Assembly (NCBI GenBank): GCA_037128175.1
Contig: JBAXWY010000001.1
Span: 64,001 to 128,000 of the forward strand
Reading direction: 5' to 3'
Length of the DNA: 64,000 bases
DNA from: Methanothrix sp.
GTDB lineage: Archaea > Halobacteriota > Methanosarcinia > Methanotrichales > Methanotrichaceae
The translations under genes and the position numbers were made by a program. Positions 1 to 64,000 of this stretch are shown here, piece after piece; position 1 is the stretch's first letter, and each line of letters opens with the position of its first letter. The notes under the pieces were generated by a model. That model saw only the letters and a list, made by a program, of their open reading frames with translations, had not been told where the DNA came from and ran no database searches.

Positions 1-749
1 TCAAAGTAGGGGGCGATGAAGGTGAGGAAGTTGTAGAAGCCCTGCCCTCCCGCGAAGTTGGTCTGGGCGCTGCCCAGGGCTTTTACAGCGTGCAGCATGG
101 CCACCTCCGGTTTCTTGGCAGGACCTGCCACGCTGGCTTTGGTGCCAAGCCCATCGGGCATCAGGCCGTAGTACAAGAAATAGCGCAGATCCCAATCCTG
201 ACAGAACGGCCTTGTCCCGAAGTACTCCAGATCGTGGATGTGCAGGTCTCCGGCCAGGTGGCGGTCGGCGAGATGGGGTGGCAGCAGCAGCAGGTACTGC
301 TCTTTGCTGATCTTGTCTGCTTTCTTCTTGTGGCTGGTCTCGGCATTTTCCTGGAGGTTGGCATTCTCCTTGGACTCAAAACCCGTACCGATGTCGATGA
401 GGTGGGCATCGTAGACCGGAGTTCCCACGCGGGTGCAGATGTTGCGCCACTCCGTATGGTGCCTCTCTAAGAGGATTACATTCATGATCTCGCGCACCAG
501 GGGGCCGCTCAGGTACTGAACATTCATCCATCGCACCCGGCGCTCCACCTCTTTGGCAATATCCTGGGCCTCTTCCTCCGTAATGCCCGGCTCCTTGTAA
601 AATTGTTCAGATAGCTTTGTCTCCTTGAGGAGCTGCTTGGCTATGGCCTCTCTATCCCAGTCCAGCAGATGGCCGTCCGTAGTCCTAACTCTGGGCATGG
701 CAGAAACGGCCAGCCCTTCCAGGGTCTGCTGCACAATTCTGCTGCTCAA
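1..749 (-). CDS. nrdD: Anaerobic (class III) ribonucleoside-triphosphate reductase, 5' part (runs off window edge)
   Basis: Manual translation, absent from the ORF track: TTG at 749, MPRVRTTDGHLLDWDREAIAKQL (ATP-cone-like) ... KENAN ... GDLHIHDLEYFGTRPFCQDWDLR ... AQTNFAGGQG, typical of methanogen NrdD. Confidence 0.9.
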   Translation of the reverse strand, partial: MSSRIVQQTLEGLAVSAMPRVRTTDGHLLDWDREAIAKQLLKETKLSEQFYKEPGITEEEAQDIAKEVERRVRWMNVQYLSGPLVREIMNVILLERHHTEWRNICTRVGTPVYDAHLIDIGTGFESKENANLQENAETSHKKKADKISKEQYLLLLPPHLADRHLAGDLHIHDLEYFGTRPFCQDWDLRYFLYYGLMPDGLGTKASVAGPAKKPEVAMLHAVKALGSAQTNFAGGQGFYNFLTFIAPYF

Positions 750-935
750 AGCCCATCCCCTCTACCATAACGCAACATAACTCATCATCTCGATCATAAA
801 CGTGATAACGCATTTCTTCCTGAGTTTATCGGCTTTTCGCCCCAGAACACTCTTAAAATCTTTTAGCAATTATGTCTTCACTCATTAATAAAGAAAGCGC
901 TTGATATGCTCTGCGTTCTAGGCTATATTTCTAAC

Positions 936-1290
936 GCACGGGGGGTGAAAGTAATTTTCGGATCCGATTGCCTTTGAGTCAAAATGCAGCGCAGTACCAC
1001 GAAAGTAGAGCTATGAGGGTAATAAAAAGATTGATAAAAGCTCTTTGCACTTTCGGGATGCGGGATAGACGATTAGTAATCCGCCACCTCCTAATTATTT
1101 ACTATTTATGCAATATCCATCCTGAGTTTATTCGCGTTTCGCTCCGAACTCTATCATAATTTTTCTACAGGCAGATCATCTAGGGTAATAAACTGATCGG
1201 CTAAAATCTGCACGGAAAAAATTAAACCCATCCGGCGCGGAACGAAAGTAATCAATATAATTTTAGGAGCGCGAAACATCCCTTTTCACG
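936..1290 (-). promoter_or_regulatory. Cluster of CGAAAGTA/TTTCG motifs upstream of nrdD
   Basis: GCACGGGGGGTGAAAGTAAT (~936), CGAAAGTAG (~1000), ACTTTCGGG (~1049), GTTTCGCTCCG (~1136), GCGCGGAACGAAAGTAAT (~1236), CGCGAAAC (~1270). Confidence 0.45.
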
Positions 1291-1311
1291 AATCACTTAG
1301 TGAAGGTATCC

Positions 1312-2181
1312 TTACCTATCCCCGAGATAATTCCCAATTTCGGTCAATTTTCCAGATTGTTTCTCAAGTCTTTTCTCATCCGACCTGACTCGGCGCTCCA
1401 GTTTTTTGATATCCTCTTCGGGCGGAAGTTCTTCTGGCTTAATCCCCCTCTGCCCAAGCATTTGGCGAACGCTCTTGTTGTTTAGAACATGTTCGCTAGT
1501 GATGGGTAGCTCTCCATGCAAATCGTCATTCAGCACGTTGTGATTGGTCATTTCCGTAGCAAGATTTTTCGCGGCAATGGTAAGCGTGGGCAGAAAATCC
1601 GCCAAGGGACGGCATTGGGTGATTCCATATCTATTTTTCATCTCCTGGGTCGAATATCCTCCAAATAAGGCAGCATCGCCCTTTGATCGAATTCGCCCGA
1701 ATCCCGCGTTGTCCACGCCTCGCTCGTAGATGTTTTGCGAGAGCGTTTTCTCCGATTCCCGTAGGCGATCCCTAACTTCGAAACGGGCTTGGAGACGCAT
1801 CCTGTCTTCTATCAATTCTAGCTTGCGAGTTTGAACGGCGAAATAGCTTTGGGCAAAAGCAATAGGCTCCTTTTGGGGATCGCCGTTTTGGGCAATCAGA
1901 TAGCAGGCATAGCGAGTGAGCAAGAGGTCATCAACCTCCCTAAGTCCGCCTTTACCAAGTGTGATCATTTTAGTGACAGCACTAAAATGATCGTTGCTAT
2001 CGATTTTTGCGGTTTCACAAGACTCGATGGCCCGCTTTATGGTCCTGGAAAAGTTTTGCCAAGTAGCGTATCCCAATGGTTTTTGCAGATCTCTAGCAAA
2101 CCAGAATTCAGTGCCGTCATCCAAATTATTGGCTAACGAATCAAAATGGCTCTGCATTTGCTGGATAAGTTCTCTATTCAT
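1312..2181 (-). CDS. dinD: DNA damage-inducible protein D (Bro-N-like N-terminus)
   Basis: EFWFARDLQKPLGY, LTRYACYLIAQNGDP.KE.IAFAQSYFAVQTR, RPLADFLPTLTIAAKNLATEMT motifs. Confidence 0.9.
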   Translation of the reverse strand: MNRELIQQMQSHFDSLANNLDDGTEFWFARDLQKPLGYATWQNFSRTIKRAIESCETAKIDSNDHFSAVTKMITLGKGGLREVDDLLLTRYACYLIAQNGDPQKEPIAFAQSYFAVQTRKLELIEDRMRLQARFEVRDRLRESEKTLSQNIYERGVDNAGFGRIRSKGDAALFGGYSTQEMKNRYGITQCRPLADFLPTLTIAAKNLATEMTNHNVLNDDLHGELPITSEHVLNNKSVRQMLGQRGIKPEELPPEEDIKKLERRVRSDEKRLEKQSGKLTEIGNYLGDR

Positions 2182-2233
2182 TTATATTCCTCTTCCGGGC
2201 AATAATTTGCGTTCAAGGGCTATAATTATGATG

Positions 2234-2290
2234 TGCACGGGGCGAAAGTAATCAATACAATTTTGGGGAAGCGAAACGCATCCATTCTCA
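2234..2290 (-). repeat. Second copy of a ~45-bp element also found at ~1243-1290
   Basis: CGAAAGTAATCAATACAATTTTGGGGAAGCGAAAC vs CGAAAGTAATCAATATAATTTTAGGAGCGCGAAAC. Confidence 0.7.
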
Positions 2291-2415
2291 GGGACTTTTC
2301 GCGAAGGACAACGTTGCCATTCTTCCTCATGAACCGTAGTATTACCGCATACGAAAACTATTTCTCACTTAAAAAATCATGCCGATCATATTATCATGTT
2401 AGAGGTGGAAAAATA

Positions 2416-3057
2416 ATGAAACGCAATATCCTTTTAGGGCTGCTGGTCCTTCTGGCTTTCAGCCTCTCTCTACCAGGATGCATTGCCCAGTGCTGCGGTG
2501 CAGCGGCCTCTCTGGAAAGCCCGGCAAAGGCCAATGATTCCCAAAATGAACCGCTGAATACTTCCGGTGCCGTTGGCCTGTCCGACATGAGAGAAATGCA
2601 GCTTTACGAAAATGCAGAAAACGACTTTCGTGTCACATATCCCTCCGGCTGGATCGCAGAAGATGCCAATGCCAATGATCTGGGGCTGGTGGCAGGCTTC
2701 CTGGTTCCAGGAGAAGGCATGAACAGCTCTTCTATCTACATCACCTTGCAGGTTGAGGCGCTGCCGGAAGGCATGAATTTGACTCTGACCCAGTATGGCA
2801 TAGCGGCATTAAGCAGCCTGTTGGAAGCCTTGCCGGACCTGCAGATACTGGCGGAAAGCGACATTCCCATGGGTGGGCAGCCGGGACATGCTGTAGTCTA
2901 CAACCTCATGAGCGATGGTGCTGAATACAAAGTTCTTAGAGCCTGGACAGTCCAGGGAGATGCGGCTTACGTCTTCACCTACAACTCTCCAGTTGATCGC
3001 TACGATGAGTTCGCAAAAGATGCCAGCAAGATAATCGGGTCACTTGCCGTAGCCTGA
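2416..3057 (+). CDS. Secreted/lipoprotein with PsbP/DcrB-like domain
   Basis: Signal peptide MKRNILLGLL...PGC after RBS AGAGGTGG; YENAENDFRVTYPSGW...AYVFTY pattern. Confidence 0.65.
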   Translation: MKRNILLGLLVLLAFSLSLPGCIAQCCGAAASLESPAKANDSQNEPLNTSGAVGLSDMREMQLYENAENDFRVTYPSGWIAEDANANDLGLVAGFLVPGEGMNSSSIYITLQVEALPEGMNLTLTQYGIAALSSLLEALPDLQILAESDIPMGGQPGHAVVYNLMSDGAEYKVLRAWTVQGDAAYVFTYNSPVDRYDEFAKDASKIIGSLAVA

Positions 3058-3082
3058 ATCCCAGTTTTTAAAAAAATATTTT

Positions 3083-3697
<615 letters not shown>

Positions 3698-3796
3698 ACT
3701 ATCTCACCTTTGGTAAAAACAATCTAACGCATTCTATTTAGCTTTTCTTACAAATAGGCTTGCAGCGACAATTATGACTGCGATTATTTCATGTCT

Positions 3797-4174
3797 TTAC
3801 CAGAGTACAATGTACACCGCGTCTCCTTCCTTCTTGCCCTTTAAAAGCTGGCAGTGGCGGAGTATGGCGAACTGGTTCTCCAGCTCCGGGGAGGGGATCT
3901 GGAACCGCTCCATCAGCTCTGCCTTGGTGGCCTTGCCCTTCTGCAAAATGTACTCGTAGATCTCCTTTTGCAGATCTGTAAGGCCATCGGTTCCTTCCAG
4001 GCCGTGGCTCTCTCGGAATATCTGCTTCGACCTCACTGCCCAGGGATCGCAGACGCGAATCCGGTGACCAACATCGATGTAGCAGTTCTCGCAAAGGGTC
4101 TTGCCTTCCGTTGCGAATACCTCGTCCTCAGCGATCTCTTTGCCGCAGCTTTGACACTTTATGCCATCCAGCAT
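3797..4174 (-). CDS. Zn-finger (CxxC...CxxC) plus C-terminal wHTH-like protein
   Basis: CQSC, CENC, CDPW; LTDLQKEIYEYI...KATKAELMERF HTH-like segment. Confidence 0.6.
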   Translation of the reverse strand: MLDGIKCQSCGKEIAEDEVFATEGKTLCENCYIDVGHRIRVCDPWAVRSKQIFRESHGLEGTDGLTDLQKEIYEYILQKGKATKAELMERFQIPSPELENQFAILRHCQLLKGKKEGDAVYIVLW

Positions 4175-4236
4175 TTTCTATCTACCTCAATATTAATGAA
4201 AAAGTTCTAATAGAAAGAAGCTACTACGAGAAAATT

Positions 4237-4944
4237 ATGAGGGCATGCTTAATATTAATACTAATCCCAATCCTGGTCCTGGGGTTTGCCAATGCCTCCA
4301 AGATAACCGTGGGGCCGAAGGATGCGGATTATTCGCAGATTCAGCAGGCAATAGACAATTCCAGCCAGGGAGATACCATTGAGGTGCAAAGTGGAGTTTA
4401 TCGCGAGAACGTTCATGTCTATAAGACACTTACCTTGCAGGGCATTGACAGCGGTAATGGCCTTCCGGTTGTGGATGCCGGGGGATCGGGAAGCGTCATC
4501 AACATAGCGTCCAACGACACGATTGTTGAGGGCTTTAATATAACGGGCTCGGGCGGTTGTGGATGCGGCAACGCCGGGATAAAGGTTGAATCCAGCAATA
4601 ATATTGTGCAAGGTAACACAATTTACAAGAATAAGTATGGAATTTATATCCAGTCAGGCAATGAAAATAATACTTTTATGTCCAACGACCTGCTGGAGAA
4701 TGAAATAGCTGTAAGCGACAGTGGCATCAACAATCGATGGAATGGGAGCGCGCCGGCCGCAGGATTGCAGAGCCTCTTGGCGCTGATAAGCGGTTCGCGG
4801 GTTATGGGAAACCATTACAGCGATTACGATGAGGCGTCGGAGGGCTGTAATGATACCAACCAGGATAAAATTTGCGACATGCCAAGGATGATTGGAGGCG
4901 GTCCAGGAATAGATAATTATCCATCTGTTTCCTCCACAAATTGA
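4237..4944 (+). CDS. Secreted NosD/right-handed beta-helix protein
   Basis: Signal peptide, YSQIQQAID...GDTIEVQSGVYRENV, Asn-rich repeats, GNHYSDY. Confidence 0.8.
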   Translation: MRACLILILIPILVLGFANASKITVGPKDADYSQIQQAIDNSSQGDTIEVQSGVYRENVHVYKTLTLQGIDSGNGLPVVDAGGSGSVINIASNDTIVEGFNITGSGGCGCGNAGIKVESSNNIVQGNTIYKNKYGIYIQSGNENNTFMSNDLLENEIAVSDSGINNRWNGSAPAAGLQSLLALISGSRVMGNHYSDYDEASEGCNDTNQDKICDMPRMIGGGPGIDNYPSVSSTN

Positions 4945-4955
4945 TCTGAATAGAA

Positions 4956-5609
4956 ATGCTCGATTTAACTGATGGCAGCAGAGATAAGTGGCCGTCCGTT
5001 CTTGCTTCTATCGATTTTCCCGGCTTGCCCACTTCCGAAGCCGTGGCCAGAAATGGCAGCTTCTGCCAGGAGCTGTGCCGCCTCTTCGACCGGCTTCAAG
5101 AAGGCTTCGATCGCCTGACGGCTGACAAAAAGGCGAGGTGCGGCCTGGATGGAGTGGCATTTGAGGTCTTTTTGCAAATCGATCTGGAAAAGAGGAAAAT
5201 AGTGCTGGATAAGCTTTTCAAATATGTTGATATTGATTTTCATCTCTTCACAGAGCTTTTAGAAATACTGCAGCGCTATTTTTCAGAGTGTGATCTGGCG
5301 GTTCCCGCTTTGCAGGGATACGAACTGGCCAGGGAGATCCGGCGATTTCTCGGAGTGCCCGAAGTGGAGTGCGTCTTCCTGAAGGGAGACACTGAGGAGC
5401 GGCTGCTCATGGGCGACGCTCTGCAGGAGACGAGCTTCGAGAGCATCCTGGAGGACACACAGAGGCATTACGAGGAGCGGGGCGGCGTGGATAAGAAGAG
5501 GCAGGAACTGGGCCAGGGCAGGGAGCTCTCCATGTACTGGCGGGGGGCTGAGGACGAGGAGGAAGTCTTGTGGATGCAGGTGAGAATTGGATTAGCGAAG
5601 ATTTTTTGA
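4956..5609 (+). CDS. Hypothetical protein
   Basis: 217-aa ORF tightly spaced between neighbours, host-like codon usage. Confidence 0.6.
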   Translation: MLDLTDGSRDKWPSVLASIDFPGLPTSEAVARNGSFCQELCRLFDRLQEGFDRLTADKKARCGLDGVAFEVFLQIDLEKRKIVLDKLFKYVDIDFHLFTELLEILQRYFSECDLAVPALQGYELAREIRRFLGVPEVECVFLKGDTEERLLMGDALQETSFESILEDTQRHYEERGGVDKKRQELGQGRELSMYWRGAEDEEEVLWMQVRIGLAKIF

Positions 5610-5633
5610 CAAAGGTAAATCCAATGGTAAAAT

Positions 5634-6344
5634 ATGGAAAGTGATGTTCTGGTGGCCGTGCGGCAGGAACTGCTACAAAGCATTGACGAGAAGACCCGAG
5701 AGAGCGCCCAGCGCTTCTTCAAGGAGGATGTAAAGTTCCACGGCGTGAAGAGTGCCCAGGTCAAGAAGATCGCCACAAAATATTTCCGGGAAATAAAGGA
5801 CCGAGACAAAAAAGAGATCTTCTCTCTCTGTGAAAATCTCCTGCAGGCCAACTTTGGTGAAGAGGCCTCCATCGCCTTTGAATGGTCCTACTCTCTGCGT
5901 CGGGCGTACGAGCCGGAGGACTTTGCCGTATTCGAGAGATGGGTGGATCTGTACGTGGACAACTGGGCCAAGTGCGACACGCTTTGCAACCACACCCTGG
6001 GCACTTTCGTGGAGATGTATCCGCAGTTCATCGAAAACCTGGCAGCCTGGGCCCGCGCTGAGAATCGCTGGCTTCGGCGCGCCTCGGCTGTGACTTTGAT
6101 TTTGCCGGCCAGGAAGGGTGCATTTTTAGAGAAAGCTTTCGAGATATCCGACATCCTCCTCACGGACAAGGACGATATGGTGCAGAAGGGCTACGGCTGG
6201 CTGCTCAAGGAGGCAAGCCGCAAGCACCAGGCGGAGGTCTTCGACTACGTGATGAAGTGGAAGGCAAAGATGCCGCGTACAGCGCTACGCTATGCTATCG
6301 AGAAGATGCCGGTGGAGATGAAAAAAGAGGCGATGGCGAGGTAG
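5634..6344 (+). CDS. AlkD-family DNA alkylation repair enzyme
   Basis: DNWAKCD, NRWLRRAS, DMVQKGYGWLLKE, MPRTALRYAIEK. Confidence 0.9.
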   Translation: MESDVLVAVRQELLQSIDEKTRESAQRFFKEDVKFHGVKSAQVKKIATKYFREIKDRDKKEIFSLCENLLQANFGEEASIAFEWSYSLRRAYEPEDFAVFERWVDLYVDNWAKCDTLCNHTLGTFVEMYPQFIENLAAWARAENRWLRRASAVTLILPARKGAFLEKAFEISDILLTDKDDMVQKGYGWLLKEASRKHQAEVFDYVMKWKAKMPRTALRYAIEKMPVEMKKEAMAR

Positions 6345-6365
6345 GTGCATTTATGATTTTTTTAA

Positions 6366-6432
6366 CTTCGCGGCTTCGCGCCTTCGCTTGAAACCGGACC
6401 CGACTGAATCTCACGCGAAGCCTTGATTAGCG
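6366..6432. repeat. REP-like palindromic element (CGCGAAGN 8-nt units)
   Basis: CTTCGCGGCTTCGCGCCTTCGC is identical to 18555-18576 and is followed by the complementary arm TCACGCGAAG. Confidence 0.7.
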
Positions 6433-6485
6433 CGAAAAACGGTCAACCGTCCACAAAGGCACATTATCCACTCACAATCATGGCT

Positions 6486-7469
6486 TCAATTAGGCCAGGA
6501 AGTACCAGGCGCCCTGGACTGGGCCGCCAGGCAGAGAATTTCAAACATCAGCGTGGCCCCGGCCAGAGCCGTAATCCCGCTGGGATCGTAGGGTGGGGCT
6601 ACCTCCACCAGATCCCCGCCAATGACATTCAGCCCTGACAGACCACGTAAGACCTGCAAGGCCTCGAAGCTGCTCATGCCTCCAACCACCGGGGTTCCCG
6701 TACCCGGAGCGAAGGCCGGGTCCAGACAGTCGATGTCGAAGGATATGTAGACCGGACCGTCTCCAACTATGTTCCTTATTTCAGATACCGTCTTCTTCCA
6801 GCCCAGCTCGTAAAACTCTTCGATGTGAATTACTCTCATGCCGCAGTCGTAGGAGAATTGCCAGAGCAGCTCCGCCGCGCCCCGGATGCCGAGCTGCACA
6901 GTGCGCTTCGGGTCCACCAGCCCCGCCTGCACAGCATTTCGCATGGGGCAGCCGTGCTGCAATCCGCTTCCGTGAAAAGGTGCCGACGTGTCGCAATGCG
7001 AGTCGAAATGGATGAGGCCGACCTTCTCTTTTGAAGAGAGTGCTTTTAGAATGGGAAAGGTTATGGAGTGATCCCCGCCCGCGGTTATGGCCAGGACGTT
7101 GGCGGAGGACATTTTCCGGTAGAATGATTCAATATCTGAGTGGGCCTCTTCCAAATTATAGGTGGTATGGAAGGGCACATCTCCCACATCCGCTACCCGG
7201 TAATCGGCAAAGGGCGACATGCGGCTGTAGTGGTTGTAGACTCCCACCAGCAGTGACTGGTTCCTGATCTCCCGCGGGCCCAGGCGCGCGCCGCTGCGGT
7301 TGGTCACGCCCAGGTCGAAGGGCACGCCCACCAGAGCAATGTCCATATCTTTTATCTCCGCTTGATGTGGCGCCCCGAAAAAGGTAGGGATACCAGAGTA
7401 AGGTGGTTCCAGCATCTGGGGCGTGAAGGTCTTCACGCTCTTTGCGAGCTTTTTCATGTTGTCGTCCAT
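6486..7469 (-). CDS. Ureohydrolase (agmatinase/guanidino-acid hydrolase family)
   Basis: GGDHSIT, HFDSHCD, SFDIDCLDPAFAPGTGTP metal-binding motifs. Confidence 0.9.
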   Translation of the reverse strand: MDDNMKKLAKSVKTFTPQMLEPPYSGIPTFFGAPHQAEIKDMDIALVGVPFDLGVTNRSGARLGPREIRNQSLLVGVYNHYSRMSPFADYRVADVGDVPFHTTYNLEEAHSDIESFYRKMSSANVLAITAGGDHSITFPILKALSSKEKVGLIHFDSHCDTSAPFHGSGLQHGCPMRNAVQAGLVDPKRTVQLGIRGAAELLWQFSYDCGMRVIHIEEFYELGWKKTVSEIRNIVGDGPVYISFDIDCLDPAFAPGTGTPVVGGMSSFEALQVLRGLSGLNVIGGDLVEVAPPYDPSGITALAGATLMFEILCLAAQSRAPGTSWPN

Positions 7470-7515
7470 AACATTTCTCCTGAGATTCCTGCGCGGATGT
7501 GCCGCCACTATTTCA

Positions 7516-7767
7516 CTATCGATACGCCTTGCTGCGATTTCTGATTCGCAATACCAATACTCCGCCCTGTTTCTTGGAATAAACGACCCGGTAGTCTCCT
7601 ATGCGCAGTTTGAACAGTCCTTTAAATTGCCCGGTGAGCGCCTCTCCGCAGTCCGAATTACTGGATAACTCCTCTTCCAGCTCTTTGACTAATCTCAGGG
7701 CAACAGCCTTGTCCAGATTCTTCAGGTCGTGGGCCACAGACGATTTGTACTCAATCAGACAGGCCAA
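7516..7767 (-). CDS. RelE/ParE family toxin
   Basis: DLKNLDK...LTGQFKGLFKLRIGDYRVVY...IRNRSKAYR. Confidence 0.9.
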   Translation of the reverse strand: MACLIEYKSSVAHDLKNLDKAVALRLVKELEEELSSNSDCGEALTGQFKGLFKLRIGDYRVVYSKKQGGVLVLRIRNRSKAYR

Positions 7768-7984
7768 TTAGTTCCCTCATCTCTTCGCTAGATACCACTT
7801 TGTCGTTTTTATCGTTCAAACGCTCCTGGGCAATCAGGTAATCTGAATAATCCTCAAGATATGCCTGCAACGCTTTCTTGATGATATACGCCTTGGAGCG
7901 ATCTATCGTTTCAGAGAGGCTCTTCAGGCTATCTGCCATGTCATCTGGGAGCCTAATCGATACGGATGTGGAGATCTCAATCAC
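7751..7984 (-). CDS. Ribbon-helix-helix antitoxin (RelB/DUF6290-like)
   Basis: SVSIRLPDDM...DRSKAYIIKKAL; overlaps the toxin gene. Confidence 0.85.
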   Translation of the reverse strand: MIEISTSVSIRLPDDMADSLKSLSETIDRSKAYIIKKALQAYLEDYSDYLIAQERLNDKNDKVVSSEEMRELIGLSD

Positions 7985-8030
7985 CTTGTATTACAATGAA
8001 CTACAATGAAATATAAGCATATCAATGCAT

Positions 8031-8207
8031 TCACATCCTCCATCCCACATCATACCGCGCCCCGCACTCCGGGCAGATGAGGACGATCCGATAGCCGCTC
8101 TCCGTCCTCAAAAAAGAGCTGTGAAAACCCAGCTCATAGCCGCACTGGGGACAGATCCGAAACTCTTCTGCCAGATCAACCTTGACGATATCGCGAGAAG
8201 CCTTCAT
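8031..8207 (-). CDS. Small Zn-ribbon protein (58 aa), not in ORF track
   Basis: Manual translation MKASRDIVKVDLAEEFRICPQCGYELGFHSSFLRTESGYRIVLICPECGARYDVGWRM; two CPxCG motifs. Confidence 0.75.
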   Translation of the reverse strand: MKASRDIVKVDLAEEFRICPQCGYELGFHSSFLRTESGYRIVLICPECGARYDVGWRM

Positions 8208-8234
8208 GCGGCAGCATTATCCTTGTGATCTATT

Positions 8235-9083
8235 CTATTTTTCCTCGGGGCCATCATCGCATGGCCCGGCTGAGCCTGCCAGGTCGCCGATATACCGTCC
8301 GCAGTGCGGGCATCTAAATTTTTGCATCTTCCGATCCTCCTTTCTCTTAGCCAGCACCTCGGCAAAACCGGAGGCCAGAACGCCTGTAGGCAGGGCGAAG
8401 AGCCCTATGCCTAATATTACTACTATCGAGCCGATCAACTTGCCCCAGAGTGTCACGGGATATACATCTCCGTAGCCCACCGTGGCCAGGGTCACAATGC
8501 CCCACCACATGGCCACCGGAATGCTGGAGAAGGCCTCGGGCTGAGCAGCGTTCTCCGCCTCGTACATGAGGCTGGAGGAGACGACGAGCAGTATCATGAT
8601 GGCAAAGAACATGAGCAAAATCTCTTCCTTCTTCAGCCGCAACACATCCACGAAGGTCTGTAGCGCCTCGGAGTAGCGGGCCAGCTTCAGCACCCGGAAG
8701 AGCCGGAAGAGGCGCATGGCTCGCATGAACCTCAAATCCAGGAAGAAGATGGGCAGATAGAAAGGCAACACGGCTATGATATCGACTAAGGCCAGGGGCG
8801 TCACCAGGAATTGCAGCCTGCCCCGCACCGGATCTTTGAATCTGGGATTTACGGTGCAGCTCCAAACGCGAAGGATGTATTCAACGGTGAAGACGGCCAC
8901 GGAAAAAACATCGAAAGCACGAAAGAGTGGGGCGTAGGCAGAGTAGATCGACTGCACCGTCTCCAGGACCACCGCGGCTACGTTTAATACAATCAGGCCC
9001 ATGATGAAGGGGTCGAAGTACTTGCTGTCCTCATCTCCCGGCTCCAGTATGCCGTAGATGCGTGTCTTGAGGTCCTGCTTCAT
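8235..9083 (-). CDS. Voltage-gated 6TM potassium channel (canonical filter)
   Basis: S4 RFMRAMRLFRLFRVLKLAR; pore WWGIVTLATVGYGDVYP; C-terminal CPHC. Confidence 0.93.
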   Translation of the reverse strand: MKQDLKTRIYGILEPGDEDSKYFDPFIMGLIVLNVAAVVLETVQSIYSAYAPLFRAFDVFSVAVFTVEYILRVWSCTVNPRFKDPVRGRLQFLVTPLALVDIIAVLPFYLPIFFLDLRFMRAMRLFRLFRVLKLARYSEALQTFVDVLRLKKEEILLMFFAIMILLVVSSSLMYEAENAAQPEAFSSIPVAMWWGIVTLATVGYGDVYPVTLWGKLIGSIVVILGIGLFALPTGVLASGFAEVLAKRKEDRKMQKFRCPHCGRYIGDLAGSAGPCDDGPEEK

Positions 9084-9134
9084 TGTCGGCTTTTATGGAG
9101 AGCGGTTTTGCATTTAAATTCTTTCCAGCGTCAT

Positions 9135-9935
9135 TTAAGGGCCATTTTCAAGGCTCTCTTTCGCTTCGGCTTCCTTCTCCTCCCGTCGTCTCTCCAGCTC
9201 ATCCACAAAGCCAGAGGTGAGAATCGACGTAGGCAGGGCAAAGGTGGCCACGCCCAAAATTATAATCAGACCGCCGGCCAGCTTTCCCAGAGTGGTTATT
9301 GGATAAAAATTCTCGCCGACTGTCGTCATGGTCAGCACCGCCCACCACATGGTGGCGGGTATGTCAGGAAAACGCTGGGGCTGAGCCTCATGCTCCAGGA
9401 AATAAATCACCGTCGAGGATAGCACCATGAAGAAAATGATGGCAGAGAAACTCATGGCCAGCTCGCGCTGTTGGGCGCGTACCACGTCCATTATGGTCTG
9501 CAAGGATTCGGAGTAGCGGCTCATCTTGAGCAGCCGGAAGGTCCAGAGTACGCGAAGGCTTCGCAGTAGCTTATGATCTGTGGGAAAGGCCAGTACAGCG
9601 TAGGTCGGCAATATCACCAGAAGATCGATCAGCGCCAAAGGAGTCAGGGCGAAGCGAAGCCTTCCCAGGAAGGGACGGCTGTATTTCGGGTCCACATCAC
9701 ATGACCAGATGCGCAAAATGTATTCAATGGTGAATACTACGACAGATATGTCCGCGAAGTAATGGAACAGAACTTTATGGGCCGCATAAATGCTCTCCAC
9801 TGTTTCCAGGACCACCGCAGTGACATTGAGGACCACCAGTACCAGCATAAAGAGATTTACAGCCTCAGCCGTTTTGTCTTTTGCATTGGTCGACTCCAGG
9901 ATCTCGTAAATGCGGAGCTTGTAGCTCTTGGCCAT
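9135..9935 (-). CDS. 6TM cation channel paralog with non-canonical filter
   Basis: Same architecture as neighbour; pore WWAVLTMTTVGENFYP. Confidence 0.88.
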   Translation of the reverse strand: MAKSYKLRIYEILESTNAKDKTAEAVNLFMLVLVVLNVTAVVLETVESIYAAHKVLFHYFADISVVVFTIEYILRIWSCDVDPKYSRPFLGRLRFALTPLALIDLLVILPTYAVLAFPTDHKLLRSLRVLWTFRLLKMSRYSESLQTIMDVVRAQQRELAMSFSAIIFFMVLSSTVIYFLEHEAQPQRFPDIPATMWWAVLTMTTVGENFYPITTLGKLAGGLIIILGVATFALPTSILTSGFVDELERRREEKEAEAKESLENGP

Positions 9936-10001
9936 TTCAACCTCGCTATATTGGGCGTGATATGTCTATCTTAATATATACGAACTTGCCTTATTTTTGA
10001 T

Positions 10002-10772
10002 ATGCGAGCCGCTTGCCTCCAGCTTTCCGTAGAGCCCTGTCATCCCGATAAAAATCTCTCTCGCGCATTGCAGATGGCAGGCGCGGCCTTAGCCGAAGGA
10101 GCTGAGATCCTGGTCTTTCCTGAGCTCTTCCTGACCGGCTTTTGCTACGAGCCTTCTTTGCAGTCATCTTCCTCTGCGCAAGACCAGCCGCCCTATCCCT
10201 CACTTGATCCCTTCCGGACGCTGGCTCGCGAGCACAAATGCTTGATCATCGGCTCCATTCGCAGCGGCCGACAGAACCTGGGCTTTTGTCTTGGCGGCGA
10301 CGGCCTAGAGCTTCGCCCCAAGATCCACCCCTTCGCTGAGGAGGAGGAGCACTTTGACGGCGGTGACTTCATCTCGCCCGTAGCCACGAAGTGGGGCCTG
10401 GTGGGGTTAGAGATCTGCTACGACCTGCGCTTTCCTGAGGTGGCGCGCACCCTTGCCCTGCAGGGCGCAGATTTTCTGGTTACCGTGGCCCAGTTTCCCG
10501 CGTCGCGGCGCGAGCAGTGGCGCGTGCTGGCCATGGCCCGGGCCATCGAAAATCAGATGCCTCATCTGGCCTGCAACTGGGCAAACGGCGGGGGCTCATT
10601 GATCATCGATGCCCGCGGCCGGGTGTTGGCCGAGGCCGGCTCAGAGCAAGCTCTGCTATGGGCTGATATCGACCTGGCCGATCAGGATCTATTCCGTCGC
10701 GAGGTCTCCTGTTTTGCTGATCGCCGGCCAGAGATCTACGGAAGGTGGGATGCTGAACGCTCTAACCCATAA
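10002..10772 (+). CDS. Nitrilase/carbon-nitrogen hydrolase
   Basis: FPELFLTG, KIH, EICYDLRFPE, ARAIEN. Confidence 0.9.
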   Translation: MRAACLQLSVEPCHPDKNLSRALQMAGAALAEGAEILVFPELFLTGFCYEPSLQSSSSAQDQPPYPSLDPFRTLAREHKCLIIGSIRSGRQNLGFCLGGDGLELRPKIHPFAEEEEHFDGGDFISPVATKWGLVGLEICYDLRFPEVARTLALQGADFLVTVAQFPASRREQWRVLAMARAIENQMPHLACNWANGGGSLIIDARGRVLAEAGSEQALLWADIDLADQDLFRREVSCFADRRPEIYGRWDAERSNP

Positions 10773-11958
10773 TTTCCTGGTCTCCAAGTTCCGGGGCTAT
10801 TACATTGAATCCTCCCTTGATGCCCCGCCCAGCCTCGCTTCTCGCGAGTGGGGCTTTCTCTTCTTCGACGATTCAGGCATGCGCCGGCACAAGTCCTTCT
10901 TCTCACGAGGAGAACTGGTCGATTATGTGCGCTCCATGGTGCCGCGCCACGTCTATCACTCTGCCGCTTACTACCAGCGGCCCGGCGCGCCCACTATGAA
11001 AGAGAAATTCTGGCAAGGCGCCGACCTCATCTTCGATCTGGATGCCGATCACCTGAGAAATGCGCCCAAGAGCTATAGCGAGATGCTGGAACAGGTAAAA
11101 AAGGAGACACAAAAGCTTTTGACCTTTCTTTTATCCGACTTCGGCCTTAGCGAGAGCAAAATGAGTGTGGTCTTTTCCGGAGGCAGGGGCTATCACATCC
11201 ACGTTCGAGACCCACGTGTTTTTAGTTTCGGCAGCGACGAGCGCCGGGAGATCGTGGACTATCTGGCTGGCCGGGGTCTGGCCATGGATCGGTTCATACA
11301 CATGGCACCCATGGAAGGCGATTGGGGAAAAGATAGGGCTTTTCGGCTGCGTGCGCCTCCCGCAGGCGCGCCGGGCTGGGGGGGCAGGATCAATCGATCC
11401 ATCATCTCCTTTGTCGAAGATCTGCGCGGCTTGAGCGAAGCGGAGGCGATCGTGGTTCTATCGAAACGAAAGGGCATTGGACCCAAAAAAGCCGCCAGCT
11501 TTTACAAAAGCCTGCAAGGGGAAAATGTCTTGGAAGAGATAGGCAGGGGAAATCTGGACCTCTTTAGGGGCAGCGCCGCTATCTGGAAGCTTCTTCTCGT
11601 GGAGTTCTTGGACAGCGAGGGCGTGAAGGTGGGCTTCAATTTAGATGAGGAGCGTGGCGAGACCGACGAGCCGGTGACTGCCGATGTGCGCCGGCTGATT
11701 CGTTGTCCCGGCAGCCTGCACGGCGGCTCGGGGCTACGCGTGACCTCCCTCACGCTGTGCGACCTGGAGGACTTCGATCCTCTGCAAGATGCGGTGGTCT
11801 TCGGAGAGGAGGCCGTGCCTCTGCATATCTTAAAGCCCTTCAAAACACAGATGAGAGGCGTTAGCTATAATCTGGAAGAGGGTCCCACAAAGCTGCCCGC
11901 CTGCGTCGCGGTCTTTCTCATGGCACGGGGTGTGGCGGAAGCCTGCACAAAGCATTAA
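10750..11958 (+). CDS. priS: DNA primase catalytic subunit
   Basis: REWGF, GADLIFDLDADH, FSGGRGYH, DEPVTADVRRLIRCPGSLH. Confidence 0.95.
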   Translation: MLNALTHNFLVSKFRGYYIESSLDAPPSLASREWGFLFFDDSGMRRHKSFFSRGELVDYVRSMVPRHVYHSAAYYQRPGAPTMKEKFWQGADLIFDLDADHLRNAPKSYSEMLEQVKKETQKLLTFLLSDFGLSESKMSVVFSGGRGYHIHVRDPRVFSFGSDERREIVDYLAGRGLAMDRFIHMAPMEGDWGKDRAFRLRAPPAGAPGWGGRINRSIISFVEDLRGLSEAEAIVVLSKRKGIGPKKAASFYKSLQGENVLEEIGRGNLDLFRGSAAIWKLLLVEFLDSEGVKVGFNLDEERGETDEPVTADVRRLIRCPGSLHGGSGLRVTSLTLCDLEDFDPLQDAVVFGEEAVPLHILKPFKTQMRGVSYNLEEGPTKLPACVAVFLMARGVAEACTKH

Positions 11959-12002
11959 TCTATATATTATTTGATTCTCAGATAACAGGCCCGCAGAGGG
12001 GC

Positions 12003-12584
12003 ATGAAGGTGGAACAATTGGATCTGGCCAATGCGCTTAGAGAGGAGCGCAAATCCGCGGAGCTTCAGCATCTGGATAAGGACTTTTACCAGCAGGTGGG
12101 CATCTATCTGGCCGGCCTGGGGCAGGAGCTCTCACAGGTAGGGGACCCCTTTTGCGTAGAGGCTCAGATCCTACAAGACACCCTCAAGAGTGAAAAGAAC
12201 AGCGTCAATAAGCTCATAGACCAGAGGGTGAAAAAGATCGTCCGCCGGGCGCTACGTAGTGCCCGATCCGCTTCTCGGGAAGAGGTACTCCCGGGCATGA
12301 CCGAGGAGGAAGAGGAGATCTACCGGCAGATGCTCTCTGCCATTGCCTCTGGACGCGAAGCTATCTTGGCCCACGTGGCTCACACCGAAAGGCCTTTAAC
12401 GGGCAAGAAAGATATATCTCGGGAATACGAAATTGTGCGGTTGCTGGATAGTGTTCCTCTGTTCGTGGGAGTTGACGGGAGAAATTACCTTCTCGGGAAG
12501 GATGATGTGGCTGTGCTCCCGGCCGTTCACGCCAGAAATCTGCGCAACAAAAAATTAGCTTCTGAAGTGAAGATTGAGAGATGA
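12003..12584 (+). CDS. GINS complex subunit
   Basis: EERKSAELQHLDKDFY, RVKKIV, C-terminal FVGVDGRNY B-domain; position after priS. Confidence 0.8.
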   Translation: MKVEQLDLANALREERKSAELQHLDKDFYQQVGIYLAGLGQELSQVGDPFCVEAQILQDTLKSEKNSVNKLIDQRVKKIVRRALRSARSASREEVLPGMTEEEEEIYRQMLSAIASGREAILAHVAHTERPLTGKKDISREYEIVRLLDSVPLFVGVDGRNYLLGKDDVAVLPAVHARNLRNKKLASEVKIER

Positions 12585-12590
12585 TGCGTT

Positions 12591-12872
12591 GTGAAGATGC
12601 CAAAAAAGCTTAACGCTTACTGTCCGTTCTGCAAAAAGCATACCCCCCAAACGGTGGAGAGGGTGAGAAAAGGCCGTGCTTCCTCGATGACTCATATCGT
12701 GAGGCAGAAGGCGCGAGCCAATGGAATAGGAAATCAGGGCAAGTTCTCTAAAGTTCCGGGCGGCGACAAGCCCGTCAAGAGGCTGAACCTGCGCTACCGC
12801 TGCAACACTTGCAAGAAAGCTCATAACCGAGCAGGCTTTAGGGCCGGCAAGTTCGATCTGGTGGAGGGATAA
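12591..12872 (+). CDS. rpl44e: 50S ribosomal protein L44e
   Basis: [28 protein letters not shown]. Confidence 0.95.
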
Positions 12873-12874
12873 AT

Positions 12875-13042
12875 TTGCCATCTAAGTTCGTCAAGGTAAA
12901 GTGCAACGACTGCGAGAACGAGCAGGTTATATTCGCTCATGCCTCTACGGTTGTCAAATGCCTGGTCTGCGGGCGCACGCTTGCAGAGCCCACGGGCGGC
13001 AAGGCTGAGATCAAGACTACCGTTGTAGAAGTCTTAGAGTGA
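12875..13042 (+). CDS. rps27e: 30S ribosomal protein S27e (not in ORF track)
   Basis: Manual translation [43 protein letters not shown]. Confidence 0.95.
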
Positions 13043-13048
13043 TTGATA

Positions 13049-13822
13049 ATGCAACGTGAGGGCTGGCCAGAGCTCGGATCTCTAGTCGTCTGCACCGTGA
13101 CTCAGGTAGTGGACTTCGGAGCTTTCGTCTCCATGGACGAGTATTCCGGTAAGCAGGGCCTGATTCACATCTCGGAGGTGGCCAGCGGATGGATCAAGTA
13201 CATTCGCGACCACGTGCGAGAGGGGCAGAAGATCGTCTGCAAGGTATTGAATGTAGACACGTCCCGGCACCACATCGATCTCTCCCTGAAAGACGTAAAT
13301 GAGCATCAACGTCGGGAGAAGATTCAGGAGTGGAAGGCGGACCAAAAAGCCTGGAAATGGCTGGAGATGGCTTACAAGGACCGGCCCGAGGACGTCAAGC
13401 GTGTCGCTGATATTCTGGTGGCAGCGTACGACAGCCTCTATCTGGCCATGGAGGAGGCGGCGATCAGCGGTGTGGAAGCACTGGCCGATGAGCGCCTGAC
13501 GGAAGAAGACCTGAAGATGCTGGAGAGCCTCTCCAAGGATAACGTCAAGATACCCTCCGTTGATATCAGCGGCTATGTGGATATCACCTCCCCTGCTCCT
13601 GACGGCGTGGATGTCATCAGGAAGGCCCTCAAGCAGGCCAAGCGCATAAAAGACAAAGATGCTACGCTCTTCATCACATATATTGGAGCGCCGCGCTATC
13701 GCATTCATGTAACCGCGCCGGACTACAAGCATGCTGAGTCTGTTCTCAAGAAGTCTGCTCAGGCTGTGGTGAAATACATAGAACAGCACGGCGGAGAAGG
13801 CACTTTCCTTAGAGAGGCATGA
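13049..13822 (+). CDS. eif2a: Translation initiation factor 2 alpha subunit
   Basis: S1 domain GLIHISEVASGWIKYIRD, YIGAPRYRI. Confidence 0.96.
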   Translation: MQREGWPELGSLVVCTVTQVVDFGAFVSMDEYSGKQGLIHISEVASGWIKYIRDHVREGQKIVCKVLNVDTSRHHIDLSLKDVNEHQRREKIQEWKADQKAWKWLEMAYKDRPEDVKRVADILVAAYDSLYLAMEEAAISGVEALADERLTEEDLKMLESLSKDNVKIPSVDISGYVDITSPAPDGVDVIRKALKQAKRIKDKDATLFITYIGAPRYRIHVTAPDYKHAESVLKKSAQAVVKYIEQHGGEGTFLREA

Positions 13823-13980
13823 GATCCAAAATCCTGAGGTGTACGGCATGCAGCCGCTACACCCTTATGGATATCTGCTCCGCCTGTGGGGGCCATACTA
13901 CTATTACTAAGCCCGCCAGATTCTCTCCTGATGATCCTTACGGCAAGTACCGGAGAGCTCTCGGCCAGGAGGCAAAATGA
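13819..13980 (+). CDS. nop10: H/ACA RNP protein Nop10 (not in ORF track)
   Basis: Manual translation MRSKILRCTACSRYTLMDICSACGG...KPARFSPDDPYGKYRR. Confidence 0.95.
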   Translation: MRSKILRCTACSRYTLMDICSACGGHTTITKPARFSPDDPYGKYRRALGQEAK

Positions 13981-14750
13981 AGGATACTCTGGTTTCCCGT
14001 ATCAAAGAAGTAACCCTTAAGGACCCAATTCTTGTTGAGGGTCTGCCGGGCGTGGGTCACGTGGGAAAGCTAGTAGCCGATCACATGGTGGAAGAGCTCA
14101 AGGCAGAGAAGATCATGGAGATCTACTCGCCCCATTTTCCACCCCAGGTGATGGTAAAAGAGGACGGCACCATCAAGCAGGTCCGAAATGAGATCTATGC
14201 CTATCATGGCAAGAACGATGAGCCGGATCTGCTCATCCTCATAGGCGACTATCAGAGTGCCACCAACGAGGGGCATTACGAGCTTTGCAGCATCTTCCTG
14301 GACATCGCCCAGAGCTTCCATGTAAAGAGGATCTATGCTCTGGGGGGCTACGGCACCGGCCAGTTCGTGGATAAGCCAAACGTCATGGGGGCGGCTACAA
14401 GTATCGAGCTTGTGGAGGAGATGAAACAAAAAGATGTCGTCTTTCATGAGAACGAGCCAGGCGGAGGCATAATCGGCGTCTCGGGGCTGCTGCTCGGCAT
14501 GGGAGCCCTGCGGGGTATCGATGCCGTCTGTCTCATGGGAGTGACCTCCGGTTATCTGGTAGATCCCAAAGCCGCTTCCGAGGTTCTGCGCATTCTCTCT
14601 GGCATTCTGGGTATTGTTGTGGACATGCAGGCTTTGGAAGAGCGGGCCAAGGAGATGGAGAAGATCATAGGCAAGCTACAGGAGATGGAGCGGGCCCAGG
14701 CTCCTTACGAGGCGAGCGGCGGGGATGAAGATCTCAGATACATCGGATAG
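13977..14750 (+). CDS. PAC2-family proteasome assembly chaperone
   Basis: EGLPGVGHVGKL, GIIGVSGLLLG, VDPKAA, C-terminal YIG. Confidence 0.9.
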   Translation: MKDTLVSRIKEVTLKDPILVEGLPGVGHVGKLVADHMVEELKAEKIMEIYSPHFPPQVMVKEDGTIKQVRNEIYAYHGKNDEPDLLILIGDYQSATNEGHYELCSIFLDIAQSFHVKRIYALGGYGTGQFVDKPNVMGAATSIELVEEMKQKDVVFHENEPGGGIIGVSGLLLGMGALRGIDAVCLMGVTSGYLVDPKAASEVLRILSGILGIVVDMQALEERAKEMEKIIGKLQEMERAQAPYEASGGDEDLRYIG

Positions 14751-16068
14751 TATCGACGCTCTCTTGAATTATGGGCATAAGCTCCTCTCTCAAGCCTTGC
14801 AAGAGGGAGCGGAGCAGGCGGAAGTCTACGGCATGTCTGGTCGCTCTGTCGATATTGATCTACGTAGGGATGTCGTGGAGCTGGCCAGCGAGAGCTTTCA
14901 TCGCGGCCTGGGGCTTAGGGCAGTGATCGCTGGCGGCGTGGGGTTTTCCAGTACCAGCGACATGTCGCTTTTGCAGTTCGTGGCCAAAAGCGCCGTTGTA
15001 TCCGCCCGGGCCAGAGGTGCTGACGAATCCTGGCGCTCTCTTCCCCGACCTAAAAAGGTGGTGCGTCCGGAGGGCATCTTCGATTTGCGTTTGCAGCAAA
15101 TCGGCCCCGAGGAATGCCTTGACATCGCAGAGAGCATGCTTTCCGGCTGCAGGACCGTCAAGGAAGCGGAGCCGGTAGCTGGCAGTGTGGCCTGTATTTG
15201 CGGCAGCGGTTTTGTGATAAACTCGCTGGGAATGGAACTTCAGGAGACCTCCACCCTCATGCATGCCTCTTTGGAAACAATTGCCAAGGCGGCGGATGTG
15301 GCCACAGGCAGCGAGTTTTATAGCTCCCGAGGCTATCAGCCCTCGCTGGAGGACGTGGGTCGCGCCGCAGCAAAGATGGCTTTCTCCTCTCTGGACGGCT
15401 GCCGGGCAAAGAGCGGGACCTTTGATGTGCTCTTAAAGCCCCTGGCTGTAGCCGAGCTGCTCGATTATACCCTGCTTCCCGCCCTTGCTGCCGACAATGT
15501 GCAAAAGGGCAGATCCACTCTTGCAGGAAGGGTGGGCGAGAAGATCTCTGCCGAAGCCCTCGTGATCACCGATGACGGCCTCCTTCCCGGCGGCATGGAC
15601 TCCTCGGCCTTTGATGGCGAGGGTGTGCCTTCTCAAAGGACGGTCCTCATTGATGATGGCATTTTAAGGGGCTATCTCTACGACAGCTACACGGCTGGAA
15701 AGGAGGGCGTGACATCCACGGGCAATGCTGTGCGCTCCGGTTACACGGGTGTTCCCTCTGTGGGATGCCGAAATCTCATTGTAGGATCCCCTGATGCTCG
15801 GGATCTTCTGGCTGAGACAAAAGGCTATCTGGTAAACGGTCTCATCGGTGCCCACACTGCTAATCCCATCTCCGGCGACTTCTCGGTGGAGGCAAAAAAT
15901 GCCTTCCTTATTGCGCCGGGTGAAGAGGCTAAGCCCATACGTTCTTTGATGCTGGCCGGAAATTTCTTCGAGCTATTGAAGGATGTCGAAATTGGCAGAG
16001 ACGTGCGGGCCATTGGGGCCATTGTCACGCCCACCATCAAAGTCAGAATGAAGGTAGTAGGAAGCTAA
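14725..16068 (+). CDS. TldD/PmbA family protein
   Basis: FDGEGVP, STGNAVR, HTANPISGDFSV. Confidence 0.9.
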   Translation: MKISDTSDSIDALLNYGHKLLSQALQEGAEQAEVYGMSGRSVDIDLRRDVVELASESFHRGLGLRAVIAGGVGFSSTSDMSLLQFVAKSAVVSARARGADESWRSLPRPKKVVRPEGIFDLRLQQIGPEECLDIAESMLSGCRTVKEAEPVAGSVACICGSGFVINSLGMELQETSTLMHASLETIAKAADVATGSEFYSSRGYQPSLEDVGRAAAKMAFSSLDGCRAKSGTFDVLLKPLAVAELLDYTLLPALAADNVQKGRSTLAGRVGEKISAEALVITDDGLLPGGMDSSAFDGEGVPSQRTVLIDDGILRGYLYDSYTAGKEGVTSTGNAVRSGYTGVPSVGCRNLIVGSPDARDLLAETKGYLVNGLIGAHTANPISGDFSVEAKNAFLIAPGEEAKPIRSLMLAGNFFELLKDVEIGRDVRAIGAIVTPTIKVRMKVVGS

Positions 16069-16080
16069 AGGTGGTTTTTG

Positions 16081-16932
16081 ATGATAATTGGAGGGCCTGC
16101 CTCCCAGCTTCTCGCTGGCCGGGTGGCTACAATCTTAAATGAAACACTCGCTCTTTGCGATTACAAGACATTTCCCGATGGCGAGTCGTATACGCAAATT
16201 GTGACCCAGCTTGATGATGAGATAGTAATAATTCAGTCTACACCCACCGATCAGGACCTGGTCTATCTCCTGCAACTGCTGGACATTTGCCGGGACCGGC
16301 GTGTCTCTTTGGTCATACCTTATTTCGGCTATGCCCGCCAGGACAAGATCTTCAAGCCAGGCGAGCCCATGACCGCCCGGGCGCTGGCTACAGCCTTGAA
16401 TCCCTTTTTGCAGAACGGTCGTGTCCATCTGGTCAACATCCATGCCTCATCCATTATGGCCCATTTCCAGTGCCCGATTGAGAATCTGGATGCCACTGGC
16501 CTGCTGGCCGAGAGGATCGCCAGCATGGGGCTCAAGGACACCGTAGTCATCTCTCCCGACAAGGGAGCTATGGCCATGGCCAAGACCGCCGCGGCCTGTC
16601 TGGGCTGTGACTCAGACTATTTGCAAAAGACCCGCCTCTCCGGAACGGAGGTCTCTATGGCCCCCCAAGAGGTGGCCGTTAAAGGCAGGGACGTGGTCAT
16701 CTTCGACGACATGATCGCCACGGGTGGCACCATGGCCACGGCCATTGCACTTTTGCGCCAACAGGGGGCACGGCGCGTCTTTCTGGCGGCAGTACATCCC
16801 GTCCTGACAGGCTCGGCGATTCTCAAGCTCTATCGCTCAGGAGTGGAGGCAGTGCTGGCCACAGACACCCTGGACAAGGGCGTGAGCACGGTCTCGGTGG
16901 CACCGCTGATTGCGAAGGCTCTGAGATCATAA
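16081..16932 (+). CDS. prs: Ribose-phosphate pyrophosphokinase
   Basis: FPDGE, PYFGYARQDK, DDMIATGGT. Confidence 0.95.
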   Translation: MIIGGPASQLLAGRVATILNETLALCDYKTFPDGESYTQIVTQLDDEIVIIQSTPTDQDLVYLLQLLDICRDRRVSLVIPYFGYARQDKIFKPGEPMTARALATALNPFLQNGRVHLVNIHASSIMAHFQCPIENLDATGLLAERIASMGLKDTVVISPDKGAMAMAKTAAACLGCDSDYLQKTRLSGTEVSMAPQEVAVKGRDVVIFDDMIATGGTMATAIALLRQQGARRVFLAAVHPVLTGSAILKLYRSGVEAVLATDTLDKGVSTVSVAPLIAKALRS

Positions 16933-16996
16933 AACGGTACTGCCTCCGAAGAGTCAGAGAATAGCTTATTAACGTATACATCGGTTTCAATTATGA

Positions 16997-17338
16997 ATGA
17001 AGCTTCAAGCCGTCATAAACGGTGAGAGAATTGAGGATATGGATTATAGATTTTCCCTTCTTTTAAGAGCGACGGAGCTGGGCTGCGAGAATTTCTTTTC
17101 CTGCATCAGATTGGGGGACGGTCTTCCTCAGCTCATTGCAAGAATTGAAGGTGATGAAGTGCAAATTTCTGATTTCAAGAGGTTTGTGCAGATGCATAAG
17201 CCAGATGGGGTGGACGTTTCCGTCATAGGTTTCGAGGAGTTCACAGGCCATGTTCCCTCCATTAAAACCTTCATGTCTTTCTGCATTGTAGAACTCTTAG
17301 ACAAATGGGTCAGGGGTATCGATCATCCTAGCGATTGA
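16997..17338 (+). CDS. Degenerate acylphosphatase-like protein
   Basis: [16 protein letters not shown]...IEGDE...KPDGVDV fold pattern; canonical VQGVGFR not conserved. Confidence 0.5.
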
Positions 17339-17364
17339 GTATTGATTCGGAGAGGTTTCAACAA

Positions 17365-18453
17365 ATGTCAGGAAACACCTTTGGCACCATATTTCGCATC
17401 ACCACCTGGGGCGAGTCGCATGGCTCTGCGGTGGGCGTGGTCGTGGACGGCTGCCCGGCGGGCATGGCCCTGGCCGCGGAAGATATTCAGAAAGAGCTGG
17501 ACCGCAGGCGTCCCGGCCAGAGCCGCGCCTCTACGGCTCGGCAGGAAGCGGACCAGGTTGAAATACTGTCCGGCATCTTCGAGGACCGGACCACGGGCAC
17601 GCCCATCTCCCTGCTGGTCAGGAACAAGGACGCCAACTCCTCCACCTACGATCTCCTGCGCGACAAACCCCGGCCGGGGCACGCCGACTATACCTACCAG
17701 ATGAAATACGGCCTGCGCGATCACCGGGGCGGGGGCCGGGCCTCGGCCCGCGAGACGGTGGGGCGCGTTGCTGCGGGGGCCGTCGCCAAGAAGCTGCTGG
17801 CCACAGAGGGCATCGAGGTCGTGGCCTACGTGGCGGAGCTGGGCGGAATTTTTGCGGAAATTGCTTCAACAGATCTAAGTGAGCTCAGAGACCAGGCCGA
17901 GTCCAATGCCGTTCGCTGCCCCGATCCGGCTGCGGCGCAGAGGATGCTGGTGCGCCTGGACAGCGTGCGCGGGGAGGGCGACAGCCTGGGCGGGGTAGTA
18001 GTAGTAACCGCAGAGGGCGTGCCCGCCGGTTTGGGCGAGCCGGTCTTTGACAAGCTGGACGCCGACCTGGCCAAGGGGCTCATGAGCATTGGCGCGGTGA
18101 AGGCGGTGGAGATAGGCGCGGGCCGGGAGTGCGCCTCTTTGCGTGGCAGCGAGATGAACGACCCGCTGCTCTGGCAGGAGGGCAAGGTTGATTTCGAGAG
18201 CAACAACGCCGGCGGTATCCTGGGCGGCATCTCCACCGGGGCTCCAATTGTCTGCACCATTTCCGTCAAGCCCACGCCGTCCATCGCAAAGCAGCAGAGC
18301 ACAGTTGATCTAGCTCGGGGCGAGGCGGCAGAGATCGAGATCAAAGGCAGGCACGACCCGGCCATCCCTCCCCGAATTGTGCCCGTGGCCGAGGCCATGG
18401 TGGCCCTGGTACTGGCCGATCACCTTCTCAGGCAGAGGGCGGCAAGGCTGTAA
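17365..18453 (+). CDS. aroC: Chorismate synthase
   Basis: [36 protein letters not shown]. Confidence 0.97.
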
Positions 18454-18479
18454 ATTTTTTTGGCTAGCGTGGACAGCGA

Positions 18480-18582
18480 TCTCACGCGATGCCGCGAAGG
18501 GCGCGAAGTGCAATTAGGTAATTTTGTGTTGTTGCGGGAATGAAAATTCTCGTTCTTCGCGGCTTCGCGCCTTCGCGTGACC
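18480..18582. repeat. REP-like imperfect inverted repeat
   Basis: TCACGCGATGCCGCGAAGGGCGCGAAG ... CTTCGCGGCTTCGCGCCTTCGCGTGA. Confidence 0.75.
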
Positions 18583-18642
18583 CGGTCCAGTGATGAAAAC
18601 GCGAAGAGCCTTTTATATCTTCTCACGCCCAAAATGTGCCTC

Positions 18643-20406
18643 ATGCGCAAAGAGTTTCGTAGCCTCATCTCGCTGGAGGAAGCTCAATCAATCGTCCAGA
18701 GCCGCCTTCCCCGCACGGCAACGGAGGCAGTGCCGCTGCCCGAGGCCCGTGGCCGCATCCTGGCTGAGAAGGTCGTCTCCTCTCTGGATGTGCCGGGCTT
18801 CTCTCGCGCCTCCATGGATGGCTTCGCCGTGCAATCTGAGGACACTCTGGCGGCCAGAGAGGATCGGCCCGTCTGCCTCTGCCTGGCAGGCACTATTCCC
18901 ATGGGCGCACTCCCCCAGTTGCGCGTAGCGCGGGGCGAGGCTGCGGAGGTTTCCACCGGCTCCATGATGCCCCCCGGCGCAGACGCGGTGGTCATGATTG
19001 AATACAGCCAGGCAGAGGGAGATAGGGTTCTGATCAGAAGGCCCGTCTACGGTGGCGAGAACGTGCAGGCGGCGGGAAGCGATATCTCTTTTGGCGAGGC
19101 CGTGCTTTTTCCCGGATGCAGGCTGGCGGCGCGCGAGATGGGGGTTCTGGCGGCCCTGGGCCGAACGGAAGTGGCGGTGCGTAGCCTCTTGGTAGGCGTG
19201 GCATCTACCGGCAATGAGCTGATGCCGCCCGGACGCCCCTTAGCCGCGGGCCAAATTTACGATATCAATACCTACACCATCGCAGCGGCTGTTGCCGACA
19301 GCGGTGCTCTCGCTATCCCCTACGGCATCCTTCCCGATAATAAGGAATCGATGGCATCGATGCTGCTGAAGATGGCCGCAGAATGCGACATGATTCTGGT
19401 GAGCGGCAGCACCTCCGCCGGCGCTGGGGACATGATCTTTCAGGTGATCGAGGAAGAGGGCGAGCTGATATTTCACGGAGTGAACCTCAAGCCCGGCAAG
19501 CCCACCATCTTCGGCACAATCGATGACAAGCCCTGCCTGGGCCTGCCCGGCTATCCCACCAGTGCTCTGACCGTCTTCTCCTGCCTGGCAGCTCCCGCCA
19601 TTCGCGCCGCTCTGGGGCAAAAAAATCTGGGAAAAAGGGTGACAGGCCGGCTGGCCGGGCCGCTTCGCTTGGAAGGCCGCCGCCAGATGCTGGCCGTGGG
19701 CCTATCCGGCGAGCTGGTATATCCTGTGGACAAGGGCAGCGGCTCCATCACCACTCTGGCCGGGGCGGAGGGGGTCATAGACATCCCTTCAGGCGTCGAG
19801 TATCTGGAGAAGGGCGAGAAGGTAGAGGTGGAGCTATTTAGTGAGGCGGAAGCTGCCGATCTGGTGGTGGCGGGCGAAAACTGCATCCTCCTGGAGCAGC
19901 TGGCCGAAAGAGTGCCCTGCCGTCTGGTGCTCCTGAATACCGGCTCGCTCCAAGCCAGGCTCTACCTGGAGGACGGCGTGGCTGACCTGGCCTGCGTTTC
20001 GGGGGAAGCGGCATTGGAAGGCATGGCGTTGATCTGGGGGTTCAAAAGAGAGCTGGGCCTGGTCTTCCGGGATGCTGATGTTCTGTCGGACCTTTCTGAC
20101 CGGCGCATTGTGGGCTGGCACCGGGACTTTGCCATGCAGGCCGCATTTGAGCGACACCTTTTGGCCTTGGGCCTGACACAGCCCCGCTATGTGCGATTGG
20201 CCAGGACGCACTCGGCCGTGGCGGCAGCCGTCGCTTCCGGGCGAGCAGAGGTGGGCTTTGCGGAACGCCGGGCCGCAGCCCAGGCGGGCCTGGGCTTTCA
20301 GCCCCTGGAGCATGATGAGATTAGACTGCTGGCTAGGCCAGAGAATGTTGGTGATGCCCGGCTCAAGTCCCTTGTTTCTGCTCTTTCTCGGGAGGAAGGG
20401 GCTTAA
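18643..20406 (+). CDS. moeA: Molybdopterin molybdotransferase MoeA with C-terminal PBP domain
   Basis: RASMDGFAV, STGNEL, SGSTSAG, KPGKP, GLPGYP; C-terminal THSAVAAAVASGRAEVG. Confidence 0.92.
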   Translation: MRKEFRSLISLEEAQSIVQSRLPRTATEAVPLPEARGRILAEKVVSSLDVPGFSRASMDGFAVQSEDTLAAREDRPVCLCLAGTIPMGALPQLRVARGEAAEVSTGSMMPPGADAVVMIEYSQAEGDRVLIRRPVYGGENVQAAGSDISFGEAVLFPGCRLAAREMGVLAALGRTEVAVRSLLVGVASTGNELMPPGRPLAAGQIYDINTYTIAAAVADSGALAIPYGILPDNKESMASMLLKMAAECDMILVSGSTSAGAGDMIFQVIEEEGELIFHGVNLKPGKPTIFGTIDDKPCLGLPGYPTSALTVFSCLAAPAIRAALGQKNLGKRVTGRLAGPLRLEGRRQMLAVGLSGELVYPVDKGSGSITTLAGAEGVIDIPSGVEYLEKGEKVEVELFSEAEAADLVVAGENCILLEQLAERVPCRLVLLNTGSLQARLYLEDGVADLACVSGEAALEGMALIWGFKRELGLVFRDADVLSDLSDRRIVGWHRDFAMQAAFERHLLALGLTQPRYVRLARTHSAVAAAVASGRAEVGFAERRAAAQAGLGFQPLEHDEIRLLARPENVGDARLKSLVSALSREEGA

Positions 20407-21385
20407 AAGTCCTCATCCTTCGCTCATAGTAGCTGAGGGGATGCCTAATCCTTTTGCATAGCTCGTCCTCGCCTGGACAGTTGCCGTAGGTGGCCATGGT
20501 GGCACAGGCCGGAGGCTTGTAGTGAGTGCCGGAGGCCCCTGCGATGTGCCCCACCTGGTATCTTGTCCTCTCCTCATCAAAGTCCGGGCTGGTGTTGAAG
20601 AGAGATACGACCTCGTCGGCTGTCATATTGATCTGCAAGAGGAAGCTGACCAGAGCAAAGCGCGCACTGTGGGCCAGGTTGGTGCCTTTGGCAACCTCGG
20701 ATAGCATCTTCTTGATGCAGGGTGGAAAGGCCCCCTCCTCCACATGCCCCAGGTCCACCTTGTCGCGGGCTCTTATAATATCGAGCTGTTCTTTGAGCGG
20801 CCCCAGGTATTCCTGGAGGGAGGCGCAAATCTTTTCGTCTACGGGCAAAGGCAGCCCTTTTAAGATCTTCTCCCGGGCAGCTTCTTCCATGATTCTTTTC
20901 AGCTCCTCTTCCGTAACTGTGAGGTAGCCCTGCTGAAGATCGCGGTTCGTCAGCTTCCATTTAGGGCTGTGCATGCTGTGCGCCGCCCGAATATACTCGG
21001 AAAAATGAATCTTGTAGGGGCCGGGTCCCTGGGGATGAAGCCCCAGGTCGTCTGCGATGGCCGCCAGCCCTTCCTTCTCATTTTGCATCCTTCGATAGGC
21101 CAGCTTTGCCTCGGCCAGAGCGTAGCGGCGCAGCAAAATGGCATCACCCAAGCAGGAGACCATGACTCTGGCCAGGGGATAAGAGAGAAGCTCAGCCAAT
21201 AGCTCAGCTTGCGTATTGGCTGAACTTTCGGAAATAGTGCCGCTCATAGACTCTGCTACCCTTTCTGCGGCCCGGCCCCGCACCGTCTTAAAAGAGGTTT
21301 TGCTAAGAAGGCTTTCTAGAGAGTAGCCGACCTTTCGCACCAGGCTAGCAGATTCTTCTGTAAAAGGGTAATCGGAGATCCTCAT
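20363..21385 (-). CDS. priL: DNA primase large subunit
   Basis: FPPCI, HSARF, PDFDEERTRYQV, PPACATM...C Fe-S ligands. Confidence 0.95.
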   Translation of the reverse strand: MRISDYPFTEESASLVRKVGYSLESLLSKTSFKTVRGRAAERVAESMSGTISESSANTQAELLAELLSYPLARVMVSCLGDAILLRRYALAEAKLAYRRMQNEKEGLAAIADDLGLHPQGPGPYKIHFSEYIRAAHSMHSPKWKLTNRDLQQGYLTVTEEELKRIMEEAAREKILKGLPLPVDEKICASLQEYLGPLKEQLDIIRARDKVDLGHVEEGAFPPCIKKMLSEVAKGTNLAHSARFALVSFLLQINMTADEVVSLFNTSPDFDEERTRYQVGHIAGASGTHYKPPACATMATYGNCPGEDELCKRIRHPLSYYERRMRTFKPLPPEKEQKQGT

Positions 21386-22116
21386 TCCTGTTCGATTCGG
21401 GGAGCTAGTAGGTAATTGATCTCCACATGCTGGCCGAGCTTGAGGTGAATACGCAGCGGGTAATCTATGCCCATCTCCAGTGTGACCTCGCCCGCCTTGC
21501 TGATGGATTTGGACATGTCTTCCAGATAGTCCAGAGAGAAGAGGCTCCTGGCCTCGCCGGGCTTCATGCCCAAAAGCTCAGTGCTGGGAATCTTTAGCTT
21601 GAGCGAATCGATGTCTCCTTTGGCTTCCATGTAAAAGCCCTCATCAGAGACGCCCAGTATTACATGATCGCTTACCTTTTCGGCGGCTTTTACCGCCCGG
21701 CGTAGCTCCACACCCGGTAGTGTTACGTGGGCCGGCAGATCCAGTTCGGGTATGCGCGGCTCTTTCCTGATGGCAGTAGGATCGATCAGGCTTAAGGTGT
21801 AGGAGAGGGACCCCACTCCAATCTTCAGCTTGTGGCTCTCTTCTTCCAGCTCCAGTTGCACATTTTCGCCCTTATCTGCCATGCTCAATACATCACTGAG
21901 CCGAACCAAGTCTATGCCGATTTCACAAGTATCGGCTTTGAAGTATTCGAAGGCCTCATTGCCGATCTTGAGCGAGACCATAGCCACGTTCGCAGGGTCT
22001 ACAGCCTTCAGTTCCAGGCCATTTTCCGATATGGAGAACTTGACTTCATCCACCAGAGAAGAGACTGAATCGATTGCATCGCGCAGAGTTTCTGCGTTGA
22101 TTACTGCCTTGAACAT
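21382..22116 (-). CDS. pcn: DNA polymerase sliding clamp PCNA
   Basis: AVDPANVAMV, SLFSLDYL, YLLAPRIE. Confidence 0.97.
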   Translation of the reverse strand: MFKAVINAETLRDAIDSVSSLVDEVKFSISENGLELKAVDPANVAMVSLKIGNEAFEYFKADTCEIGIDLVRLSDVLSMADKGENVQLELEEESHKLKIGVGSLSYTLSLIDPTAIRKEPRIPELDLPAHVTLPGVELRRAVKAAEKVSDHVILGVSDEGFYMEAKGDIDSLKLKIPSTELLGMKPGEARSLFSLDYLEDMSKSISKAGEVTLEMGIDYPLRIHLKLGQHVEINYLLAPRIEQE

Positions 22117-22166
22117 TCCTTGAGCCTCCTCCATCAGAACCGTTTAATATTTAATATAGTTGATGC

Positions 22167-22475
22167 TTAGTCATACTCTCGCCAGGTTCTGCTGCATTTG
22201 GTGCAGCGGAAGAAGCGAACCTCGCTCTCATCAGCAGAACGAAGTTGGCGAAGCCACCAGTATGCGATATTGTTGCCGCACTCCGGACACCTGGAATTGG
22301 TCGTAGGCAGGCCCGACGACTCCTGCTCTAAGACCGGCACTACGCGATCCAGCTGTTTGGTCTTGCTGACCATGGATTCGCCTGCGGTCTTCGGTATCAT
22401 GTGGCCGCACTTTCTGCAGACCATCATGCCGTCCTTGGGCATCATCATGCTCTTACATTGGGGACAAAAATCCAT
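22167..22475 (-). CDS. tfs: Transcription factor S
   Basis: Two Zn ribbons, QLRSADESEVRFFRC. Confidence 0.95.
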   Translation of the reverse strand: MDFCPQCKSMMMPKDGMMVCRKCGHMIPKTAGESMVSKTKQLDRVVPVLEQESSGLPTTNSRCPECGNNIAYWWLRQLRSADESEVRFFRCTKCSRTWREYD

Positions 22476-22543
22476 CGGCATAAAGTAAACCACTAGTCAT
22501 ATTAAAGTTTCCCAGCACCATTTGGTGATAATGAGGCACGATT

Positions 22544-23209
22544 ATGAGCACAGCGATTAATGTGATATGTTTGGATCGCCCGGGAATGCTGCGCGACATC
22601 GCCGGCGCGGTAGCCAAAAGGGGCGGCAACATCGTCTACACCCAACAGTTTGTTGTGGAAAGAGGCATGAATCGGGAAAAAGCCTCGGTTTACATGGAGA
22701 TAGACTGCCCGGAAGATGATGTTTTGGGGGTTGTAGAAGAATTGACATCCTTTGATTCCATCTTCGATGTCTCCATCCACGAGCCTTTCGAGAAGATATA
22801 CGGCTCCCGGGTGATCATAATAGGCGGCGGCGCCCAGGTGGCTCAGGTCGCAGTAGGTGCTGTGAGCGAGGCAGACCGGCATAATCTACGAGGCGAGCGC
22901 ATCAGTGTGGATACCATCCCCCTGGTGGGAGAAGATGCGATTGCCGATGCCGTGAGCGCTGTCCGCCGACTGCCGCGCGCCTCTATCCTGGTATTGGCCG
23001 GAGCCCTCATGGGCGGACGCATCACGAAAGAGGTGAAAAGGCTACAGGCGGAAGGGATACCGGTTATTGCCCTGAAGATGGCCGGCTCGGTTCCTCTGCA
23101 GGCGGATCTGGTAGTAACTGATCCCATTCAAGCAGGCACCTTCGCAGTAATGCATGTAGCCAGCACCGCAGTCTTCGATATAAGTCGCGTGCGGGGCCGG
23201 GAGTTTTAG
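22544..23209 (+). CDS. ACT-domain protein (AF1403/DUF5612-like)
   Basis: DRPGMLRDI ACT motif; GGGAQVAQVA, EADRHNLRGERISVDTIP. Confidence 0.85.
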   Translation: MSTAINVICLDRPGMLRDIAGAVAKRGGNIVYTQQFVVERGMNREKASVYMEIDCPEDDVLGVVEELTSFDSIFDVSIHEPFEKIYGSRVIIIGGGAQVAQVAVGAVSEADRHNLRGERISVDTIPLVGEDAIADAVSAVRRLPRASILVLAGALMGGRITKEVKRLQAEGIPVIALKMAGSVPLQADLVVTDPIQAGTFAVMHVASTAVFDISRVRGREF

Positions 23210-23454
23210 CTCTTGAGGATCTCGGCCAGATCCACAAGCTTCTCGCCGGAGAAAAGCTCCTCTACCGTGTAGAACTTATCATCCACCTCAAGCACGGGCG
23301 CAGAAAGGGCGAATACCCCGTTTATGCGTAGCTCCGTGAGGGCTTCGGGGGTGCTCATATCCTGATTCTCAAAAGAGATGCCGGCCTTTCTCAGCGCCGC
23401 TTTGAGCTGTTCGCATTTGGGGCAGGACTGTGTGGAATATACTATGTACTTCAA
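23206..23454 (-). CDS. Glutaredoxin/NrdH-like redoxin
   Basis: YSTQSCPKC, SAPVL cis-Pro motif. Confidence 0.85.
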   Translation of the reverse strand: MKYIVYSTQSCPKCEQLKAALRKAGISFENQDMSTPEALTELRINGVFALSAPVLEVDDKFYTVEELFSGEKLVDLAEILKS

Positions 23455-23472
23455 AGGGATACCTCTTGGTTT

Positions 23473-23808
23473 TTAGCGCAGTGCTCGCGGGTAAGATTTC
23501 GTGGCATAGGTCGCATAACCGTTCTCTACTGCCTTCTCTGCACACTCTGAACAGCAAGAGAAGTTGGCCATGTACTCTGTGCCTTCCATCTCATGCTCAA
23601 AGACCTGGTTGCAGGTAAATCCCGAGGTTCGCCTGAAATCAAAGCCCTTGCAAAATTCGTCATACTCCGCCAGAGGGGGGCGCTCCACTACGACCCAGTC
23701 CCGGGGAAGAAGTACGGGCAGAGTGGCCAGGTTCATGCCGCACCCACATGGGCCATAAACATCTTCTAAATCTTTGTAGATAATAGCCTTACATACCAGC
23801 TCGCTCAT
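23473..23808 (-). CDS. Cys-rich hypothetical protein
   Basis: GGAG RBS upstream; CGCG, CCSEC motifs. Confidence 0.65.
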   Translation of the reverse strand: MSELVCKAIIYKDLEDVYGPCGCGMNLATLPVLLPRDWVVVERPPLAEYDEFCKGFDFRRTSGFTCNQVFEHEMEGTEYMANFSCCSECAEKAVENGYATYATKSYPRALR

Positions 23809-24053
23809 CGTTTGCTCCTCTCTTGCTAATGTTATTCGCGGCAACCTAAATAACATTTCCCATCCGCTTTTTGAATTTTTCCCCTCTTCTGGCTTTATTT
23901 TTCAAATAAACCCTAATAATGAAAACCTTTGCCCAACAAAAATTATATATGGAATTGCAGGTGAATAGACTGCTTATTCTGGCTTGTAGCTCTCGAAGAT
24001 TTAAATTTTGTCTTTTCTGGCTGCAAAATCCGGATTTATGAGGTGTATGACAA

Positions 24054-24284
24054 ATGCCGATACTTCCTGTTGCCCCGGTGAGCAGACTCATCCGCGAGGC
24101 GGGAGCTAAGAGAGTGAGCGAAGGCGCGAGGGACGCGCTGGCAGAGGTTTTAGAAGGATATGGCTTGGAGGTGGCCCGGGAAGCGGTCGGCTGGGCCAAT
24201 CATGCCAAGAGAAAGACGGTCAAGTCCGAGGATATCAGAGAGGCAGTCAAAAGAGTTAAACCCCCCCTGGTCTCAGAAAGGTAG
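24054..24284 (+). CDS. Archaeal histone
   Basis: LPVAPVSRLIREAGAKRVS...HAKRKTVKSEDI. Confidence 0.95.
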   Translation: MPILPVAPVSRLIREAGAKRVSEGARDALAEVLEGYGLEVAREAVGWANHAKRKTVKSEDIREAVKRVKPPLVSER

Positions 24285-24288
24285 ATCG

Positions 24289-26175
24289 ATGGCATTAGAT
24301 TACCATGCTCTAGGCCTGATATGCGGCATTGAGATTCACCAGCAGCTTGACACGGCTTGTAAGCTCTTCTGCGGCTGCCCCACCAAACACCGGGAGGTAG
24401 AGGAGTCCAATTTCGAGTTCTTCCGGTATCTTCGACCTTCCCGAAGCGAGCTTGGCGAGATCGATCGCGCCGCTCTAGAAGAGGTATTGGTTACGCGAAG
24501 GTTCCATTACAAGTCCTATGACAGCACCTGTCTGGTAGAAGCGGATGAGGAGCCGCCCCGGGAGATTAATGCCGAGGCTCTTGAGATATCTCTGGTCATT
24601 GCCCGGCTGCTCAACATGAAAATCGTAGATGAGCTGGAGACCATGCGTAAAATGGTGATAGACGGCTCCAATACCTCCGGTTTCCAGCGCACCGGCTACG
24701 TCGGCTCGGACGGCAGCATCGAGACCTCCTGCGGAACTGTGGGCATAAGCATCCTCAGCCTGGAGGAGGAGGCGGCGCGCATCATCGAGGACCGGGGAGA
24801 CAGCGTAGTCTACTCATTAGATCGGTTGGGAATACCGCTGGTGGAGATCGGCACGGCTCCGGATATCGTCTCTCCGGCGCACGCCCGTGAGGTTGCCTCT
24901 TATCTGGGAATGATCCTGCGCTCTACCGGTCGCGTGAAAAGGGGTCTAGGCACCATTCGCCAGGATGTCAATGTCTCCATCAAAGGCGGAGCGCGAGTGG
25001 AAGTTAAAGGTGTTCAGGCTCTCAACCTGGTCGATAAGGTGGTGGAGTTTGAGGCACTACGCCAGGTGCGGCTACTGGAGATAAAAGAGGAGTTGGTCTG
25101 TCGCAGCTCTTCGGTTGATGCCACGGTTTGGGATGTCTCAGATATCTTCGCGAATACCGGCTCCAAGGTGCTGGCCCGCTCCATCAAGAACGGCGGAGTG
25201 GTCCTGGCCTGCCGGCTGGCGGGCTTTGCCGGGCTGGTGGGCCGGGAGATTCAGCCTGACCGTCGGCTGGGCTCCGAGATGTCGGACCGAGCCAAACGGG
25301 CAGGCGTAGGCGGCATATTTCATAGCGATGAGCTTCCCGCGTATGGCATAACACCCGCTGAGGTCGAGTCCGTGCGCGGCCTTCTGGCGACAGGCGAGAG
25401 CGATGCCGTGATCATGGTCACCGGGCCGCGGGACAGAGCGGAAAAGGCGCTACAAGCTGTGCTGGTTCGAGCCCGTGAGGCGCTGGCCTTCGTGCCGGAG
25501 GAGACGCGCCGGGCTCTGCCCAACGGCTGCTCGGAGTACATGCGGCCTCTGCCCGGTTCCGCCCGCATGTACCCGGAGACGGATGTGCCGGCTGTGGTGA
25601 TCACGGATGAGATGCTTCGTCAGCTGCAACTGCCTGAGCTCTCTAGAGAGCGCGCCCAACGTTTCGAGCGCGAACATGGCTTGAATGCCGAACAGGCCAA
25701 AGTTATGGCCGCTTCCCCCAGCTATCCGCTCTTTGAAGAGATTGTGCAAAATTATCCGGTTTCTCCTTCCATTGTGGTCCGGACCCTGGAGACAATTCCC
25801 ATCGAACTGGCCCGTGCGGCTGTGCCCGTCTCCAATCTGATCGACCGGCATTATGTGGAGAGCTTTGCCATCATGGCCCAGGGACGCGTGGCCAAAGAGG
25901 GCCTGACGGATCTGCTGCGCGCCCTGGCCGAGCATCCGGAAATGACGGCTGATGAAGCGGCGGCTGCGGCCGGCCTGGCGGGCGTGGGTGAGGCGGAAGT
26001 GGAGAACGCCGTGCGGATAATTGTGGCGAGTAAGGCCGATCTGGTGCGCTCCAAGGGAGAGAGGGCCGCAGCACCACTTATGGGCCTGGTGATGAAAGAA
26101 TTGAGGGGTAAAGCCGATGGCGGCATGGTGAGCGCCATATTGAAGAAGGAAATACAAAATATACTCAATGAGTGA
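24289..26175 (+). CDS. gatE: Glu-tRNA(Gln) amidotransferase subunit E
   Basis: GIEIHQQL, IDGSNTSGFQRT, DRLGIPLVEI, RMYPETD. Confidence 0.97.
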   Translation: MALDYHALGLICGIEIHQQLDTACKLFCGCPTKHREVEESNFEFFRYLRPSRSELGEIDRAALEEVLVTRRFHYKSYDSTCLVEADEEPPREINAEALEISLVIARLLNMKIVDELETMRKMVIDGSNTSGFQRTGYVGSDGSIETSCGTVGISILSLEEEAARIIEDRGDSVVYSLDRLGIPLVEIGTAPDIVSPAHAREVASYLGMILRSTGRVKRGLGTIRQDVNVSIKGGARVEVKGVQALNLVDKVVEFEALRQVRLLEIKEELVCRSSSVDATVWDVSDIFANTGSKVLARSIKNGGVVLACRLAGFAGLVGREIQPDRRLGSEMSDRAKRAGVGGIFHSDELPAYGITPAEVESVRGLLATGESDAVIMVTGPRDRAEKALQAVLVRAREALAFVPEETRRALPNGCSEYMRPLPGSARMYPETDVPAVVITDEMLRQLQLPELSRERAQRFEREHGLNAEQAKVMAASPSYPLFEEIVQNYPVSPSIVVRTLETIPIELARAAVPVSNLIDRHYVESFAIMAQGRVAKEGLTDLLRALAEHPEMTADEAAAAAGLAGVGEAEVENAVRIIVASKADLVRSKGERAAAPLMGLVMKELRGKADGGMVSAILKKEIQNILNE

Positions 26176-27296
26176 ACCCAGAAAAACCGGATATGCTCCT
26201 CTGGGAGGAGACGCTTTTCAAGGACAGGGATCTGTTGGAGTTAGATCACCTGCCCGAGCACTTCCTGCACCGGGAAGATCAGATGAACAGCCTCAAATTC
26301 TGCATACGTCCGGCAATGCAAGGTGCCCGTCCCGTCAATGCCCTCTGCCTCGGCCCACCCGGCACGGGCAAGACCACGGCTCTTTTCAAGCTCTTCGAGG
26401 AAATTGAGGCCCATTCGACAAAGGTCATTCCCGTGCATGTCAACTGCCAGATGGACTCCACCAAATATTCCGTTTTTTATCAGATCTACAAAAAGGTCTT
26501 CGATCATGCTCCACCCTCCAGCGGCATATCCTTCAAACGCATCTTCGAGAAGGTAGCTCAGGCAGCAGCCGACCAGGATAAGGTGCTGATGGTGGCTTTA
26601 GACGATATAAATTATCTATTCCACGAAAAAGAGGTGGATCACGTCTTGTACTCCCTCTTGCGAGCCCATGAGACCTGTCCCGGTGCCCGGATGGGTGTGA
26701 TCGGTGTTATGAGTGAATTGGCCTTGAATTATGTTCTCGACCCACGCGTGGTCTCCGTCTTTCAGCCGGAAGAAATCATCTTTCCTCTCTATGCCCGATC
26801 AGAGATACGCGACATCTTAAGCCGCCGGGTGCAGATGGGTTTTTATCCCAGCGTGATGGCCGATGATGTCCTGGAAGCGGTTGTGGACTGCACAGAGAGG
26901 TCCGGGGACCTGCGAGTGGGAATTGACCTTCTCAAGAGGTCCGGCCTATCTGCGGAAAAGCGTGCCTCCAAAAGCGTCTCGCTTGTTGATGTGGCAGGCT
27001 CTTGCGATCGTTCCCGCCTGGTTCACCTCACCTATGCCTTGAAAACCCTGAAAGACGATGAACTGGTTGTGCTGCGTCTGGCAGCGGAGCAAAAAAGCTG
27101 GCGCGCGGGCGAACTATTTGCTCGCTTTCATGAGCAGACGGATGCGGGATACACTCGTTTTCATGAGATTCTCAATAAGCTCGATTCTATCCGGCTGATA
27201 AATGCTGATTTTACCGGGACGGGGGAACGGGGCCGAAGCCGCGTCATCAGCGTGCGGTATGAGCCAGAAGAGATCTTGAGCCGGCTGGATCCTTGA
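26172..27296 (+). CDS. cdc6: Orc1/Cdc6 replication initiator
   Basis: GPPGTGKT Walker A, ALDD Walker B, GDLRVGIDLL, C-terminal wH GRSR. Confidence 0.95.
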   Translation: MNPEKPDMLLWEETLFKDRDLLELDHLPEHFLHREDQMNSLKFCIRPAMQGARPVNALCLGPPGTGKTTALFKLFEEIEAHSTKVIPVHVNCQMDSTKYSVFYQIYKKVFDHAPPSSGISFKRIFEKVAQAAADQDKVLMVALDDINYLFHEKEVDHVLYSLLRAHETCPGARMGVIGVMSELALNYVLDPRVVSVFQPEEIIFPLYARSEIRDILSRRVQMGFYPSVMADDVLEAVVDCTERSGDLRVGIDLLKRSGLSAEKRASKSVSLVDVAGSCDRSRLVHLTYALKTLKDDELVVLRLAAEQKSWRAGELFARFHEQTDAGYTRFHEILNKLDSIRLINADFTGTGERGRSRVISVRYEPEEILSRLDP

Positions 27297-27414
27297 ATGT
27301 CCTGGTTTATGATTATTTGCAAAAGCTAGCTATATAAAAACTTTATTTTGTACCACAACTATATAGATCATATAGGCAAGGGCTTTAACCCGTTAATGCG
27401 TTCCATCATGGCGT

Positions 27415-28323
27415 ATGGATCGGCCCAGGATAAAGATGCCTCGCAAATACGGGGAGATGTTCGTAGAGGCTTTGCTATTCATTTCTGCCATCGCCTCCAT
27501 CCTCATTATCCTTCTCATCTTCTACTTCCTCATTAATGAAAGCCTCCCTGCTTTTTCACAACTTGGCATATTCTCCCTGTTGTCCGGATCGAAATGGCAT
27601 CCAGCAGGAGATATTTACGGATTTCTGCCTCTTATTGCGGCATCAATGGTCATAACTCTCCTGGCCCTTTTTATCAATATCATCATCGGTTTTCCTCTGG
27701 CCATTTACCTGGCGGAGCTGGCCGGGCCTAAGAGCAAGGCCGTATTGAAGCCGGCCATTGAGCTATTGGCCGGTGTCCCTTCCATTGTCTACGGCTTTTT
27801 AGGAGTGATAATTCTCGTAACTTACCTGCAGGACAGCTTTGATATGCTCACCGGCAGGTCGATCCTGGCCGGATCGATCCTTCTGGGAGTAATGTTCATT
27901 CCTTACCTCACCACCATTTGTGAGGATGCTCTGCGAGCTGTGCCCAGCGAATTCAAGGAGGGCTCACTTGCGCTGGGGGCCAATCGCTGGCAGACGCTTC
28001 GAAATGTGACCATACCGGCGGCATCATCCGGAATTACGGCAGCCGTTCTCCTTAACATAGGAAGCATAATCGGGGAGACTATGGCCGTGCTCTTGGTAGT
28101 AGGAAACGTTGCCAGACTGGCCTCTCCCCCTTACGATATATTTGATCAGGGAGCAACCTTCACCTCGGTCATCGCCGGGGAGATGGGCGAGGTGGCCAGA
28201 GGCTCAATGCATTATCATGTTCTCTTTGCGGTTGGATTTGTTCTTCTTATCGTGGTCTCCATCCTCAGTTTGGTTGCAGATTATGCCCGTGCTCGCATCA
28301 GACGAAAATTCGGAGGATACTAA
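27415..28323 (+). CDS. pstC: Phosphate ABC transporter permease PstC
   Basis: ELLAGVPSIVYG, EDALRAVP...EGSLALGA, IGETMAV. Confidence 0.93.
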   Translation: MDRPRIKMPRKYGEMFVEALLFISAIASILIILLIFYFLINESLPAFSQLGIFSLLSGSKWHPAGDIYGFLPLIAASMVITLLALFINIIIGFPLAIYLAELAGPKSKAVLKPAIELLAGVPSIVYGFLGVIILVTYLQDSFDMLTGRSILAGSILLGVMFIPYLTTICEDALRAVPSEFKEGSLALGANRWQTLRNVTIPAASSGITAAVLLNIGSIIGETMAVLLVVGNVARLASPPYDIFDQGATFTSVIAGEMGEVARGSMHYHVLFAVGFVLLIVVSILSLVADYARARIRRKFGGY

Positions 28324-29571
28324 ATGAAGATCAAACCCGCCCCGGCGGCCTCTCTTGTCATATCGGCGTTTTTATTCGTCTCCTCGCTAGCATGTCTTTT
28401 CCTTCAGCCGGACCTGGAAAAGCTGACGCCCCTTTGGCAGATCGGCCTTTTCGTAAGCCTTCTGCTGATTATTGCTTCCTATATGTTCTCGCGGGCCGTT
28501 TCCCTGAAGACTGCTCCCTTCTTAGCTCTGGACGTTCTCATCTGTTCCGCCATCCTCTCAATGATGTATTTCGGGACCCTTCATGCCGGATTTGTCATCC
28601 GCCGGCCACTTGGGGTGGGCGCATCCTTTGATTATTCATTCATTCTCTCTCTTCTGATACTTTTTGCCAGCATGCTGTGCATGAAGGACGCTTTTAATAT
28701 CATATACGGATACAGCGCCCGGGGTCGAGAGGCCCTGGTATTTCTGGCCGTCAGATTGTCTGCAGTGCTCTCGCTTCTGCTCTTAGGCGGGATACTCTTC
28801 ATAATAATCTACAAAGGAATTGGGATTATCAGCTGGGAGTTTTTGACCACGCCCCACAGGCGACTGGGCCAGGCGGGCGGGATCAGCACAGCCATATTGG
28901 GCTCTTTATGGATGGTTTTAGGTGCCATGATTGTCTCTTCTCCCCTGGGCATTGGTGCCGCCATCTATCTTCATGAATACTCCAAGAGCCAGAGGCTTAA
29001 CCGTCTCATCACCATTGCGGTAAGCTGCCTAAACGGCGTTCCTTCTGTGGTCTTCGGCCTCTTTGGTCTGGCCTTTCTAGTGACGTACTTCGGAGTATCT
29101 CTCTTATCCGGCTCCATAATTTTGGGGCTCATAAATATCCCCACCATAATCCTGACCTGCCAGGAGGCCTTAAAGAGCGTTCCTAACTCTCTGCGGGAGG
29201 GAAGCATGGCTTTGGGGGCTACCAAGTGGCAGACGATAAGCAAGGTAGTCTTGCCCACTGCCATGCCCGGCATACTCACAGGCGTGATCATGGGGGTGGC
29301 CAAGGCCTCAGGAGAGACGGCGCCCATCATGTGGACGGCAGTGACATATACCGCCACACCCGTGCAGATGATTTACGGAGTTATCCCCAATGTATTTCAG
29401 CCGGTCAATAACCTGGATTACCATCTCTTGAACCTGATCTACTTCCTGGGGGCATGGGATGTGGAGGCCAGGGCCTGGGGTACAGCTCTGGTGCTCATTG
29501 CCTTAGTGCTGGGCACCAATATGCTGGCCATAGTAGTAAGAAATCACTATCGAAAGAAGATTTCCTGGTAG
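28324..29571 (+). CDS. pstA: Phosphate ABC transporter permease PstA with N-terminal extra TM segments
   Basis: GVPSVVFGLFG, EALKSVP...EGSMALGATKWQT, GETAPI. Confidence 0.92.
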   Translation: MKIKPAPAASLVISAFLFVSSLACLFLQPDLEKLTPLWQIGLFVSLLLIIASYMFSRAVSLKTAPFLALDVLICSAILSMMYFGTLHAGFVIRRPLGVGASFDYSFILSLLILFASMLCMKDAFNIIYGYSARGREALVFLAVRLSAVLSLLLLGGILFIIIYKGIGIISWEFLTTPHRRLGQAGGISTAILGSLWMVLGAMIVSSPLGIGAAIYLHEYSKSQRLNRLITIAVSCLNGVPSVVFGLFGLAFLVTYFGVSLLSGSIILGLINIPTIILTCQEALKSVPNSLREGSMALGATKWQTISKVVLPTAMPGILTGVIMGVAKASGETAPIMWTAVTYTATPVQMIYGVIPNVFQPVNNLDYHLLNLIYFLGAWDVEARAWGTALVLIALVLGTNMLAIVVRNHYRKKISW

Positions 29572-29619
29572 GACGATCGGTTCACAGCAAAAGCCTCGTG
29601 TTGTGCATGTCCAATTAAC

Positions 29620-30075
29620 TCATTCGAATGTGTGAATTATCCATTCTCGTATCTCGTCTCTGACCCGCCGGAAGACCTTGAGCTGCTCTTCCTCCGAGCC
29701 ACCGGCTTGTGCAGGGTCCTCAAAGCTTTTGTGAATGACTTCTCTTGCTTTGGGAGATTTGGCTGGAAGCTCAAGTTGCGTGCTGAAGATCGGGCAGGCC
29801 TGTTTTGCTCTGTCGCAGACCGTGACTGCCAGGTCAAATATTGTATCATGAAATTCTTCGGCTGATTTGGAGTATTGACCAGAGATATCAATACCGATTT
29901 CCTTCATGACCAACACAGAGCGAGGATCGACGTAAGTGGCCGTTACGCCAGCGCTGTACACATCGTATCTTCCGCCATAAATAGCTCTCAAGAGTCCTTC
30001 CGCCATCTGCGAGCGAGCTGAGTTATGGGTGCAAAGAAAAAGAACTTCCTTCTTGCCCTGGGTTTTTATGCTCAT
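29620..30075 (-). CDS. arsC: Thioredoxin-coupled arsenate reductase (LMW-PTP fold)
   Basis: CTHNSARSQMAE, TVCDRAKQACP, FEDP. Confidence 0.9.
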   Translation of the reverse strand: MSIKTQGKKEVLFLCTHNSARSQMAEGLLRAIYGGRYDVYSAGVTATYVDPRSVLVMKEIGIDISGQYSKSAEEFHDTIFDLAVTVCDRAKQACPIFSTQLELPAKSPKAREVIHKSFEDPAQAGGSEEEQLKVFRRVRDEIREWIIHTFE

Positions 30076-30312
30076 TATCATCCTGCCTTTATGCGCATAA
30101 TTAATCAGCATTTTGGTCGCTCTTGTATACAGGAGCAGGATAACAGGACGCTACTACGATACACTAAGTTACCGAATATATGTTGTATTTACTCTATTGT
30201 TTTTTAAACCTGGTATGAGATCTATTGCGTTTATATATTCTATTTTGAAAAGATTTCTCAACAAGGTCGAATAATTAGGCTTCTGTGATATGTCTAGTCT
30301 AAGTCTAATGAG

Positions 30313-30576
30313 GTGAAGTTATTGGCGATAGGAATTACCATGCTTAAGGTCTTGCCGGGAATGGAGCACAGAGTCTACCATGCTTTAAGGTGCAAAGATG
30401 GCATTTTGTACATATGCGCAGTTTTTGGCGAGTACGATTTCATGCTAGTGTTGCAGGCAGAGGGCTTGAATGAACTCAGAGGTCTGATCGGCGGCATCGA
30501 TGATACCAAGGATGTTATCGCGACTCAGATGATACTGGTGAACAATCAAAATGAGATGCTTGCCCAGGCGTGCTGA
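30313..30576 (+). CDS. Lrp/AsnC ligand-binding domain protein
   Basis: VFGEYDFML RAM-domain motif, 87 aa. Confidence 0.75.
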   Translation: MKLLAIGITMLKVLPGMEHRVYHALRCKDGILYICAVFGEYDFMLVLQAEGLNELRGLIGGIDDTKDVIATQMILVNNQNEMLAQAC

Positions 30577-30606
30577 AGAATGCATGCCGAATAGTAGGTG
30601 TGTTTC

Positions 30607-31314
30607 ATGATTGAATACGGGAATATCAAACGGAATAAGGGCTCCCCTCTGCAAGCAGATTTAAGCTACGAAATGAGATTTGTGGATGAAAGCAATCTCG
30701 ATGAGATGATGGATTTACAGGAAATTGTGATTCATCATCTTGCCGATAAGGAGATATTCAGATCGCATTCTGCCGATTACTTCCAAGAACATCTGCAGAT
30801 GGAAAAATCGGCAGTAGGCGTCTTTTGCCAAGATGGACTAATCGCCTACAATATACTCTCTTTTCCAGGAGAGGGCAAAGACAATTTTGGCCTCGACATA
30901 AACCTTCCCAAAGACGATCTGGCAAATGTTGTCCATCTGGCAACAATCGCCGTTCATCCCGATTTTCGAGGCAACTCGCTGCAGAGCAAGATGCAGAATG
31001 CTCACCTAAAAATGATAGCAAATTTAGGGTATAATCATGTCTGTTGCATGGTATCGCCCAAGAACCGGCCCAGCCTTCAGAATATCCTCTCGCAGGGCCT
31101 GATCATAAAAGCCTTGAAGATCAAGTTTGAATGGCGTTTGAGATATATCATGCATAAGAATCTCTTAAACCCATGCTTAATTGGTCCTGATGTGGTTAGG
31201 ATGGATAGCAAAGATATTCCTGGTCAAATCAATCTACTTAATCGAGGATTTCAGGGATTTCATTTGTCGAAGCTTTCGGACAGCTTTGAGATACACTATG
31301 CAAAGCCCACCTGA
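30607..31314 (+). CDS. GNAT family acetyltransferase
   Basis: AVHPDFRGNSLQ motif A, VSPKNRPS. Confidence 0.85.
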   Translation: MIEYGNIKRNKGSPLQADLSYEMRFVDESNLDEMMDLQEIVIHHLADKEIFRSHSADYFQEHLQMEKSAVGVFCQDGLIAYNILSFPGEGKDNFGLDINLPKDDLANVVHLATIAVHPDFRGNSLQSKMQNAHLKMIANLGYNHVCCMVSPKNRPSLQNILSQGLIIKALKIKFEWRLRYIMHKNLLNPCLIGPDVVRMDSKDIPGQINLLNRGFQGFHLSKLSDSFEIHYAKPT

Positions 31315-31770
31315 ATCCGGCTTCTTTTTCATATAAACGAAATCAACAACCTCGAATTTTTTAATATCAATGGTGCAAGCATAATATTAATAGATTTATC
31401 TAGGTGTCAAATTAGTATTATCGCGGCCTATCTATCAAAAATCCATCCTTTACATCTCAAAATTAATGTGCGACCCATACCACTATTGTCTTCATCTAAT
31501 GTATTTGCAAAAAGATTATTGAGTATCCGTTCGTTAGATGTAGTGGGGCGTTACAGGGCCCCAAGAGCACCCCATATTTCACCGTCTGTGCGAACCTAGG
31601 TAAGCTCCTGCATGGAGGATAACAAAGGCGGCGCAGGGGGTGCATTCTCGGCTGGCAGATTGCACCCGAGCTAAAGCTCTACGTCAGGATACCTGGCTTT
31701 TTACCTCTCGGGCCCTGCCAGCATCCTCAATAACTGCTAGATCAAAACACAAGCCCTATTTTGCTATATT

Positions 31771-32763
31771 TCAGTTCTCTAAAACTGCATTATGCAAGTT
31801 TATCGACAGCTCTGCGATATTTATTATGAGGTCAAGCATGCGTTCCATGCTGCCGGCCAGCACCAGTCTGATCGGCATCTCGTCATCGTCTCTCTCCCAG
31901 AAAGAGCTGGTCATAATCATTGATTGCTTCTTTATCTCCTTAGTTTTATCAATAAGCTGGTTGGCCTTCTCTGTGTCCGGTTTGAGAAGCACGGATATGG
32001 AATCATCAATTAAGGTGGTGAAGGTAGAGCTCAGCCTGGCGATCTCATCGGTCATCTCTCTAGGAAGCTCGTTATCATTCTGGGAGGATATCTCGGCGAT
32101 CTTTGAGGCATGATCTGCCATACGCTCCAGGTTTGTGGCCGCTTGCATGTAATTAAAGGCGCTGATGGGGCAGAGTGTCTCCTGCTTTAGGGATCCTGAT
32201 CTAAGGATATCTATGAATTGACGGGCTATAAGCAGATTAAGACGATCCACGTCATTATCTCTTTGAATGACGTCCATTGCTAGATCTTTATTCCTTTTTA
32301 GAAGGGAGGATAGAGCGTCCTGGATCATGGACCGGGTAATATTCTTCATTCTTTTCAGGGCGCGATCAGCCGGTAGTTCTTCCGCGCTGAGAAGGTCATG
32401 TATAACCACTTTATTGATAGTCTCTTCCAGGATCTCCGGTCCGATGAGTTTGTTTACGATCGAGTGCAGATCTCTTTTTTGCATTGCTGTCAGTTGATGA
32501 GACGATATCTCGACCGTCTTGTAACCTGCAAGATAGCAGGCTATCACATCTCGAATCAACGGCGCTCCGTATTTGTTTCCGATGTCAAGCTTGACTATCT
32601 GGTCCGGCTCAGATCTATCACTGGATAGTAATAGGTCACCATTTTGGTTTTGCGAAATAAATAATAAAGAACCGCTGACGATTGCGTTTTCGTTTGCCCA
32701 TTTTTTGGGAAGGGAAACAATCAACGTTGACTTTCCCGTCTTCTGCACTTTTCTCGTTTCCAT
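31771..32763 (-). CDS. phoU: Archaeal phosphate uptake regulator (AbrB-like N-terminus + PhoU repeats)
   Basis: METRKVQKTGKSTLIVSLPKKWA; DNDVDRL, LERMADHA. Confidence 0.93.
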   Translation of the reverse strand: METRKVQKTGKSTLIVSLPKKWANENAIVSGSLLFISQNQNGDLLLSSDRSEPDQIVKLDIGNKYGAPLIRDVIACYLAGYKTVEISSHQLTAMQKRDLHSIVNKLIGPEILEETINKVVIHDLLSAEELPADRALKRMKNITRSMIQDALSSLLKRNKDLAMDVIQRDNDVDRLNLLIARQFIDILRSGSLKQETLCPISAFNYMQAATNLERMADHASKIAEISSQNDNELPREMTDEIARLSSTFTTLIDDSISVLLKPDTEKANQLIDKTKEIKKQSMIMTSSFWERDDDEMPIRLVLAGSMERMLDLIINIAELSINLHNAVLEN

Positions 32764-33009
32764 ATTTATTTTTAATTTTATAGACGATGGGATATTCCTT
32801 GCATATAAAGATGATATAGTATGAGCATAGAAAATATTATTATTACTACTATATATCTAACTATGTTTATCTTTGTCTCCTTATCCATTGCGTTTAGGAT
32901 AGTACAAACGACTTATATATTTTTCCTATATAATATGAATACTACGCTTATCTCTATTGAATCTATATAGGTTGAATTGAGTGCCGCAATACAATGATTC
33001 ATCCCTAAT

Positions 33010-33999
33010 TCAATGAGTGTGAATGCCGAGCATCTGCTCTATTTCAGAGAGCCGGGAGCTTTCCCTTCTTATGTAAAGCGCGGCAGGCAGTCCTGAGTTG
33101 GCTATTTTGTACGTAGCTGCAAGAGCGGCACGATATACTCGGGGAAAATCTCTAAGCGAATTGCCAGCAAGGATGGCTATAAACTTGTCCAGATGGCTTA
33201 TTCCGGTGGAGATCTTCTTGCTTTTCAGGATCATATCCTGGCTGGATATCAGATCTAACCAAATGTTCATCTCCTGCATGAGGTCCTGCTTCGTCAGATC
33301 TCTTACGACAATGTATGATTTTCCCTGGCAGATATTGTTGTAGAATTCTCTAAAGGTTTTTCCTCTGGAAAGAGTATACGCCTGTCCTATCCTTCCTGAA
33401 TGAGTATCTGTGGACGCGATCAGTCCTTTTCCATACCTTCTGGCTAATTCCATAATCATCTCGTTTTTTCTCCTGACGCGATGCATATTGTATTCTATGG
33501 CTGGAAAGAGCTTGATCAGATCCGGTATGACGGCTAGATTGGGTCTTTCTCCCGGCTCGAACCAGAGGGGATGGTTATAAACGAAGGGCAGTTTTTCTTT
33601 TCTGAGGAAATACAGGAAGCTGTGCAGGTCTCCCACCGCGGCAATCTCTTCAAGTTTTTGAAACTGCTTATTGCCCAGGTCATAAACATTGATATGAATG
33701 GTATGTCCAACGGATTTCATATCCTTGATTTTTATCTCTACGCCTCTGATCAGACCTTCCATCTCGGGGCTCAAGATGTCGTATGCTGCCATAGTATCGT
33801 GATCAGTAAACGTCACATAGTCCATTCCATTCTCTTTTGCCGTCTGATATAATCTCTCTGGGTGCAAAGACCTAACCGAAATCACGTCCGGGGAGAAAAG
33901 GGTATGCACATGGAGATCTGCGGCCTGCCAACCATGTTTCCGAAAGACTTCTGCATCCCTCGCTGAGAGGATCTTTGTAGCTGCATTATTATCTTTCAT
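33010..33999 (-). CDS. PHP-domain metal-dependent phosphoesterase
   Basis: DLHVHT, FTDHD, NHP, STDTH. Confidence 0.85.
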   Translation of the reverse strand: MKDNNAATKILSARDAEVFRKHGWQAADLHVHTLFSPDVISVRSLHPERLYQTAKENGMDYVTFTDHDTMAAYDILSPEMEGLIRGVEIKIKDMKSVGHTIHINVYDLGNKQFQKLEEIAAVGDLHSFLYFLRKEKLPFVYNHPLWFEPGERPNLAVIPDLIKLFPAIEYNMHRVRRKNEMIMELARRYGKGLIASTDTHSGRIGQAYTLSRGKTFREFYNNICQGKSYIVVRDLTKQDLMQEMNIWLDLISSQDMILKSKKISTGISHLDKFIAILAGNSLRDFPRVYRAALAATYKIANSGLPAALYIRRESSRLSEIEQMLGIHTH

Positions 34000-34238
34000 C
34001 AGGGGAAATGATCACCATATCAATCATATGTTTTGTGCATTTAAACTATATAGCATATATCACTTATTCCTTGTATTGGTTTTTGACCGACTCATTTTAA
34101 AAGGAAAAAATTTTGGCGAATCATGCGGTAATACGTGTGCTGGGAGGAAAATCTGATCCCAGGCCGTCATGTATCAGAGCTTAACCATGAGTTAGGCAAG
34201 GGAAACCCAGGTTTAATCATTATAATATTATATATTCA

Positions 34239-34727
34239 TTAGCAAGAAGCTAAACCCTTTTGCTTCCTCTCTGCAAAGTCTTCCATTACCTGATTGAGCA
34301 GGGCGCGAATTTTTGGCACCTCATCATTTTTGAGGTCGCGAAGCATCAGCGGCAAGGCAAACATCACCGCAACATCCAGTTGTATCAGGTTGATTGGATT
34401 ACAATTGTGCAGCGCCATTTGGGCATTTTTTCGGACGGCTGCAATGCAGCTACCCATTGTCTTTATCTCTTCTTGGCCTTCCTCTGATGTCTTGCCGTTG
34501 CCGTTCATCTCCCAGGCGCTCACCACGGAAGTGATCAAATTGGCCTTTAGGTCCTCCGCGATATTTACCATCTTCAATAGATCCAAGATCAAGCCCAGTT
34601 TGAGGGATCTAATTTCGCCTATCCTGGTTACCAGCCCCTTTCGCTCCAAAATTGCCTCGTAGTATCCCAGAAGGCCAAGCAGACACTCGCCTTTTCGAGA
34701 ATCCTCACAGCCGATAACTTCAAACAT
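34239..34727 (-). CDS. Hypothetical protein
   Basis: ORF with GGAGG RBS; no recognised motif. Confidence 0.6.
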   Translation of the reverse strand: MFEVIGCEDSRKGECLLGLLGYYEAILERKGLVTRIGEIRSLKLGLILDLLKMVNIAEDLKANLITSVVSAWEMNGNGKTSEEGQEEIKTMGSCIAAVRKNAQMALHNCNPINLIQLDVAVMFALPLMLRDLKNDEVPKIRALLNQVMEDFAERKQKGLASC

Positions 34728-35112
34728 CCTTTTTCCTCCCATTTTCAAAAATAGACATTACAGATGAACTCTTGAGCCCTCTTTGAGGTCGAGAAATTAT
34801 AGGCGATCTAAATTCATTGCCCTTTCCCAGAGATAAAGCGGTTAACACCATTTCATATCATTTGAATTCGTCCATATATTCCTTCTCCTATTAAAATATA
34901 TACCTCTATTTTGTGAATATATTCTATATACAATTATCTGGAAAATATACACTGCACCTGCGGCCACCTTATCCACTCGTCTCATCCGGTTTAGACATAT
35001 TTTAAAAAAACTATTATTGATTGATGCCGGCGATGTTCTCGATGGAGGTAGAGTGACACCCCCAGCATCAATGGACCGTTTTCATAATTGCAAAAAATTT
35101 GATAGTTACTTC

Positions 35113-36144
35113 TCAGTAGACTCTCGGGAACTGGGCTTGATTCGGTGCCTTGAAGCAGGTGCAGTCGAAGATGCCCTTCACAGATTTGAGTTTCGCGTCT
35201 CCAATATAGCTCGCAGGCATGGTAAGGTAGCCTCCTGAGCAGCAAGGTAGCCAGTCGTCACTTGACGTCTTCTTATAATAGGGCACCTCGATGGTCATGT
35301 TCTTCTCGATGTGGGAGGTTCCCCAGTAGTCCTCATCGATCTCAATGGAGGGGTTCTTCCAGGCACTGCTGAGGATACCAGACCCCAATCCCTTTAATGA
35401 AGAGAAGTCTGATAAGGGCATCTTCCCGTCTTTGGCGAGTTTTCCTGCGTAGTCCGTATTGGATTGCAGGACGCCGATGTGTGTTTTGCCGTCCGTCACA
35501 TCTTCATTGATCTTCATCTCGGTAAAGCCCACGCCTTCCCAAACGGGATCGTAAGTATAGTTAAATTTCTCTTTGCCAACGATTTCCAATTCCTTATCAA
35601 GGGCATGAGCATACTCGACTTCGTGATGCATGCTTGTGCCGGCGCGATAGTTCTTCACCCAAGTCTTCTCTTTCAGCAGGGAATTGTAATCCAGCGGATT
35701 TGCGGCATAATAGCCAGTTCCGACGGCTATTTTCATGGGTGCATATACCATGGAGACATCTTCCTTGAATTGGATGCAGTTCTGAGTGAAATCGTTGTAA
35801 TCAGTGTATAGCGGATGATTTTGCTTATTCAATTGTTGATAGGTCAGAGTGGACTCGCTGTTTAAGGAGCCGCTGCCATGAGCATAATTCTTGACTTCGA
35901 CATTACCAGACTTAGCATACAGGTAGGTCATGGAATAACCATTACTTTGCACACTCTGCTCAAAGTTGAATGTTATATTCTTCTCTTCGTAAGATCCTGG
36001 ACCAACTAAAGAGCCTGTGGTGGCCGCCATTGAACCGCCAATGAGCGCTATCAGTATAAGAGCAAATGACAATGCTAGCACAGATCTTTCTGGACCAATC
36101 CGCTCACAATAAGCAGAAAGTTTTTCGCAGATCCCTTTTATCAT
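35113..36144 (-). CDS. Secreted hypothetical protein with Cys-containing C-terminus
   Basis: N-terminal hydrophobic segment; WLPCCSGG...FDCTCF tail. Confidence 0.75.
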   Translation of the reverse strand: MIKGICEKLSAYCERIGPERSVLALSFALILIALIGGSMAATTGSLVGPGSYEEKNITFNFEQSVQSNGYSMTYLYAKSGNVEVKNYAHGSGSLNSESTLTYQQLNKQNHPLYTDYNDFTQNCIQFKEDVSMVYAPMKIAVGTGYYAANPLDYNSLLKEKTWVKNYRAGTSMHHEVEYAHALDKELEIVGKEKFNYTYDPVWEGVGFTEMKINEDVTDGKTHIGVLQSNTDYAGKLAKDGKMPLSDFSSLKGLGSGILSSAWKNPSIEIDEDYWGTSHIEKNMTIEVPYYKKTSSDDWLPCCSGGYLTMPASYIGDAKLKSVKGIFDCTCFKAPNQAQFPRVY

Positions 36145-36369
36145 CCTACATCACCTCAATCCTTAACTGATCCCTGCCGCTGGGTTTTATGAGATAAATA
36201 GGCTGTCTTTATAGAAAACGTAAGATATATTCTGCCACATTCAATTGATATTGTATGCAATAGCATTTCGAATATGAGAATCGATTACCGGAATAGAGAT
36301 CTATTTTCCAGGTATTTTTATTGTGACCGTTTGATTGGGTCGTATTACTATATTCTTTATTTTTAAAGC

Positions 36370-36511
36370 AATACCCCGATGCTTGCATCGGGGATAAAGG
36401 GCATGCTTATTCAGCTTAGGTTTGGATCAGCTTAACCTGGTTCCACCTTCATGCGGCGGCGCCTTGGATGCCCCGCAGCTTGCTGCGCGGGTGCGCCGCC
36501 GCCGTTTCACT
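36370..36511 (+). mobile_element. ~145-bp hairpin-ended non-autonomous element, copy 1
   Basis: Hairpins CCCCGATGCTTGCATCGGGG and CCCCGCAGCTTGCTGCG; closely similar to the reverse complement of 55211-55357. Confidence 0.7.
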
Positions 36512-36559
36512 TTGACAAAATTTACATATCTTGCTATGTCAGGTCGCTGCGGTGAGAAT

Positions 36560-37381
36560 ATGAGAAGACTTGCGACCATATTGCTTATTGCCCTATTTGT
36601 TGGGTCGTTTGCTACAGCGTTAGCAGCAGAGAAGGTGACAGTCACCGGATCGACGACTGTATTGCCTCTTGCAGAGCTAGAAGCTGAATCATTTAATGGT
36701 CAACAGACCGATTGTCAGATAACGGTTACTGGCGGCGGCACGGGTGCGGGCATAACTGCAGCCGGTGAAGGCCGATCAGATATCGCCATGGCTTCCAGAG
36801 AGATCAAAGACACGGAGAGGAGCAAATATAGCAAAAACAATTTCCAGCAATTCTTCATCGGCTATGATGGTATCTGTATCATTGTAAGCAAACCCATCTA
36901 TGATGCCGGTGTCAAGGCCATAACCAAGGACCAGCTCAAGAACATCTATGCAGGAAAGATCACAAATTGGAAGGAATTGAAGGGGCCTGATGCGGAGATC
37001 TATGCGATTGCCAGAGAGGATGGCTCCGGAACCAGGGACACTTTCAATGAGCTGATTATGGGTTCTACGACCGCTGAGACGCCTGGGGTAAAGACTGTCG
37101 GCCAGGGTAGTGCTGAAGTTAAGACAGCAGTAACTGGCAGCGATAAGGCAATCGGCTATGTCGGCTTTAGCTACGCAGAGAGTGGAGATGTGGGTGTATT
37201 GACATATGAGAGCGTTAATCCAAATGTAGCTAACATAAAGAGCGGCTCTTATCCCCTGGCCCGTCACCTTTACTTCTACACCTGGGGGCAGCCCACACCC
37301 TGTGCCCAAAAGTTCATTGATTTCGTGCTCAGTTCCGCGGGACAGAAAATTGCGGATGAAAATGGATTCATACCGATCTGA
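36560..37381 (+). CDS. pstS: Phosphate-binding protein PstS, copy 1
   Basis: Signal peptide; GSTT, GGGTGAG, MASR, REDGSGTR. Confidence 0.93.
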   Translation: MRRLATILLIALFVGSFATALAAEKVTVTGSTTVLPLAELEAESFNGQQTDCQITVTGGGTGAGITAAGEGRSDIAMASREIKDTERSKYSKNNFQQFFIGYDGICIIVSKPIYDAGVKAITKDQLKNIYAGKITNWKELKGPDAEIYAIAREDGSGTRDTFNELIMGSTTAETPGVKTVGQGSAEVKTAVTGSDKAIGYVGFSYAESGDVGVLTYESVNPNVANIKSGSYPLARHLYFYTWGQPTPCAQKFIDFVLSSAGQKIADENGFIPI

Positions 37382-37544
37382 GTGATTCTCAGGTCTTTCC
37401 CTTCTCTTTTCCTTGGGGGAGTTGTCCTTTAAGCATATATTCTATATAGTATCGTGGCCTGTAATGTAGATAATAGGTGATATATATTTTATATTGGTTA
37501 ACTTTACATATCATTCCCGCTTCCCTGTCTCTGGTGAAATCTCA

Positions 37545-38369
37545 GTGAGAAAGTTATTTAGTGCTCTAATAATCGCCTTGATCGTGGGCGCAATCGGCAC
37601 CTCTATGGTCATGGCCAAGGAGACGGTTCGTGTCTCTGGATCGACGACGGTATTGCCTCTGGCGGAAGCCGGAGCTGAGGCCTTCAATGGTGAGCAGTCC
37701 GACTACCAGGCACTGGTGACCGGGGGCGGTACCGGAGTGGGCATCAAGAATGTTGCCGAGGGCAACTCCGAGATAGGAATGGCTTCGCGCGAGGTTACTC
37801 CAGATGAGAAGAGTAATTTCGGCGACAAGTTCAAGGAAAACATGGTAGGCTATGACGGCATAGTCATTGCTGTGAGCAAGCAGATCTATGATGCCGGTGT
37901 GACTGCCCTGACCAAGGACCAGGTCAAGAAGATCTACTCAGGGGAGACTACCAACTGGAAAGATCTGGGCGGCCCGGATTCGGAAATACTGGTTGTTGCC
38001 AGGGAGCAGGGCTCCGGCACCAGAGACACCTTCAACGAAGATATCATGAATGACAAGAAAGCCGAGACACCCGGCGTGAACACCGTCGCAGGCAGCAATG
38101 CCGAGATCAGGACGGCCCTTACCGGCAGCGATAAGGCCATAGGGTACCTGGGATTCAGCTATGCAGAGGATGGAGCAGTTGGAGCCATAACTCTGGACGG
38201 CGTGAAGGCAACCCCCGAGACCATCAAGGATGGAAGCTACGAGCTTGCTCGCAAGTTGTACTTCTACACCTTTGGTGATGCCAAGCCTGGCGCGCAGGCC
38301 TTTATAGATTTCATGATGGGGGCCGCAGGTCAGAAGGTAGCGGTGGAGTACGGGTTCGTACCAATATAA
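37545..38369 (+). CDS. pstS: Phosphate-binding protein PstS, copy 2
   Basis: GSTT, GGGTGVG, MASR, REQGSGTR. Confidence 0.93.
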   Translation: MRKLFSALIIALIVGAIGTSMVMAKETVRVSGSTTVLPLAEAGAEAFNGEQSDYQALVTGGGTGVGIKNVAEGNSEIGMASREVTPDEKSNFGDKFKENMVGYDGIVIAVSKQIYDAGVTALTKDQVKKIYSGETTNWKDLGGPDSEILVVAREQGSGTRDTFNEDIMNDKKAETPGVNTVAGSNAEIRTALTGSDKAIGYLGFSYAEDGAVGAITLDGVKATPETIKDGSYELARKLYFYTFGDAKPGAQAFIDFMMGAAGQKVAVEYGFVPI

Positions 38370-38384
38370 AATCATCTCTTAATC

Positions 38385-38402
38385 TCCTTTTTTTTCTTTT
38401 TT
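38385..38402 (+). terminator. Oligo-T terminator after pstS2
   Basis: Long T-rich run immediately after the stop codon. Confidence 0.5.
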
Positions 38403-38566
38403 CCTAACTCCTGATATTGAGACTTTCCTTTCTTGTTTTGCCACTAAAAATGTGCATCGATGGCCATTGCATGAGCAAGGCGCATAGTATCCCGAAAGAT
38501 ATTTATATTAACCTATTACTATTAACATTATATACTCAAAATATTTCTGTTTGCGGGATGGATTAG

Positions 38567-39391
38567 ATGAGAAAGCCTATTTGCGTTCTGTTTATTGCTC
38601 TGCTCATAGGGACTGTTGGCCCCGTTACGGTTACTGCGAAGGAGACCGTCCTTATCTCAGGATCAACTACAGTTTTGCCATTGGCTGAGGCTGGCGCAGA
38701 GGCCTTCAATGGGGGGCAGTCGAACTACACCGTCCTTGTTACTGGAGGTGGCACTTATGCAGGAATCGAGAACATCGCGAAGGGCAAATCCGATATAGCG
38801 ATGGCCTCCAGCAAGGTTGCTGAATTGGATATTATCAGCTCAGGCTATAAATTCAAGGAAAGACTGATCGGCCATGACGGCATAGTTATTGTCGTTGGCA
38901 AGCAGATCTATGATGCAGGCGTGACCTCTCTGACCAAAGATCAGGTCAAGAGAATCTACTCGGGAGAGATCAACAACTGGAAAGATCTGGGCGGCCCGGA
39001 TTCGGAAATGCTGGTCGTTACCAGAGAGAACGGGTCTGGTACCCGGGATGTCTTCAATGAATATGTCCTGGGCAGAAAAAAGGCGGAGATGCCAAGTACA
39101 TGTATTGTGGCAGACAGCAATGAAGAAATGAAACGGCTCATAAATGAAAACAAGACCGCAATAGGATATCTTGGATTTAGCTATTCAGAGGATGGGGCCG
39201 TGGGCGTGATCACCCTGGACGGTGTCAAGCCGACGGCTGAGGCCATAAAGAATGCTAGCTATGAGCTTGCTCGCGAGCTGTACTTCTATACCTATGGCGA
39301 TGTAAAACCGGGAGCCCAGGCCTTTATAGATTTCATGGTAGGGCCCAAGGGTCAGAAAATTGCCAGAGAATATGGGTTCGTACCACTTTAA
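38567..39391 (+). CDS. pstS: PstS paralog, copy 3 (divergent binding motifs)
   Basis: GSTT and SGTR retained; GGGTYAG and MASS substitutions. Confidence 0.88.
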   Translation: MRKPICVLFIALLIGTVGPVTVTAKETVLISGSTTVLPLAEAGAEAFNGGQSNYTVLVTGGGTYAGIENIAKGKSDIAMASSKVAELDIISSGYKFKERLIGHDGIVIVVGKQIYDAGVTSLTKDQVKRIYSGEINNWKDLGGPDSEMLVVTRENGSGTRDVFNEYVLGRKKAEMPSTCIVADSNEEMKRLINENKTAIGYLGFSYSEDGAVGVITLDGVKPTAEAIKNASYELARELYFYTYGDVKPGAQAFIDFMVGPKGQKIAREYGFVPL

Positions 39392-39413
39392 ACACTATGA
39401 ATCGTTGTCTGCA

Positions 39414-40109
39414 TTACCCCTCGTACTGATATTCATCCAGTGCGTCCGTTGTTATGGTCATCAGGAAGTAGGCCAGGCAATCACTCTGAAAGACGTTCTC
39501 ATCTGAGGGGAAGCTGACCCCAGTGATGCTACAGATGAGCTCTGCTTCCTCCGTTTTTCCCATCATGCGGCGCAGCCACACAAAGAGCAATATCTGCAAG
39601 GCTTGCAGCCTCTCGGCCTGCCTGGTGAGGCTCTCTATGTCCTTTTGAACCTCTGGATCGCCTCTCTTTTCCCGCATCATTTTTACGAATTTTGCCGTCC
39701 CCAGGCAGTCAGAGTAGAAGCATATTAATCCCTCACCATTTGTATCGAGATTGAGCATGGGAAATGTCCGGCAGATGCGGGGCCTATGGCTGTAGATCAT
39801 GCACCTTTTTGCCAAAACATCAAAAAGGCAGCAGCTTCTATCCGGCCCGATGCACTTTAGGGTCCTGCATCCAGGATTTTTTTCCGGGTCAGGATCCGTA
39901 AACCTGGTCCTCGCCTCGGATGGGCTGATGGCAAGCGTTCTTGCAATTTCTTGCAGGTCCGCCTCATCAACCAGCGCGTAGCCTTCCTCTCGGCAGCATT
40001 CCCCGCAATTCTCGCAACGGAAAAGGACCTGAGCGGCAATCTGTGGGAAGAGGGACTCAGGAATTTCAGTGGAAAACCACTGCAGAAATGATTCTTTCTC
40101 CATCATCAT
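39414..40109 (-). CDS. YkgJ/CxxCxxCC-family cysteine cluster protein
   Basis: FRCENCGECC ... CMIYSHRPRICRTFP. Confidence 0.85.
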   Translation of the reverse strand: MMMEKESFLQWFSTEIPESLFPQIAAQVLFRCENCGECCREEGYALVDEADLQEIARTLAISPSEARTRFTDPDPEKNPGCRTLKCIGPDRSCCLFDVLAKRCMIYSHRPRICRTFPMLNLDTNGEGLICFYSDCLGTAKFVKMMREKRGDPEVQKDIESLTRQAERLQALQILLFVWLRRMMGKTEEAELICSITGVSFPSDENVFQSDCLAYFLMTITTDALDEYQYEG

Positions 40110-40753
40110 GCTCCTGCCATCGCCCGGTATAAGTTCCAGACCCCGGTAGCCACAAAGCTTACGGCCACTCCTCCTAAAATCAGCCCCATTATCCTGGTCA
40201 TGACCATTATCTCTGTAATTCCCAGGGCCTTATCTATGTACTGCGAGAATTTGAGGATGAAGAATGTGGCCAGGAATGTCAGACTGATGGCCAGCAGTAC
40301 CAGGCCCTTTTTCGTCAGGCTGTCTGCCGCGCCCATCAAAACCACCACGGTGGTTATGGCCCCGGGACCTGTAAGCAGCGGTATGGCCAGGGGAAATATG
40401 GAGACGTCCTCTCGCTGATTCGCATCCAGAAGCTCCGCCTCAGTGACCTTGTTTTGCCGGCGTATGCCCTGCAGCATGTCTATGGCCACCAGGAAAAGCA
40501 GGATGCCACCGGCCACGCGCAAGCTGTCTACGGTGATGCCGAAGATGCGCAAAACTGCGTCCCCGGCCAGGGAAAAGAGAATGGCAATGGCGAAGGCAAC
40601 CAGAGTGGTGCGCCTGTAGATGTGCCTCCTCTCTTTTGAGTTCAGAGTGGTAGTGAGGGTGACATAGACCAGTGTGGCCTCGATGGGGTTGACTATGATG
40701 AATATCGTGGTGAAGGCATACACAAAGTAGAGCAGCAATTCGCTTATTTCCAT
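40106..40753 (-). CDS. MarC family membrane protein
   Basis: IVNP, RVAGGILLF, FPLAIPLLTGPGAI, TRIMGLIL. Confidence 0.93.
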   Translation of the reverse strand: MEISELLLYFVYAFTTIFIIVNPIEATLVYVTLTTTLNSKERRHIYRRTTLVAFAIAILFSLAGDAVLRIFGITVDSLRVAGGILLFLVAIDMLQGIRRQNKVTEAELLDANQREDVSIFPLAIPLLTGPGAITTVVVLMGAADSLTKKGLVLLAISLTFLATFFILKFSQYIDKALGITEIMVMTRIMGLILGGVAVSFVATGVWNLYRAMAGA

Positions 40754-40883
40754 AACATTTCCTTTTTGGCTGAGCGTTCTAATGATGATCAATTGCTTAG
40801 CTGGATTTAGGTCATTCCTCTTTAATAAACTCCCTGATGGAAGGAATGGCATTTTATACCGCCGAGTAAGTTATAAGGTTTGT

Positions 40884-42770
40884 ATGAAGTGCACGTCAGA
40901 AAAGCCGCATAGATTCCTCGTCGTAATGTTTGCGTTCATCCTGTTGGCCAATTGCGCGAATGCTGTCGTCTTTGTCAAGCCGGGTGAGCGAATCCAGGCG
41001 GCCATAGATGCCGTCCCCATGGGAGGGACGATTGAGGTTTCCAGCGGCACCTACCTGGAGAGTCTGGTCATCGACCGATCGCTTATCCTCAAAGGCATAA
41101 GCTCCGGTGGGACCCTGCCTCGCGTGGAATCGGAAAACGGCCCGGCCATAACCATCAAGGCAAACGGAGTTATTTTGGAAGGGGTATGGGCTAAGAGCGC
41201 GAGCGGCTGGACAGGAGATGCCGGCATATTGGTGCTCTCCAATGACAATATCATCCGAAACAGTATGGCCAGCGGCAGCGGTAATGCCGGTATTCTCCTT
41301 AAGAAGTGCAGCAACAACACCGTCTTTGGCAATGTTGTTCAGGGAAACGGCAACGAGGGGCTTTTGCTGGAGAACGCCAGTTTCAATCGGCTGGAAAAAA
41401 ATGAGGTAAACGATAACCGCTACGGATGCAAGCTGGTTGGCGGCCTGGAAAACGTGATTTTGGGAAATACGTTCTTGCAGAACAGATTTGATGCCATCAA
41501 TTTAGAGGAAAGCAACGCCAATCTCATAGATGGAAATTATGCAGCAGGAAGCGAAAGTGCACTGGTTTTGGATAGCAGCCGCGACAACATCGTGCAGAGG
41601 AACGATTTTGTAGGAAACGAAAAAGGCATCTATCTATCATATCTTGGCACGGGCAAAGATGTGCAGTCCAAGGGAAAGGGCGTGGTCATATCCTACAACA
41701 GCATGCCCTCTTCGGAGAGCGTCTCCACCAATAATTCCATTTATCTGAACAATCTCTCCAACCAGAAAAATGCCCGTGATGATAGCCTCAATAACTGGGA
41801 TAATGGTATTGTGGGCAATAACTACAGCGATTTCAATGATCCTGCCGAAGGCTGCAAGGGCATCAAGATTTGCGACATGGAGAAATCCATTGATGGTGGC
41901 CCCAGCATGGACCGCTACCCAAAGGCTACTCCCGTCCCTGTTCTCGGTCGATCCACTGGCCCAGGAGGAGCGGCTATGCAGCTTTCCGGCAAGAGCTATC
42001 TTCCTGGCGGCAGGATGGATTTGAACTTCACAGCACCCGTGGGAGCGGAGGTTTGGGTGGGGCGGGCCGCGGCCTCGGGCCAGAATGGGCAAGAAGATCT
42101 CTATTTAGGGCAGAATAAATCGGGAGATGCCTGGCTCACCGCCCCAGAAGAGGAGGGCTCCTATCTGCTGGCCATGCGCGATCGGAACGGCACAAAGGTT
42201 CTGTCCCTGCCCTTCAATGTGACTGTGCCGGAGCTTTCTGCAAGCCCGGCGACGGTGTACACTTGCGAGAAGATCATCGTCGCCTTCCGGGGGGCTTTGG
42301 GCAGGAAGGATGACTGGATCGGCATGTACCGGGATGGTTCTTCGAATGCTGCCGTGCGGCAGACGCTAGGTAGCCGAGATAGGGGAAACGCCACATTCTC
42401 CGCCCCTGATGCGGGCAGCTACCTATTCAAGATGTTTGCAGGTGGGGCAAATCTTCCTCTGGCCTCAAGCAATACCGTTGAGGTGAAGCCGAATGCCGGC
42501 CATAAGGTGATTGCAGAGCCATCCAAGGTAGCTCCGGGTGGTTTGGTTACCATCACCTTCTGGGGCGCGGCCCCGGCCAGCGTGATCGGCATGTATGGCA
42601 TGACCCGGCCGGACAGGTTCGACTTGGGAAAAATATCTACAGGAGGGCGCAGTTGTGGCAGCATGGTCAGGCGGCTTCCTGCGGCACCCGGCCAGTACGA
42701 CTTCCGCATGTTCCAGGATGATATCAACCGGCCGCTCCTGGCCCAGAGCAATGTGGTGACGGTGTCATAA
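40884..42770 (+). CDS. Secreted NosD/beta-helix protein with C-terminal Ig-like repeats
   Basis: IQAAID...GTY, Asn-rich repeats, GNNYSDF, repeated (DW)IGMY...PG.Y.FRM domains. Confidence 0.8.
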   Translation: MKCTSEKPHRFLVVMFAFILLANCANAVVFVKPGERIQAAIDAVPMGGTIEVSSGTYLESLVIDRSLILKGISSGGTLPRVESENGPAITIKANGVILEGVWAKSASGWTGDAGILVLSNDNIIRNSMASGSGNAGILLKKCSNNTVFGNVVQGNGNEGLLLENASFNRLEKNEVNDNRYGCKLVGGLENVILGNTFLQNRFDAINLEESNANLIDGNYAAGSESALVLDSSRDNIVQRNDFVGNEKGIYLSYLGTGKDVQSKGKGVVISYNSMPSSESVSTNNSIYLNNLSNQKNARDDSLNNWDNGIVGNNYSDFNDPAEGCKGIKICDMEKSIDGGPSMDRYPKATPVPVLGRSTGPGGAAMQLSGKSYLPGGRMDLNFTAPVGAEVWVGRAAASGQNGQEDLYLGQNKSGDAWLTAPEEEGSYLLAMRDRNGTKVLSLPFNVTVPELSASPATVYTCEKIIVAFRGALGRKDDWIGMYRDGSSNAAVRQTLGSRDRGNATFSAPDAGSYLFKMFAGGANLPLASSNTVEVKPNAGHKVIAEPSKVAPGGLVTITFWGAAPASVIGMYGMTRPDRFDLGKISTGGRSCGSMVRRLPAAPGQYDFRMFQDDINRPLLAQSNVVTVS

Positions 42771-42851
42771 GGTCCAACCATACGAAATAGTGAAGAACCT
42801 TTTTTTGCCGCAAGGACTATGGCTTTAAGGCAAGAGCGCGAATGAGTGGCC

Positions 42852-43823
42852 ATGGATCTTGAGACCAAGGCCCAACTCCTTTCCGTGGGAACCGTGCAGT
42901 TGGCAAAGCCCCACGCGGGCGGGCGGGCCTCCACGGCGGGGCCGGGTGCGGGCGGCCAGTCTGTCTTTTTCCAGTCCGGGCCGCACCTGGTTCGCCTCTC
43001 TGTGGCAGAAAGCTCGCCCCTGCGTCTGGAGAGCCGCGAGGCGGGCGTGGCCATTATGATGGACGGCAGGGAGATCGCACGGGGCCAGCTGGCGGAGCCG
43101 CTCCTGCACTGCCCGGAGCAGGCCTACATTACCGTCTCGGAGCGCTGCATCTATGACTGCAAGTTTTGCGCCGTTCCAAAATTGGCAGGCGGCATAAAGT
43201 CCAATCAGACGGTCTTGCAGATGGTAGAGGAAGCGGCCCGGACGGGCAGCCTGCGGGCTATATCCCTGACCAGCGGCGTGGAGGTCTCGCCGCCGCATGA
43301 GGCGGAGCGGGTGGCCGGGATCGTCCGGGATCTAAAGCGCTTTGGCGTCCCAGTGGGAGTTTCTATCAGTCCCTTTCCCGGCGTAAATCAAATTCTCAAA
43401 GACGCCGGCGCGGATGAGGTCAAGTACAACCTGGAGTGCGTGGACCCTGATCTGTTTTTGCAGGTCTGTCCGGGCATCTCCCGACCGGAGATCATGGATG
43501 CCCTGCAAGAGGCGGTGGCCATTTTTGGCAAGAACCGGGTCTTTACTAATATTATCGTGGGCCTGGGCGAGTCCGATGAAACATTGCGCCGCAGCATCGA
43601 TGAGCTGACCGAGATGGGCGTCATCCCGGTCTTGCGGGCCGTCTTTCCTCACCCACTGCGGATCGGGGAGACGTGGATGGAGCGACCTTCGGCGAAGCGG
43701 CTGCTGGAACTGGCGCACTATCTGATGGCGGCGCTGGAGAAGAATGGACTGGACGGGGCTGCTGCCCTCACCGGCTGCTACCGCTGCACGGGCTGCGATC
43801 TGACGCCGGGCCGGGACCTTTAG
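42852..43823 (+). CDS. Radical SAM protein
   Basis: CIYDCKFC motif; C-terminal GCYRCTGCD. Confidence 0.9.
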   Translation: MDLETKAQLLSVGTVQLAKPHAGGRASTAGPGAGGQSVFFQSGPHLVRLSVAESSPLRLESREAGVAIMMDGREIARGQLAEPLLHCPEQAYITVSERCIYDCKFCAVPKLAGGIKSNQTVLQMVEEAARTGSLRAISLTSGVEVSPPHEAERVAGIVRDLKRFGVPVGVSISPFPGVNQILKDAGADEVKYNLECVDPDLFLQVCPGISRPEIMDALQEAVAIFGKNRVFTNIIVGLGESDETLRRSIDELTEMGVIPVLRAVFPHPLRIGETWMERPSAKRLLELAHYLMAALEKNGLDGAAALTGCYRCTGCDLTPGRDL

Positions 43824-44158
43824 ATTTAGGGCGCTCAGAACTCAATATCCTCATCATGGCATTCTTCGCCGCGTTCTTCTGGTGGCGGCAGGGCATACTG
43901 CCGGTGCGGGAAGGCGAGCCGGCAGAGGAGGCGAACCGCTTCAGCTTGCTGGAAGCTGCGGCTTTTAGCGCCATGACCTTCCTCTCCGGAGGCAAGCTGG
44001 TCTTCGATCCGCCCGAATACAGAATTGCCCCCGGAAGACCATGGCGCGATGTGCAGATCTCCAAAGCCCTCTTTATCCTGGAGAGGCTTTTGGGCATGGT
44101 GCTGATCATCATGTTCGCCATTGCGGTCGGCAAGACGATAATTCTGGGCGGAGGATAA
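43823..44158 (+). pseudogene. Orphan C-terminal membrane fragment, probably from a pentapeptide-repeat membrane protein
   Basis: No convincing start; FSAMTFLSG...LERLLGMVLII re-entrant/TM pattern. Confidence 0.5.
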
Positions 44159-44222
44159 GGAAAATGCTGCAAATATGATTTAATCCCGTAAATCCCCTGG
44201 GTATAATTATTCAGCCACGAAT

Positions 44223-44364
44223 ATTAACCGCAGAGACGCAGAGTTCAGAGAGACGTGAAATTTGGCTTATTACCAGCACTTGAAAATAATAGCATACTTG
44301 CTTCTGAGCAATAGTCGTCTCCGTTCGTTCGTCCTCTGTGCGCTCTGCGCCTCTGCGGTTTAAT
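44223..44364. repeat. REP-like inverted repeat (CGCAGAGN units)
   Basis: AACCGCAGAGACGCAGAG ... CTCTGCGCCTCTGCGGTT. Confidence 0.75.
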
Positions 44365-44387
44365 TCAGGAAGACAGTTGAGAAGAAG

Positions 44388-44612
44388 TCAAGCTACTGAG
44401 AACCATTCCTCGCGACTGATCCCAGCTTCATCTAAAACAGTGTCCAGCAGAGAGGGATCTATCTCCTCACCATGATGTGGGTTTGGTATGCGTGCGGTTA
44501 CCATACCTCGTTTCATGTAGGCGTGTTTCCCACCAGGATACGGGCCATCAAATCCCAGTTTTCTTAATCGCCTAATTAGTTCTCGTCGCGATACGGGAGT
44601 TAATCTAGACAC
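44388..44612 (-). CDS. hicA: HicA family toxin
   Basis: LRKLGF...GGKHAYM...IPNPH...AGISREEW. Confidence 0.9.
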   Translation of the reverse strand: MSRLTPVSRRELIRRLRKLGFDGPYPGGKHAYMKRGMVTARIPNPHHGEEIDPSLLDTVLDEAGISREEWFSVA

Positions 44613-44856
44613 CTGCGATGGGCTCCGCTGATGCTTCTATGACTTGGTTATCCATCGATGGAATTGGCAACCCCAATCTCAAGCGTAATGCTATCCAACC
44701 TTCAATAACCTCTACAAGCTCGATACGTGCTCCTTCGATAGTCTTGCCTGTAGCCCAAACACCTTGCAGACCAGGAACGGTAGCAACATACTCGCCGTTA
44801 TCCAGGATTTTATAAATGGCTTTGGATAGTGCCGCCATAATGTACTCAGCAAACAT
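44605..44856 (-). CDS. hicB: HicB family antitoxin
   Basis: YVATVPGLQGVWATGKTIEGA...EGWI...IP. Confidence 0.9.
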   Translation of the reverse strand: MFAEYIMAALSKAIYKILDNGEYVATVPGLQGVWATGKTIEGARIELVEVIEGWIALRLRLGLPIPSMDNQVIEASAEPIAGV

Positions 44857-44894
44857 GTCAAGACCCTATATGCCTTGAAGGGATTTAACATTAT

Positions 44895-45200
44895 TCACCG
44901 CAGGCGGCGCAGCTTCCAGCCTCTTCTACTCGGCCACATCCGGTCAGGGCATGATGCAGGCCAACCAGGAGAACAAGACAATTGGCTCCTCAAGGCATCC
45001 ATGAACCTGGAACCGGCCTAGCCAATCCCGAGGTAAATGAGGCTCTGAAAGGGACCGGACAGGGTCTGGAGACAAAAGCTGAAGACGCCAAGAACGAATC
45101 TGCCGCCGGCCCCACCCCAGCTCAGCCGGGATTTGAAGCTGCACTGGCATTGCTGGGCATCACTGCCGCTTCATTCGGGCTGTTCTGCGGAAAAAACTTG
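44895..45200 (+). pseudogene. Truncated/frameshifted PGF-CTERM surface protein tail
   Basis: ...PTPAQPGFEAALALLGI sorting motif, apparent frameshift near 44980, no 5' part. Confidence 0.6.
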
Positions 45201-45312
45201 CCTCACATAACCCATATCCTTTTAATTTCCAATTTTTATATTATTATAGTTTTCGCCTGCTAGAGGAGACGAAAGAGATTAATGCCGTCCTGACATTCAT
45301 CCCAGCACTTCT

Positions 45313-46956
45313 ATGAAAATCGCCCTCTTGCAGCTCAATCCCACCGTCGGAGATCTCCCGGGCAACATTGCCCTCATCGCAGGCGCCGCCCGCCGCGCCG
45401 CTGGTGCGGACTTGGCCGTCACCTCCGAGCTGGCACTCCTGGGCTACCCGCCCCGCGACCTGCTCCTCAATGCCGATTTTGTAGAGCGCAGTTGGGCCGC
45501 CCTGCGCCGCCTGGCCCAGGAGCTGAGCGATCTGCCGCCTATCCTGGTGGGCCTGGCCGAGCCCAACTCAGGCGAGGCGGGCCGACCCCTTTTCAACTCC
45601 GCGGCCCTGCTCTGCGAAGGCAGGGTGGAGAGGACCTTCAAAAAGACGCTGCTTCCCACCTACGATGTTTTTGACGAGGACCGTTACTTTGAGCCGACGG
45701 CTGAATCGCAGCTCCTGGAGCTCGGGACGACGGTCCTCGGCATCTCCATCTGCGAGGATATCTGGAACGATCGCGACCAATGGCGGCATCGGCGCTACCA
45801 CACAGATCCGGTACAGGAAATGGTGGCGGCAGGTGCGAAGGCCATCATCAACCTCTCCGCTTCGCCCTTCACAACCGGTAAGCAAAAACATCGCGAGGCC
45901 ATGCTCTCTGACCTGGCCAAAAAATACCGCGTTCCATTTTTCTACGTCAACCAGGTGGGCGGCAACGACGACCTGGTCTTCGATGGCCGAAGCTGTGCCT
46001 TCGATGGGGAGGGCCAGCTGGCGGCCCGGGCGCGGGGCTTCGAGGAGGATCTGATAATAGCGGATATGGCGAACCAGGCCGACGGGACTGCAGCGATCGC
46101 AGAGGACGATTTCACTCCTGAGTCAGAGATCTGGCGGGCTCTCGTTTTGGGCACGCGCGACTACGTTCGAAAGTGCGGCTTTTCCGAAGTTCTTCTGGGC
46201 CTTTCCGGAGGCATAGACTCAAGCCTCGTCGCTGCCATAGCCGTTTCTGCTCTCGGCCCACAAAACGTCCTGGGAGTGCTCATGCCCTCCCCGTACACCA
46301 GCCCAGAGAGCGTGCAGGACGCTATGGCTCTCGCGCAAAACCTGGGGATAAAGACGCTTACCCTGAACATCACCGATATCATGAACTCCTTTGACAGTGA
46401 GCTGGCAAAGCCATTCCGGGGCCTGCTTAAGGACGTGACTGAGGAGAACATCCAGGCCCGCATTCGCGGCAACCTTCTCATGGCCCTCTCCAACAAGTTT
46501 CGCCTGGTGCTTCTCACTACGGGAAACAAGTCGGAGCTTGCCGTGGGCTACTGCACCATCTACGGCGACATGTCCGGGGGTCTGGCCGTCATCTCCGATG
46601 TTCCCAAGACAGCAGTCTACCGGCTGGCGAAGTGGCTGAACGCCAGAGGTAGTGAGATCATCCCTGATGCGGTTCTGCATAAAGCGCCCACCGCGGAGCT
46701 TCGCTTCGATCAGACCGACCAGGACAGCCTGCCTCCCTACGAGGTGCTGGATGACATTCTGGAAAGATACATCGAGAGGCACCAGTCAAAAGAGGAACTC
46801 TTTGCCCAGGGATTTGAAAAAGCGATGGTGGAAAGAGTGCTCAGTCTAGTGAAGAGTGCCGAATTCAAGAGGCGGCAGGCAGCTCCGGGACTGAAGGTGA
46901 CGGATAGGGCCTTTGGCAGCGGCTGGAGGATGCCGGTGGCCAGCCGGGCCTGGTGA
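45313..46956 (+). CDS. nadE: Glutamine-dependent NAD+ synthetase
   Basis: Nitrilase domain (ICED) plus GLSGGIDS, ENIQARIR, TGNKSE, AEFKRRQ. Confidence 0.96.
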   Translation: MKIALLQLNPTVGDLPGNIALIAGAARRAAGADLAVTSELALLGYPPRDLLLNADFVERSWAALRRLAQELSDLPPILVGLAEPNSGEAGRPLFNSAALLCEGRVERTFKKTLLPTYDVFDEDRYFEPTAESQLLELGTTVLGISICEDIWNDRDQWRHRRYHTDPVQEMVAAGAKAIINLSASPFTTGKQKHREAMLSDLAKKYRVPFFYVNQVGGNDDLVFDGRSCAFDGEGQLAARARGFEEDLIIADMANQADGTAAIAEDDFTPESEIWRALVLGTRDYVRKCGFSEVLLGLSGGIDSSLVAAIAVSALGPQNVLGVLMPSPYTSPESVQDAMALAQNLGIKTLTLNITDIMNSFDSELAKPFRGLLKDVTEENIQARIRGNLLMALSNKFRLVLLTTGNKSELAVGYCTIYGDMSGGLAVISDVPKTAVYRLAKWLNARGSEIIPDAVLHKAPTAELRFDQTDQDSLPPYEVLDDILERYIERHQSKEELFAQGFEKAMVERVLSLVKSAEFKRRQAAPGLKVTDRAFGSGWRMPVASRAW

Positions 46957-47027
46957 AGGGGATGGCGTCGCGGCGAATAATTTTGAGTGTCGTTTAAATA
47001 GATTCAGGCTAAAAGACGATATTTGTA

Positions 47028-48323
47028 ATGAAAGGCGGCGGCAAGTGGAGCGGGATTGTGCACAGGAATACGGCAGTAACATTGGTTTTTGTAGCCGCCC
47101 TTCTCGTTATGTCGGCTCATTCCCAGGAATCCGACTCCTCCGTTGGGCAGAGTCTGATCCTCAATGTCTACCTGGATAACGCCGGCAAAGCATTGGTCAC
47201 CGGCTATGCTGAGGATGTTAGCGGTCTAGCCTTCCTCGCCAACTCACAGTTCCGGTTCGAGAACGATTCTCATCAGCTCTATGCCCTTACTGACGATCTG
47301 ACGGCAAAGAGGGGCGATCTCTGGACTTTGAGCTTTGATGCCAAAGGCAGCTTTGATGATTATCGTGTCACATTCTACCTGCCTAGCGAGACCAGCCTGG
47401 GGGAGATCAACGCCTCGCTAGGTCTGGGATATCTGCTCTCTGCGTCTAATGAGTCCCTGGTGGCAGATGTGCAGGGATATGAGGTTTCTGACCCCCGCAT
47501 TTCCATTTTGTACCAGCAGCCACTGGCAGCTAACGGCAGCAGCCTGCCTCCTCTTCCTGGCTATCCGGGCGAGGGTGCGGCCCTGATCATGCTTCTCATT
47601 GCCGCCGCCCTCCTGGTGGCAGGCTTTGGCTTTGCCGTCTTCTTGCAGAGAAAGAGGCGCAGCTCAATGGCGAGTCCAATTGAGGATGATCTGGCAGTCC
47701 AAGGAGCAATTGCAAATGGGAAGGCAAAAGATATCACGATAGCTCCGCTGCCCGAGAACCCTGATATGGCGGCGGCGCCGGACACGCCGTGCACTGCCAT
47801 AGAGACCTTGCCTTCGTCCGAGGTGGATTCTCGCCTACCCCCAACAGAAGAAGATGATGGTGTATTTCTGCCCGAGGCATCACAAACAGCCCTCGCGAAT
47901 GAGCCTGGCCGCATCGAGCCCTCGCCCCGTCCGGCAGAGGAGCGGGCAAAGCCTACCGAGCCGGTCGGAATCCAGGCACAGGACACTCCAATAATAGAAT
48001 CTACGACAACCCAAGAAACACCGATGGCGAGCCGGCTGCCTCTGGAGCCGTCCGTGAAAAACATTATCGTAGTCAGCTCTGAGATGGATGCGGTCATGCA
48101 GACCCTCACCGCTCGAGAGCGAGCCGTGATGAGCACATTAATTGATCATGGTGGCAGAATGACCCAGGCAGATATCCGGTATGATACAGGAACGCCTAAA
48201 TCGTCCTTAACCGGAATTTTGATTTCGTTAGAGCGCAGAAAACTCGTAAGCAAGAAGGAATGGGGACGAACCAATATAATAGAACTTTCTGATTGGTTTT
48301 TATCAAAAAAGGAACGTTTGTGA
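47028..48323 (+). CDS. Membrane-anchored wHTH transcription regulator
   Basis: Signal peptide, extracellular domain, TM helix + RKRR, Pro/Glu linker, C-terminal LTARE...TQADI...KSSLTGILISLERRKLV...GRTN. Confidence 0.85.
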   Translation: MKGGGKWSGIVHRNTAVTLVFVAALLVMSAHSQESDSSVGQSLILNVYLDNAGKALVTGYAEDVSGLAFLANSQFRFENDSHQLYALTDDLTAKRGDLWTLSFDAKGSFDDYRVTFYLPSETSLGEINASLGLGYLLSASNESLVADVQGYEVSDPRISILYQQPLAANGSSLPPLPGYPGEGAALIMLLIAAALLVAGFGFAVFLQRKRRSSMASPIEDDLAVQGAIANGKAKDITIAPLPENPDMAAAPDTPCTAIETLPSSEVDSRLPPTEEDDGVFLPEASQTALANEPGRIEPSPRPAEERAKPTEPVGIQAQDTPIIESTTTQETPMASRLPLEPSVKNIIVVSSEMDAVMQTLTARERAVMSTLIDHGGRMTQADIRYDTGTPKSSLTGILISLERRKLVSKKEWGRTNIIELSDWFLSKKERL

Positions 48324-48510
48324 ACCTTTTTTATCCGGCATGCAGATGCGACCACCTCATTTTAAACCGTTCGTTCGGCTCTTACCTTTTCTATCGTTCC
48401 GGAGAATGTTGTCTTGTCGAACTAGGAAGCTTATGTCAGCTCCAGTTTGACGAACGGGTAAGATGAGTGGGACGATTGTGGATTATAACGAATTAGAGGT
48501 TTGATTACAG

Positions 48511-49230
48511 ATGAAATTTACGGAAATATCGGGAAAGATCGCGTTGATCGCTCTGGCCGCGGTCTGCCTTTTGGCGGCACCTGCTCTTTCAATGCCAATG
48601 GATAACGGCCCTGGTCGGCAGGGACATGATGGAATGTTTGCCCCTATGAATAATCTGACGGCAGAAGAGTTGGCTAATATGACTCTAGGCGAGCTGAAGG
48701 AGATGCGGCATACGACCTGGAATAATACGACCGCTTGCCCTGCTAAAGAGCCGGGACGAAACTGCAGTCAATGGGGAAGGAATGCCAATGAATCCCTCGG
48801 CATGAAAGGAAAAGGCATGGGGGAAATGGGCATGGGTGACAATCAGATGAGAAACGGCCCGAAGGATGGTATGTCAAAACACATGGGTGGCGCAATGTGC
48901 GGTGCAATGTGCGGCCAGGATGACAAAAGCGGTGGGTGCGATAAAGCCTCCATGGGCATGAAAGAAGCCTCTCCAATTATGCTGCTTATAGATGATCTGA
49001 CTGTAGATGATTTGGGCAACATGACAGTCAATCAGATCAAAGATCTCTCCGAGAAGAAGATGCAGGAAATGGATAATATGACCCTTAACCAGATCAAGCA
49101 GCTTCAGGACAAGAAGGCGCAGGAGAGAGACAACCTGACCCTGAACCAACTCAAGGAAGAGAATAAGAATATGAGGGAAATAGCGGAGATCTTGGAGGGG
49201 TTGGGCTCCAAACCCCATATCAAGAATTGA
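48511..49230 (+). CDS. Secreted Met-rich protein with N(M/L)TLxQ repeats
   Basis: Signal peptide; three 18-aa-spaced NMTxNQIK-like repeats plus one N-terminal copy; Met/Gly/Cys-rich centre. Confidence 0.75.
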   Translation: MKFTEISGKIALIALAAVCLLAAPALSMPMDNGPGRQGHDGMFAPMNNLTAEELANMTLGELKEMRHTTWNNTTACPAKEPGRNCSQWGRNANESLGMKGKGMGEMGMGDNQMRNGPKDGMSKHMGGAMCGAMCGQDDKSGGCDKASMGMKEASPIMLLIDDLTVDDLGNMTVNQIKDLSEKKMQEMDNMTLNQIKQLQDKKAQERDNLTLNQLKEENKNMREIAEILEGLGSKPHIKN

Positions 49231-49469
49231 TTTAATCTGGCTTTGATGGTAGTTGGGCTTTTTGCCTATCTCCATTTACGAAATTGATGTTGTTGGGTTC
49301 CCTCCCAGCCAAAAAAAAAAGACGGCCGGCCTATAGAGCTGTCGGCTCGTCTTCTCATTATTAGTACTACTGTATTGGAACCAGGAATATTTGCCCAGGA
49401 AATAGACTTATAACTAAAGAATTGTGAATTCCGGGAAAGATGTTGGGCCGTTTTGGCAGGCGAATTTTG

Positions 49470-50132
49470 ATGATTGATACTTGCAGAAGAGTTTTGTGTA
49501 TAGGGCTGGCGAGTTTGCTCTTTATCGGTCTGTCCGGCATGTCTCTAGCCGAGCCCAATGAGGACCAGAATATGGATGAGCTACGTGAAGGGATGTGTCC
49601 TCAGGATGGCGAGATGATGCCGCCCCAAAATGCGGGCTTTCCCATGGGCGTTCCCGTGGAAGTCCTGTTTAGCGGTCATGGTTTTGCAATATTAGGCAAT
49701 GAATCCCATATCCTCCGCCTGAAGGTTGAGGCCATCATGCCTTTAGAGCCCTGCCAGATCAAAGGTCTCCTGGCCTCCAACAAGAGCCTGGAGGAGATCA
49801 GGGATGACATCCGGGCTAAAGAAGGCGAGAAGACTAATCGCGGCAGCATGATTCTGGATCGCAGCATCTATCCACTCATCAACATAGCCGTATCTACGTC
49901 CGGCAATAATTCGACCTCCCTGAAGGCCGATCTTGCTGATTTGGGCCCGCTTTCCGCCGCCAATGATACGGCGATCTTGGGCAGCATCTCCATGATCATC
50001 TCTCCCTCCGACGGGGGCATGATCGGAAATGGTGAGCTTCGTATCGATCAGGGCTCGCTTGCAGCCAGATACTCTCTGCTGATCGACATGGAGCCACCCC
50101 GCCATGGCCAAAAAATGATGATGAGGAGATGA
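49470..50132 (+). CDS. Secreted hypothetical protein
   Basis: Signal peptide, Met-rich termini. Confidence 0.7.
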   Translation: MIDTCRRVLCIGLASLLFIGLSGMSLAEPNEDQNMDELREGMCPQDGEMMPPQNAGFPMGVPVEVLFSGHGFAILGNESHILRLKVEAIMPLEPCQIKGLLASNKSLEEIRDDIRAKEGEKTNRGSMILDRSIYPLINIAVSTSGNNSTSLKADLADLGPLSAANDTAILGSISMIISPSDGGMIGNGELRIDQGSLAARYSLLIDMEPPRHGQKMMMRR

Positions 50133-50172
50133 GCCAATCGCCTTCCATCATCTCGATCTTTTTGGGGGAGAT

Positions 50173-50628
50173 TTGAGCGCATCCCTAAAGCTGGTGTGGG
50201 TGGCGATCGCTTTGCTTCTCCTCCTTTCGCCAGCGGCTCTGGGACAGGGCGGGCAGCTCTTTTTGAATGTCTATGTGGATGGCACCCCTGGTAAAGCGCT
50301 GGTCGTGGGCAACGTGGACGACGTCTCCGGCCTGGCCTTTCTGAATACCTCTGATAAGATCTACGAGGATAACGGCCAGCTTTATGCTGTTTGCGATTCT
50401 CTGGTCGAGAAAGACGGAAATGGCTGGAAGCTGTCGTTTCCCGCCAGCGGCTATTATGATGAGTATCATGCCGTATTCTTTGTCTCGGGAGGCTTTGCCT
50501 TCCAGGAGATCAACTGCACAACGGGACTGGAGATTCTCTCCTCCGCCCACAATGACTCAATAGTGCTGGATGTGCAGGGGTTTGGGCTGACCGATCCCGT
50601 GGTCCATTTTAGCTACGCGGCATCGTGA
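50173..50628 (+). CDS. Secreted stand-alone paralog of the extracellular domain of 47028..48323
   Basis: LNVYVDG.PGKALVVG.VDDVSGLAFL...QLYA...DVQG aligns with LNVYLDNAGKALVTGYAEDVSGLAFL...QLYA...DVQG. Confidence 0.8.
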   Translation: MSASLKLVWVAIALLLLLSPAALGQGGQLFLNVYVDGTPGKALVVGNVDDVSGLAFLNTSDKIYEDNGQLYAVCDSLVEKDGNGWKLSFPASGYYDEYHAVFFVSGGFAFQEINCTTGLEILSSAHNDSIVLDVQGFGLTDPVVHFSYAAS

Positions 50629-50758
50629 ATCTCAGATCAATGCAGTTCGGGCTTGTTGCAACGATTCGAAGGTCAAATTACAAAATCTATAGTTTGTGTC
50701 AGAACAGCTATAAAGACAGAAAAATAGTACCTAATAGCTAAAGCGGGACGGAAATAAC

Positions 50759-51097
50759 GTGATACCTTGGTTTCTGGCAGCATCAGCATCGTTGGTTCCA
50801 AGCGATATAGACGTCGGGTTTGAACCACATGAGCAAACGGAACTTATCCTCTGGCTCATTGTGGCCGCAGTATCTTTAATTCCACTTGTGATATTTTCCA
50901 TAAGCTATAGCCGAGTAAGAAGCGCGAAACTGCTAATAACTACCTTGGCATTTTTGCTTTTCTTTATCAAAGCACTGATTTTGGCAATGAAACTCTTCAT
51001 GCCCAATTACGTAGATGAAATCTGGTGGGCAGTTGCGGCTGTATTGGATATCATGATAATCAGTCTAATCGCCTATTCCTTAAGCAGGAAGTCATAA
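50759..51097 (+). CDS. Small 3-TM membrane protein
   Basis: Three hydrophobic helices, SYSRVRSAKLL; 6 bp upstream of the wHTH gene. Confidence 0.7.
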   Translation: MIPWFLAASASLVPSDIDVGFEPHEQTELILWLIVAAVSLIPLVIFSISYSRVRSAKLLITTLAFLLFFIKALILAMKLFMPNYVDEIWWAVAAVLDIMIISLIAYSLSRKS

Positions 51098-51103
51098 AAT
51101 CAT

Positions 51104-51622
51104 ATGCAAGATGATGTCACCCTTGAGAATCGAAGGCTAATCTTCGACTATATCTCAGAGAATCCTGGTGTTCATCTAAGAAAAATCTCAAGAGATATTA
51201 ATATCCATCTAAGTACATTAAGATATCATCTCGATTATCTTGAATCAAAAGGATTAATAACAAGCCAAAGGGAAGATAATCTAAAAATATATTTTGCTTC
51301 GGGTAAGCTTAATCCTCAGGAAAAAAAGCTAACTCCTTTACTTCAACAGAAGCGTTTTAGAGACATAATCCTCGCCATAATAGGATCTCACGAGCCTACA
51401 TCATCAGAAATAGCAGAAAAATTATTGATGAATCCATCAACAACTTCGAAATACATCAATATTTTAGAGGAACGAGAGGTAATATCCCACAAAAAGATCG
51501 GCAGAGAGAAGAGATATCATATAGACAACGAAGAAAGCGTTGTTAAGCTTTTGCTGACTTATAAAAAGTCATTTTGGGATTCCTTTGTTGACAATGTTTT
51601 AGAGCTGTATCTCGAAAGATAA
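51104..51622 (+). CDS. Tandem winged-helix transcription regulator
   Basis: NPGVHLRKI...LRYHLDYL and second HTH SSEIAEKL...STTSKYINILEE. Confidence 0.88.
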   Translation: MQDDVTLENRRLIFDYISENPGVHLRKISRDINIHLSTLRYHLDYLESKGLITSQREDNLKIYFASGKLNPQEKKLTPLLQQKRFRDIILAIIGSHEPTSSEIAEKLLMNPSTTSKYINILEEREVISHKKIGREKRYHIDNEESVVKLLLTYKKSFWDSFVDNVLELYLER

Positions 51623-51852
51623 TGGTTTACACTTTGTACTACAATTGACATTTTGTGTCAAAAAGTCCTTATATACATCAATACATGTTAAGGAATATGC
51701 TAATCCGCGTCCCCCAATATCACATCCCTCTGTACGGATATGCGGATTAGTCCTCCTAATTGTAGGAAATACAATCGATATGAAGAGATCTACGAAATGC
51801 GGATTGGTGCTTCTTACCATGCTTATGGCGCTCTCAATCGGGGTGGCCTTGA
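51566..51852 (+). repeat. Degenerate direct repeat, copy A (regulator 3' end + promoter + signal-peptide start)
   Basis: Matches 52883-53203, including MKRSxKxGLVLxTMLMALSIGVA. Confidence 0.8.
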
Positions 51853-52039
51853 GGGGAGAAGGACCCGGCTGCCAACAAGGCAACCGACCAATGATATTGG
51901 GGTGCCAAAAATATGAATAGGAATGTAGTAATTGTTTTTATCCTTACACTCAGATGATAATCGCTCTTTCAAGCTTGCTGATAAATCTCTTCTGGGACAC
52001 CAAGAAAAAAAGAACTTATGGGGAGTGAGAAATCTGACC

Positions 52040-52185
52040 TACATAATCATTGCAGAAAACCTTACCAAGTCGTATGGGAATAGAAAGGCAGTCGACGACC
52101 TGACACTCCACATACCAGAGGGAGAATTCTTTGGATTCCTAGGACCAAACGACGCAGGAAAAACGACAACCATAATCTATGAAGA
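52040..52185 (+). pseudogene. ABC ATPase 5' fragment
   Basis: [19 protein letters not shown]...[15 protein letters not shown], then truncated. Confidence 0.8.
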
Positions 52186-52835
52186 AAAGATTAGTGAATA
52201 GAAAGATCGCCCTGGCATTTGTGCTGATGCTTGTGCCTGCAATCACGCTCTCGTATTTAGCAAGCGTGTTCACTGTCTTGCCCTTCGACCTGAAGTCCTA
52301 CCACGAGTTGCAAGAGGAAGCAAACCCATTATTTAACATTTTAATGCAATGGGTCAGCTATCTCGGCGAAACCGCGATTTCGATGTCACTGACTGCCATC
52401 ATTGTTGCGACATTTGCATCGCGACGCCAATGGCTAGAGGCGATCTTTATGCTAGCGACAACCAGCAGCGTATTGCTGACTTTTGCGCTGAAGGAGGTCA
52501 TCCATCGAGCACGTCCATTCCCGTTAGCTGAAAATGCAACCGGGCTCATACAGAAGATCAACCAATACAGTTATCCGAGCGGACACGTCCTGTTTTTTGT
52601 CGTCTTTTTTGGATTTTTCGCTTATCTTGCATGGATGCACTTTACTGGACGGGTGCAGATGATCGTCATTATCATTTGTTCTACATTGATCGTTCTAATC
52701 GGACCATCACGTATATTTCTTGGAGCACATTGGGCGAGCGACGTTATAGGTAGTTATATCATCGGCACGATATGGCTATTTGTTTTGATTCTCGCATATC
52801 AAGAGGTGATGCGCAGGAGAGATCATGATCCCTAG
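52179..52835 (+). CDS. PAP2-family membrane phosphatase
   Basis: K...[24 protein letters not shown]. Confidence 0.93.
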
Positions 52836-52882
52836 GTCGAGCCTAACCTTCAAGGAGGCCGAAGGTAGACAAAACCCCATCT

Positions 52883-53203
52883 AAATCCTTTTTGGATTCT
52901 TTTGTTGACAATGTTTTGGAACGATATCTTTAAGGATAATGGTTAATTTTTTGTTTTATAATGGACACTTTGTACTATAATCTACAATTTGTGTCACAAA
53001 GGCCATATATGAAACAGGACAAGCAAATTAGTAGTAATTCGCATACCTCCAGATCCGCCTCCCTCGAATCTGGTAGTGCTCCGGATAAACGAATTACTCA
53101 CCCAAACAGAAAAAACACATAAGGTGTCTATATGAAGAGATCTATGAAATATGGATTGGTGCTTGTCACCATGCTTATGGCGCTCTCGATTGGAGTTGCC
53201 TTT
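52883..53203 (+). repeat. Degenerate direct repeat, copy B
   Basis: GATTC.TTTGTTGACAATGTTTT...GATAATGG...ACACTTTGTACTA shared with copy A. Confidence 0.8.
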
Positions 53204-53671
53204 GGAGAAAATGTCACAACGGCTGATAAGATGATGCCGTCGAATGTAGTGAATGTAGCTACTGCGGGATCAAATGCAAATGTGGCAGATGCCGCAGATG
53301 CGAAGGAGAAAGAAGCCGTTGATAAGAATGAAACTGGTGAGGACAATGTCATCATTGACAACGTAACTTTTAGCACGACAACCCAGTATGTTGAACTCAA
53401 AAACAATGAGACATCAGGACAAGACCTAACTGGCTGGAAGCTTGAGGTACAGAATAAGGCGGTATTTACCTTCCCTAAGTTCATGCTAGATGCAAATGCT
53501 ACCGTCGCGGTTCATACAGGAACAGGAAAAGATAGCAAGACAGACCTCTATGCTACAAATTCATTGATCTCCAAATCAGATGAAGAAGTTTCCTTGCGGG
53601 ATGCAAATGGTGCAATAGTTAGCACTTCAGAAGAACCTAATGAGACATCCGATAAGCCTACAGATGCTTGA
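53132..53671 (+). CDS. Secreted lamin-tail-domain protein
   Basis: YVELKN...DLTGWKL...FTFP...VHTGTG...LRDANG. Confidence 0.85.
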   Translation: MKRSMKYGLVLVTMLMALSIGVAFGENVTTADKMMPSNVVNVATAGSNANVADAADAKEKEAVDKNETGEDNVIIDNVTFSTTTQYVELKNNETSGQDLTGWKLEVQNKAVFTFPKFMLDANATVAVHTGTGKDSKTDLYATNSLISKSDEEVSLRDANGAIVSTSEEPNETSDKPTDA

Positions 53672-53902
53672 GCTGAAAAAGAGGCATCTCAAAACAATAT
53701 CGTCGATGTTGGACTCGAACCTAGCGAGGAGATCGAGCTGATACTTAATATAAGATCTTATGATGAGCCCGTATGAAAACGCTTTCCAATTTATGGGCAT
53801 GCATATTGATAGTTGCGATAATCTCAATCGCAATCATATCTACGGGCCCATCTCTCGTACAAAACATAAGAATCGGCTTGGAATTCAAAGGTAGATACGA
53901 AA

Positions 53903-55156
53903 ATGAACACAATAGATAATCAATCAAGGATTTCCTTCAAGGCAGGAGAGCAGTTGTTAAGCAAAGTTCCGGAAATCACCCTTTATTTCTGGACCATCAA
54001 AGTCCTTTGTACCACGGTTGGCGAAACCGCATCGGATTTCTTGAACGTTAATTTGAATTTTGGCTTGACTGGTACTTCCATTGTAGTGGGGATTTTATTG
54101 TTGATTGCGCTATTTTTCCAATTTAGGGCAAAGAGATACATTCCCGGAATCTATTGGATAACAGTGGTCTTGATTAGCATCTTTGGCACTTTGGTAACAG
54201 ATAATTTAAGCGATGCCATGAATGTTCCTCTTGAGTTGAGCACGATAGCGTTCAGCATTTTGCTGGCAATAACTTTTGCCATTTGGTATGCCAAAGAAAA
54301 AACGCTTTCCATCCATTCAATTTTTACAAGGCAAAGAGAAGCATTTTATTGGCTGGCAATTCTTTTTACATTTGCCCTAGGAACAGCGTCGGGCGATTTG
54401 ATGGCTGAAAGTCTTGGTCTTGGCTATTTAACTACCGGCGTGATTGTCGTCGCAACGGTTGCATTCTTTGCCATCGGTTGGAAAATGGGGTTGGATTCCG
54501 TTCTGGCATTTTGGGTTATTTACATTATGACACGGCCGCTGGGTGCTTCCATGGGAGATTTTCTGTCACAACCCCAAAAATACGGAGGATTGGATCTTGG
54601 AGCGACGGTTACTACTTTCATATTTACTGGAGCAATCCTGACAACAGTCCTTTTCCTTTCGATCACCAAAAAGGATTTAATTGCCAAACCATCAATTGGC
54701 GAGGTGGAAATTAAACCACAACGTAAACCACAACGCATTCCTGCGATTTGGCAAACTGCAACCGTTATTTGTTTGCTGTTGGTTGTTTCAGGATCCGGCT
54801 ACTATTGGTGCCATTCAGCGCTCCAGGCCAAGGCAAATATTTTATCGCAAGCAGATAATTCATCCGGGCAAGCCACCAAGGCACCACCTTTGGGTGATTT
54901 GACGGTTTTCAAGACGATAACCCAGGATACGCTTGATTTTGTGAACGCCAACAATTTGTCGGGCGCAAAAACCCAGGTTAATGATCTGGAATACGAATGG
55001 GACAATTCCGAAGCTCGCTTGAAACCGATGAATCCGACCAAATGGACGGAAATCGATACCGCCATCGATCAGGTATTGCGGCAAGTCCGCGCCGTAAATC
55101 CAAATGCCGCCACCTGCAAGTCTTCGCTTCAGGCATTATTGACTAAGCTGAAATAA
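53903..55156 (+). CDS. COG4705/DUF347 membrane protein with soluble C-terminal domain
   Basis: SKVPEITLYFW, TTVGET, TFALGTA.GD, TRPLGAS.GD. Confidence 0.88.
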   Translation: MNTIDNQSRISFKAGEQLLSKVPEITLYFWTIKVLCTTVGETASDFLNVNLNFGLTGTSIVVGILLLIALFFQFRAKRYIPGIYWITVVLISIFGTLVTDNLSDAMNVPLELSTIAFSILLAITFAIWYAKEKTLSIHSIFTRQREAFYWLAILFTFALGTASGDLMAESLGLGYLTTGVIVVATVAFFAIGWKMGLDSVLAFWVIYIMTRPLGASMGDFLSQPQKYGGLDLGATVTTFIFTGAILTTVLFLSITKKDLIAKPSIGEVEIKPQRKPQRIPAIWQTATVICLLLVVSGSGYYWCHSALQAKANILSQADNSSGQATKAPPLGDLTVFKTITQDTLDFVNANNLSGAKTQVNDLEYEWDNSEARLKPMNPTKWTEIDTAIDQVLRQVRAVNPNAATCKSSLQALLTKLK

Positions 55157-55210
55157 TCTCATATCCTGGCCCATTAAACGCCCGATCAGATATAACGCAT
55201 AGCTAAGAGT

Positions 55211-55357
55211 AGTGAAACTGCGGCGGCGCACCCACGCGCAGCAAGCTGCAGGGCATCCGAGGCGCCGCCGCATGAAAATGGAACCAGGTAGGGCTGATCC
55301 AAGCCTAAGTTGAATACGTATGCCCTTTATCCCAGTCGTAGCAAGCTGCGGGGTATT
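55211..55357 (-). mobile_element. ~145-bp hairpin-ended non-autonomous element, copy 2
   Basis: Reverse complement closely matches 36370-36511. Confidence 0.7.
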
Positions 55358-55469
55358 CATCAAAAATAAATGAAGTGAGAACATCTAGTGCTTCGCAAAT
55401 AACTTCGGGATGGAAGCATATATCGGGATAGACTCTTATTTTCTCCATTTTCACGCCGCCTTCCTACGC

Positions 55470-56444
55470 TCAGGCCCACGTCACCGCCACATCGTCCGTC
55501 CTGTACCCCGGCCGCACCTTCGACTCCGCGATCGGCGTTGTCGCCCCGCTTTTCAGCATGACCAATCCTGTGTAGGCGATCATGCTGCCGTTATCGCCCA
55601 TGAACTTTCGCGGCGGCAAAAAGAATTTCGCGCCTCTCTCCTCGCACATGATATTGAGCATCTCGCCCAGCCTCTTGTTGGCACCTACGCCCCCCACCAG
55701 CATGGCTTCCTTTTTTTCGGCATGGGCCATGGCCCGCTCTGTGACTTCCACCAGCATGGCGAAGGCCGTCTCCTGCAGGCTAAAGCAGACATCATTCAGA
55801 TCGTACTTCTTGGCCGCCTCTGTGGCCGCTGTAGACAGGCCGGAGAAAGAGAGGTCCATGCCCTTCACAGTGTAGGGCAGGGGGATGTACTGCTTCGATT
55901 CGCGGGCCAGCTCCTCCACCTTGGGCCCGCCCGGATGGGCAAGTCCCACAGAGCGGGCGAACTTGTCGATGGCATTTCCCACGCTGATGTCCAGGGTCTC
56001 GCCGAAAATTCTATAGTGGCCCTGGCGCAACGCCAAAACTTGCGAGTTGGCCCCGCTCACGTAAATGACCGCAGGGTCATGCGCCCCGGATTGCCATTTG
56101 CCCACTTCAATGTGCGCCACGCAGTGATTGACGCCGACAAGGGGTACGGCAAAGCGCAGAGAGAGGGTGCGCGCCGCGGTAGCCACGGTGCGCAGGCACG
56201 GCCCCAGTCCCGGACCCTGGGAGAAGGCGACGGCATCGATCTTTAAGCCCTGCTGGCGAGAGTAGGCCAGCACCTCTCCCACTACCTTGGCCATGTATTC
56301 CGCATGATGCTGGGCCGCCTCGCGAGGGTGGATGCCGCCTTTGGCCGGGGTGTAGGTGGCGCTCTTCTCGTAAATCACACCCTGCTCGTCCACCAGAGCG
56401 GCGCTCAGGTTCCAGGCCGTTCCTTCCAGGCCGAATATTATCAT
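55470..56444 (-). CDS. kae1: tRNA t6A threonylcarbamoyltransferase Kae1 (stand-alone)
   Basis: GLEGTA, GGIHPREAA, VNHCVAHIE, GDNGSMIA. Confidence 0.96.
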   Translation of the reverse strand: MIIFGLEGTAWNLSAALVDEQGVIYEKSATYTPAKGGIHPREAAQHHAEYMAKVVGEVLAYSRQQGLKIDAVAFSQGPGLGPCLRTVATAARTLSLRFAVPLVGVNHCVAHIEVGKWQSGAHDPAVIYVSGANSQVLALRQGHYRIFGETLDISVGNAIDKFARSVGLAHPGGPKVEELARESKQYIPLPYTVKGMDLSFSGLSTAATEAAKKYDLNDVCFSLQETAFAMLVEVTERAMAHAEKKEAMLVGGVGANKRLGEMLNIMCEERGAKFFLPPRKFMGDNGSMIAYTGLVMLKSGATTPIAESKVRPGYRTDDVAVTWA

Positions 56445-56471
56445 AGTAGCTGTAGCTCCTGTTTTTCCTTT

Positions 56472-57893
56472 TCAGACGTAGCCCTGGCCGATGTCCTTTC
56501 GGTAGCGCATTCCATTGAAACGGATGCGTTTGATGTTGTCGTAAGCCTTGATCCAGGCCTCGGCCAGGCTCTGGCCGCGCGCGACCAGGGTCAACACCCG
56601 GCCGCCCGTGGTAAACAGCCTTCTCTTGCCCGTGGCATCCTGGCCAAAGGCCGTGCCGTTGTGGTAGACCAGGACCTCTGGGTCCACCTTCTCCAGGCCG
56701 GTGATGGGCATGTTGGTGTAGTGCTCTCCCGGATAGCCGGGCCGCTCCTCGCCTCCGGCTGAAGCCAATGGCTTGATGGCCCGGCCAGATGTGGCGCAGA
56801 TCCCCAGGCAATAGTCACGCGACCACTGCAGCGGCACCGTGGCGAGCTTTCTGTCCAGCAATGCCTCAGAAAGAAGGAAGAAGTCCGTCTCCAGGCGGGG
56901 CAGAATGACCTGCGTCTCCGGATCACCCAGGCGCACATTGATCTCCAGCACGGACGGCTCCCTTTCTTCTGAGATCATGAGCCCGAAGTAGATCACGCCC
57001 ACGTATTCGTGCCCTGTGGCCTCATGAAAGCCATGCACCGTGGGCAGGGCAATTCTATTCATTATCTTCTCGGTCAGCTCCTCGTCCAGCCAGGGGTGGG
57101 GCGAGAATCCGCCCATGCCGCCGGTGTTGGGATTGTTCTCTAAATTGGGGTTATTGGAGAGCTTATTGAAGAGCCGGACGGCAACAGCCTCGTCTGCGGA
57201 AAAAGCCTGCTTGTAGTCTAAAGCCGACTCCAACGGCTGAACCGTCCTGCCGTCACTAAGGGCAAAAAACATCAGCTCGCGTCCTTCCAGCCGCTTTTCG
57301 ATCTCGATTCTTTCTCCCGCCTTACCAAAGAGCTTGGGGCTGACCATAATGCGCTCGATTGTTGACCGGGCCTCCTCTTCTGTGGAGCAGACTATGGAGC
57401 CCTTTCCTGCGGCCAGACCGTCCGCCTTGATCACCAGGCCGTGGCCGGGATTTTCCGAGCAGAACTGGTGGACGTACTCTCTGGCAGCAGCCGGGTCATC
57501 GAAATTTTTGCAGGGCGGCACAGGAACATTCAGCCTCTTGAGAAGATCTTTGGTGGTGCACTTGCTGTTCTCAAGGATCGCAGCCTCTTTCTTGGGGCCC
57601 AGGATTCTCTGGCCTTCTTCCTGAAATATATTGACAATACCATCGGACAGGTAGCCTTCCGGCCCGACAAAGGTCATGTCTATCCTTTCCTGTTTTGCAA
57701 AAGCGAGCAGTTCAAGAATGGTCTTGGGAGGCTTGCCTTGCACCGTTGCCAGGCGGCACTTCTCGGTCATCTCGCTGCCTGCATTGCCGGGAGCCACGAA
57801 TACCGTCTCCACGCTGCCGCTTCGGGCAAAGGCATGGGCTATGGCATTTCCTCTGCCTCCTGCGTCCACTACGAAAACTCTTTTGCCTGACAT
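56472..57893 (-). CDS. purD: Phosphoribosylamine-glycine ligase
   Basis: APGNAG, IKADGLAAGKG, PNTGGMG, NVRLGDPE, TGGRV, YRKDIG. Confidence 0.95.
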   Translation of the reverse strand: MSGKRVFVVDAGGRGNAIAHAFARSGSVETVFVAPGNAGSEMTEKCRLATVQGKPPKTILELLAFAKQERIDMTFVGPEGYLSDGIVNIFQEEGQRILGPKKEAAILENSKCTTKDLLKRLNVPVPPCKNFDDPAAAREYVHQFCSENPGHGLVIKADGLAAGKGSIVCSTEEEARSTIERIMVSPKLFGKAGERIEIEKRLEGRELMFFALSDGRTVQPLESALDYKQAFSADEAVAVRLFNKLSNNPNLENNPNTGGMGGFSPHPWLDEELTEKIMNRIALPTVHGFHEATGHEYVGVIYFGLMISEEREPSVLEINVRLGDPETQVILPRLETDFFLLSEALLDRKLATVPLQWSRDYCLGICATSGRAIKPLASAGGEERPGYPGEHYTNMPITGLEKVDPEVLVYHNGTAFGQDATGKRRLFTTGGRVLTLVARGQSLAEAWIKAYDNIKRIRFNGMRYRKDIGQGYV

Positions 57894-57972
57894 CAAATCC
57901 CTTATGAATAGATAACCCTAGATAAGCATAATTGCTGGCGCAAGAATTGCGACGCCAGAAAGCAACGCAGCC

Positions 57973-57986
57973 GGAATAGCCATTCC
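57973..57986. promoter_or_regulatory. NrpR-type nitrogen operator upstream of glnA
   Basis: GGAA-TAGCCA-TTCC (GGAA-N6-TTCC), ~10 bp before TATA-like TTATTTAAA. Confidence 0.7.
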
Positions 57987-58085
57987 CATGGATAGTTATT
58001 TAAAACACTAGGTTGAGCCAGAATCGTAGATACAATCACGCCCCGGCATATGGGCAATAGATTTCACTCTCGCGGATTTCTGTTT

Positions 58086-59450
58086 ATGAATGATCCGCAA
58101 AACGGCGCAGGAGATGATAATACAATGTACTCTCAGGAGCAGGTGCTTAAAATCGTTCAGGAGAAGAACGTAGAGTTCCTCCGGCTACAGTTCACGGATA
58201 TATCGGGAATTGTGAAGAACGTGGCCATTCCCGCCACCCAGATAGGAAAAGCCTTGAAGAGCGGCATATCTTTTGACGGCTCTTCCATTGAGGGATTTGC
58301 CAGAATCCAGGAGTCGGATATGGTCCTGCAACCAGACCTTTCCACTTTCAGCCTCTTGCCCTGGCGCTCGAAGGACGGCTCTAATGAAGCCCGGCTGATC
58401 TGCGATGTGCATCTGCCCAACGGGAAACCCTTCGAGGGCGATCCCCGCCGTGTCCTGCGCCTGCAGCTCGAAAAAGCCCAGGAGATGGGCTTTAAGATGA
58501 ATGTCGGCCCAGAGCTGGAGTTCTTCCTCTTCGAAAAGCAAAATGGCGGCAGTGCTACCATCCCGCACGATTCTGGGGGCTACTTTGACCTAGGTCCCGT
58601 GGACCTGGCTGAGGATGTGCGCCGCGAGATCGTCCGGGCGCTGACGCAGATGGGCTTTACCATTGAAGCCTCTCATCACGAGGTTGCCAAGGGTCAGCAC
58701 GAGATAGACTTTGTTTATGACGATGCTCTGAAGAATGCCGACAAGGTAGTGACCTTCAAGTATGTCACCAAGACCATCGCCATGAAAGAAGGCCTGCGCG
58801 CCACTTTCATGCCCAAGCCCATTTACGGTGCATCCGGCACGGGAATGCATGCCAATATCTCGCTATTTAGGGGCGGGGAGAATGCGTTCTTCGATTCCGA
58901 AACTGCCACGGGCATCAGCGATCTGGCCCGGTTCTTCGTAGGTGGCTTGATTGAGCACGCCTGTGCCATAACCGCTATTGCCAATCCTCTCATCAACTCT
59001 TATAAGCGATTGGTCTCGGGTTTTGAAGCTCCCGTCTACATCACCTGGTCCGGGCCGAACCGCTCCTCACTAATCCGTATTCCTGCCGGCCGGGGTCTAT
59101 CCACACGCGTGGAGTTCCGTTCACCCGATCCGACCTGCAATCCCTACCTGACCTTTGCCGTAATCCTGGCGGCAGGCATGGACGGAATCAAGAGGGGCAT
59201 CGATCCGGGAGAGCCGGTTGATCTGAATGTCTATCATCTCAGCCCCGCCGAGCGCAAAGAGTTGGGCATCAAGACCCTGCCCGCCAATCTCAAAGAGGCC
59301 CTGGATTATCTGGAAGCGGACAGTGTCGTACGCGAGGCTTTGGGCGAGCATGTTTTTGAGAATATCATGCGCCTTGGTCTTTTGGAGTGGGAGGCTTACA
59401 ACACCTACGTCCATCCCTGGGAGATTGAAAGGTATATCAATGCGTTTTGA
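58086..59450 (+). CDS. glnA: Glutamine synthetase type I
   Basis: FDGSSIEGF, HHEVAKGQHEI, ATFMPKP, RVEFRSPD. Confidence 0.97.
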   Translation: MNDPQNGAGDDNTMYSQEQVLKIVQEKNVEFLRLQFTDISGIVKNVAIPATQIGKALKSGISFDGSSIEGFARIQESDMVLQPDLSTFSLLPWRSKDGSNEARLICDVHLPNGKPFEGDPRRVLRLQLEKAQEMGFKMNVGPELEFFLFEKQNGGSATIPHDSGGYFDLGPVDLAEDVRREIVRALTQMGFTIEASHHEVAKGQHEIDFVYDDALKNADKVVTFKYVTKTIAMKEGLRATFMPKPIYGASGTGMHANISLFRGGENAFFDSETATGISDLARFFVGGLIEHACAITAIANPLINSYKRLVSGFEAPVYITWSGPNRSSLIRIPAGRGLSTRVEFRSPDPTCNPYLTFAVILAAGMDGIKRGIDPGEPVDLNVYHLSPAERKELGIKTLPANLKEALDYLEADSVVREALGEHVFENIMRLGLLEWEAYNTYVHPWEIERYINAF

Positions 59451-59620
59451 GGGGCATTTACGGCTCCCACCATCTCTTTTTTTTGGCACTTTTTGAATTT
59501 GCTTCTACGGCAAATTTGCTTATCTCTTCCTTTGCCTTTATTGTTAAATGCATGCGCAGGGGCTCTCCGGCAAACTGTCATCCGAAACGTATATATATGG
59601 CATCAACATTGGAGGAGTCC

Positions 59621-59694
59621 GGGCCGGTAGCTTAGTCAGGCAGAGCGAAAGGCTCTTAACCTTTAGGTCGGGGGTTCAAATCCCTCTCGGCCCG
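59621..59694 (+). tRNA. tRNA-Lys(CTT)
   Basis: Cloverleaf GGGCCGG/TCGGCCC, anticodon arm AAAGG-CTCTTAA-CCTTT, T-loop GTTCAAATC. Confidence 0.95.
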
Positions 59695-59707
59695 CTTTAA
59701 AACAACC

Positions 59708-59915
59708 GGGGCTGTGGCCTAGCCAGGTAGGGCGATGGGCTCCAGCGGTATAATTTAATGATGAGCAACGGGTCTACTGAGATTTCTCGACGGGGAGATC
59801 GTTGATGATCCGTTGGAGCACTGAAATGAGCTGTTATCAGCCACTGATTTCCGGCTGTATGCACTTCAGTATCGGAGATACCCGTCGATCGTGAGTTCGA
59901 ATCTCACCAGCCCCA
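59708..59915 (+). tRNA. tRNA-Trp(CCA) with ~134-nt intron at 37/38
   Basis: Acceptor GGGGCTG/CAGCCCC, ATGGG-CTCCAG|A-CCCGT, T-loop GTTCGAATC. Confidence 0.93.
59746..59879 (+). ncRNA. Intron-encoded box C/D guide RNA
   Basis: ATGATGA...CTGA...TTGATGA...CTGA; guides complementary to tRNA positions 39 and 34 by the +5 rule. Confidence 0.85.
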
Positions 59916-59996
59916 CCTTTTTATTCTATATTTGCTATTTCGCTTGCCACAGCGTTTAAATATTCTCCGGCCCCTAATCTCGGGAAGGGTGCCGAG

Positions 59997-60305
59997 ATGT
60001 TTAGAGATATCCTCACCATATGCTGGTCCATCAAGGAGGTCAATAAGAACCTCACCGATCGAAAGTCCACATCCGACTTCTCCATAAAATATCTAAAGAA
60101 TGCCTGCTCGATTCTGGCAGAACAGATGCGCAAGATCAGCAAATCCATGCCCCAAGAGGTCATCGAGGTTGCCGATAAGAAGGGCGAGAAGAAGAGCTTC
60201 ACAATGCATGAGGTGGCAGAGATGCTTTATGATCCTCGAAAGATCGTAGAACTGAATCTTATCGACAATATCAGCCTATGGGCAAAAGCTCGCATGGCCG
60301 CCTGA
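59997..60305 (+). CDS. Hypothetical protein
   Basis: 102-aa ORF with host-like codon usage and upstream TTTAAATA. Confidence 0.65.
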   Translation: MFRDILTICWSIKEVNKNLTDRKSTSDFSIKYLKNACSILAEQMRKISKSMPQEVIEVADKKGEKKSFTMHEVAEMLYDPRKIVELNLIDNISLWAKARMAA

Positions 60306-60552
60306 GGTCCAGAAAGAACGGCAAAACCAGGACGCATTTTTTCCGTTCTTCTTTTGACTTTTCTTAATTGCTAATATTTTTGCGCGCCTCAGAACTCATA
60401 GGGCTCATCATATGGCATCAGAGCATGCTGTATCATCATAGGCGCCGCTACTCTGGGCCCCGTGCCCTAATAACTATTGTCTCCCATAATCAATTTATCC
60501 TTGGCAAGTTGCAGGGCAAGTTTGATCCGAGAAGCACTCCTATGTCTCGCAT

Positions 60553-61407
60553 ATGGTGCGATTAGGCATGCACGTCTCTGTGGCGGGCGGCGTGGACATG
60601 GCATTTTCTCGTGCTCGCGAAAAAGGTTGCGATGCGTTTCAGATCTTCTCTTCCAATCCTCGCAAATGGTGCTCAAAAACCATTTCCCCCGAATCTGCGG
60701 AGCGCTTTCTTGCCCTGCAAAGGCAGTTTGACCTTTCTTTGGTGGTGGACCACATGCCCTATCTGCCCAACCTTGCCTCAGCAAAGGAAGAGGTTTACAC
60801 CAAATCGGTGGAGGCCCTCGCCAGGGGGCTGGAGCGCTGCCGGGCATTAGGCATACCGTATCTTGTAACCCATCTGGGAAGTCACCTGGGCGCGGGACAG
60901 GAGAGCGGGCGCGCGAGGATTATAGCTGCTTTGCAGACGGTCTTTTCTCTGTGCGATAGCGAAACCGTCTTGCTTCTGGAGAACAGCGCCGGCACAAAGA
61001 ACAGCATGGGAGGCACATTTTCTGATATTGCGGCCGTCTTAGAATCCCTGCCTGACGAACGCGGGCGGCTGGGCGTGTGCCTGGACACCTGCCATCTTCA
61101 TGCCGCAGGATACGACCTACGAACCCCTCTGGCATTGCAGGCGACGCTGGATCAGTTTCAGGATTGCATCGGGCTGGAGTGGCTTATGCTTCTTCATCTC
61201 AACGATTGCAAGGGAGCCATAGGATCGCATCTGGATCGGCATGAGCATATCGGTCTCGGGCAGATAGGCGAGCAGGGCTTTCGCGCCATACTTTGCCATC
61301 CCGCTCTTGTTGACCGGACAATGATCCTGGAGACGCCGGTGGACGATCGTCGGGATGATCGAGGAAATCTTGATGTAGCGAGGCGTCTGGCCTCAGGGAT
61401 AAAATAG
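60553..61407 (+). CDS. nfo: Endonuclease IV
   Basis: GMHVS, HMPYLPNL, LLENSAG, CLDTCH, HLND, DRHEHIG, ILETP. Confidence 0.95.
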   Translation: MVRLGMHVSVAGGVDMAFSRAREKGCDAFQIFSSNPRKWCSKTISPESAERFLALQRQFDLSLVVDHMPYLPNLASAKEEVYTKSVEALARGLERCRALGIPYLVTHLGSHLGAGQESGRARIIAALQTVFSLCDSETVLLLENSAGTKNSMGGTFSDIAAVLESLPDERGRLGVCLDTCHLHAAGYDLRTPLALQATLDQFQDCIGLEWLMLLHLNDCKGAIGSHLDRHEHIGLGQIGEQGFRAILCHPALVDRTMILETPVDDRRDDRGNLDVARRLASGIK

Positions 61408-61785
61408 CTTCTCGATGACCAGCATCAAGGCGTCATTGGAGATGGGCTTGACCAGATAGCTGCCCGCTCCCAGATCGTAGCTCTTCTGGATATCTTGATC
61501 CTCATTGGACCCGGTAAGAATGACCACGGGTATGCTCTGAAGATTATTATCTTTTTTTATGCAGGTGAGAAGATCTATGCCGCTGATATCGGGTAGATTG
61601 ATGTCGAGCAAGATTAGCTGGGGTAGATCTGTCTTGGCAATATTTTGCAGAGCGGCAAGAGCTTCTTTGCCGCTGGTAGCAATAACCAGGCCATTATTCA
61701 GCTTATTGTGCAGTAATACGCGCTTTGTTACAGCAGCGTCCTCAAAATTGTCCTCCACCAGCAGGATCTTTATTTCTAAGTCCAT
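61393..61785 (-). CDS. Stand-alone response regulator receiver
   Basis: ILLVEDN, LLDINLP, ILTGS, YLVKP. Confidence 0.93.
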   Translation of the reverse strand: MDLEIKILLVEDNFEDAAVTKRVLLHNKLNNGLVIATSGKEALAALQNIAKTDLPQLILLDINLPDISGIDLLTCIKKDNNLQSIPVVILTGSNEDQDIQKSYDLGAGSYLVKPISNDALMLVIEKLFYP

Positions 61786-62115
61786 AGATTCACCAGGAGC
61801 TTTACGCCCACTTTTCCCCTTAACTCATTAAGGCTAAAGGTGTTGTTGCAACTACCCACAAAAATAGTTTTCCCACTGGTCGGCGCATCTCATCCCTTAA
61901 ATGCTCTCCACCAGCTTAATCCTGTATCTTAATCCAGAGCGTTTCACATCTCTGCTCAAAATTTTTTAATTTTATGAATTTATGAATATTCAACTTCTGC
62001 GGTAGTACTGATTTTCAATCAGGAATGTGTCTTCAATCGGGTGTGATCATCGTGCCCATTTATCTTTATTTTAAGTGAGATGGATAGTTCTCAGCTTCAA
62101 TTCGGTTTTGCCGCT

Positions 62116-63039
62116 TTAAACCTTATCGATCAGGCATCTCTTTACGCGCCCGCTGGAGAGAAGAGCAACGCGACTCAGGGGCACGTCTGCCTCCAATTCG
62201 TAGCCCAAGGCCTCGCCTAAGGTGCGAGCGAATTCCATAATCTCGTAGTGCTGCGGCATGGCCTCCCTTGTCAGGCGGTCTCGGGAGCGGCCCAGATGCA
62301 TGTAAGCTTTGACCTCCACATAGTCCGGCTCGGCCCTCGCGATGAGGCGGGCGTAGTCCTTCGGCCTTTCCATATTCAGGTCGCGCACCAGCGTCATGCG
62401 GATCACGCTTCGGCAGAGGTGCTGCTTGATGATATCCAGGCTCTCCAGAATTCGCGGCCAGAACTCTCCGTTGGGACGGCAGACGCGCCGGTACAGTTCT
62501 TCGTCTGGAGCATTGAGGCTGAGGTAGAGCTGCGTCGGCTGCAGCTCGGCCAAGACCTCAGGATTTGTGGCGTTGCTCACCACAAATGATGTCATGCCCC
62601 GCCGGCGGATGAGGTCGATAAGCTCCTTAAGGTAAGGATAAAGGGTGGGCTCGCCCATGAGGGAAAGAGCCACGTGCATAGGCCGGCGCGCCTCAGCCAG
62701 CCTCTCCAGATCCGTGGTCTTGGCTCCGCCGTAGCCGGAGAGAAACTTCTGCTGGCCGGAGAGGATGCCGTCCAAAAGTGCCTCGGGCTCCAGTGGTGCA
62801 GTTCCCGGCACAGGATCGTCTATCGGCCTCCAGCAGTGCAGGCACTGGTGGTTGCACTCCATGGTGGGCGTCATCTGCACGCAGCGGTGGCTGGATATGC
62901 CGTAGAAGTGGTGCTTGTAGCACTGGTCGCCGCCCCGCATGGCGCGGCGAAGCCACATGCAGGGCTTGACGGCTCCGCCACCGACGAGGTGGTAGCCCTG
63001 CTTGGTGAGGGTCTGAATGGCTTGATTTTGAGGTTCCAT
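62116..63039 (-). CDS. taw1: 4-demethylwyosine synthase TYW1 (radical SAM)
   Basis: CYKHHFYGISSHRCVQMTP, CNHQCLHCWRP, EVKAYMHLGRSR. Confidence 0.95.
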   Translation of the reverse strand: MEPQNQAIQTLTKQGYHLVGGGAVKPCMWLRRAMRGGDQCYKHHFYGISSHRCVQMTPTMECNHQCLHCWRPIDDPVPGTAPLEPEALLDGILSGQQKFLSGYGGAKTTDLERLAEARRPMHVALSLMGEPTLYPYLKELIDLIRRRGMTSFVVSNATNPEVLAELQPTQLYLSLNAPDEELYRRVCRPNGEFWPRILESLDIIKQHLCRSVIRMTLVRDLNMERPKDYARLIARAEPDYVEVKAYMHLGRSRDRLTREAMPQHYEIMEFARTLGEALGYELEADVPLSRVALLSSGRVKRCLIDKV

Positions 63040-63106
63040 GCCTAGAGTTGAAAGAATAGCAGGAGATATATAGCTACGTGTGATGTTTTCCATTATCGCA
63101 AAGAAT

Positions 63107-64000
63107 ATGACCCAAAAGTCGCAAAGACGCTACTGGATGCCGTGGCGATCTCTTGCATTGATAGCTGTTTTGGCGATGGTGATAGTATCCACCACAGGCG
63201 CAGAGCAGGTTATCTCTGCTCAGGAGATTTTAGCCAAAATAGAGGGCAACGAGCCCGTTTATTATGATAGTATACGGGTTTTGGGCGACCTGGATCTCAA
63301 AACCCTGCCCGATGTTCGGGTGTCAAACTCATTTACCCTAACCAACTCGATCCTTATCAATGCCTCTTTCGACTGCGTCACCTTCGCGAAGGACGCCGTC
63401 TTCTGGGGCACCACCTTTGGCAATGCCAGCTTCAAGAATGCCGCCTTTCTCGGCCAGGCAGACTTCGCAAATACCAGCTTTGCCAATGCCACCTTTTCCG
63501 CCGCCTCCTTCGACAAGTCGGCTGTCTTCGACGGCGCCCTCTTTCAGGATAACGTGAGCTTTGAGGATGCACTTTTCGCCAGGGATGCATTCTTCAACGA
63601 GGCCTTGTTCATGGGCAACGCCGATTTCAATTACTCTGATTTTGACTCTTACTCTTACTTCGCTGCCGCGCAATTTTTTGGCGACGCTCTCTTCTCAGAC
63701 GTAGATTTCTCAGGTGCCCTGGACTTTTCCGCTGCTGCGGTTGCCGGGAGGGCCAACTTCTTCCAGTCCCGCTTTAGCAGCGCCAGCTTTTCCAATGCCG
63801 TCTTTTCCGGCCCGGTCCAGTTCGGCCTGGCCAGCTTCTCCGGCCTCTCCTCCTTTGGCGAAGCGATCTATGCTAAGGAGGCGAATTTCAATCTGGCCCG
63901 CTTTTCCCAGGCCGCCTACTTCTCGGGAGCCGAATTTCAAAAGGATGCCCTCTTCGGCCTGACCAAATTCCAGGACATCGCCAGCTTTCAGAGCGCCATC
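63107..64000 (+). CDS. Secreted/membrane pentapeptide-repeat protein, 5' part (runs off window)
   Basis: Manual translation MTQKSQRR...signal peptide...ISAQEILAKI...GDLDL, then A.F..A.F repeats to the window end. Confidence 0.85.
   Translation, partial: MTQKSQRRYWMPWRSLALIAVLAMVIVSTTGAEQVISAQEILAKIEGNEPVYYDSIRVLGDLDLKTLPDVRVSNSFTLTNSILINASFDCVTFAKDAVFWGTTFGNASFKNAAFLGQADFANTSFANATFSAASFDKSAVFDGALFQDNVSFEDALFARDAFFNEALFMGNADFNYSDFDSYSYFAAAQFFGDALFSDVDFSGALDFSAAAVAGRANFFQSRFSSASFSNAVFSGPVQFGLASFSGLSSFGEAIYAKEANFNLARFSQAAYFSGAEFQKDALFGLTKFQDIASFQSAI

What the first reader, a model, noticed from the sequence alone, without database searches (positions are those of the whole stretch)
8235..9935. 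Tandem channel pair: canonical TVGYGD K+ channel plus a paralog with a CNG/NaK-like TVGENFYP filter
Seen: two adjacent co-oriented 6TM paralogs. The upstream one encodes MTTVGENFYP (9300-9329) where the other has ATVGYGDVYP, i.e. loss of GYG and one residue shorter. Its S4 also lacks one periodic Arg (RSLRVLWTFRLLK vs RAMRLFRLFRVLK). The reading frame and rest of the pore are intact, which argues against simple decay. Known: CNG channels (TIGETPPP, same T-to-P length, Glu after Gly) and NaK (TVGDGNFSP) are non-selective cation channels, and eukaryotic Kv channels use modifier subunits. Inference: either a natural archaeal non-selective Na+/Ca2+-permeable voltage-sensor channel that converged on the CNG filter, or a modifier subunit forming heterotetramers, which would be unusual for a prokaryote.
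Basis: partly seen in the sequence, partly recalled or inferred. Interest (0 to 1): 0.8.

Follow-up and report, generated by a model that had tools for sequence, protein, structure and literature searches.

The report
Archaeal Kv-like channel without GYG filter
A methane-producing archaeon carries, beside an ordinary voltage-gated potassium channel gene, a well-conserved sister gene whose ion-selecting loop has lost the potassium signature and is one residue shorter, so it probably forms a voltage-sensing channel that no longer picks potassium over sodium.

Summary
Window 9135-9935(-) ("B", 266 aa, filter TTVGENFYP at 9300-9329) and 8235-9083(-) ("A", 282 aa, TVGYGDVYP) are co-oriented 6TM Kv-like paralogs, 47% identical and 51 nt apart.

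B is not a lesion. 113 of 120 listed database homologs, and the orthologs in 31 Methanotrichaceae genomes, carry the same one-shorter filter TT[VI]G-x-[N/D/S/E/T]-x-[Y/S]P. Position x is E or D in 90 of the 113.

Purifying selection on B is stronger than on A (median dN/dS 0.119 against 0.170). It is strongest in the pore helix plus filter (0.050).

B belongs to an old paralog lineage found only in this family. All 39 members share Trp at one S4 arginine position, where KCNQ2 has Gln. Some members still have GYGD and others have GYDD, GYDE or GSAN.

In all 24 tandem pairs B lies upstream of A, but each gene has its own TATA-like box. B stands without any A gene in 8 genomes, four of them 99% complete, so it is not an obligate modifier subunit.

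Best reading, by inference only: a homotetrameric, voltage-sensor-bearing, non-selective cation channel with a CNG/NaK-like filter. Heteromers with A remain possible. This is a new variant of a known kind; the function is untested.

The parts
9135..9935 (-). Gene B: 266-aa 6TM Kv-like channel subunit with a non-GYG, one-residue-shorter filter
   Evidence: ORF, translation. Pfam PF00520 92.8 bits. AF2 model pLDDT 81. Foldseek best matches are KCNQ2, Kv4.2 and Kv2.1. Median dN/dS 0.119.
9300..9329 (-). Filter segment MTTVGENFYP (residues 203-212). T205 and G207 are kept, GYG is lost, and the segment is one residue shorter than in A.
   Evidence: The same one-shorter motif is in 113 of 120 listed homologs. 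T205, G207 and P212 are invariant in the 80-sequence alignment. Regional dN/dS of pore helix plus filter is 0.050.
9513..9575 (-). S4 of B (HKLLRSLRVLWTFRLLKMSRY). Trp131 (9543-9545) sits where A has Arg.
   Evidence: W is present in all 39 B-lineage rows and R in all 53 A rows. W131 aligns with the S4 Gln of KCNQ2 (alignment).
9971..9980 (-). TATA-like box TATATATTAA upstream of B, inside the conserved element GGGCAAGTTCGTATATATTAAGATAGACAT. GAGGT lies at 9940-9944, just before the ATG.
   Evidence: Read. Conserved upstream of B in the 24 tandem loci. Its promoter function is inferred, not shown.
9084..9134 (-). 51-nt B-A spacer with a conserved AAAGAATTTAAAT (TATA-like, 9112-9118) about 32 nt before A's ATG. 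There is no oligo-T run.
   Evidence: A TATA-like element is seen in the spacers of the 24 pairs. G057 has a T10 run after B's stop. An RNA-library contig at 9061-9264 covers the whole spacer.
8235..9083 (-). Gene A: 282-aa canonical 6TM K+ channel (TVGYGDVYP) with a conserved C-terminal CPHC..C motif that B lacks
   Evidence: The C-terminal motif is conserved in 0.91-0.98 of 53 A rows. Median dN/dS 0.170.
8031..8207 (-). 58-aa four-Cys zinc-ribbon gene directly downstream of A; a recurrent neighbour of the channel locus
   Evidence: Pfam Zn_Ribbon_1 26 bits, cut-off 25. Found downstream of the last channel gene in 25 of 62 loci with at least 300 nt of room. Any link to the channels is unproven.

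Best explanation
B is a functional pore-forming subunit of a voltage-sensor-bearing tetrameric cation channel. It belongs to a paralog lineage of Kv-like channels confined to Methanotrichaceae.

Shown here. The lineage first acquired a KCNQ-like S4 with Trp at one Arg position. Within it, the K+ signature GYGD was then replaced. In the clade that includes the window gene, one residue was deleted, giving TT[V/I]G-[E/D]-N-[F/V]-YP.

Inferred. The filter keeps the Thr-x-Gly that builds the inner ion sites but lacks the Tyr-Gly that builds the outer ones. It can therefore offer fewer than four contiguous sites. By the rule established on NaK, NaK2CNG and NaK2K, it should pass Na+ and K+ with little discrimination. 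Where the residue after Gly is Glu or Asp, as in the window gene, external divalent cations are expected to bind and block or permeate, as in CNG pores.

The protein most likely works as a homotetramer gated by its own voltage sensor. Mixed tetramers with the neighbouring canonical channel A may also form where both genes are present.
For: (1) Fold and family. PF00520 scores 92.8 bits. The best solved relatives by sequence are Kv2.1 (2.7e-31) and KCNQ2 (4.5e-31). The AF2 model (pLDDT 81) matches KCNQ2, Kv4.2 and Kv2.1 with TMq 0.6-0.78. The S2 Phe68 and S3 Asp104 are invariant, and Glu71, Arg75 and the S4 residues R125, R128, R134, K137, R140 are at least 90% conserved in 80 sequences.

(2) Conservation of the odd filter. 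113 of 120 listed homologs carry it, as do 31 genomes.

(3) Selection. Median pairwise dN/dS is 0.119 for B (range 0.058-0.232) and 0.170 for A, over 198 usable of 210 pairs from 21 genomes. By region, B is lowest in pore helix plus filter (0.050) and S6 (0.066). A scores 0.110 and 0.132 there.

(4) Conserved re-packing around the filter. M203, N209, A230, T231, S237 and T240 are fixed or nearly fixed (0.90-1.0) in the one-shorter clade and differ from A.

(5) Autonomy. B is present with no A-type gene at E<=1e-10 in G072, G011, G001 and G003 (99% complete), G002 (97), G036 (96), G010 (93) and G052 (84). A PF07885 search of five of these found no A-type channel. The other pore proteins have open frames of 350-581 aa, and G036 also has an unrelated 297-aa frame with TVGFGD. 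The locus context (CN_hydrolase and PriS upstream) is kept and no A remnant is present.

(6) Structural rule, from passages of PMC3082925. NaK (TVGDG) has two sites and NaK2CNG (TVG-E/D/N-TPP) has three; both are non-selective. Four contiguous sites are needed for K+ selectivity. The acidic residue mediates Ca2+ block, E-to-N abolishes it, and E-to-D raises affinity about 10-fold. A passage of PMC2233792 cites Heginbotham 1992: deleting Y445 and G446 of Shaker gives a non-selective channel.
Against: No conduction, selectivity or assembly data exist; the selectivity claim is inference from sequence and from other channels.

The B filter (G-E-N-F-Y-P) is identical to no characterised filter, and its backbone conformation is unknown.

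The acidic residue is replaced by M, T, V, P, Q or G in 23 of 113 homologs. Divalent binding therefore cannot be the clade's common function.

B has decayed in some genomes: stop codons in G080, and fragments beside A in G069, G081 and a second locus of G056. Three database clusters are frameshifted inside the pore (P0083, P0084, P0093). B is therefore dispensable in some lineages.

Expression evidence is thin. It consists of a few low-depth contigs from two RNA-library runs of one sample, and such libraries can contain DNA.
Confidence: 0.55

Rival explanations
1. B is a modifier subunit. It co-assembles with the neighbouring canonical channel A into heterotetramers whose selectivity and gating differ from A alone, in the manner of eukaryotic KvS/Kv2 or CNGB/CNGA subunits. 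That would be its main role in genomes such as the window's.
For: The two genes are adjacent and co-oriented, with B always upstream, in 24 of 24 tandem pairs across four genus-level groups. Gaps are 49-143 nt, median 52.5.

22 of the 31 genomes with the one-shorter B have A next to it.

The paralogs are 47% identical over the whole membrane part. An RNA-library contig spans the spacer.
Against: B stands without any A-type gene in 8 genomes, four of them 99% complete. A stands without B in many others. Neither gene needs the other.

A conserved TATA-like box for A lies in the spacer, and G057 has a T10 run after B's stop. The genes can therefore be separate transcription units.

The A and B gene histories disagree in G058, G059 and G074. 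Against G000, A has dS 1.18-1.41 and B has dS 0.50-0.61. The partner next to B has therefore been exchanged.

B's own pore is its most constrained part. That is expected for a pore-former, though it is also compatible with a shared pore.
Confidence: 0.2
2. B still conducts selectively, through an unconventional filter. It could be weakly K+-selective like HCN channels, or selective for another cation such as Na+, Ca2+ or NH4+.
For: The filter and pore helix are under the strongest constraint in the protein (dN/dS 0.050), with a nearly fixed T-T-x-G-x-N-x-Y-P. This suggests a precise geometry rather than a mere hole. The acidic ring is present in 90 of 113 homologs.
Against: In every case described in the passages read, filters with fewer than four contiguous K+-type sites were non-selective between Na+ and K+. 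The variable residue after Gly argues against a side-chain-based selectivity site common to the clade.
Confidence: 0.1
3. The pore of B does not conduct. The protein serves as a voltage or membrane-state sensor, or as a structural or regulatory membrane protein.
For: The canonical signature is lost. The second S6 Gly of A's LGIGLF is Ala in B, and the Gly of A's PTG motif is Ser in B. These changes could stiffen the gate. B has been lost or has decayed in several genomes.
Against: A non-conducting pore should be free to drift. Instead, pore helix, filter and S6 have the lowest dN/dS of the protein, lower than in the K+ channel A. T205 and G207 are invariant.
Confidence: 0.1
4. B is a decaying duplicate, an assembly error or a sequencing error in this genome.
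For: None beyond the loss of GYG itself.
Against: The frame is intact here and in 30 further genomes. 113 of 120 homologs share the filter. dN/dS is 0.119. Contigs from an independent RNA library match the region with 0-4 differences.
Confidence: 0.02

Closest known systems
Canonical prokaryotic and eukaryotic 6TM voltage-gated K+ channels. By sequence and fold the nearest solved ones are Kv2.1 and KCNQ2 (Kv7.2).
   Same: Same fold and domain order: S1-S4 sensor, S4-S5 linker, S5, pore helix, filter, S6. The S2 Phe and the acidic residues of S2 and S3 are conserved. S4 has a neutral residue where KCNQ2 has Gln. S6 carries an ALPxxxLxSGF motif like that of KCNQ2 (alignment).
   Different: The T-x-G-Y-G-D signature is replaced by T-x-G-[E/D]-N and is one residue shorter. 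B has no T1 domain, calmodulin-binding helices or other cytoplasmic domain; the protein is only 266 aa.
Cyclic-nucleotide-gated (CNG) channel pores and the NaK2CNG chimeras (filter TIGET / TVG-E/D/N-TPP)
   Same: T-[V/I]-G is followed directly by Glu or Asp (CNG signature from passages of PMC3082925). The natural E/D alternation in the clade (53 E, 37 D) mirrors the NaK2CNG-E and NaK2CNG-D pair.
   Different: B has no cyclic-nucleotide-binding domain or C-linker; Pfam finds only Ion_trans and Ion_trans_2. After the acid comes N-[F/V]-Y-P, not T-P-P. 23 of 113 members have no acid at that position. B derives from a Kv-like paralog inside one archaeal family, so any likeness to CNG pores is convergent.
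NaK channel of Bacillus cereus (filter TVGDGNFS)
   Same: The string is TVG + acid + (G) + N + F. B reads like the NaK filter with the second Gly removed and D changed to E (NaK filter). NaK is a non-selective prokaryotic member of the K+ channel fold.
   Different: From my own knowledge, NaK is a 2TM channel without a voltage sensor. B is 6TM and one residue shorter in the filter. They show no close sequence relationship.
NaKTs, the Ca2+-activated non-selective channel of Tsukamurella paurometabola (PMC5052707; abstract read)
   Same: A natural prokaryotic channel of the K+ channel family with an unusual filter sequence that conducts cations non-selectively.
   Different: It has a proline-rich filter and Ca2+-dependent activity, and comes from a different lineage. 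No voltage-sensor domain is mentioned in the abstract.
Shaker with Y445 and G446 deleted (Heginbotham et al. 1992, as cited in PMC2233792; passage read)
   Same: A Kv channel that loses residues of GYG and becomes non-selective. B is a natural relative of that laboratory mutant.
   Different: B has lost one residue, not two. It also has further fixed substitutions around the filter and in S6.
Electrically silent KvS subunits (Kv5, Kv6, Kv8, Kv9) that assemble with Kv2 (abstracts in the search listing)
   Same: A diverged paralog beside a canonical Kv channel, with an altered sensor and pore.
   Different: According to those abstracts, KvS subunits do not form functional homomers and work only with Kv2. 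B occurs in 8 genomes without any A-type partner.

Membership tests
Voltage-gated ion channel superfamily, 6TM 'Ion_trans' (Pfam PF00520) | Profile match above the curated cut-off over the whole membrane part | tested here: met
   92.8 bits against a cut-off of 25, residues 26-249, profile positions 4-239 of 241
Voltage-gated ion channel superfamily, 6TM 'Ion_trans' (Pfam PF00520) | Six-helix fold with a pore helix between S5 and S6 | tested here: met
   AF2 model with pLDDT 81 and the expected helices. Foldseek matches KCNQ2, Kv4.2, Kv2.1 and Kv1.2 with E 4e-11 to 1e-9 and TMq up to 0.78.
Voltage-gated ion channel superfamily, 6TM 'Ion_trans' (Pfam PF00520) | S4 with basic residues at every third position, plus the S2 Phe/Glu and S3 Asp counter-charges | tested here: met
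   K122, R125, R128, (W131), R134, K137, R140. F68 and D104 are invariant; E71, R125, R128, R134, K137 and R140 are at least 90% conserved in 80 sequences. Voltage dependence itself cannot be tested here.
K+-selective channels (signature T-x-G-[Y/F]-G) | Signature sequence that forms four contiguous K+ sites | tested here: not met
   B has T-V-G-E-N and is one residue shorter. The same holds in 113 of 120 homologs.
Cyclic-nucleotide-gated channels | C-terminal cyclic-nucleotide-binding domain and C-linker | tested here: not met
   Pfam finds only PF00520 and PF07885. The protein ends 21 residues after S6.
Cyclic-nucleotide-gated channels | Filter T-I-G-E-T-P-P with a conserved acidic residue after Gly | tested here: inconclusive
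   T-[V/I]-G-[E/D] is present in 90 of 113 members, but it is followed by N-[F/V]-Y-P rather than T-P-P, and 23 of 113 lack the acid.
NaK-type non-selective channels | 2TM pore-only architecture with filter TVGDGNFS | tested here: not met
   B is 6TM. Its filter resembles NaK's but lacks the second Gly (NaK filter).
Silent modifier subunits (KvS-like) | Never alone: always accompanied by the canonical partner it modifies | tested here: not met
   8 genomes have B and no A-type gene at E<=1e-10. This was checked with PF07885 in 5 of them.
Silent modifier subunits (KvS-like) | No functional homomeric channel; physical co-assembly with the partner | not testable with these tools
   Needs expression and electrophysiology or co-purification. 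No complex prediction was run, because two 47%-identical paralogs would be placed together simply by likeness to solved Kv tetramers.
NCBIfam NF040645 K_channel_Meth (hyperpolarization-activated K+ channel of methanogens) | Equivalog score above the cut-off | tested here: not met
   30.1 bits for B and 53.1 bits for A against a cut-off of 300

The most novel reading that the evidence does not exclude
B is a native archaeal voltage-gated, Na+-permeable and possibly Ca2+-permeable depolarising channel. Together with the repolarising K+ channel A encoded next to it, it would give Methanothrix a minimal two-conductance excitable system. Methanothrix grows as long sheathed filaments (my own knowledge), so this system could support electrical signalling or rapid control of membrane potential along a filament. 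The clade would also supply a natural series of filters (GYGD, GYDD/GYDE, GSAN, G-[E/D/M/V/T]N) that records step by step how a K+ pore turns into a CNG-like pore.
Probability: 0.07. Interest if true: 0.9.

Novelty: new variant of a known kind. Interest (0 to 1): 0.55.

Why it matters
Nearly all studied voltage-sensor-bearing channels of the K+ channel fold in prokaryotes carry GYG (my own knowledge). Non-selective relatives such as NaK and NaKTs, the laboratory NaK2CNG chimeras and the Shaker deletion mutant were each studied as single cases.

Here a whole family-level clade has naturally made the same kind of change and kept it under strong selection. Living intermediates survive (GYGD, GYDD/GYDE, GSAN, then the deletion). 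The clade also shows a natural E/D/M/V/T series at the position that controls Ca2+ block in CNG-type pores.

That makes a long-standing question directly testable with small, tag-free archaeal proteins. The question is how many filter sites, and which residues, decide K+/Na+ selectivity and divalent block.

It also corrects an annotation. Public sources name these proteins 'voltage-gated potassium channel' or 'ion transporter'. A K+-selective function is unlikely.

For methanogen physiology, a voltage-gated Na+-permeable leak would bear on the sodium-motive energy budget of an organism that lives near the thermodynamic limit. That point comes from my own knowledge and was not tested.

Tried and rejected
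(1) Sequencing error or strain lesion: rejected.

(2) Obligate operon with A. The spacer has its own conserved TATA-like box, and one genome has a T10 run after B, so co-transcription is not required. The only RNA evidence is a few low-depth Logan contigs from two runs of one freshwater metatranscriptome sample. One contig (9061-9264) covers the spacer but reaches only 23 nt into A, below the tool's 31-nt rule for bridging A's start. Parts of both genes have no cover. None of this can rank or prove expression.

(3) Several independent losses of GYG. The free tree favours them (lnL 41.4 better). However, the AU test does not reject a tree that holds all 36 non-GYGD rows together (p 0.129), and that group was named after the tree had been seen. 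The number of loss events therefore stays open, from one to three or more.

(4) B-like genes outside the family. Among 287 genomes of the same class outside the family, none exceeds 46% identity to B. I did not read the filters of those 17 hits.

(5) A correlation between having an acidic filter residue and having A next door is not clean. B-only genomes have D, E, E, E, E, V, M and T; G008 has P with A present.

(6) Literature. 'Methanosaeta' + 'voltage-gated potassium channel' returned 0 papers. 'Methanothrix' + 'potassium channel' returned 3 unrelated papers. Broader searches gave no paper on such a clade. The searched library lacks most subscription journals, and supplements were closed.

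(8) No complex prediction was run.

(9) The AF2 monomer model was used for the fold only. Filter geometry cannot be trusted from it.
Full report
**1. What is in the window**

On the minus strand lie two co-oriented ORFs. B is 9135-9935 (266 aa). A is 8235-9083 (282 aa). They are separated by 51 nt.

BLASTP aligns them over 258 columns with 47% identity and E 3e-86. The only gap in the pore region is a one-residue gap in B's filter. Both pass Pfam Ion_trans, PF00520, with 92.8 and 120.2 bits against a cut-off of 25, and both pass Ion_trans_2. Neither reaches the NCBIfam equivalog for the hyperpolarization-activated methanogen K+ channel: 30 and 53 bits against a cut-off of 300.

The string MTTVGENFYP is encoded exactly at 9300-9329. 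A has ATVGYGDVYP. In S4, B reads HKLLRSLRVLWTFRLLKMSRY, and A has Arg where B has Trp131.

Source names attached to homologs place the genes in Methanothrix (Methanosaeta), family Methanotrichaceae.

**2. The odd filter is a conserved trait, not a lesion**

The word-index search found 2071 proteins with E<=0.001 and listed the best 120.

- 113 of the 120 carry the same one-shorter filter, T-T-[V/I]-G-x-[N/D/S/E/T]-[F/V/I/Y]-[Y/S]-P.
- Position x is E in 53, D in 37, M in 8, T in 6, V in 5, P in 2, Q in 1 and G in 1.
- Of the other 7, three are frameshifted inside the pore (P0083, P0084, P0093), three are fragments (P0114, P0121, P0122), and one (P0119) has a full-length non-GYG filter, TIGSANVYP.

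In a search of 105 genomes of the family, 84 had a match at E<=1e-10. Reading the loci gave 31 genomes with an intact one-shorter B, in genus-level groups g1, g2, g5 and g7.

**3. Selection**

I built codon alignments of the 21 g1 genomes that carry both genes in tandem and applied Nei-Gojobori. 198 of 210 pairs were usable. The 12 pairs dropped had dS outside 0.05-2 or undefined.

| Measure | B | A |
|---|---|---|
| Median dN/dS, whole gene | 0.119 (range 0.058-0.232) | 0.170 (range 0.029-0.265) |
| Pore helix + filter | 0.050 | 0.110 |
| S6 | 0.066 | 0.132 |
| S1-S4 | 0.133 | 0.166 |

By region, B is most constrained in the pore helix plus filter and in S6. A pore that no longer mattered would not be the slowest-evolving part of the protein.

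Several residues behind the filter and in S6 are fixed or nearly fixed in the one-shorter clade and differ from A: M203, N209, A230, T231, S237 and T240. This looks like re-packing around a rebuilt filter.

**4. Evolutionary history**

I built a maximum-likelihood tree of 92 family sequences plus 12 outgroup representatives, with the nine filter columns left out. This was quick IQ-TREE with SH-aLRT support only, and the outgroup rows are long.

- All one-shorter sequences fall in one clade: 31 rows at support 97, and 30 rows at support 99.
- That clade sits inside a 39-row lineage (support 99) which also holds G009 (TIGSANVYP), G015 and G016 (TIGYDDIYP), G020 (GYDD), G032 (GYDE), and G034, G030 and G027 with an intact TIGYGD.

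Independent character support comes from the alignment. All 39 rows have Trp131 where all 53 A rows have Arg. They also share V107, F169, T195, L201, I225 and V229 against A.

So the B lineage began as an ordinary GYGD channel with a changed S4 and lost the K+ signature later. The deletion happened once. How many separate times GYG was lost is open. The free tree implies several losses, but the AU test does not reject one clade of all 36 non-GYGD rows (p 0.129).

In a search of 392 genomes of the class, no genome outside the family (287 genomes) has a hit above 46% identity to B. The lineage appears confined to Methanotrichaceae.

**5. Relation to the neighbour A**

In 24 of 24 tandem pairs (21 in g1, plus G008, G009 and G032), B lies upstream of A on the same strand. 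Gaps are 49-143 nt, median 52.5. That is a conserved arrangement, probably ancestral to the family.

The two genes are nonetheless not tied to each other.

- Of the 31 genomes with the one-shorter B, 22 have A adjacent and one (G079) has A 65 kb away.
- Eight have no A-type gene at E<=1e-10: G072, G011, G001 and G003 at 99% completeness, G002 at 97, G036 at 96, G010 at 93 and G052 at 84.
- A Pfam PF07885 search of five of these found, besides B, pore proteins with open frames of 350-581 aa. G036 also has an unrelated 297-aa frame with TVGFGD.
- In three B-only loci the upstream context is the same as in the window (CN_hydrolase and primase PriS). No remnant of A is detectable at tblastn E<=10.
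- Conversely, many genomes have A without B.
- B has decayed beside an intact A in G069, G081 and a second locus of G056, and it carries stop codons in G080.

Each gene has its own TATA-like box. The element TATATATTAA lies inside a strongly conserved block upstream of B. A conserved AAAGAATTTAAAT lies about 32 nt before A's ATG in the spacer. G057 also has a T10 run after B's stop.

The histories of A and B disagree in G058, G059 and G074.

The only RNA evidence is a handful of low-depth contigs from two runs of one freshwater metatranscriptome sample. One of them covers B's 3' end, the spacer and 23 nt of A. It is compatible with read-through but proves nothing.

**6. The voltage sensor**

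B keeps the S2 Phe68 and S3 Asp104, which are invariant. Glu71, Arg75 and the S4 residues R125, R128, R134, K137 and R140 are at least 90% conserved over 80 sequences.

In the HMMER alignment to solved structures (best hits Kv2.1 at 2.7e-31 and KCNQ2 at 4.5e-31), Trp131 aligns with the S4 Gln of KCNQ2. That is the neutral position in LRSLRFLQILRMIR, against B's LRSLRVLWTFRLLK. A neutral residue at this S4 position is therefore compatible with a working sensor. It is not evidence of decay.

The AF2 model has pLDDT 81 and pTM 0.58. It matches KCNQ2, Kv4.2, Kv2.1 and Kv1.2 chains.

**7. Most likely mechanism**

What is shown:
- B is an intact, conserved Kv-fold protein.
- Its pore is under strong constraint.
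- It can exist without A.

What is inferred:
- It forms homotetramers, like its relatives.
- Its filter keeps Thr205 and Gly207 (the inner sites) but lacks Tyr-Gly (the outer sites).
- It therefore has fewer than four contiguous sites.

According to the passages read in Alam and Jiang's review (PMC3082925):
- NaK (TVGDG) has two sites and NaK2CNG (TVG-E/D/N-TPP) has three. Both are non-selective between Na+ and K+.
- Four contiguous sites are needed for K+ selectivity.
- The acidic residue after Gly mediates external Ca2+ block. E-to-N abolishes the block and E-to-D raises affinity about ten-fold.

A passage in PMC2233792 cites Heginbotham 1992: deleting Y445 and G446 from Shaker gives a non-selective channel.

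B is a natural counterpart. I therefore expect a voltage-gated, non-selective monovalent cation conductance. It should be divalent-sensitive in the E and D forms, such as the window gene, and insensitive in the M, V and T forms. My confidence is about 0.55.

Heteromers with A, where both are present, are possible (0.2 as the main role). Less likely are an unconventional selective pore (0.1) and a non-conducting sensor (0.1). Decay or error is excluded for practical purposes.

**8. Comparison with what is known, and novelty**

B is a member of the 6TM voltage-gated channel superfamily: profile, fold and sensor residues are all met.
- It is not a member of the K+-selective signature class, because the signature is not met.
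- It is not a CNG channel, because it has no nucleotide-binding domain.
- It is not a NaK-type 2TM channel.
- It fails the one testable criterion for a KvS-like silent subunit, which is never standing alone.

It probably works like a CNG/NaK-type pore behind a Kv/KCNQ-type sensor.

I found no paper on such channels in Methanothrix or Methanosaeta. I found none on a conserved prokaryotic Kv clade with this filter. The library lacks most subscription journals, and supplements were closed, so earlier surveys of prokaryotic channel filters may mention such sequences.

Other sporadic non-canonical filters exist among distant relatives: P0127, P0165, P0168, P0191, P0261 and P0265. Loss of GYG in Kv-like paralogs is therefore not unique. 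The depth, conservation and living intermediates of this clade are what stand out.

Verdict: a real, conserved, probably functional new variant of a known kind. It is of moderate to good interest for channel biophysics. Its physiological role is unknown.

Noticed in passing
window 8031-8207 (-): A 58-aa four-Cys zinc-ribbon gene lies 27 nt downstream of A (Pfam Zn_Ribbon_1 26 bits). A homolog lies directly downstream of the last channel gene in 25 of 62 loci with at least 300 nt of room: 12 of 20 B+A loci, 5 of 15 B-only and 8 of 27 A-only. It may be an accessory or regulatory partner of the channel locus.
   Followed up: partly
window 8235-8330 (-), C-terminus of A: A carries a conserved C-terminal C-P-H-C...C motif (0.91-0.98 of 53 A rows) that the B lineage lacks. 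It could be a metal-binding or assembly element. Not studied.
   Followed up: no
window 7516-7984 (-): A ParE-family toxin (83 aa, PF05016, 2.8e-11) overlaps an upstream ribbon-helix-helix antitoxin (77 aa, PF01402). This type II toxin-antitoxin pair sits between the channel locus and the arginase-family gene.
   Followed up: partly
window 6486-7508 (-) and 10002-10772 (+): The channel locus is flanked by an arginase/agmatinase-family gene (PF00491, 3e-92) and a carbon-nitrogen hydrolase (PF00795, 3.5e-40). These families contain agmatinase and N-carbamoylputrescine amidase (my own knowledge), so both neighbours may belong to polyamine synthesis. The CN_hydrolase/PriS side is conserved next to B in relatives.
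   Followed up: no
window 9941-10000 (-), upstream of B: An unusually well conserved ~30-nt block, GGGCAAGTTCGTATATATTAAGATAGACAT, surrounds the TATA-like box of B. It is present across g1, with recognisable versions in g5, g6 and g13. The conservation is more than a bare TATA box needs, so it may hold a regulator site.
   Followed up: partly
P0123-P0142 (representatives search): The highest-scoring representatives include proteins with two, three or four Kv-like 6TM repeats in one chain. P0123 (1493 aa) has four GYG pore domains and P0124 (952 aa) has three; several of about 570-620 aa have two. In some, one repeat has a non-canonical filter (P0127 AHVRHGNLYP, P0134 TLGSGD). Their origin is unknown because the library holds no names.
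   Followed up: no
loci L009, L010, L013 (G059, G058, G074): The A gene next to B is of a different A subclade than in the window genome (dS to G000 1.18-1.41), while B is close (dS 0.50-0.61). This points to recombination or replacement of one gene of the pair within the genus.
   Followed up: partly
G069:C115:9300-9635, G081:C5:326314-327320, G080:C17:34599-35399, G056:C131:2360-2542: These are decayed copies of B. Three are internally deleted fragments or pieces beside an intact A. In G080, B has one TGA and one TAG inside (frames seen split).
   Followed up: partly
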